Source of the DNA: Atractiella rhizophila
Taxonomy: Eukaryota
Direction of reading: 5' to 3'
Assembly: GCA_021432655.1 (NCBI GenBank)
Contig: MU271510.1
Coordinates: 1-51,569, forward strand
DNA: 51,569 nt
Shown here: positions 1 to 51,569 of the stretch, piece after piece
Layout of the letters: every line of letters begins with the position of its first letter
Position numbering within the stretch: the first letter of the stretch is position 1
Made by a program: the position numbers and the translations under genes
The notes under the pieces: generated by a model
Database searches by the model: none
What the model saw: the letters and a program-made list of their open reading frames with translations, nothing else
Told to the model about the DNA's origin: nothing

Positions 1-467
1 AAAATCTGAAAGAGTGTCTCGAAGAGGATGGAAGATGTCAACTGCCACAACAGAATAGGTTGAGCTCTACAGCCTGTAGAACGGGCTCATAAAACCAGGA
101 AGGTTGAATATTGAAGCTGCAGCGTTGTACAGAGTATTATCAGCCGTTTATGTGGCTAGTAGAGACACCGAGGTCTTTACTTTAAGGTGACTCTGCACGT
201 GAGAATCCCCAAAACAAGCTCGCGAACTTCCTGTCTTTCCAAGTTCTGGCAGCCACGGCGTGATTCATGAGTGTTCGGATCCTTTGTGAAGGGTTGCGCT
301 GTCGGTGAACAAGCTAGAGCACAGTATATGCCGAGACAGATTGGGAAAGTATGATATATTCCGCGAGACGAGGGACAACCTGCTCTGTATCATACAGACT
401 CCTGCAATGCAAGACGGCCAAATGCAGTAGAGGGGACAATGATGAATCAACATTAACGTATGTGTGT

Positions 468-1352
468 CTACGAGCTCTTTCTCCTTGCCTTCCTCTCCTT
501 CTTCCTCTCCTCCTTCTCCAACGCTTCCTCAACCCTCTTATTAAACTCTTTCAATTCGCTCTTCCTCTCCTCGACAACAGCTTCAAACTTTGGTTGAAGC
601 TTTTCAATCTTCTCCTGTAGGGACGATAGCTGATCTCGACGTAGCGTCATTGCGCGATAAGTTAGTGAGTGGATGTAAGAGCCGTATATGGATGCGAGGG
701 TGTTGGGTGTTGTGGAATGTCCTTGTGCGGAGAGAAGAAGGAGAAGACGTTGGGAAAGTGTGTGAATCGCCGGTATTCTGATATTACGACGTCAATAGCA
801 ACTCTTGCTCGCAAAACAGAACAAACTCACTCTTGCATCTTCCACATCAACTCTAAACTCGGTAACCCCTCTCTGATTGCCATGTAACTATCAATACGCG
901 GGATCGTCTGAGCAGAGGGTAGAGAAACGCACCTAATATCTACAGAATAAGCACCTAAAACCTCCTCTCTCAATTTCTGGGCCACATCCCAAACCTCCGG
1001 CGCATTGTTCTCAAAGCCCCTCAACCAAGTCCAATATTCTACTCAGAGCGACGCATCATAACCCTCAATTACAACCCATTCCAGTAAAGAAGAAAGCAAA
1101 GGAGAACGCACCTGTCTCCGGCCGTCCTTTCGAGACAAGCATGGCCTTCCTCTTCGCCAACATCTTTTGCAACTGTGCTCTCTGACGATGTGTCATTCTT
1201 GGGGGAGTGACGGCAGAAGTCGCATTGCTATCTCCCTCCGCTGTAAGGGGAGCAGTTGACGTCGCCATTGGAGCTGGGATGATGGGTCCATCGATTGATG
1301 TGGCGAGACGAGGGACGGAAGTGTGCAAACGACGAGTTGCGAGTCGGAGCAT
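468..1352 (-). CDS. Hypothetical protein with a probable mitochondrial presequence (spliced)
   Basis: ORFs 1065-1352, 827-1024 and 468-650 appear to be exons of one gene; the last junction reads in frame (KMQE|IPAIHTLSQ...MTLRRDQ). The N-terminus MLRLATRRLHTSVPRL is Arg-rich and lacks acidic residues; the C-terminus is a charged coiled coil. Confidence 0.65.
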
Positions 1353-1822
1353 GCTGGAATGGAGTGCAATAGAGACAGCGGGAAGAAGTTTCGTCTAGAT
1401 GTAAATTGGGTGTAGATGGGAGTAGAGAGTGCCTGGTTCGTTTAGAGGGCGTGACGCAAATTACAGAAAGAATGTCGCAAGGGCCGAACTGTGACCCCTT
1501 TCCTCTTTTGGATGGAGTAAACAAGCTCTACTGCGGGTGGACAAGCAAAAGAAACTTTATAATCTCAGCTCCTTGTCAGTAATTTTTATGATACTAAACA
1601 ATCTCTCTCACGACACCTGACTTACAACACATTGGTGCGTTTGGCTCGTCGGAATACTCAAGGTTGCAAGAGAGGAAGCTGTGCATAACATTACACGACC
1701 TAAATTTCAAGCACAATACTGCCAACAGGAACAAGACCAGACGAAAGCGAATGCAGTTACAGACTACGACACCAAAGCACAATCATAGACAACGAAATCT
1801 GGTATAAGCATTGAAAGGGAGA

Positions 1823-4800
1823 TTAACTTGCGTCGCCAGTTGAAGTTGTTGTGGAGGACGAAGATGCAGTGGAGATGGCAGAAGAGGTTGAGGTTGTTGC
1901 GGTCATGATGTTTGTAATGGATCGAGGGGAGAAAGACCATATCCTAATTTTTTGGTCGTCAGACCCTGTTCCAACCTTCATCAGCGCTTGCGTCCTGCTA
2001 ACAGAAGGGAATGCATACCAGTGACGATTTTATCGTCCGCCAGGTGGGAACATGTAACTGCAGCGGTGTGCCCGACCAGAGTGTGCACTGGCTTCCGCAT
2101 ATCCATATCCCAAATCTTCACAGTCCTGTCCTGACTACCGCTCACCAATCTGAGTCGATCGACATCGACGCTCCACACTCCTTCAATGTGTCCAAAGAGC
2201 GTCTTTTCGCATCGACCTTCTTCCACGTTCCATATCTTGATGGTATTATCGAGACCTGCAGAAACTACTTTTGGTTTGGGACCGAAAGGGGAAATAGGCA
2301 GGGGAGAATGGCGCCGCGGTGACGGCGTTCGACGAGGACGAGCAGAAGAAGGGTTGTTGTTGGCCGTACAGCGGGAAGCAGGTGTCGTTGCCGGTTGAGA
2401 TGGTGGGAGGAAAATGAGCGGTCTGGAGCAGGCACTGCCATCAGGAACATTGAAAAGGTCGTCCTCCCCTTCATCCTCGCCTTCAGTCTCCATCTCGTCC
2501 TTCTTTCGCTCAGGGATAACTTTCGTTCTTTCTTCTTCCTCATCCGGGTTATAACTGAACACCTTGATATCCTGAACCTGCGCAACATGGCCCTCCAGTT
2601 TCCTAATGCACTCCTTCGTCTTCAAGTCCCACACACGAATCGTCCCATCATCACTAGCCGAGAAGAGCAACTTTCCCGCGAGAGCATCATCCGCCTTCTC
2701 CTTCTCCGCTCCAGCCCCATTCGCACCTACACCACCACACCCCTTCGCATTCGAATTGCTGTTCCAAATCCTCACCGAGTTTACCCATTCAGTGTGACCT
2801 CTCAAAACGAAGCAGTCGCCAGTAGCGAAATTCCAAATTCTGATCGTACTATCGGCGCTACCAGAAGCGAGGATCTCATCATCGAAACAACAACTGATCA
2901 CACCCTCTCTATGACCCTCGAGCGTGCGAATACACTCTCCCGTCCTCCAATTCCAGATCTTGAGAGTCGAATCCATGCTCGCAGTGATGAGCTTGACGCC
3001 ATCAAACTGCAACGCACGAATTCCCCTCGTATGTCCTTTGAGGACCTTCAGACATTCTCCCGTCTCAAGATTCCAAATCCGCACAGTTCGATCCCAGCCA
3101 CCTGACATGAGGATGGGAAAGTTTGGATGGGTGAGACCTTCTTCGACTTGAAGACAGGTGATCGCATTAGTGTGCCCGTTCAGGACCTGAACGCTACAAT
3201 GTCCGCTTCGCCAATTCCGCTCTATCCCCAATCGCTCGCTGTAGACCGACTTCCAAGGTCGCGTTAGAGAGTCGGAAGACGAAAGAGAAGAGGTTGGAAC
3301 TGGATGTGGACGGGAGAAGGAGGAGACAGGGGAAGAGGGACGCGAGGAATTTGGGGTGACGTTCGAAGGGGAGGAAAGGTCGGAATAACCGTCGTCAATG
3401 CGTGGACGTTTCAGTGGGCGTGCTACGTCGATTGCTGATGCAGCTATCGGCGGAGAGATGGAGAGGTTCGCTAAATTGGAACCCACGATTCCGGCGTGAA
3501 GAGGAGGGAGGAGGCTGGATCGAACTTTCTCAGTGAGGGTTTTTCGCATCCTCTCCCTCTCCCTCCTCCGTTTCTCCAGCAGCGGAAGTCCCCATCCACA
3601 TTTGACGCATCGCTTCTCGATGTGTTGTTCGCAAATAAAACGCCAGAGCACATCGTCGTCCGCCAGCGCTCTCCACATCCGATTCACCTGCGCTGCCCGA
3701 CATAAGCTCAGATGATCGAGGTACCCGAGGACCTTGAGGGACAACTCTCGAGGAAGGAGATCGAACGGATCTCCGATGCGTGTTTCGAGTGGAAGTTGGG
3801 TAGAGAGGAAGGAGAGTTGGGAGGGACAACAGATGGTGAGGATGCCGGAAAGGATGATGGTGCGATGATGACGGGGAGATGACGAGAAGAGGGACCAGAT
3901 GTTCGTTATCCGTTGTTGGGCTTCGGAAGGAAGGTTGTCAATCGACTGGAGAAGGTGAAACGATGACAGTCAGTAACGTTCTAATGGCGACTGATGGTGT
4001 TATTTGCTCTGGGCAATCACCGATATGTAACGGTGTAAGTTCGCACAAAAAGCGGAGTCTCGTTTGTCCGGGGTAATATTGCGCAATGCCCCAGAATCAA
4101 GGCGCCTTTCGCTCATTGATTACGATTTCAGACTCGGCTAAGGAGTTGCCCAACTGGCAACGAGAAGACAGGAGCAGAACCATAGAGGAACGCGACAACG
4201 AGGGGTTGCTCTAGTTCCTGATTGCGTCATTGAGCAATGGCCATTGGCCAACCGAGTCAGACTCCCTCGATTTGAACCATGGCGGGCAACTGCTGTGGCA
4301 GTTACCAGTAAACGGCAAGATAATGGGCAGAAGGAAGGATGCAGACGACCTGCTTTCGTCCCAAGCTTCACACCAATATCAACCTCGCAGATGAACCTAA
4401 CCTTATCTCTTTGAACAATCGGAGGAGCAAAGGGGAACGCCACTCTGGGACGTCAACACAGTTGAGAATCCAGAATGATCGAAAAAGAAGGACCCCCGTT
4501 TCATCAAAGACTGATGGCTATGGCTTTGGGAATGGTGCGGTATGGTGCAATGTGCAATTCGCCTTAGCAAGTCGACTTCTGGGCGGCGCAGTAGCAGTTG
4601 ATTGCCCAGACGACTGACTGCGTTATCAGAATATGCCCAGTCATCCCGATCTTCCGGCCACGAAGTAGCAGGAAGAGACTGCACCAACAAATGATCTCAG
4701 GCGAAGATGCAAAGTAGAAACACGAAAGCGAGGAGATAGTTCCCCGCACCCCAAGCTGTTTGTTACACACAACCAGAAATGCATTCAAGCTCACCTTTTG

Positions 4801-5106
4801 CAATTGACCCCTGAGACCCTTATCCGCCATCCGTTGATGTCTGCCACATAGCCTCCTACAGTCTCCACCGGGGGTTCCCTCTGGCACTTGTCCATCCTTG
4901 TTGACTGGCACCTTGCTCTCCTCGACCTCCATGATCATGTCCACATCTCCGTTCAGATTAGGGCTTGTTGGACTCGGCAGGGGCGGACTCGAGACCTTTG
5001 GGGTTTCAGGATAGAAGGGGAGGAAAGAGGTGCTTGGGAAGTCGAGGGGCGAGAAGAGGGCAGGCGACAGCGCTGGTACGCCCGCCAATGAGGAAGTTTT
5101 GAGCAT
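1823..5106 (-). CDS. MET30: F-box/WD40 sulfur controller (MET30/SCON-2/SconB family)
   Basis: Exon 1 ends CRRLCGRHQRMADKGLRGQLQK; exon 2 starts SIDNLPSEAQQRITNIWSLF. The F-box (LLPRELSLKVLGYLD...LCRAAQV) is followed by the family motif CEQHIEKRCVKCGWGLPLL and multiple WD40 repeats. Introns at 3946-4794 and ~1967-2019; stop at 1823. Confidence 0.9.
3946..4794 (-). other. Unusually long intron (849 nt) in the MET30 homologue
   Basis: GTGAGC donor at 4794 and CAG acceptor at 3946 join QLQK|SIDNLP in frame. Confidence 0.8.
4078..4551. promoter_or_regulatory. Cluster of bZIP (CYS-3/MetR- or C/EBP-like) 10-mers in the MET30 intron
   Basis: ATTGCGCAAT (4078-4087, perfect palindrome), ATTGCGTCAT (4221-4230) overlapping ATTGAGCAAT (4229-4238), and ATGGTGCAAT (4542-4551). 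Confidence 0.5.
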
Positions 5107-5691
5107 GTCGAGTGAGTATGGGTGTGGGAATCCAGTGCTGATGGTTGGCTATGAAGACGGGTGGCGGGAGAGGGCGGGCGAAGGGCGAAGGCTTTATAGG
5201 CGCTGAGAAGGTAAGCTGATGGTAAACCTCGAGCACAGATGGCGAAATCAAGGCGAAATACCTCTGACGGAATGCCGCGGAGCCGGCGGTCGGATTATGG
5301 GGAAAGACACAAAATTGAAAAGCTTGCTAGTAGATAAAGAATACGTATCCTATCTGGTGAGCCTTCCCAACCGTTTTGCAGCTTCGATACCCTTTATATA
5401 TTCGTCCAAAAAGCTTCTGAGGACAATGGTCTCCATGACCAGACCGTGTTGCAGCCTGTCCAGTTTGGAGTTATCCCTCCAGACTCCTCCCCTTCTGGGC
5501 TGTTAGTAAAACTAGTGGATGCGTGGATGCAGGAGGAGTAGGAGAGTGCTTCAAACAGTTTTCAAAGTCTGAACAGTTCAGTATGTTGCTCATCTAGTGG
5601 ATATATTCTCATTCAGCATCTTATGATTTGTCTAACTACACTGCATCTCGTTTCAACAAATGTGCAACCATTTCAGAATTTCAGAAAGATA

Positions 5692-6640
5692 TCAAAGCAA
5701 ACCATTCTCGGACGTCATTCCAAAGATACTTTGAAATATCGCCCATTCCTGTTTCTGCGATTCTTTGAGTTGCCCTCCATATGCTTGCTTGAATGTTCTG
5801 GCAAAATCATCGAAGACTTTCTGCCAGTCAACCTGGCCAGAATAATCGTCGATGCAGCGTCGCAACTCCAGCAAATTCTCTCCAAGACTGGACATCCTTT
5901 CAGCTAACCTGATGACATCTTCGATGTCCTTCATTTCTTTCGCTGCTCTGCGAACAACAACGAGGTGTGGGGATGTCTCGGTGTTCCGTGACCTTCGCTT
6001 GGGGGCACTGACCACCTTTTGAAGGAGCAAAAGCGGTGGCTTTGCAAAGAACACCGGGACCTCGGCCAACTCAACGCGGCCAACGAAGTTGGCAAAAAGA
6101 GCGGCTTGGAGACGAAGATCAAAAGTGAGAGGCTCGTGTGGCAGGAAATTTGGCAGTTGTTGCAGATTGTTCGAGAACTCCTGGGCGTCGAGACGTAACT
6201 GTTGCACAACACTAGTATCTATGAGTAGGGTGTCCTTACGCTTCGGCAAGGTTTGGATGAACTTGGTGATTCCAAGGCGTTCCTTGACCGGCCCCTTCTT
6301 CCCCAATTTTTTGTACGCGTGAAACTTCGTTTCTATCTCGCTGACTTGGGGAGGGAGAGTCTTGAAATCCAGTGCTTGGAAGTGCGTTGCCAGCTCTGCA
6401 GCTGCCTGAAGCTCAAGCTGTGCATCAGCATCCTATGAAGGTCACAGTGTCAATTCTCCTTCTGCAATTGGGAAGCATGCCTACATTCGTTTTTCGCGTC
6501 AGACCGTTCAGAACCATTGCCGTGCCGCCTGTGATAAAGTAGCGAATTTTGTTCTGATGGCATATGAGAGCAACAAGGTAGGATATGTACTGTGACTCCG
6601 CGTTAATGATGGAGTTTAGTTGGACTGTGAGGGAAGACAT
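5692..6640 (-). CDS. AbiEii/DUF1814-like Pol-beta superfamily nucleotidyltransferase (~298 aa, 2 exons)
   Basis: Removing the 52-nt GT-AG intron 6433-6484 gives FITGGTAMVLNGLTRKTN|DADAQL (GG-x-A...R-x-T-x-D-x-D). The C-terminal LLLLQKVVSAPKR...KDIEDVIRL matches the K...R...KD-x-x-D motif of this family. Confidence 0.75.
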
Positions 6641-7152
6641 CCTGATTTACAGCTGTCGAGTTCTTAGGATATATAGGGCTTGACGGAATATTCAGAGAGC
6701 TCAAAATGTGTTTATAAGACACTCTGGCACAAAGGAACTGAATCATACTTTGACTGAAGCCTCTGGTCAGGACTCTGACAAGGACGCCTTGTTTTCTGTG
6801 ATGCCATAAGGATTTCCTTTCTGAACATAGGTATTGGGTGGCAAAGGAGGAGGAGAGGAGTTTAACAACAGAGTTGCTCCCTTTGTGAAATATAGGGATA
6901 CCTTTGTTGTCCTTCAGCTCAGTTAGACGCCCTTATTATCAGATCCTTCTCTCCTTTCTCTACCTAAACACTACTAAAGCACCATTCTTGCGTTGCAGCT
7001 AGTTCCCAATTGTCGACCGTTACCAATCAGCACGATTGTTCCTAGACTCATGTGCGTCCCTTTCCCGCTAACACTGATGACGTTCAGCTGACGATGAGGC
7101 ACAGCTTTCTCATTGTCCTGCACCGCTATTCCTACTGCTGCCCTTCTACGCT

Positions 7153-7974
7153 ATGGACCCACAGTGGAACAGGCTTCTACCTGAAGCCCTTGAAGAAGAG
7201 GAGGCGAGTGAGCCTAATGAAGAGGAAGACATGACCCCAAAAATGGACTACTATTCTCAACGAGAACAAAGACAGTCTCTCGAACCCGCTCGAGTGATAG
7301 CTGCTTCCGGTATTAAACCTGTTCTGGTGTTCATGGAGCATGCTTTGGCATATGCGCACTTCGTTCCAACGGCGACCTTCGATCTTTATTTGCTGATACC
7401 GGATCAAATGTTGTCTGATGCTGCTGACGCATTGAGAGCTTCGAATTTACCTCTCATCGAAGTTGGTTGCGAGGATCGCACGATTATTCGGAAAGATTTG
7501 ATTATCGTAGACGATGGTGTGCCACGACCTATTCGTTTCCAGCGTACGGATGGAAAACTTCCGCCTTGGATCTGCTTGATACCATCCTCTGCCTTCAAGT
7601 TTGAGTTGTCCTCAGAGACCATGATGAAGATCGCCTGTTGCGAAAAGGATGACGGGGTCTACTTTCCAACGTTTGCCGCATTCTTCGATTCGATGATTTC
7701 TAGCCAATATCTTGAAGACACCAACTATTACGCAGTACAACATAAACATCAGATCAGGGACATGATTAACTACTTCTTGCTTTACTATGCGCGCGAGCTA
7801 TGTGAAGATACGGACAACTTCAGGGCTGCCGTGAAACCAGAAAGCGCCCAGTTCATGTGTGATCTATTGCAGAGGGAAATGAGAAGAATTGAAGCAAGTT
7901 CATCACAAGCAGACAACCTATCAGGACCTCATCTTCAAAAGTCGATACGACACTATCACAGTGAGAACCAGTAG
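7153..7974 (+). CDS. Hypothetical protein, probable degenerate nucleotidyltransferase fold (273 aa)
   Basis: Single clean ORF. The motif VFMEHALAYAHFVPTATFDLYLLIPD..LSDAADAL resembles the NTase strand-helix motif but has D-x-Y instead of D-x-D. Confidence 0.6.
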   Translation: MDPQWNRLLPEALEEEEASEPNEEEDMTPKMDYYSQREQRQSLEPARVIAASGIKPVLVFMEHALAYAHFVPTATFDLYLLIPDQMLSDAADALRASNLPLIEVGCEDRTIIRKDLIIVDDGVPRPIRFQRTDGKLPPWICLIPSSAFKFELSSETMMKIACCEKDDGVYFPTFAAFFDSMISSQYLEDTNYYAVQHKHQIRDMINYFLLYYARELCEDTDNFRAAVKPESAQFMCDLLQREMRRIEASSSQADNLSGPHLQKSIRHYHSENQ

Positions 7975-8303
7975 TATGCAACAAGACGGATGATTTTACT
8001 AAGCCCTTGAATTAGCTTTTCCTCCTTTTCCTGGCACTGAGTGGAAAGGGCAAATACCGAGTGCGATCGCTCACTTGTGTTTTCCTTTTACTCACTTCTC
8101 TTAGGGTCGCTGTGCTCTCTTCATCTATGTCACAATAGACCTGGAACAATGCCAGTACCTGTACGAAGGGTTCAAACCAGATGCAGTCGCGTATCCTTCA
8201 TGCAACAGTCTAGATTATTTCCTTTATTTGTTCGAAATGCCACCATATTCGTGAAATAGTATTATTCTCTCTTCTCTTTACTAGTAGGTGAACACTGCTC
8301 CGC

Positions 8304-11300
8304 TCAAGTTCTGTTCGATCCACCCAACCGCACTCCGAACAATGCAGCCATATCAGCAACTCTGTTGCGGTCGCGATTGCCTGATGCTCCTCTTTTGCCA
8401 TCAAATGCCTGCCTAGTCTTCAGATACCGGTTCCAAAAATAATGGAGGTACCCACTTGAGATACAAGCTCTTCTTTCTGCTTCTGGATGTCGAGGACCTA
8501 TTAAGAGTTTCAGAGACGAGAAATATTGCTGCTGGAAATGGTTTTAACTTGCCTTGTCCTCCACGGTGTTCTCGGCTACCATCTGAATGACGCGAACGGG
8601 CTTTGTTTGGCCAATTCGATAAACACGATCTGTAATCATAATGAGATCAAATCGACGGAATTCTAGACCATACCGATAGCCTGCTGCTCGATGGCGGACT
8701 GCCACCACGGATCGAGAAGCACCACTTGACTGGCAGCTGTGAGATTAAGACCTTTATCGAGCATCAAAAATAGGGAGTCCTCTTAACCGAAATTCTCACC
8801 GACTGCCCCTGCCTTTAAGGAGATGAGCATGACAGTCGGCGGCCCATTATCAATGGCACGATGCTTTCCACTTCTCGTTGCGAAGCCGAGACTATCAATC
8901 AAGTCCTCTGCTTTGGCTGAAAATTCGGCAATGACCTTTTCCCTTTTCTTTTGCGACATCGCACCGTCGAGCCTACATGTGGAGATGCCAGACTCCTCGA
9001 GAGCCATTTCAACCTACAGAAGCGTGAGAAAGAACGTCTACACTGAGGGGGTTGGGATTACGAACACGATTCAAATGGCTCGTCCATTGAGAAAACACCT
9101 TGTAAAGAAAGTCAGCCTGCTCAGGACACACCAAATTCTACTCACGAGTGTCTTGACTCCTTCTTCTGTATTTCGAAGGAACTCGATAAGCTTCTTCGTC
9201 TTTGCAGAATACACACCGCCTCCAGCATCTTTCTCTTTCTGCAATTCATTGAAATCGCCTTCGTCATCCTCCTTGATGTTAGGAGGTGGTAAATCGATAA
9301 GCTGACGAGCAGAAAGGTTCCCACGATCCATTGGACACTCCGGCTTGATTGATAGCGCTTCGAGGATGCAGGTTTTACAATAGACCTGTGTCTATGTGTT
9401 AGCAAGGGATAATCAGAGCAACTGACAACCGACATGTTTACATGGCTATGCATGCTCATATTAGTAAGATTAATGGCAAAATATGGCCAAAACCTTACTG
9501 TGATGACCGGATTAGTACAGCTATCGTAGCAAACCGCGCACTCGTCTTGATCCTCTACGAACCTCTCCAACACCGCCTGCAGCTCTTTAATCTTGTCCGG
9601 GTCGAGATTGACCATCACTCCTTCCTCTCCACCAACACCACGAGCATTCAATCCAATACGATTCTGCCTCACATCTTCTATGAAACTTTGGGGACATAGT
9701 ACAGGATCGCAGGCAATCTGGCGCAGACGAAGGAGAAAGGTGAGCACGGAAGTGTAGTGTCGATTAGCTTCTCCGCGTGCCACCAACTCTCGGAACGCCT
9801 CCGAGACAGCAAAGTCGACTTCATCATATAGAGCTCGAGTCATCGCATCCAATTTGACGCGGTCGGTGAGGAAAGTGAGCTCGGGTAGAGGGACGAGGGT
9901 CTTCCCATGTTTGTCTTTCATGTCTTTCGTGCTAGTAACATTCCCCATCACAACCAAGATAAAATGACGGAAGCTTGAATACGCACCGTCGCAGGGTTGT
10001 CGAGCGCACAATAGCCTCCAATGAATTTCAGTATAAATAAGAGCCTAGGCGAGCAACCGACCTTCAACATCTTGCCGCCTTCCTCTGGAGACCTCTTGAC
10101 TACTTTATCGACAAGCGTAGACCTGCACGACTTCAGGCAAGCCAATGAGGAATCGAGGTCAATAACGAACCAGTCTTCTTTCTTATCCAATGGCTTGCAC
10201 ATCTTCAAGAACTGCATCATGCTCCCCAAGTCCCCAGCATTGTTCACGATTGGAGTGCCAGTTAAAATCCATCTTCGTCTACAAACCACCTTGCACGTCA
10301 ATAAGGGTTAGAGGGAGTAATGAGGAGTACGTACTCGGCGGTGAGTCCAGCACAAGCTTTGCTCATTTTTGCTTTACGATTCTTGATCGTATGCGCCCAT
10401 TCGTATCATGAGCATAATAAACGAGGAGGAAGACAGAGAATTCACTTGAGCTGGTCAGTCCAGTTCGAAAGCACGGACAGAGGACAGCAAATTAGCGTCT
10501 ATAGAGATATCATCAGAGATTGGAGAAACAGGCAACAAAATGGATGATAGAGCGCACCATGTCATCGAACTTCGCGTCTGGGTCTTCCGGTTTGTCGATC
10601 ACCCCATCTCCGGTGTCATCAGTAGTGATAAGCGCAATGGTGGTGAGTGTTTTGCTATTATCATTCCATCACTCCCGACTCGCCTATAAAGAACGTGAAA
10701 CACACCCGAGTCCCATTTCTGTTGAAAAGTCCCAGTTCAATTTCAGCCATACTTTCACGTAAGCAAACTCACCATCAGCAAGAATGCCGCCCCTGCCCAA
10801 ATACGGCGCATGTCTAGTCATCTCTCGACTTGCAAGGTTGTACCAATATTGCTTTTTTGTTCCATCTTCCCTCGATACCCACAATTGCACCGGTTTGTCC
10901 GCTTCCTTCATTGGAGGTTCCTGAATTTCATCAAACATTGCATTAGCGTCAGCCTTTCGTCTGTTTTCGTAATAAACAACAATTGTACGAACGGGATGTT
11001 CCATCTTGATCATCCAGTACAAACCCTGTTTCTGATACCCCAGCAATGGCGTTTTGACAATCAGCTCGCCTTCATACTCCTTCATGGTGCTCAGGTCCTC
11101 TTCACCAGCAAAGCTAGCAAATAAATCAGTTCCACCTCTCACACCAGTCTGCATGCTAGCCAATATATTATTGAGCTGCTGTCTCCTCAACTCTTCTTGA
11201 CTTGGCCCAGGAGGAGCCTGACGTTGCTGTGACGATGAGGGACCTTGAGAGGAGGAGGGCATGACTTGGGAGGCGGGACGGAAGCGGCTGTTGCTAGGTG

Positions 11301-12142
11301 AAGGATACGAGGGTGTGGTTGGTGGACGGATTGACTTGGGAAGAGCAAAGGCGAAACGTGGATCGAGGAGGAGGGAGCGTTTCCCGTAAATGTGCAGCTG
11401 AACGCCGGTAGTGAAATAGTTGCGCTGGGAAACTATACCTGTATTTAATTTCAGGGAGATGCAGGGAAGGGAAACCAACAATCTGCTTGTCCCTCCAGCT
11501 TTATAGACATAGTGTCTATAAGAGGTGCGAGATTTTTTGCGAGAACGGCAGGTACGTGCCCTGTACAATAGAAGTAACTTGGAGTGAATATGAGCAGTTG
11601 CACAGAAAGGGAGCGTACCAATTTTCAGCGTGTACCCAGGATGGAGGATTTCGATTGCGTTACGATCATATCGATTATGCGGCTCACGTCTAAATGCAAG
11701 ATGTTGCCCCGCGCGCACTTCCCATATGGTCAGCACCAATCTTCATCTTTCCCTTCTCTTTGACGCAAAAGGAAAACGCACTTGATGAAGCACCGCTGTA
11801 GTGTTGCTGCCCAGCGACCTTTGAGTTCAACACCGCCAACAGCTCCTCTCCCTCTTCATCATCTCCCGTCCCATCCTGATCCTCCTCGTCCTCCTCATCT
11901 TCCAGGCCAAGCACCTCTCTCCTAGGCTCAGAATCGTCATCCAGAAGAATGACTCCGTCGACCTCCCTCGTTCGCTTCTTTAGACCACTGCTTTGTGAGA
12001 GGTTCTTTAGTGCATTTGGAGCCTCTAAATCAATAATCTCAGGCGCGGGGTCACGAGACACGCTTCCTGCAGGCGCATAACGCGGTGGAGAGGGAGCTAG
12101 AGGAATGGTGCGTTTGGCAGTGGATTTGGGGACTGCAGACAT
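8304..12142 (-). CDS. HIRAN-SNF2-RING helicase/E3 ligase (HLTF/Rad5-like), multi-exon
   Basis: HIRAN ([24 protein letters not shown]), SNF2 motifs ([42 protein letters not shown]), RING start [14 protein letters not shown], and helicase-C motifs [11 protein letters not shown] and [10 protein letters not shown]. Confidence 0.9.
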
Positions 12143-12379
12143 AAGTTAAGACAGAAAACACGAACATTTAGAAGACAAACTAATGTAATTCCGCTTGGGT
12201 GGCATTTCTGCTGGTAATCCAGTTGTTGAGGAACGAAACCGTCGCGTCCAAAATATTGCCACAACGTGATCAGCCGTTCGGATGTTTGCTTCTGTCCGAA
12301 AGGCAGAAACGAGCCAACGCTGACCACTTTTCGTGACCTGCCTTTGTGATCTTGACTGGGTAAGAAGCAAGCGGAAGAG

Positions 12380-14967
12380 ATGGACAGCAAGTTGTTTACG
12401 CGCGAAAAGCCTGCAGAGTGCGTACTTTCCCTTCACTGCTAATTCGGGCATGGGGCTGAGGATTGGGATTGGCTGCCTTGCTCCTGCATCACTGCTCTTA
12501 GGTTGAAGGCAGAGCTGCAGTCGGATAAAAAGGATAAGGGCTTTGCGAAGAAGAAGAATGCTTTGAAAAAGGTCGTGGCCAACATGACAATGGTTTGTGT
12601 CGACTCTCCTGCTTCTTCCACAGCCCGGCACTGAGCAGGTTATCATGATGTAGGGGTCCGACATGTCCTCTCTCTTCCCCGACGTCCTACAGTGCATCAC
12701 GATACAGATACTGGAGATTAAGAAAATGGTATATCTGTACCTCATCAACTATGCACGGTCGAAACCAGAAATGGTCAAGTATGCAATGGACGGGCTCATC
12801 TCCGTACGCTCCTTTCTCTCTTACCGCGTAGCCACTGAAATCTCATGGGTACAGGATTGTAACGATCGCAATCCACTAATCCGTGCTCTCGCCATCCGCA
12901 CAATGGCATACATTGCTGGCATCCCCCAAGTTGCTCAATCGCTACTTGACCCTCTCCGTCACGCACTCAAAGACTCGGACCCCTACGTCCGCAAGACAGC
13001 AGCCATCTGCGTCGCAAAGCTATTCAGTCATGACCGACGGCTGGTAGAGAAGAACGGATTCGTAAATTCGCTCAGAGACCTGTTAGCTGATGGCAACTCG
13101 ACCGTCGTCGCAAATGCAGTGGCTAGTTTGATGGAGATTAGTGAGAGGAGTGATAATATTCATCTCCGTCTCAACGCCGGCATTGCGAACAGACTGGTGA
13201 CGGCGATGGGCGAGAGTTCTGAGTGCGTTTATCTCAACTTATTCCATTCCCAACCCTATGCCGCTGCGTGAGCGCGAAGCTAACAATGTGTTGGTGTAGA
13301 TGGGGTCAGACATACATTCTGGAAAGCCTCATGTTCTTCGTTCCAGAAGAATCGACGGATGCTGAGATTCTCGCTGAACGAATATCCATACGACTTCAAC
13401 ACGCCAATTCAGCCGTCGTGCTTACAACGATAAAAGTAATTTTATACCTTATGAACTACATGAGTAACCAAGAAATGATCGAATCACTATGTAAAAAACT
13501 TTCTCCCCCTCTCGGTGCGTTGTCCATGTTCTTTAATTACTCCACCTTGTTTTCCAGGTATTGGCTGAGGACCGTAGCGCTGATCCATACCTCGATGGAT
13601 AGTCACCCTCCTCTCTTCAGGATACGAAGTCCAATACGTCGCGCTACGGAATATCCTCCTCATAATACAGCGACGGCCATTGGTTCTCCGAAACGAAGTC
13701 AAAGTGTTCTTTTGCAAGTACAACGACCCGATATACGTCAAACTGGCCAAGCTTGAGATCATCTACCGATTAGTGAACGAAAAGAATGTCGAGCAAGTCT
13801 TAGCCGAACTTCGAGAGCAAGTCTTCCTCTCCACTCATAGGCAAAGAGTACCTCTCATTCTGCCACAGGTACGCCTCCGAGGTAGATGTCGACTTTGTAC
13901 GAAAAGCAGTCAGCTGCATAGGGCGATGTGCCATAAAGATTCCCTCTGCGTCCGATAGATGTATCAAAGTTCTGCTCGACCTGGTAGGGACGAAGGTGTC
14001 GTATGTGGTACAAGAAGCTATCGTCGTGATTAAAGACATCTTCCGAAAATACCCCAATCAATACGAAGGCATCATCGGAACTCTCTGCGAGAACTTGGAC
14101 GCCCTCGATACCCCCGATGCCAAGGCAGCGATGATTTGGATCATCGGACAATATGCTGATAGGATCGAAAATTCGGACGAGCTGCTGGAGGATTTCATTG
14201 ATAACTTCCTCGAAGAGTCCCCCGAAGTTCAGCTGTCGATCCTGACTGCTACGGTGAAATTATTCATCAAGCGTCCCACCGTGGCTCAGGAAGTCGTACC
14301 CAAGGTTTTGAAGTGGGCAACAGAGGAGGTCGATAATCCCGATCTCAGGGATAGAGGCTACATCTACTGGCGCCTACTTTCCACCGATCCTGCCTCCGCA
14401 GAATCAATTATCCTCTCCCAGAAGCCATCCATCAACACCTCGACTGACGTGATGGACCGTGGATTCCTCGATCGTCTCCTCCTCCACACCGGAAGCTTAT
14501 CGAGCGTTTTCCACAAAGAACCTCAGCTCTTTATCCGCGGTGCAAAACCTAAGTACCTCGCTTCGTCCCCAGCCCTCGATCCAGAAGCAAAGAAGAGTTT
14601 TTATGAATCTCTCAACCTTCCGGTACATGAACAATCGCTTATGGGCCTTGAAGACATCGCTCAGGGAAGCTCCATGCTCCCTCCACCCATAGTGCCTCCT
14701 AAAAGAATGGCTACCGTGGAAATCAACACACCTCGTTCACCTGGAGCGAAGAACGGATATGATAGTGACGAGGAGGTGGAGCGTGGTGACGATGAGGAGG
14801 AAGATGAGGACAGAGGGAAGGATTTTTTCGGAGGTTCTCCTGATGGTGGCGAGGAGAAATATGATACCAGCAAGATGAAGAAGAAGGTTGATAAGATTGA
14901 GAAGGACAATCCGTTGGCAAATACGAAGATGGCCGGTGATGAACCAATATCCTTTAACGGAATCTAG
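12380..14967 (+). CDS. APL1: Adaptor protein complex beta subunit, most like AP-2 beta
   Basis: Spliced N-terminus [54 protein letters not shown]; adaptin motifs [30 protein letters not shown] and [16 protein letters not shown]. Confidence 0.85.
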
Positions 14968-15131
14968 TCCTCCCTGTCTTTTTGTTTTCATTTGCTGGTC
15001 GAGTTGGTTGGAGGTGGAGAGGAATGTCGGATTCGCATTTTGTTCAGTGTTTTGGATTTAGTTGGCTTATCGGTTGGAGTTTTGAGGTGTTAGGAAAGCC
15101 AATGTTTATCGGCAATCAAACGAGCTATGGA

Positions 15132-16164
15132 TCATGCTTTATTATTTGCATCTGCTCCTCCTTCTAGAAGCAGCCTCAAGAACTCTTCCGCTTTTAACAC
15201 CCTCAGCTCGATGTCCTTCTCTCCCAATGTTAACCCACCTTGTCTCTCATCATCCTTCAAGCAAACCGTCAAAAAGTGATCATCCACCTTCCAACTCCTA
15301 AACCTGAACAGTTCGCTCTCACTTGCGTCTGGTACCACGTCCAGGTCCGTCACGCACAGACGCGTCAAATCGATATCGAATGAGAGGCGGGAAAAGTCGA
15401 ATCCCAAACCCAGTCCGAGGGACTTCGTGAGTGCTTCCTTATGTGTCCAGAGAGCCATGAGATATGCTAGCTTGTCCTCTTCTGGCAACCCTTGCATTTT
15501 ACGCTGCTCCTCAGCTGAAAGCTAAACCAAAAAGTTATAAGATTGCCCTGTTGTGTAGGTGGAAGATGATGCGAAATGACACACCTGGTCCCACATCGCT
15601 TCCAGGAAGGACGATAAATCTTCGTTGGAGGGCAAGGAAACTCGCATCACGTCCACTCCTACTGTGGAGCAAGGGAGAGAAGTGTAGGCCATAACCACGA
15701 AGTTAGAATCGTGGCTGATGTTGTAATCGAAGTCGAGCTTAGGACTCGCCTTCTAGCCATGTAAACATTCTAATCTTTTGATCAAGATGTTTAGAAGACA
15801 TACGAGGTACGGTCTCCCATGCTCGGAGGATGAAAACTGCTGCGAAGTGACTGGTATTCCAAACTGAGGAGAAGAGAGTATGAAGCGAGGGAGGAGACGG
15901 CCAATTAGACATCCTGCTTCCGCCCTTCAGAAGGTACACTGGCATTAACTTTGTTGAATTCTAACGTATTGCGTCGTCCTTCTTGTAAAAGCGTTTGATC
16001 TTATCGACGGAAATAACGTCCAGCAAAGAGAGCAGCCTCGAGTCCTCCTGGAGGTTCGAGTATCATCATCATGGGCGACGGCAAGGAAAGGAGAGACGCA
16101 CATGGATGTTATCGCCAAGCAAAGAAAGCCTAACCGCAACTACTCGCACTACTGCATTGTTCAT
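15132..16164 (-). CDS. Sfp-type 4'-phosphopantetheinyl transferase (Lys5/Ppt1-like)
   Basis: Motifs LWTHKEALTKSLGLGLGFDF, FDYNISHDS and IKRFYKKDDAI; several short introns. The start could instead be 16197. Confidence 0.85.
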
Positions 16165-16494
16165 CTCAAGACCATTAGCAGCTTCTTGTCTGATCATGTG
16201 ACCCGCGAATTCTACTGTGGTTTGCTTGCTTATCTTGCCCGCTCTACGACCACTACCTTCACGCGAAAGAATTAGGGATAACAAAGATTCCTTGTAAGGG
16301 AGATCGGTTCTTTGCGCTATACCTCTCAGAAGTGCTCCAAGTCATATTTGCCTGTGAGTTGCAAGAGATGTGCTTTCGCCGTCCTCACCCGTTCCCACAG
16401 CTGCGAATTGCGATTCGATTTATCAGCATTCATTGATATTCATTTGTATTCATCCTTTATACAGCAGAAAGCTTTTCCAATAGAACTCATCAAG

Positions 16495-18114
16495 ATGGCA
16501 GCAGCTACACTTGTCAGCATCCTGTGAGCTTTCCATAGTGTCAAGAAAAGATAGTTAAAACAGTTGAGCAGAGACACTGACTTGTATAAGCTGACGATGC
16601 AGCAAGCTGTCCTCCAACACTATCCGGAGGCTCTGGTCACTTATCAGTTTACGAATCGCGCACCTTTGATGAAGTTTTCCGTGAAAGCATTTCAGCAGAT
16701 TCGGTACACGATCCTGGGTAAGTATTTTGTCTCCTGCCATTCGTTGTCCTTCCCGTGAATCAGACAAGATGACCGTTTGGGGTGGTGGTCAGAGCTTGGT
16801 CACCTCTCCCTCAAACCTGACGAACGTACCTTCCTTGAAGCAAAATGTCCCTATCTCACTCCAGAATATCTCGACTTTTTGACCTCCCTCCGTCTCACCC
16901 CGTCCACCCAAGTCATCCTCTCCCATTTGGACGTACAAGACGGCGTCGGAGACCTCTCAGTAGAGATCAAAGGGCTATGGTCCGAAGTGATCCTGTACGA
17001 GGTACCAGTGATGTCAATCATCTCTCAGGTCTATTTCCAGGTCATGGATACCGACTGGACAAGGGATGGGCAGCTACAGAGAGCGAAGGAGAAGGCTGTG
17101 GATTTGTTAAAAGCTGGTTGCGTGTTCTCAGAATTTGGAACGAGGCGCAGGAGGGATTATCACGCACAGGATGAGATCATGAAGGGCATTTTGGAAGGAG
17201 TGAAGGCCTTTGAAGAGAACGGCGGGAAAGGAGGAAGGTTTAACGGAACCTCGAATGTAAGACGGAGCAAACCTGTGTCTTTGTGCGTGATGTCGTGTTA
17301 ATGACTTTTGGCGAGCAGGTCCATTTTGCACACAAATATGGCGTGAATCCAATAGGTACGATAGCACATGAATGGATGATGGGTATCGCAGCGAAAGAAG
17401 GATTGGAAGGCTGCAACGGGATCGCCATGACAAAATGGGAGGAGGTTCGTTTCTCAACCCGTTACTTTTTTGAAAATCGTTCACATTGGAACAGACCTAC
17501 CCAAATGGACAACTCAGCATTGCACTGACTGATACGTTCTCATCAAAAATCTTTTTTGGAGATTTCATCCAGCACCCAGAGCGTGCGCGCCTGTGGGCGG
17601 GAGTGCGACAAGGTCAGTATAGCAGCCATTTGTGGGTTGCTTTGTCCACATATGAGAGATAGACTCGGGCGATCCCTTTGCCTACATACCCCTCGCCGTC
17701 TCCATATATAAATCCCTTTCCATCGATCCCAAGAGCAAGACTGTCGTCTTCTCTGACTCGCTCGATGTCGAAAGGGCGAAGGCATTGAAGAAGGCTTCCG
17801 ATGAAGCTGGCATCAACTGTTCTTTTGGCATCGGGACGTTTTTTACGAACGATTTTTCGAAGGCTTCGAATGCAGAAGAGAAGAGCAAACCCTTGAACAT
17901 TGTGATTAAGTTGGCCAAGATCGATGATCAGGACGCGGTGAAGATTAGTGATGAGGTCAACAAAGCAAGCTTTCTCCTCTCCTCACGACACATCATTTTT
18001 GACCCCGGGCAACAGAATACAGGAAATCGAGAAGCAGTACAAATGGTAAAAGAGAAACTAGGACTAGACAAATTCCCAGACACCATGAGCCGTCCAGACA
18101 CTCCGGTCCTTTAA
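16495..18114 (+). CDS. NPT1: Nicotinate phosphoribosyltransferase
   Basis: SIL|DTDLYKLTMQQAVL, ILYEVP, FSEFGTRRRR, GTSN, PIGTIAHEWMM, VFSDSL, FGIGTFFTNDF and KPLNIVIKL. Confidence 0.95.
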
Positions 18115-18949
18115 AGGTAGCCATATTTGAGTCTGCTTAAGAGCTTTAGACCTTACCTATGTCGTGATCTATTGTACTGGTGCCGCGTGTTTTTATAGAC
18201 TGCAAAAGGAAAGAAATGTATCAGAGAACTTCATCCGCATTGAATCATTGACATCAATATGGATACTACTTCAAGAACATTTGGAGAGACAGGGGAGTGG
18301 GATAAGAGCTCGTGTACGTGAGTCGTATCAGGACATCGTAAAAACTCCATCAACGAAACAAACGTGAAGCTTTCACAACGGTTTGGTGTTGAAATGGGGA
18401 ACAAATTTAGCATAATCATCTACTTTATTCGTCTCGTCAAAGGTGTTGGTGAGCAATAAAGGCGACCGTCAAAGGAAACAATCCTACCACCATACACTAG
18501 ACGAAAGGTGAAGGCGACGAAAAGAGCAAACGATTCTTTGATTTGGGGAACAGGAACATTTGAGATGCCTCTTCTTCTCAAAAAGGAAAGCTAATGAACA
18601 TCAACAAAGATCAGATGCCACGAGATTTCTGTTTGAAAGAGAAGGGGAGATCTCGATTAACAGTTTGGGGACTAGGAAGAGCTGGAGGCAAGAGAGGCAA
18701 AAATCTGCATGTTAACTGTTTTTGGTTGGTTTAGGGATAAAAAGGAAAAAGATGAGACCTGGATTCAGAGGGAATCCAACTTTTTTATTAACGGAATTAA
18801 ACCTTTTTCAAAGTCGAGCGGATTGTGATTGAGTCCAAATCGCTCGACAATTCTTCTCCTGCCTTTTCAGGCTGTTTGAGAACCAATCAGCTTTTCTGAT
18901 CGGTTCGACAATGGGAAGGGAAGATGGAAGACCCACCGGCACGGCACAT

Positions 18950-20292
18950 TTAAGAGGCGACAATGGTAGCGGCGGGTTCAGCAGCCTTGGTTTCTTCCTT
19001 CTTTCCATTTACGGCGGGAGCGGCGGCGTCATCGTCCTTCTTCTCCTCCTGGTTGACGGCTATCTTGATCTGGATTGGTCTGTCGCCGACGGTGGATCCA
19101 TCCAACTGAGTGAGCGCACGTTTCTGTTGTTCTTCATCCTTGAGTTCGACGAATCCGAAACCCTTAGACTTTCCGTTCGCTCTTCCTCCGCGGCGGAGAA
19201 CAATCTTTGAGGTAACAACTTCGAATGGAGGGCTGGCACCGGTGAAGATAGCGGTCAAACCGGCATCATCAATGTTGAAGGGAAGATTGGCGACGAAGAC
19301 TTCATTTCGCCCATTATTAAACTTGAAGGTTCCAGGTGATAAAAATACGCACGACCAGTCTTGGATGGCTCTCCAGTTGGAGGACCCTTCTGAACAGGCT
19401 TCTTAGCTGGCTTGGGTTTCTCTTCTCCCTCTACCTTAGCAGCACCCTCCGCGGCGGCATCACCATTGGCAGCAGCCTTAGGCTTCTTCGCCTTCTTCTT
19501 CTTGGGCCTCTTCTTCTTGTCTCCCTCTCCCTCGGCTCCTCCTTCGGCCGCCTTCTCTCCTTCTTTAGCGCTGGCATCGGCAGCCGCAGAGTCACCAGAG
19601 TCGATCTCCCCGTCAGCTCGGGGTCCTGGACGCCGCGACCTGCCACCGCGCTGCATCCCCAAATCGCATTAGGAGGTCTGTGCCGATGCCGAGAAAAATG
19701 CGTACTCCACGTCCCCTGCCTCTGCCTCTTCCCCTCTTTCCGCCTCTGGTAGCACCCTCAGCCGCCTGTTCCACCAAGTTCAGATCTCACTTGAGAAGAG
19801 ATGAGATTGAGAAAGACTAACCTTTTCGGCGACCTCCTCACCAAGCTGCTTCAGCTTTTCCGGAGGCTTAGCGATCTCGACATTGATTTGCCTGCCATTA
19901 ATCTCTGTCTTGTCGAGCGCTGCAATAGCGGCAGTAGCAGCAGCTTCATCAGCAAAGGTAACGAAACCGTAGCCGAGAGATCGAGGGCCACGGTGAATAA
20001 TTTGGGCTTTGTTTCTATCATCGACCCAATAGCGTCAGTTAATAATATAGGCATGGGACGACTGGAAAGAAGACTGACAGCTGCCCGTGTTTCCCAAACA
20101 GCTCTTTGAGCTCTTCTTCCTTAGTAGCGAAGGACAGGTTTCCAACGAAGACCTGTGGCAATCCGTCGGAGCTCAGCCCTCCACAAACCCTTGCCAACGA
20201 AGCTGAAAACGTACCTTGTGTCCGACTTCTTCGGTAGTAGCCTGGATGGCTTCAGCGACTGGAGCAGCGGCGGGAGCGGTGTCTGAAGACAT
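18950..20292 (-). CDS. Two-RRM RNA-binding protein with an Arg/Gly- and Lys-rich linker
   Basis: RNP motifs KVFVGNLSF / RSLGYGFVTF and VFVANLPF / KSKGFGFVEL. Confidence 0.85.
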
Positions 20293-20648
20293 TTCTGTGA
20301 TGATTTTTAGCTGAAATCGATCGTAAGAGCGTGGCTGTTTTTTGGGAGGGGAACTGGAGGAGCTGAGAACTAGCTGTAATGCGAAAGACGCTGGGGGCGG
20401 ACTGGAGCGTGATGTTTCCTTTGGTCTTTTGGTGGTAAAAATTCTGAAACAAATCGACACGCCTTTATATATCGTTCATTGTCGGCGTTGTGGCTATACC
20501 TGCTGTTCATCCTGCATTCGTTTTCGTTTTTATCTTTTCGCTATTCCTGTCATTTCATTGAAAGTTGTCGAAAGCAACAGGGACCTGCTTCAGAACCTTC
20601 GAGAACACTCTCTTTACCCATACACTCTTTATTTGATCACATCCTACG

Positions 20649-22094
20649 ATGAGCGCCGTACCTCCCTCCCCAGGCCACAAGTCAAAGCCCTCTTTCAGCT
20701 TCGTCAGTTTCTTCGAGGCATCCAAGGACGACATCACCTTCAATCAGAAGCCAAAACCAGTCTATCAGGCCGCGAATAAGAAGACGAGGAGGAACAGCAA
20801 CGATAATATCGCTGGCCTGTTCGGAGGAGAGACGAACGTGTCCAGATGGAATCAAGTGCCCGCTGTCGTGCCTATTGCAGCTTGGATCGGGTTTTCAAGT
20901 TGTGTGTAAGTCTTTTGCCAGTTATCGGGAATAGGTATTGAAAGGCGTCGTTCCGTTACCGCTGAACTCAGAATTCTCTTCAACAAATACATTCTCGTGC
21001 GTTTTCCCAACGTTTTAGCTTTGCAGTGCTCATTTGTGAACAAAGTACGACCTGCACTTCCCTTACCCCATCTTCCTCACAACCTGCCACTTACTTGTAA
21101 GCTCGTGATCCTCTGTGCAAGAGTCTTCTTTAACGCCTCGGACGGTAGTTCCAAACCTGCGCGACAAGGCTTGCACGGCGATTCACCAATCTCGTTGATG
21201 GAGCAAAGAGTGCGCTTTCAAATTTCTTATGTGTTGTAATGGCGTGCTCAATCCATCATTGTTGCAGAATTGGAGGCCTCGGGCAAAATGAACCGCACCG
21301 TTTTTGTCCGCACCATCATTCCACTGGGCTTGCTCTTCAGTCTTTCTCTCGCACTTTCCAACTGGGTTTACCTTCGCCTTACCGTGTCTTTTATTCAAGT
21401 ATGTCATTCATGTTACTTCAACAAGCAGGAAACATTAACGCAAAGGGCGATAGATGATCAAAGCCATCACTCCCATCGTGGTTCTGCTGCTCTCTTTCGC
21501 CTTTAGCCTTAAGGAACCTTCCAAGAAACTGTTCACCATCATCTGCCTCATCTCTCTCGGTGTCGGGATTGCCTCATACGGCGAAATCGCATTCGACATG
21601 AGCGGTTTCCTCGTCCAACTCCTCGCGATAGTCATCGAATCTAGCAGGCTGGTGTTGATCCAAATGATGCTCAAGGACACCGGAATGGACCCTCTTACGT
21701 CCCTGTACTACTACGCACCGGTCTGTCTAGCCTTCAACTCTTTCTTCTTCGTCGCCATCGAAGGATTCGCTCCCCTGTACACCGTTCTGGAGACCGTTGG
21801 AGGACTGACGCTGCTCGTCAACTGCTGTATCACCCTCGGTCTCAACTTTTGCAGCGTCTGGCTGATCGGGAAGGCGAGCGGATTGGTGCTTACGCTCGCG
21901 GGAGTTGTGTAAGTTCTCCACCACCCGTTGTTTCAGTGTCACATACTGATTTCACACGATGTTTTGATGGGTACAGTAAGGATATCCTTATCATAGCCTT
22001 TACCTTCACCTTCCAAGGAAGCCCTGTCACGTCCATTCAGATGTTCGGATACTCCATCGCTCTCGCTGGACTTATAATGTACAAGAGAAGCTAA
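20649..22094 (+). CDS. TPT-family (nucleotide-sugar/triose-phosphate transporter-like) membrane protein
   Basis: IIPLGLLFSLSLALSNWVYLRLTVSFIQ|MIKAITP, GVGIASYGEIAF, ESSRLVLIQ, MDPLTSLYYYAPVC and SGLVLTLAGV..KDIL. Confidence 0.9.
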
Positions 22095-22581
22095 AGGATG
22101 ACCAGCTCCCCATTGCTTCTCCTTCACTATCCAGATCCAGAGTTGCAGGGACACTTCAATGTTCAATCGTTACTCGAGTTTCTTATTTGGGGTTTCATGA
22201 TTCATATGGAATATTGTTTCTTATAGAACTCACTCGCAAGTCGTGAGACGTACACAGGCATACTTACTACTGGCAACTCACCGTCTTCACTCGCATCTCT
22301 CTCACTAAAACTGTCATCTTATCCGCTTCCCACGTCAACATCAAAGTCAGTCAGTAGTTATATCGTGTGTATTTCGCCTAGATGTTGTGCTTGAGGTGTT
22401 TCTACCGTGTTTGGAGGATTTTGTTCGACTTTCTGCAGCTTGCTTTGTTCTTTGAGGCATAGATTGGCACTATAGCGAATAAAATACAATAAAGCGTTGC
22501 TTAATACACTCCTCCACCGTACTACCTCCTTCCCAAAAAGTTGTTATGATACAAGGCCGCCACTTTCTTTTGAAAGCGATA

Positions 22582-24785
22582 TCAAAACCCCTCGTCATAA
22601 AGCCGCCTGCAAAGACTCTTATAGAACCTCTCTAAATCGAACTTTTCCTTCTTAACAGGCTGTACTCCATACAAAAGTCTGGCCTGCTGTCGCAGCTTCT
22701 GCTCCTCCTTCTCGTTCCCACCGCCTACCCAAGGTAGGTTTCGTTTGAGAAGGTCTGGCGCTTCGAAGGAGGAGAGGTCGAGGGAGAGCGACATGGTAGG
22801 CATGGACGGGAGAGACGGGATAGACGGTAGACGGTTGAGCACCCATTCGGCGATTGCGTTCTGGGATGAGCCGGAGGATGCAGGTTTCTTGGACGAGGAG
22901 GAAGATGTGGAAGAGGAAGAAGGCTTCGCCTCCTGTTCCTGCTCCTTTGCCTTCGACGGCGTCTCGGCGTTCGCCTTAATCCATCCACCAATGATGGAGT
23001 TGACACCTTGCCATCCAGCAGAGAACCAATTAGTGTCCTCTTTTTCCTTTTCCAACTTTGTTTCATCCTTCTTCTGCAGCTCCTCCCTCGTTACCTTCTT
23101 CGTCTCCGTCTCTCCCGCCTTCTTCTTCGTCTCCGTCGGCTTCGAAAACCCACTATGGCCCCGAAGATCCCAATGGTCGCACTCGACCGTTCCCAAGAAC
23201 TCTCCCCACTTCGCGCTCTCCACAGGTACCAAGGCATCGTTTCCCCTCTTCTCCATCGGTATGTTCTCCCCATTTTGCAACCTCTTCAGCTCGATCGAGT
23301 CGAGGATGAGTTTCGGTAACCAAAGGGGATGCCACATCCCCAGTTTGGGAGCACGAGCGGCGATGGAGTAGTACTTGATGTCCTGCCTATCCGGAGTGTT
23401 TGGGTTGAAGGTGTTTTCGAGGTAGGAAGGAATGAGATTAGAGTATCCGGGAGAGTCGAGGAGGGAAAGGAGGAAGGAAGAGACGGTGTTGGACACGTCG
23501 GGAAAGCCTATTGAGAAACCACTCTTGTCTTTCTCCTTTTCGTCCGGTTTACTCTTTGACGCGGGATCATCGGGAGAAAACAGAGGAGATTTCAGAGAAT
23601 AAGGGAGCGATTGCCGATACTCGTCCTCTCCTCCCGTCATTTGTTGAGAAAAGAACTCGTCCTGGACGTTGTTGACTAGTGTCCTGAAAGAAGACCGCGA
23701 TCTTCCTACTCCAATATTGTCCCGACACCACGTCATGAATTCTGATCCTCTATGTGGTGTAGAAAGAGTCGTTAACGAGACTGGGGTGTAAGTTTTAGGG
23801 CGGATGTGAGTGAGAAGATGTCGGCAGTCCAGTCCGCCCTATCCCAGAGAGATTTCTCAGTAATGGCACCTGAGATAGACCTGGTAAGCTGAGACAAACC
23901 ATACTATGGGCCATCAAGTTCACTTCCTTCCCTCGTATCGCAGCTTCAGCCTCTAGGTGTCGATGCAACGTCTCCGCCCTCTCCTGGATCGTAGCCGTCC
24001 CAGGAACTCTCGGAGCGTACACTTCAACACCAATCTTGTCCCGCAAAATCGCCAGCAGGTCCGACCAATAGTGATAATGGTACGGTAAGGCGGGGAGAGG
24101 GACATCTGAGAACCCGTAGAGACCTTTGGGCACACGGAATTAGAACTATTTATTTCAGCTGACCGGAAGAAAGACCCACCGTGGCAGAGGACGATTGGGA
24201 AACGAGGCTTTCTCGTCGGCTCGTAGAGTGTAGGATTTGACATGAGTCGATTAATCTGATCCAACTCCGGACGCGCAGGGAGAGCTGCACGATAGTTTGC
24301 TTCTTCGCATAGCAAATCGTAAAAATTAGGTGTCTTCCTCGTTTCCCCATCCAAACGCGGAACGTCTTGCAATTCTTCCATTCCATTCTCTATTTTCTCG
24401 AAAGCAGATGGAACCTTTCCCTCCTCCTTCTTCTTTGACTCGTCTCGAGATTTCGTAGGCCTCCTCGTCTTCGAGGAGAAGGAGACGGCGCGTCATTTTC
24501 CACTGAATCCGCCATCTCTGCATCCTCCTGGTCGGCTGCGACAGAAAATCCTTCCCCAGCAATGCGAAGCCTGTCCTCCCTGTCCCTTTTGCCGATATTT
24601 AAGCTGAAAGACAAGAAGGAGACGTTTCTCGACTGTCGCACGAAGTGGTGAGGCGTCCTCGACCTCCTCCGCTTTCGCGGCGTGACTCCTGATGACGTGA
24701 GGCCTGGTGAGAGGAGCCGTCCGCGCTCTGCACAATCGACAAGGCGACGGAGCGAAGAGAACGGTGAAGGCGAGGAGAGAGACAT
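22582..24785 (-). CDS. Triacylglycerol lipase, TGL2-like alpha/beta hydrolase
   Basis: PIVLCHG|LYGF, nucleophile elbow AHSM|GGLDCRH, STPHRGS, NDALVPVESAKWGEFLG, CDHWDLRG and C-terminal FDLERFY...LYDEGF. The 5' structure is uncertain (see findings). Confidence 0.85.
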
Positions 24786-25349
24786 TGCGGCCGCCGCCAC
24801 AGCAAATCAGAGAAAACGGCGCTGAAAGAGGTGATCGCGAAAACGTTGGGGAATGGAAGGCACGTGTGCAGTCAGGAACTGGCGGCGAGTATCAGGTATA
24901 TCCTTGCAAGGGGCACAAGGGCATTAACATCCTCAATTCGCCTCAACACGGGGGATTGAAAGACTTCTGTTAATTTTCAAGGTCCACAGCTCGTACGCTC
25001 AACGCCAAAAAGTGTAAAAGTACAGTTGATTATCAATGCATGCAGGCATCCCATAACAAAGCAAGTAAGAATTGCCCTTAGGAAGAAGCATAGATGCATA
25101 AGACAGAGGCAGCGTAGCGGCGCAAAGGATACTGTTGAAAGTGTTACCGAGTCTCTTATTAACGAAAGAAAAATGAAAGTTTTTGAACACGATTGACTAC
25201 TTTTATGCACGTATAGCACGAATCAAACGATCCTAGTTTAAAGCATCTGCGATGTGCTGCAGTATGCTAAAAAGCCAAAACTTTTGTAACACAAAAACAA
25301 ATCTTAGACCAAGCGATTACACCTACTTTCGGCCTATTCGTTCCATCTG

Positions 25350-26952
25350 CTACCAACCGCCTCCCATAGCCAACTAGAGCACTGTTAGAACAATGTCTAG
25401 ACCAAACATGAGCGTACATACCTCGAATTCAACATACTCTCTAACTTGATCTTGGGAAAAGCGCGTGGCCGTAAAGATGCTAAACTGGGCAACAAAGTCA
25501 TAAAAGAAGGCGGGAAGGGAAATGAACGCCACTAACCCCATCGAGAAATCGAAGCATAACCTCTCTCTTGTTGCTACGAACGGGATCTGGATCCACTGAA
25601 GAACGCATGGGCATGGTTACATTGGCTGAAGGATTCATGGTTATGTCGGCATTGTTAGAGTTGGTCGCGAAGACGTGGTTCGAGCTCGAACCCTCCTCTG
25701 AGTGGCCCGCATAGGGGAAGCCGGAAGCTGCGGGGGAGCGGATGTACATGTCCAGGTCGACACCCAAAGGAAAAGAGATGGATGAATCCTAGATAGAATC
25801 AGAATCATTGTGTCAACTTAGTCTAACAGAACTCAAAATCGCCCACCTGACGTGACGACGTGGATCCCCGACGGACGTGTTCTCCAGTCACCCCTGAATT
25901 CATGATCGAAGAAGTCTGGGAAGCAAGATGGGAAGTGCTCGGTGTCGCTGACACCTAATGGTGGGGATTACTTCAGTATATTCGGGTTCTCAAGTTTGGA
26001 AGTGTTCCCACCTGAGACAAAGGAGGTCTTTCGGTTTGTGGTGCCTGTTCCCTCAAAGTGTTCGCAGTTGCTGGCGCCTAAAGTGAAGTGTTTTCAGTAT
26101 ACTCTGACCTCGAGTTTAAGGGTATCGCACCTGAGGTAAAAGAGGACCTTCGCTTTGGTATTCCTGTCCTCGGAATTGGGATCTCAAAGACATGTCTACC
26201 GGTTCTGTGTATTTCAGTTTCATCTGGCAGACTCTCTTGAGTTCCTGGAAGTCTTTGAATCTCCCACAATGACCTTCAATGTGTCCAGCGATCTTTCCTG
26301 GTCTCTGCATGGGACAGTGCGCGACGTTCAGATTGGCTGGACGGTTGTTTCCGGTAAAAGCAAATCTCTCTTTGAAGAACTCGAACTTTTGCCCACAAAG
26401 TCCCCCCCTGTTTCGGTGCCTGCAGTGCCCTGCACAATCCGCCAAAAAGAAAGCCATGCCCTTGATCCAGTTTCCTGGATCTTCAGATAGTATCACGCGG
26501 CGTTCAAACGATTCTGCGTTCCCGAGCGTGATGTGAATGATATCAGGATATTTATGACGCGAAAAGACTAAGTGGTCCGCCCCATCAAAAGGTTCCTCAG
26601 AGATGGTCGTCATCGACACATAATAAGTGCGGTCGGATTCGCTCTGACGATAGGTGAGGAAAGTGTCGACGCCTCCTTGACGCTTGATTGCATGAACTTG
26701 TCGGCCGCGAGGATTCCGGACATCGAATTTTTTTCGTTGAGCATTGTTGTCGAAGACCTTCCGAAATGTTTCTGGTGCGCGTTGCTGATATATAGCTTGA
26801 TTCGAGCCTTCGGCTTCAGAAAATACCTTATGGGCTACGAACAAAGCTTGATCATGGGTTAAACCGAGGAGAGATGAATCGGTTTGACGAGGAGGAGCAG
26901 AGGAGTCATCGGTCTGAAAACTGCTGTCCAGGTTTAAGTCGACCGGCTCCAT
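25350..26952 (-). CDS. Uncharacterised protein A (Cys/His core domain), paralogue of A'; 6 predicted exons
   Basis: ORF 26116-26952 continues through phase-0 GT-AG introns into ORF 25498-25767, a 63-nt exon (25422-25484) and a final LAMGGGW* exon. Confidence 0.75.
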
Positions 26953-27016
26953 GCTTCGTTACATGCAACCTCACATTCAAGGAACTGAATCCCGCCTGCT
27001 TTTATCAGTGAGAAGT

Positions 27017-27186
27017 GGTTTAACCTGCGTGAAGGCGTTCAATTCGGCTAACTCGTCAAGCATCCAAACAAACATCGATCATCTCAATAGGACGGTGCGA
27101 AATTGAACTGACCTTTGCACTGCTCTCACTCTTTTGTTCCAAGCAATTCAAAGGCACGCCTTCCAATACCGGCCGAAAGCTGTCAA
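27017..27186. promoter_or_regulatory. Bidirectional promoter of pair A/B with conserved motifs
   Basis: GGTTTAACCT (27017), ATCCAAACAAAC (27062-27073) and AGCTGTCAA (27178-27186) recur in the same order in the A'/B' intergenic region. Confidence 0.6.
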
Positions 27187-27269
27187 AGTGCCTCTGGCTG
27201 TGATCTTGTCCCTCCTCAATTCTACATAAATCCTGCAACTCGAAGGCCTTAGAAACGCACCAACTGACG

Positions 27270-28644
27270 ATGTCGAATGACGGTGGAACATGGCAACAAT
27301 TTTATCCATTCTCATCTGAACAGCATCGCGAATCTTTGAAGAACCCCCGGGAGGTCGGTGATAATGCATCATCATCGACTGCAGTGGTAGCTGGTGGTTT
27401 CGGTGGTACAGGGACATTGTTGGGTATCACTTCAGAAGGCGACGGTGGAGTGAGAATAGACCTTGGGTTACAGCGCGGCCAAACTGGAGCTGTAACAATA
27501 CCGCCAGCTGATTGGAACTCATGGATGGTGCCGTTTTCTCCATCCTTTGTTCCTCTATCTGAGGTGATATTTAGCAAACATACGCAAACCGTTTTATTCC
27601 CGCCAACGATTCGTCAACTACTTTAGCAGAACAGCTTCCAGGAACTTCTCCTCAGCCGCTTAGTCGAAGCTCGGGAACGGGCATGAAAGCGTACGACAAA
27701 AAAGAAGTCATGCTCCTCTATTCGGTCGAACCGACAAACCCAACCTTGTACGGTGCCATTCATATTCACACAAAACGGATCTGGGAATCTTGTGAAGCAG
27801 AATATTCAAGGCTCAAGCAGGACCCCTCGCATCTAGCGTTCATGCTAAAAGCAGACTGTCCTCGAATCTCGGCTACGCCTCAGAATGCTGTCCATCGAGA
27901 AGTTTTCCCATGGAGCGAGTTTGAGTTGTGGATCAAGGGGATTGCAGCCTACTTTGGGCCGTGTCGCAACGGACACAGTTTTTACAATACGGGTAAAACT
28001 GCGATGGGAAGACCGATTCACATCTGCGAACACTTCGAGACTTGTCATAATCATCACCTCGAAGGTTTGAATTTGGCAGAGATGTGCAAACTGATGAAGA
28101 AGACTCTGTTAGCTCTTCGTTTCTCTTCATATAGTCGCTGAAGCCAATAAGTAGCCCCAATTCCAGGCGCAAAAGCTCTGCATCAAACTCTGCAAAAAAT
28201 GCAGCGCTGACTGCGAAGGGGGGTCATAGGCGTAGGAACGTCAGTTTGAACACAGGAGGATACAATGTCGCATCAACAAGCGACATCCTCGTCCATGGGC
28301 CACGTGCAAGGCTTCCCCCACCCAATGGCAGATGGCGATCAGATGTTATCACCATTCGTATGTTGACGGCAGTACGTCATTCTCGCAGAGGCACACTCAG
28401 TATCTTAGCGGTGCTATAGCACTACTTTTGGGCACACTCCGAGAATCGTTTCGAAGCTGAATGGGCATTTCTTCAACAAGTAAGTCCGGTGTCTTCCTCA
28501 ACAAAGATTCTGAAATGGGAGCAGTGGAAACAGCTAGAGGATAACGACATACAAAACATGTCCGATGTTGATTTTCAAGCGTGGTTAACGAACTCTTGGG
28601 TCCCTTCCTTACCTAAATCTGCCTTAACTCAGGAAACGCAGTAA
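27270..28644 (+). CDS. Uncharacterised protein B (Cys/His core domain), paralogue of B'; 5 predicted exons
   Basis: Intron 27528-27574 joins ORF 27270 in frame to ORF 27683-28141. Later exons give PNGRWRSDVITIRMLTA|HYFWAHSENRFEAEWAFLQQ|WKQLEDNDIQ...ETQ*. Confidence 0.75.
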
Positions 28645-29868
28645 CATGGTGTAGTCATTATGCATACATGGGCCCTGTTTTTCCGTTCTCGAGCTTAGCC
28701 GAATCATGTATCAAGAATCGTTGGAATGAATTTCAAAGGATATCTTCAAAGCTCGTCACGAACATGAACGTAGGACAGCAGTGACTTTGCACCTGCAGTG
28801 CTACATCCATCTCGCGCGGCAAGCTAGGAAAGAGACGCACTTCCTAGACTGAGACACCACACACCAATTAACCACTCGACCTGTTCCTCACCACTCCCAC
28901 TCATATTTTTTTTTTTGGAGTCGGCATCTTGAAACCAAGAAGCATACAGGCTACCACATACTCACCGCTCTATTCAGAGTGTCTAATAATATTCGGGCTA
29001 GGTCTGCGACCCGTTCGATTTCTTGAAAGGGTGGGCAAGTTGAGGCGTTCGATCAGAGGATCTTCTTTGGTCGTCTTTGAGACGGAGTCAGAACGAATTG
29101 TGACACGCTTCATGGAGAGGTCCAACCTGAAGGTAGCCATGAAAGGGCAGATGAAAGATCGATGGGGATGGTTTGCTGAGGGAAAGAAAGTATCTATTAA
29201 GGTTAGCGCAAAAATCTCGTGTTGATTGCTTCCGAAACAGGAAACTTTTTGGTTGATATTACTGCCAGGGTGCCAGTGATGGGTCGGTCGATGAATGTTG
29301 GATGTTGCTTCTACAACTTGTCCCACACCAAGTCCTTCAAAACGTAGCCGGGTTATCGACCTCCAGAGCCATTTTAGACTGCGTCCAAGCAAGTTTCATG
29401 TTGAAACCAGATAACTTAAATCCAAATTCTAAGGTCTATTCGCTTAATGTTAGCAATCAGCTTGCATGAGTAAATGGGACGAGAATCGGCCACTTCTGAG
29501 TTCGAGTGTATTTTGACGCGGTAGACCTGAAATCCAATCATACTTGCAGCTCGTGTGTAAGTAAAACAGCAGACAAATTAAATGATAGTATTGGAACAGA
29601 GAGTCCATGCACATGTACCACAACCTGACAAATGCAACGGTACTGAGCATCATCGATGCGGATATTAGGTGTAGTGAAATCTAATGTCGTGTGTCCGATA
29701 AGCGATTCGATTTTGCAAGTCCAAGGTTGTGAAGCTTCGTAAACTGGAGCCATTGGAAGAAAGGAACTGATAGTAAGTTGTTACAAGGATAGTGTTTCCG
29801 ACGAAAAAATTGGCACGTGGAGATGAAGGGAACGAGAGTGTGCGAGTCCCGCCACATTAGGTGGTGAT

Positions 29869-31393
29869 CTAGGCAGGGAACTACACAAAGTTGAGGGCGG
29901 AGCTTTACTGAAAGGAAGAACAGTCAACGAACCTGCATGTCTACGAATTGTTGGTATACATCTTGAGCAACTTCAACTTTAGCAAAGGCGGTAAACTAAG
30001 AACCGTTCAGCAATACGCTACATTTAGAAAATTGGCTACTTGCATCTTTCAGGATGTGGAGCAGGCCGATCTTGTCGGCAGAGTGTAAGTCGCCGTCGTG
30101 CATCAAGAAATCCGCATTATGGTCCGCCAGTGTCACGGTCTCAGATTCACCTCCTATCCAGTCAAACTCCATACCCGATGGAGTAGGGTGAAGGAGGGAA
30201 GAAGTAGTAGCAGGTGTTGGGGTCGCAGTATTGCAGTTCTGGAAAGGAGGGGGAATGGGGGTGCTTCTTCGAGCCTAAAATTGGTCGGTAAGTAAGACTC
30301 AATAATGTGAAGAAAAGAATGCTCACATCAGGTGCCGATGCTGATCGTTGGAGCAACTGTCCCGCCTGTTTTCACCATCTGTCATTGTAGCCTGTGAAAT
30401 AACGGACGCACTCTTTGAGTCGGTGCCGACTTCTCCCACTTCTGTTGACAGATTGTCTTGAACTCCGGGAATGCCTCCATCTGTGCGCAATAAACCGCAT
30501 GACTAGCGATTTCGCAAGGCTTCTTCATTGGACATTTATCGACTCTGACATTTGTAGGAAGCGCCTGCAGCTTGAAGACGAACTCTTCCTCGTAGGCTTC
30601 AAATCTTTGCGTGCAACCATGATGGCAATTCCCCATGAAGAACGCGAGTGTCTTGATGAAATCCTTGGGGTCATCGGCCAATGTCACGATACTGTGGTCT
30701 GCAACCTGTCGTTTATTCATATCCCACTTGATCTTTATCGCGCGAGGGTAGATTTCGCGCTTGAGGACAACAACGTTGGGAGGCAAATCGGGACCCCCGC
30801 TGGGACCGGTCCAAAGAGACCACTTCCCGTCGACACCAAAAGCGTAGCAAGCGTCGGTGTCCCCTTTGTCATACGTTAGAAGGGTTAACGTGTTGCCTTG
30901 GGGTTTTCGTGCCAAGACCGCCACTCCAAAGGGATTGGTGACATCTGGAATATGTCCGGGTGGTGGATATGAAGAGGAGCGATGGTGAAGCTTTGGGGGG
31001 GACGCGCTAGCAGTCGGTTGGAGGAGCTCATTAGTAGATGAACTCGCTGGAGGATTGATGGTGATATAAGGTACCTCAGGGCATGAAGGCTGACAATGAG
31101 AACATGGAACTACGACAAACATGATTCAGCGTCCCTCGAGAGTGGGTGACATTCATACCGCCTCTGGAATGATTATCGAGACAGGCCAGGTGAGCATCTC
31201 GAATTTGGTTAGGGAGCGGTTGTTCCCAGTCCCTGGTTCGAAGCAAATTGAAAATCCCGCAGGTTAACTCACTTGAGAGAGGAGGAAAGCTCGCGGCGGT
31301 TAAAGGAGGTTTTGGATCTGTTGCACTGGTAAAGGTGCCTTGAAAACTGTCGATGGGTTGTCCACCCTTTATCTCTAGGTACCCCTCCCTCAT
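29869..31393 (-). CDS. Uncharacterised protein A' (paralogue of A)
   Basis: ORFs 31076-31393 and 30382-31122 are joined by an intron. Downstream exons include a 63-nt exon (29933-29995) matching the one in A; intron 29996-30043 has a GC donor. Confidence 0.75.
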
Positions 31394-31508
31394 GTTATTG
31401 AAATGAAAATGACGAAAGAGAGGGGGGTCGGAGTTTAAAAAGAATCGCCCATTTCGCGTTCAGGCCGTACACGTCCATCGCGTTTCGCTGTGTTGCCAAA
31501 GACGTATC

Positions 31509-31661
31509 GGTTAACCTTGGGCTCTATCTAATCCAAACAAACCCATTCAAACCACGATCAAATGGAAGTCATTCTGGTGAATAGAGGAAGGTTATCAATC
31601 AAAGTTAGACAATTTAGGCTCACGCGCTCACGAATTGCGGGCACTGTAACTCAGCTGTCAA
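31509..31661. promoter_or_regulatory. Bidirectional promoter of pair A'/B' with conserved motifs
   Basis: GGTTAACCT (31509), ATCCAAACAAAC (31531-31542) and AGCTGTCAA (31653-31661). Confidence 0.6.
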
Positions 31662-31783
31662 TGTCTTTGCTATGGATTTGGGCATTGGACACAAAATCAG
31701 AGTTTAAAAAACCTCTGCTTCGGTGCAGAGAAGCATACTCTGAGTCTCTGAGTCTGAACCAAGACGAAGAGTGTCTGGTTAGA

Positions 31784-33347
31784 ATGTCTGACGACGAGAT
31801 TGACTTTGGAAATGAAGAGGACCGCGAGGACCATGCCTCATCGTCGTCTGGAGTTCTCGTGGGAGGTCTCAACGGAACCAGCAGGTTCATAGGAAGAGTT
31901 TCACAAGATGACGATGCAGACACCTTGCGCCTCCAAGTCCACGTCGAGGATGGTCAAATGCAGCTCCCAATTCCTGCAGGTTTGTGGGGTAACTTCATTG
32001 TGAGTCCTCATCTTTCTCTCATATACTTGTCCCACACAGTTCATTAGGAATCTCCTTTCGTCCAAGAACATCTCATACCCACTTTGCGTCCTGATGAGCC
32101 ACAGATGCCTGCCCTTCAGCACACACAGAGATCGCGACGTCACGTGAACTCTAACGTGGTATCGGTACCCTCCACTTCCGCGTTACCTGCACATTCACCC
32201 ATAATTCCACCGCGAGATCAACCATACCAGCAAGGAAACAGCATACAGGCTTTTGATAATAGAGGAATCATGTTGCACTATGACTGCAAGCCAAGACCAC
32301 GTATACTGTACGGTTCTATCGAGAAAGCAACAAAGCGAGTGTCCGAAAGAACCCTCAGCGAATACAGACAGCTGGAAGGAGATGGAAGGCACCTCAGATT
32401 TTCCCTTACGGACAATTGTCCTCGTATTTGGTGTCATCACAACAGCCGGCGCCCAGTGCAGGAGCTCTTTCCTTGGAACAACTTCAACCTGTGGCTTAAA
32501 GGTATGGCCGCCTATATTGGATATTGCAGCCACGGGCCCAGTCCCTACAATAATCCAGAAAGGACGGTCATGGGCAGACCCATAAAGATATGCCAACACT
32601 TGGAAAAATGTTCCCGACATGATATTGAAGGGTTGAATTTGTCAGAAATATGCAAAGAGATGAAGTATACGTATGCCTTCTTGTCGGATTTTCATTGATT
32701 CCTTGATTAATGCTGGCATCAATATAGGCGGCCTCGGCCTGCGCCAGCACGGCGGCTCTCAGTGCAAGTGCGACAACCTCAAGCCTCCTCACCACAGCCT
32801 GCAGCCTCAGTACAGCCTCAAGCCCCAGTGCGACTGGAGACTGTCTCACTTCGACAGCTCCAAGTCCAACAACCTCAAGCCCCATTGTTGCAACAACCTC
32901 GCGGGCCAGTGCGCCAGTCTCAAGTCCCATCTCAACACCGCCAAGTACCATTTCAACAGCGTCAAACCCCAGTGTTGCCGCAACCTCAACGCCCAGTGGG
33001 ACAATCTCAAATCCCATTGCAACGTTCTCAAGATGGAAGGTGGAGGTCAGACCAAAACATAAGGCGAATGCTAGTCGCGGTACAATTTTTGGTAATGCAG
33101 GCACTGAAACTCATAATGCTTTAGTACCGTTTGTGGATTTCAATATGCCCAATATCAGATGGGGAAGAGTCTTTTTTAGATTATGTATGGGACGATTTTG
33201 CCTCGCAAAACCAAGCTGATGAATCGGCAGTGGAAGGGCCTTGAAGATCGCGGAATCGCAGAGGGCTCCGAGCAGGATTACAACAATTACATGCAACAAA
33301 CTGAATGGTGTGCATTCAAGTTCCCAAACCCACTACGTGGTTTTTGA
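31784..33347 (+). CDS. Uncharacterised protein B' (paralogue of B) with a Gln/Pro-rich repeat
   Basis: Exon 1 DHASSSSGVLVGGLNGTSRFIG...PAGLWGNFI; core ORF 32084-32698; Q/P exon ending DGRWRSDQNIRRMLVA|YRLWISICPISDGEESFLDY|WKGLEDRGI...RGF*. Confidence 0.75.
32770..33030 (+). repeat. Coding Gln/Pro-rich degenerate tandem repeat (~7-aa units; 87-nt duplication)
   Basis: QVPSQHR QVPFQQR QTPVLPQP QRPVGQS QIPLQRS; 32879-32937 resembles 32966-33024. Confidence 0.7.
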
Positions 33348-33687
33348 TGACATCCTGCAGAAATCAATAACGACGATGAGTTTTGTTAGTATCTTGTTTT
33401 GTCGGAAATGTTTGCAGAGTACCAAGGCTAGGAGTTGAAAGAACCAAACTGACATTGCCGTTCGAAGCCTGTCATGGACATGGATGTGGTGCAGCGGTGC
33501 TTAATCATCCGAGCACGACATTCATCTCGCACGAGAAGCAAGGAAGGAGACACACTTCCTCAACTGAGAGAGAACCCACCGAACAGCCGAGATCCACCAC
33601 TCCTTCCTTTCTCATTTAGACCGACAATAAAAGTAAAACTTCATTCCATCACAAATTATCATCAAACAAAGCAGTCCGTTGGCAGGT

Positions 33688-36600
33688 TCAGGTCCTGTTA
33701 AGAGTCCCATTCGTCAATGTGGAGAAGTCAGTAGGTAGGCGTTCTGCGACGCCTTCGATCTCGACTTCTTCAAATGCCCTCTGTATCTCCTCTCCGTTCG
33801 CAACCGAGCCATGTTTCAGTGCCTCCTTCCGCGAAGCAATGTAAGCCAGAGTGTTTCGAAAGTGAGCAACAGTCGCCTCGATCGTGTTCACCCCTTCGAC
33901 GAGACCAGAAGTGGCACCTCCTCCTTGAAAGGATGGCTGAATAGATATCTCGTTCTCTGGTGATGGAGAGGCGATGGAGTCGATATTGCTTGATATAAGT
34001 TCCACCAGGCTATTAATGTGCCGAGACGAAACCTACAAACGGACGTGTTAGAACCTTTACACCCATCACGCAGTTTTCACTTACGGTTTCGACCTGATGC
34101 TCGAAATAATAAAGATATTGATCTAGAGCATCGCAATATAGTTGAATGCTCGTCAGTTCGTCGATACTGCTTGTTGCGATTCGAAGGACCTTCTGTAGGC
34201 ACTCCAACACCCGTTTTCCATCGCGGAAGAATTCCTGTGATCATGGGAATCGGCCATCAAAAAGGACGCAATGTGGGATGGGTACGGACGTACTTCATCA
34301 TTATCCGGGTCACGTTCTCGGCCAAGGGTCTCAGTCTGCCACCAGAGGTGACTGGCAAAACCAACTGCCGTGGCTTGTTGTCCCTTCTTGAGAAGTTTTG
34401 AACCATGGAGTGCGGCCTTTGTGATGAGTGTGTCATAGTTGTCGTTACCAAAAACGCTCGTGGCTTGAATGGCTCCGATGAGAAACGTGATAGCTTGAAG
34501 CTGTGCGCGAGATTCCGAAATAGACTCCTCGTAGATTGTAAACGCTTTCAAACACATATTAGCTTCATCCAGTTCGGGTAAAAGCGCGATCCACGAACCT
34601 TCAACTGCAAATTGATAAGCAAGTTCCTCTTGCTCTGTTTCGTCTGCAGTTTGCATAGCCATAACGTAAAGTCTCAGGCAAATTTCAGAGCTCTCCACCT
34701 TATTGTAAAGTATTGACGTTGTGGCATGAATCCAGCGGAATAGACCATTAATCTTGCCAAGGAAATCATCAATCTGAGCTATCATCAGCACCTCCGGTCC
34801 TAACATGAAGGGAGAAGACATACAGTCTCTTCTCGATACTTATACCTTCTCGCCAGCCGAATAGCCTCAATAACAAGAGGCGGGAACGTCCACCTAATGC
34901 GGTCCCCGCCCTGCTGGAACTCGCGTCGAGCGGTTTGAAGTAGTTCGAATTGTGTTTCGAGGTCATCAGCCTTGAAGAGATGGACCATTCTCGCGACCCA
35001 CCCTTGCTCCTCTGCCATCTCTTCAGGTCATACTGCTGGACTCCTCTTTGTGCACCTCTTCCAGGCGGCGCCATCCCCATCCCTACCGCCGCATCCCTTT
35101 GATCTTTGATGAGCACATGACAAATCTCCAGTATACCTTTAACGTCTTCGACGGTGTCAATTGGGGTTTCGTTCTTGAGGATAGACGAGATGATAGCGTG
35201 CGATACAGACTTTCTTGATGTGTAGGGTTGTAATGAAAGGAGTGGGAGGTAAGACGGAAGAGCGAGCAGGGTGAGAGCGGAAGCGTAGGAATGGACCGGA
35301 GCTAGGAGGAGAGAGAGGGAATTGCCAATCGTGATTGGGTGATGAAGGTCAGGGCTGTCCGAATATTCGGACATCTTTCGACGAGCGAAGGCGAGAACTT
35401 GGTCAACATATTCGAGGCGGTCCGGATAACAGCTAAGCGCAAGGTTGGTGATGGAAACGAGGAGAGCGGTAATGTCTTGAATCGAGAGGTCAGGTCGATT
35501 CTGTGTCCATTCAATATTGCTGTAGGTAAATAAGCAAAGCGGAGCGTACCTTAATGAGCTCAGTGACTTGAAACCAGAAAATTTCGAATAGTCTAACGTT
35601 CTCAGGGATTCCTCTAAACCGGTCTGCCTTCTCATCTACCGGTTCCTTCTTCTCGTCGACCTTCTTCTCTTCTGAACCACCATTCGCCTTCTGTCCATCA
35701 GTGCTGCCATCATTCGAGCCATGCGCTGCTTTCTCCCAACTCCCACTGTCAGGGCTAACAGCCCTCGTCCTCACCTTCTCTAGCAGCCTCTTGCCGGCCG
35801 CTTCCTCCTTCCGCTTTCGCTCCTCCGGAGACTCATTTTCGGATTCACGTGCCGCATAAGCCGCCAAACGGTCGATGAGCGCAATGACGATCGCTTTGAT
35901 GTTAACTTTGGGGTGAAGGTGGGCGGTTGCGGAGAGGAAGGGAGTAAGGGTAAAAAGATGGAATTCGTCCGTGAACACCTATGTATCTCGCATTAGGGAC
36001 AAACAACTAACACGGGGATGGCGTACTTGAATAACGACCTCCATCAAGTATTCTTGAGCGATAACATCTTTACAATTGACGACTTGTTCGAGCACGGAAG
36101 GGAGGATGACTTTCCTATATGTCTCGAGATCCACGCCGTCGAGTTGCGATAAGCGAACCAAGTTCGTGCCTACTAGAATGCGCAGTTCCTTCCTTTCGAT
36201 CTCCCTCTTTTCCCTGTCTCTAGAGAGACCTTGATGCTGCAGGCGCACCCAAAGCTTGTTCATCTCGATAAAGTTGGTAAGAATAAAGCCTATGGAATCC
36301 TGGACATTCCCTCCCGGTCTAAACTTTCTTAGTGACACAGGCAAGCCAAAGTAGAGGGAAGAAACGTACCCAGGATCATCCCCAATAGGTAGATGGTCTC
36401 TCGTCATTCCGCTCAAATAATGCCGCAAAAATAAACCTCTTGTTGGGTGCTGAACCCCCCGGGTCATCTCCATCATATCCTTCATAATTTCCTTCGTGGG
36501 GGCATCCTTGATAGACATGTAGACAGTACCGACGGTAATCATGAGGTAAAGTCGGGGAACGATGTTTCCAGCATACTGAACGAGCTCGTATAAGTCGGCA

Positions 36601-51569: not shown

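Follow-up and report, generated by a model that had tools for sequence, protein, structure and literature searches.

Divergent paralogue pairs with a common bidirectional promoter are a general genomic pattern, and mating-type loci typically show deep allelic divergence. Clustered two-gene cell-death systems have been documented in fungi, and the available parts of two papers describe regulated cell death mainly in ascomycetes (PMC8851545, PMC9815663). The gene layout of the locus analyzed here is in itself ordinary, tandem and inverted duplicates being common; what stands out is its protein family. The locus lies in a 51.6-kb stretch of DNA (51,569 nucleotides of contig MU271510.1, referred to as the window) from the root endophyte Atractiella rhizophila, and it comprises four genes arranged as A(-) B(+) A'(-) B'(+), that is, two adjoining head-to-head pairs. 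Judged by titles and abstract openings, none of the papers listed for A. rhizophila deals with its genes. On balance we lean, if only slightly, towards a locus formed by direct tandem duplication of an A+B unit from an orphan family and acting as a two-part module.

The four genes were located by stop-to-stop ORFs at 26116-26958(-), 27575-28141(+), 30382-31125(-), and 32048-32698(+), in which all the peptide strings quoted in the original prediction are present. Gene models were built on these ORFs, with 15 joints listed from RNA contigs as splice evidence:

25350..26952, minus strand: gene A coding region, modelled here with 444 aa, 6 coding exons, and an open frame
27270..28644, plus strand: gene B coding region, annotated as P0003 / KAH8918386 with 389 aa and modelled here with 406 aa
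29869..31393, minus strand: gene A' coding region, P0002 / KAH8918387, 425 aa, 6 exons
31661..33361, plus strand: gene B' coding region, six exons, 483 aa if translation starts at the first ATG, 442 aa if it starts at the one at 31784

The reading frame is open in 4 of the 4 genes and all are represented in RNA contigs, in agreement with the earlier view that the paralogues, although strongly diverged, are intact. Gene A has five short GT..AG introns, of which 25485-25536 and 25374-25421 appear as RNA-contig joints, together with a 5'UTR intron (27048-27112) in a transcript that reaches upstream to at least 27215; introns 26078-26130, 25955-26011, and 25789-25846 were inferred without RNA joints. 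The upstream exon of A had seemed to resemble exon 1 of A', but it was ruled out as coding sequence because a stop lies two codons past the splice. In gene B, introns were modelled at 27528-27574, 28108-28166, and 28372-28419; RNA contigs show only the last of these, and the first was placed through homology to B'. The B splice sites predicted by homology coincide with B' splicing (after ...W-x-x-[FW]-[IM] and after RML-x-A), and the splice after RML-x-A is RNA-supported in B as well. For A', a single 1815-nt spliced RNA contig holds all five introns, one of them of the GC..AG type (29996-30043), and its longest ORF is identical to P0002. GenBank annotates B' merely as a 181-aa partial protein (P0001 / KAH8918388), which confirms the splice 32670/32728; one RNA contig contains five GT..AG joints of this gene and leaves its frame open, with a Gln/Pro-rich exon 3 and a stop codon interrupted by an intron (33306/33360-33361). 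A contig spliced at an A' joint was also found in the root metatranscriptome of a separate study (run X1). Contig depth in run X2 was about 1-7 for A/B and 36-68 for A'/B', depths that do not rank expression. The RNA contigs of the two runs are 95-100% alike, and those of run X2 depart from the assembly in A'/B' by 8 substitutions that are non-synonymous and 2 that are synonymous, besides an in-frame deletion of 6 nt.

The genes flanking the pairs are housekeeping genes. VPS35, named on the right by the original prediction, was recovered by Pfam, whereas the name 'TGL2-like lipase' given to the left neighbour was not, the only match being a sub-threshold one to alpha/beta-hydrolases (E 0.057). 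The left edge proposed for the locus turned out to be the A stop codon at 25350-25352.

To define the protein family, a family HMM was run against the 1112 six-frame ORFs of the window. Exactly four ORFs matched, with E-values of 1e-41 to 1e-53, and the next E-value was 0.8:

26200..26727, minus strand: A family domain (A-type), family HMM E 1e-53
27683..28108, plus strand: B family domain (B-type), family HMM E 3e-42
30421..30954, minus strand: A' family domain (A-type), family HMM E 6e-47
32243..32677, plus strand: B' family domain (B-type), family HMM E 1e-41

The alignments of A with A' and of B with B' that had been proposed were reproduced, with domain identities of 33% (E 1e-29) and 47% (E 3e-45), respectively. 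Pairwise, A and B show weak similarity (E 0.004), and comparison of the A-type and B-type profiles with hhalign gave 92% probability (E 6e-7) over just 51 columns; each profile matched a metagenome type at 96-98% probability. In a tree of the family, the B-type clade had support of 100/99 and the A-type clade of 73/95. Within the types, 7 of the 12 inner branches are drawn open, and for that reason the tree does not bear out that A/A' and B/B' split at the same time. The A domain shares more identity with the dispersed paralogue P0004 (49%) than with A' (37%), which fits a later dispersal out of the A lineage. Thus, the prediction of one unrecognised family stands, with two subtypes and without a Pfam family.

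This family is rare. Among 1.84 billion proteins it has 14 true matches; the fifteenth match of the protein search, P0015, was discarded as false, being a fibronectin-III repeat protein. Eleven copies are found in A. rhizophila on seven contigs and almost none in other species, and scans of metagenome contigs, one with the metagenome-type and one with the B-type alignment, gave no confirmed relative. Absence of the family from print is meant solely in the sense of missing Pfam and PDB entries, the family being unnamed and without search terms. We think it marginally probable, taking the explanation as a whole, that the proteins of the pairs belong to an orphan family almost confined to A. rhizophila, with two old and strongly diverged subtypes. 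The seven paralogues beyond the window comprise 3 of the A-type, 2 of the B-type, and 2 of a third and are spread over six other contigs; none has a GenBank accession number adjoining that of another family member. In the window, those of B, A', and B' run consecutively. The original prediction had also made A and B obligate partners, and this linkage check leans against that part of it; it is weak evidence, since the annotation misses members (A is missing from the protein matches and B' is only partial).

Each of the four proteins probably consists of one compact beta-sheet-plus-helix domain with low-complexity linkers beside it, followed by tails that are specific to the subtype and contain many acidic and aromatic residues. 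Kyte-Doolittle hydropathy averaged over 19 residues never rises above 1.1, and all four proteins are predicted to be soluble and intracellular, without signal peptide or membrane segment. The domain carries the motifs W-x-K-G-x-A...G-x-C and P-x-x-I-x-x-H-x4-C, in which P, K, P, H, and C are the same in all 15 family sequences aligned, and W, G, C, and I are nearly invariant. In A'-domain numbering, the candidate ligands are C110 (14/15), H152 (15/15), and C156 (15/15), and a fourth Cys is less constant (C169 in 11/15 or C114 in 8/15). The motif P-x-x-I-x-x-H-x4-C is a putative structural Cys/His (zinc) site. The invariant or nearly invariant candidate metal ligands number only three. AlphaFold2 modelled the A' domain with a pLDDT of 85.5 and a pTM of 0.85, and the B' domain with 81.4 and 0.77. 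Searches for a known fold or family gave no lead: the A' domain gave no lead in the ESM Atlas (feature scores <=0.87, structure TM <=0.42), the family profile had one chance-level match in a PDB sequence search (E 0.089), the best match in a viral structure library was at E 0.05, which counts as none, and Pfam assigned no family to the four ORFs at E<=1 or to the full-length proteins at E<=0.1. The sub-threshold Pfam matches Gp44-like_2nd (E 0.19) and SPARK (E 0.041, 14.7 bits against a cut-off of 25) were set aside. Complex prediction for the A' and B' domains scored 0.00 in two runs made without controls or family alignments and is uninformative on binding.

The start codons of the divergent pairs, predicted to lie ~320 and ~390 bp apart, are separated by 317 bp in pair 1 (A 26952, B 27270) and 390 bp in pair 2 (A' 31393, B' 31784), the latter gap shrinking to 267 bp if the upstream in-frame B' ATG at 31661 is used. 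An A RNA contig extends to 27215, 55 bp short of the B start codon, and the A' and B' contigs end within 62 bp of one another (31577 and 31640). The two regions and a 12-mer that they share are located as follows:

26953..27269, no strand: divergent intergenic region of pair 1, 317 bp between start codons
31394..31660, no strand: divergent intergenic region of pair 2, with A' and B' RNA contigs within 62 bp of one another
27062..27073, plus strand: 12-mer ATCCAAACAAAC copy 1, inside the pair-1 intergenic region
31531..31542, plus strand: 12-mer ATCCAAACAAAC copy 2, inside the pair-2 intergenic region

ATCCAAACAAAC occurs only twice in the window, once per divergent intergenic region and in equal orientation, with 0.03 shared 12-mers expected between both regions. 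It is a weak candidate cis-element, this pattern having been picked after inspection of the data. The exact 12-mer is the sole standout between the two regions, whose local alignment scored 24, within the shuffled range (null maximum 33).

The order A(-) B(+) A'(-) B'(+) is the one expected from tandem copying of a two-gene unit, as the original prediction had it. Since the A and B types are mutually homologous, the head-to-head layout would most likely have arisen by inverted duplication of one ancestral gene; the A/B pair would later have been copied en bloc, and A-lineage copies would then have scattered to other genome sites. The two genes of a unit would be transcribed apart across a very short shared promoter region, which could supply A and B jointly, and the two proteins may work together inside the cell as a two-part module, regulatory or adaptor in kind, that relies on the conserved domain and short tails. 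Gene structure, homology, transcription, splicing, and family rarity were observed, as was the lack of a match to a known fold; metal binding, joint A/B action, and any regulatory role are inferences. Each type may also function alone, the seven other paralogues having no annotated partner alongside. A layout inherited by duplication requires no functional link between A and B. Of the original interpretation, then, one family and intact genes hold, and the gene order fits duplication as a unit; an obligate A/B partnership and a role in mating, allorecognition, or meiotic drive are conjectural.

Other explanations give the pairs a more specific role. In P0007 (611 aa) and P0010 (447 aa), the B-type domain is C-terminal (profile matches at residues 501-598 and 350-440), and it could be the regulatory part of gasdermin-like pore-forming executioners, with the A/B pairs as trans-acting sensors, inhibitors, or triggers. 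By ESM Atlas features, the nearest clusters to P0007 residues 1-400 are 30 of 30 unannotated, mostly basidiomycete families (0.95), and among named ones Bact_GSDM (0.85) comes nearest, followed by PJVK/Gasdermin (0.81). The structural comparison put basidiomycete hypothetical proteins (TM 0.65) and one WD40-fused cluster (TM 0.61) ahead of Gasdermin D, pejvakin, and two clusters of bacterial gasdermins (TM 0.33-0.35 by query). However, the Atlas model of this region is poor (pLDDT 0.44) and its TM to named gasdermins is below 0.5; for P0007 and P0010, Pfam gave nothing even at E<=10, PADLOC gave nothing, and the PDB sequence search returned no gasdermin. Such an N-terminal region is absent from all four window proteins, in which Pfam detected no Gasdermin or Bact_GSDM family, and PADLOC had no match to P0002 or P0003. 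A motif suspected to be common to B exon 1 and P0007 was not significant, the comparison yielding no match (E 0.91). The two-gene cell-death clusters known from fungi, as far as the available parts of the papers describe them (PMC8851545, PMC9815663), lend the idea some precedent, but the window contains no protease or NLR gene: S8 or CHAT protease and NACHT/NB-ARC families were absent by Pfam among the 63 window ORFs scanned. The A'/B' changes in run X2 hint at relaxed or diversifying selection; their count is small, however, and has no baseline from flanking genes. We regard this explanation as unlikely, and as quite unlikely its fuller form, in which the family domain is a new regulatory module, with an unseen fold, of a basidiomycete pyroptosis-like pathway, and co-transcribed polymorphic A/B pairs restrain or trigger the gasdermin-like P0007/P0010 as a self/non-self or anti-pathogen switch.

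The original prediction proposed a heterodimeric regulator or a self/non-self or meiotic-drive module. In a mating-type-like or self/non-self heterodimer of this kind, A and B from different alleles would pair as an active regulator like HD1/HD2, with a new DNA-binding or dimerisation domain. Divergent pairs of two dissimilar classes, tandemly duplicated, are what this would look like, and A'/B' differ more than A/B from the assembly in both RNA runs. Acidic and aromatic tails are of the kind found in activation domains, and such C-terminal tails occur in all four proteins, besides the Gln/Pro-rich stretch of B'. Against this, Pfam found neither a homeodomain, at the thresholds given above, nor another DNA-binding family, so that the locus is not a canonical HD locus, as had been stated from the outset; there are no mating-type genes nearby, the flanks being housekeeping genes, and the other paralogues seem to stand singly. 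The sampled strains also differ little, and contigs 95-100% alike are far from mating-type allelic divergence. We consider such a heterodimer distinctly improbable. Spread of the family within one genome by transposition, with the pair as the gene set or remnant of a mobile element, would account for the eleven copies that A. rhizophila has on seven contigs and for their near absence elsewhere, and the first stretch of the P0006 model bears a weak likeness to the end of a DDE_3 transposase (E 0.2; its 12 bits fall short of the 28.6 cut-off). Yet no terminal inverted, long terminal, or direct repeats flank either pair, and no inverted or long direct repeats were found in 23000-36000. The scanned window ORFs (63, picked by eye from 102 of >=110 aa) contained no transposase, integrase, or reverse transcriptase, and the viral structure library gave no match. 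Protein identity among copies is only 33-49%, so any spread of the family would be ancient. The transposon or characterised family that the original prediction named as a possible refutation thus did not appear in the repeat search or the Pfam scans, and mobile-element cargo is very improbable.

The locus holds four intact transcribed copies, at least one of them also transcribed in a root metatranscriptome, and it may bear on how a root endophyte handles self, non-self, or its host. The two confident domain models gave no clear match to a solved structure, and if the domain proves to be a new metal-bound interaction module, fungal biology would gain both a fold and a protein family. Should the link to gasdermin-like paralogues hold, regulated cell death in Pucciniomycotina would become open to experiment.

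Compared with known systems, the A/B pairs resemble HD1/HD2 (bE/bW) pairs in having two dissimilar classes head-to-head over a short shared promoter, in the possibility of tandem duplication, and in encoding intracellular proteins with low-complexity, activation-like tails. They differ in that they have no homeodomain, their two classes are distantly paralogous to one another, and they lie among housekeeping genes without mating-type context, with contigs of two runs 95-100% alike. Like HET-Q1 gasdermin/HET-Q2 protease and HET-S/NWD2, they are tightly linked, lineage-specific, fast-evolving two-gene units. However, neither the four proteins nor their neighbours contain a gasdermin, HeLo, protease, or NLR domain, and gasdermins are the nearest named look-alikes only of the N-terminal region of two B-type paralogues, which is a lead only. 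Partners in known fungal cell-death clusters come from unrelated families, according to the available part of one paper (PMC8851545), whereas A and B are homologous. As in bidirectional-promoter paralogue pairs, an inverted duplicate would share its parent's promoter and the unit would then be tandem-copied; unlike in such pairs, the family is unrecognised, and both subtypes are intact in both units despite 33-47% identity.

The 4 genes of the locus, which lie in the order A(-), B(+), A'(-), B'(+) as 2 divergent head-to-head pairs, are supported as members of one protein family with an A-type (A, A') and a B-type (B, B'). To define them, we used contigs from RNA sequencing run X2, labelled as from the same organism, which must derive from RNA since they skip short GT..AG or GC..AG segments; 15 splice joints were listed on the locus. 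The genes are as follows:

A, minus strand: modelled with 5 short introns and an open frame of 444 aa ending at 25350
B, plus strand: annotated as P0003 (KAH8918386, 389 aa), 406 aa in a model guided by B'
A', minus strand: all 5 introns within one 1815-nt X2 contig, whose longest ORF is the annotated 425-aa P0002 (KAH8918387)
B', plus strand: one X2 contig with 5 introns spliced out and 483 aa of open frame, or 442 aa when counted from the second ATG (31784); just a 181-aa partial protein in GenBank (P0001, KAH8918388)

Two of the 5 coding introns of A and one 5' UTR intron were seen as splice joints in RNA. Gene A is probably unannotated in GenBank, because it was absent from the protein matches although, at 46% identity (below 50%) to the nearest one, it would be its own representative. 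At their closest, the RNA contigs of A' and B' are 62 bp apart, and one from A extends to 55 bp from the start codon of B, indicating that each pair has a very short common promoter region. Contigs from X1, a root metatranscriptome run of another study, were found on all 4 genes, one of them spliced at an A' joint. Intron 29996–30043 (minus strand) of A' has a GC..AG boundary (GCAAGT...TCTTAG), and its joint is present in an RNA contig. Elsewhere, an X1 contig joins 30365 to 30417 with 5 other letters between, where the X2 splice is 30364|30411; in a related strain, A' either has a variant allele there or is alternatively spliced. X2 contigs also cover 28762–29583, between the 3' ends of B and A', with a summed depth of 39.8 at 28762–29035 and about 9 to 10 from there to 29583. 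ORFs 28872–29222 (plus) and 28973–29395 (minus) have no Pfam match, and this transcription may represent a long A' 3' UTR or a small unannotated transcript.

Each of the peptide strings behind the original prediction was found in stop-to-stop ORFs, and the alignments it proposed were confirmed at levels well above chance: A and A' are 33% identical (E 1e-29), and B and B' 47% (E 3e-45). When a family HMM was run against all 1112 ORFs obtained by six-frame translation of the window, A, B, A', and B' alone matched (E 1e-41 to 1e-53; next E 0.8). Pairwise, A and B are barely similar (E 0.004); the A-type and B-type profiles match each other with 92% probability (E 6e-7, 51 columns), and a third Atractiella type and a metagenome type are each matched by either subtype profile at 93% to 98%. 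A maximum-likelihood tree placed the B-type in a clade (100/99) on a long branch and grouped the A-type at 73/95, with no resolution inside the types. One Pro, the Lys of a W-x-K-G-x-A motif, a second Pro, a His, and a Cys are invariant in 15 sequences, and W, G, C, and I residues nearly so. Three possible metal ligands are fixed or almost so (C in 14/15, H in 15/15, and C in 15/15), and a fourth Cys occurs in 11/15, which suggests a putative zinc site in the family domain.

The locus lies between a lipase-like gene and VPS35 on a contig of 51,569 bp from Atractiella rhizophila, a basidiomycete in the Pucciniomycotina; the proteins encoded on this contig are recorded as BT69DRAFT hypothetical proteins of this fungus. 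Pfam agrees with the naming of VPS35 as the right neighbour; the name TGL2-like lipase for the left one was not borne out, its hydrolase match being sub-threshold (E 0.057). Among 63 ORFs picked by eye out of the 102 of at least 110 aa in the window, Pfam found housekeeping functions only (F-box/WD40, SNF2/HIRAN, adaptin, phosphopantetheinyl transferase, NAPRTase, RRM protein, sugar-phosphate transporter, VPS35, AAA ATPase, aminotransferase, arylsulfotransferase, and RING protein), and no transposase, homeodomain, pheromone receptor, protease, or NLR. At 9951–11742 (minus strand), SNF2-related and HIRAN ORFs adjoin, as in a Rad5-like helicase, which is ordinary context. No inverted or long direct repeats flanking the A/B and A'/B' pairs were found.

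The arrangement supports duplication as a unit, as the direct repeat of a divergent A–B block is the outcome of tandem duplication of 2 genes together. Given the homology of A and B, the simplest reading is that the head-to-head unit goes back to an old inverted duplication. The nearest relative of B is B' and vice versa (47%), and A is closer to dispersed paralogues (49% to P0004, on another contig) than to A' (37%), which suggests, from these identities, that copies of the A lineage moved away from the locus later or that A' changed at a higher rate. The further proposal that A and B are obligate partners is slightly weakened under the criterion set with the original prediction, which asked whether homologues usually occur unlinked or singly. 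B, A', and B' have consecutive GenBank numbers, which shows that the numbering tracks gene order; none of the 7 other paralogues (0/7) has a number adjacent to that of another family member, and the numbers of 2 A-type genes sharing one other contig differ by 12. This counts only slightly against the proposal, as the annotation demonstrably misses members at this locus. The original observation is confirmed, and its interpretation is partly supported: the family and the unit duplication stand, and the partnership is still a hypothesis.

The 12-mer ATCCAAACAAAC has only 2 copies in the window, one per divergent intergenic region and both oriented alike, with an expected count of 0.03 for 12-mers common to both regions. 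Since the pattern was picked after the data had been seen, the signal is weak, and it hints only faintly at joint control of the pairs. Over 25200–33400, X2 and the assembly differ at 12 single bases and by one 6-nt deletion. Inside A'/B' these comprise 10 single-base changes (8 non-synonymous, 2 synonymous) and the deletion, which is in frame; 2 more, at 25293 and 28556, fall in the A/B half. The differences may hint at fast change, and a different haplotype or strain may be the source of the X2 RNA. Exon 3 of B', which is Gln/Pro-rich, has 4 loose 21-nt repeat units at 32765–33013 (76% to 100% alike) and holds 5 of the 11 differences in A'/B'.

To place the family, we scored a profile of the 4 domains of the locus against 1,835,955,588 representative proteins and obtained 15 matches at E ≤ 0.001. 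The fifteenth, P0015, was dropped as a fibronectin-III repeat protein; the remaining 14 are 10 proteins from A. rhizophila and 4 unnamed metagenome proteins on contigs of 1.1 to 3.1 kb. Including A, A. rhizophila has 11 members, 4 in the window and 7 on 6 other contigs. The first ~50 residues of one of the latter, the A-type P0006, have a weak resemblance to the C-terminus of a DDE_3 transposase (E 0.2), and this gene model may be a fusion with a transposon remnant. No Pfam family scored above cut-off in 13 family proteins or in the 4 window ORFs, and searching PDB sequences with the family profile gave nothing credible. AlphaFold2 models built with the 15-sequence alignment (A' domain, pLDDT 85.5, pTM 0.85; B' domain, pLDDT 81.4, pTM 0.77) predict 6 or 7 strands followed by helices, the first long one starting with W-x-K-G-x-A. 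The 2 models had no match by Foldseek in the PDB (best E 0.13 and 0.41) or among viral structure models (best E 0.05). The proteins of the locus lack a signal peptide or membrane segment and have abundant low-complexity linkers. Going by the libraries searched, both the protein family and the fold predicted for it are new.

In 2 B-type paralogues, P0007 (611 aa) and P0010 (447 aa), the domain is C-terminal and preceded by a long N-terminal region. We queried residues 1–400 of P0007 in the ESM Atlas. By features, all 30 nearest clusters were unannotated (30/30; mostly basidiomycete families, score 0.95), and among the named ones bacterial gasdermin (0.85) and pejvakin (0.81) were closest. In the structure comparison, hypothetical proteins of basidiomycetes reached TM 0.65, and Gasdermin D, pejvakin, and bacterial gasdermins just 0.33 to 0.35, with a poor Atlas model (pLDDT 0.44). 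Pfam at E ≤ 10, PADLOC, and the PDB gave no sequence support for the link. A possible relationship of P0007 and P0010 to gasdermins is a lead and not yet evidence. It merits testing because fungal gasdermins are described as cell-death toxins in allorecognition, mostly in two-gene clusters with proteases (PMC8851545), and the clustering of receptor/effector pairs is discussed (PMC9815663).
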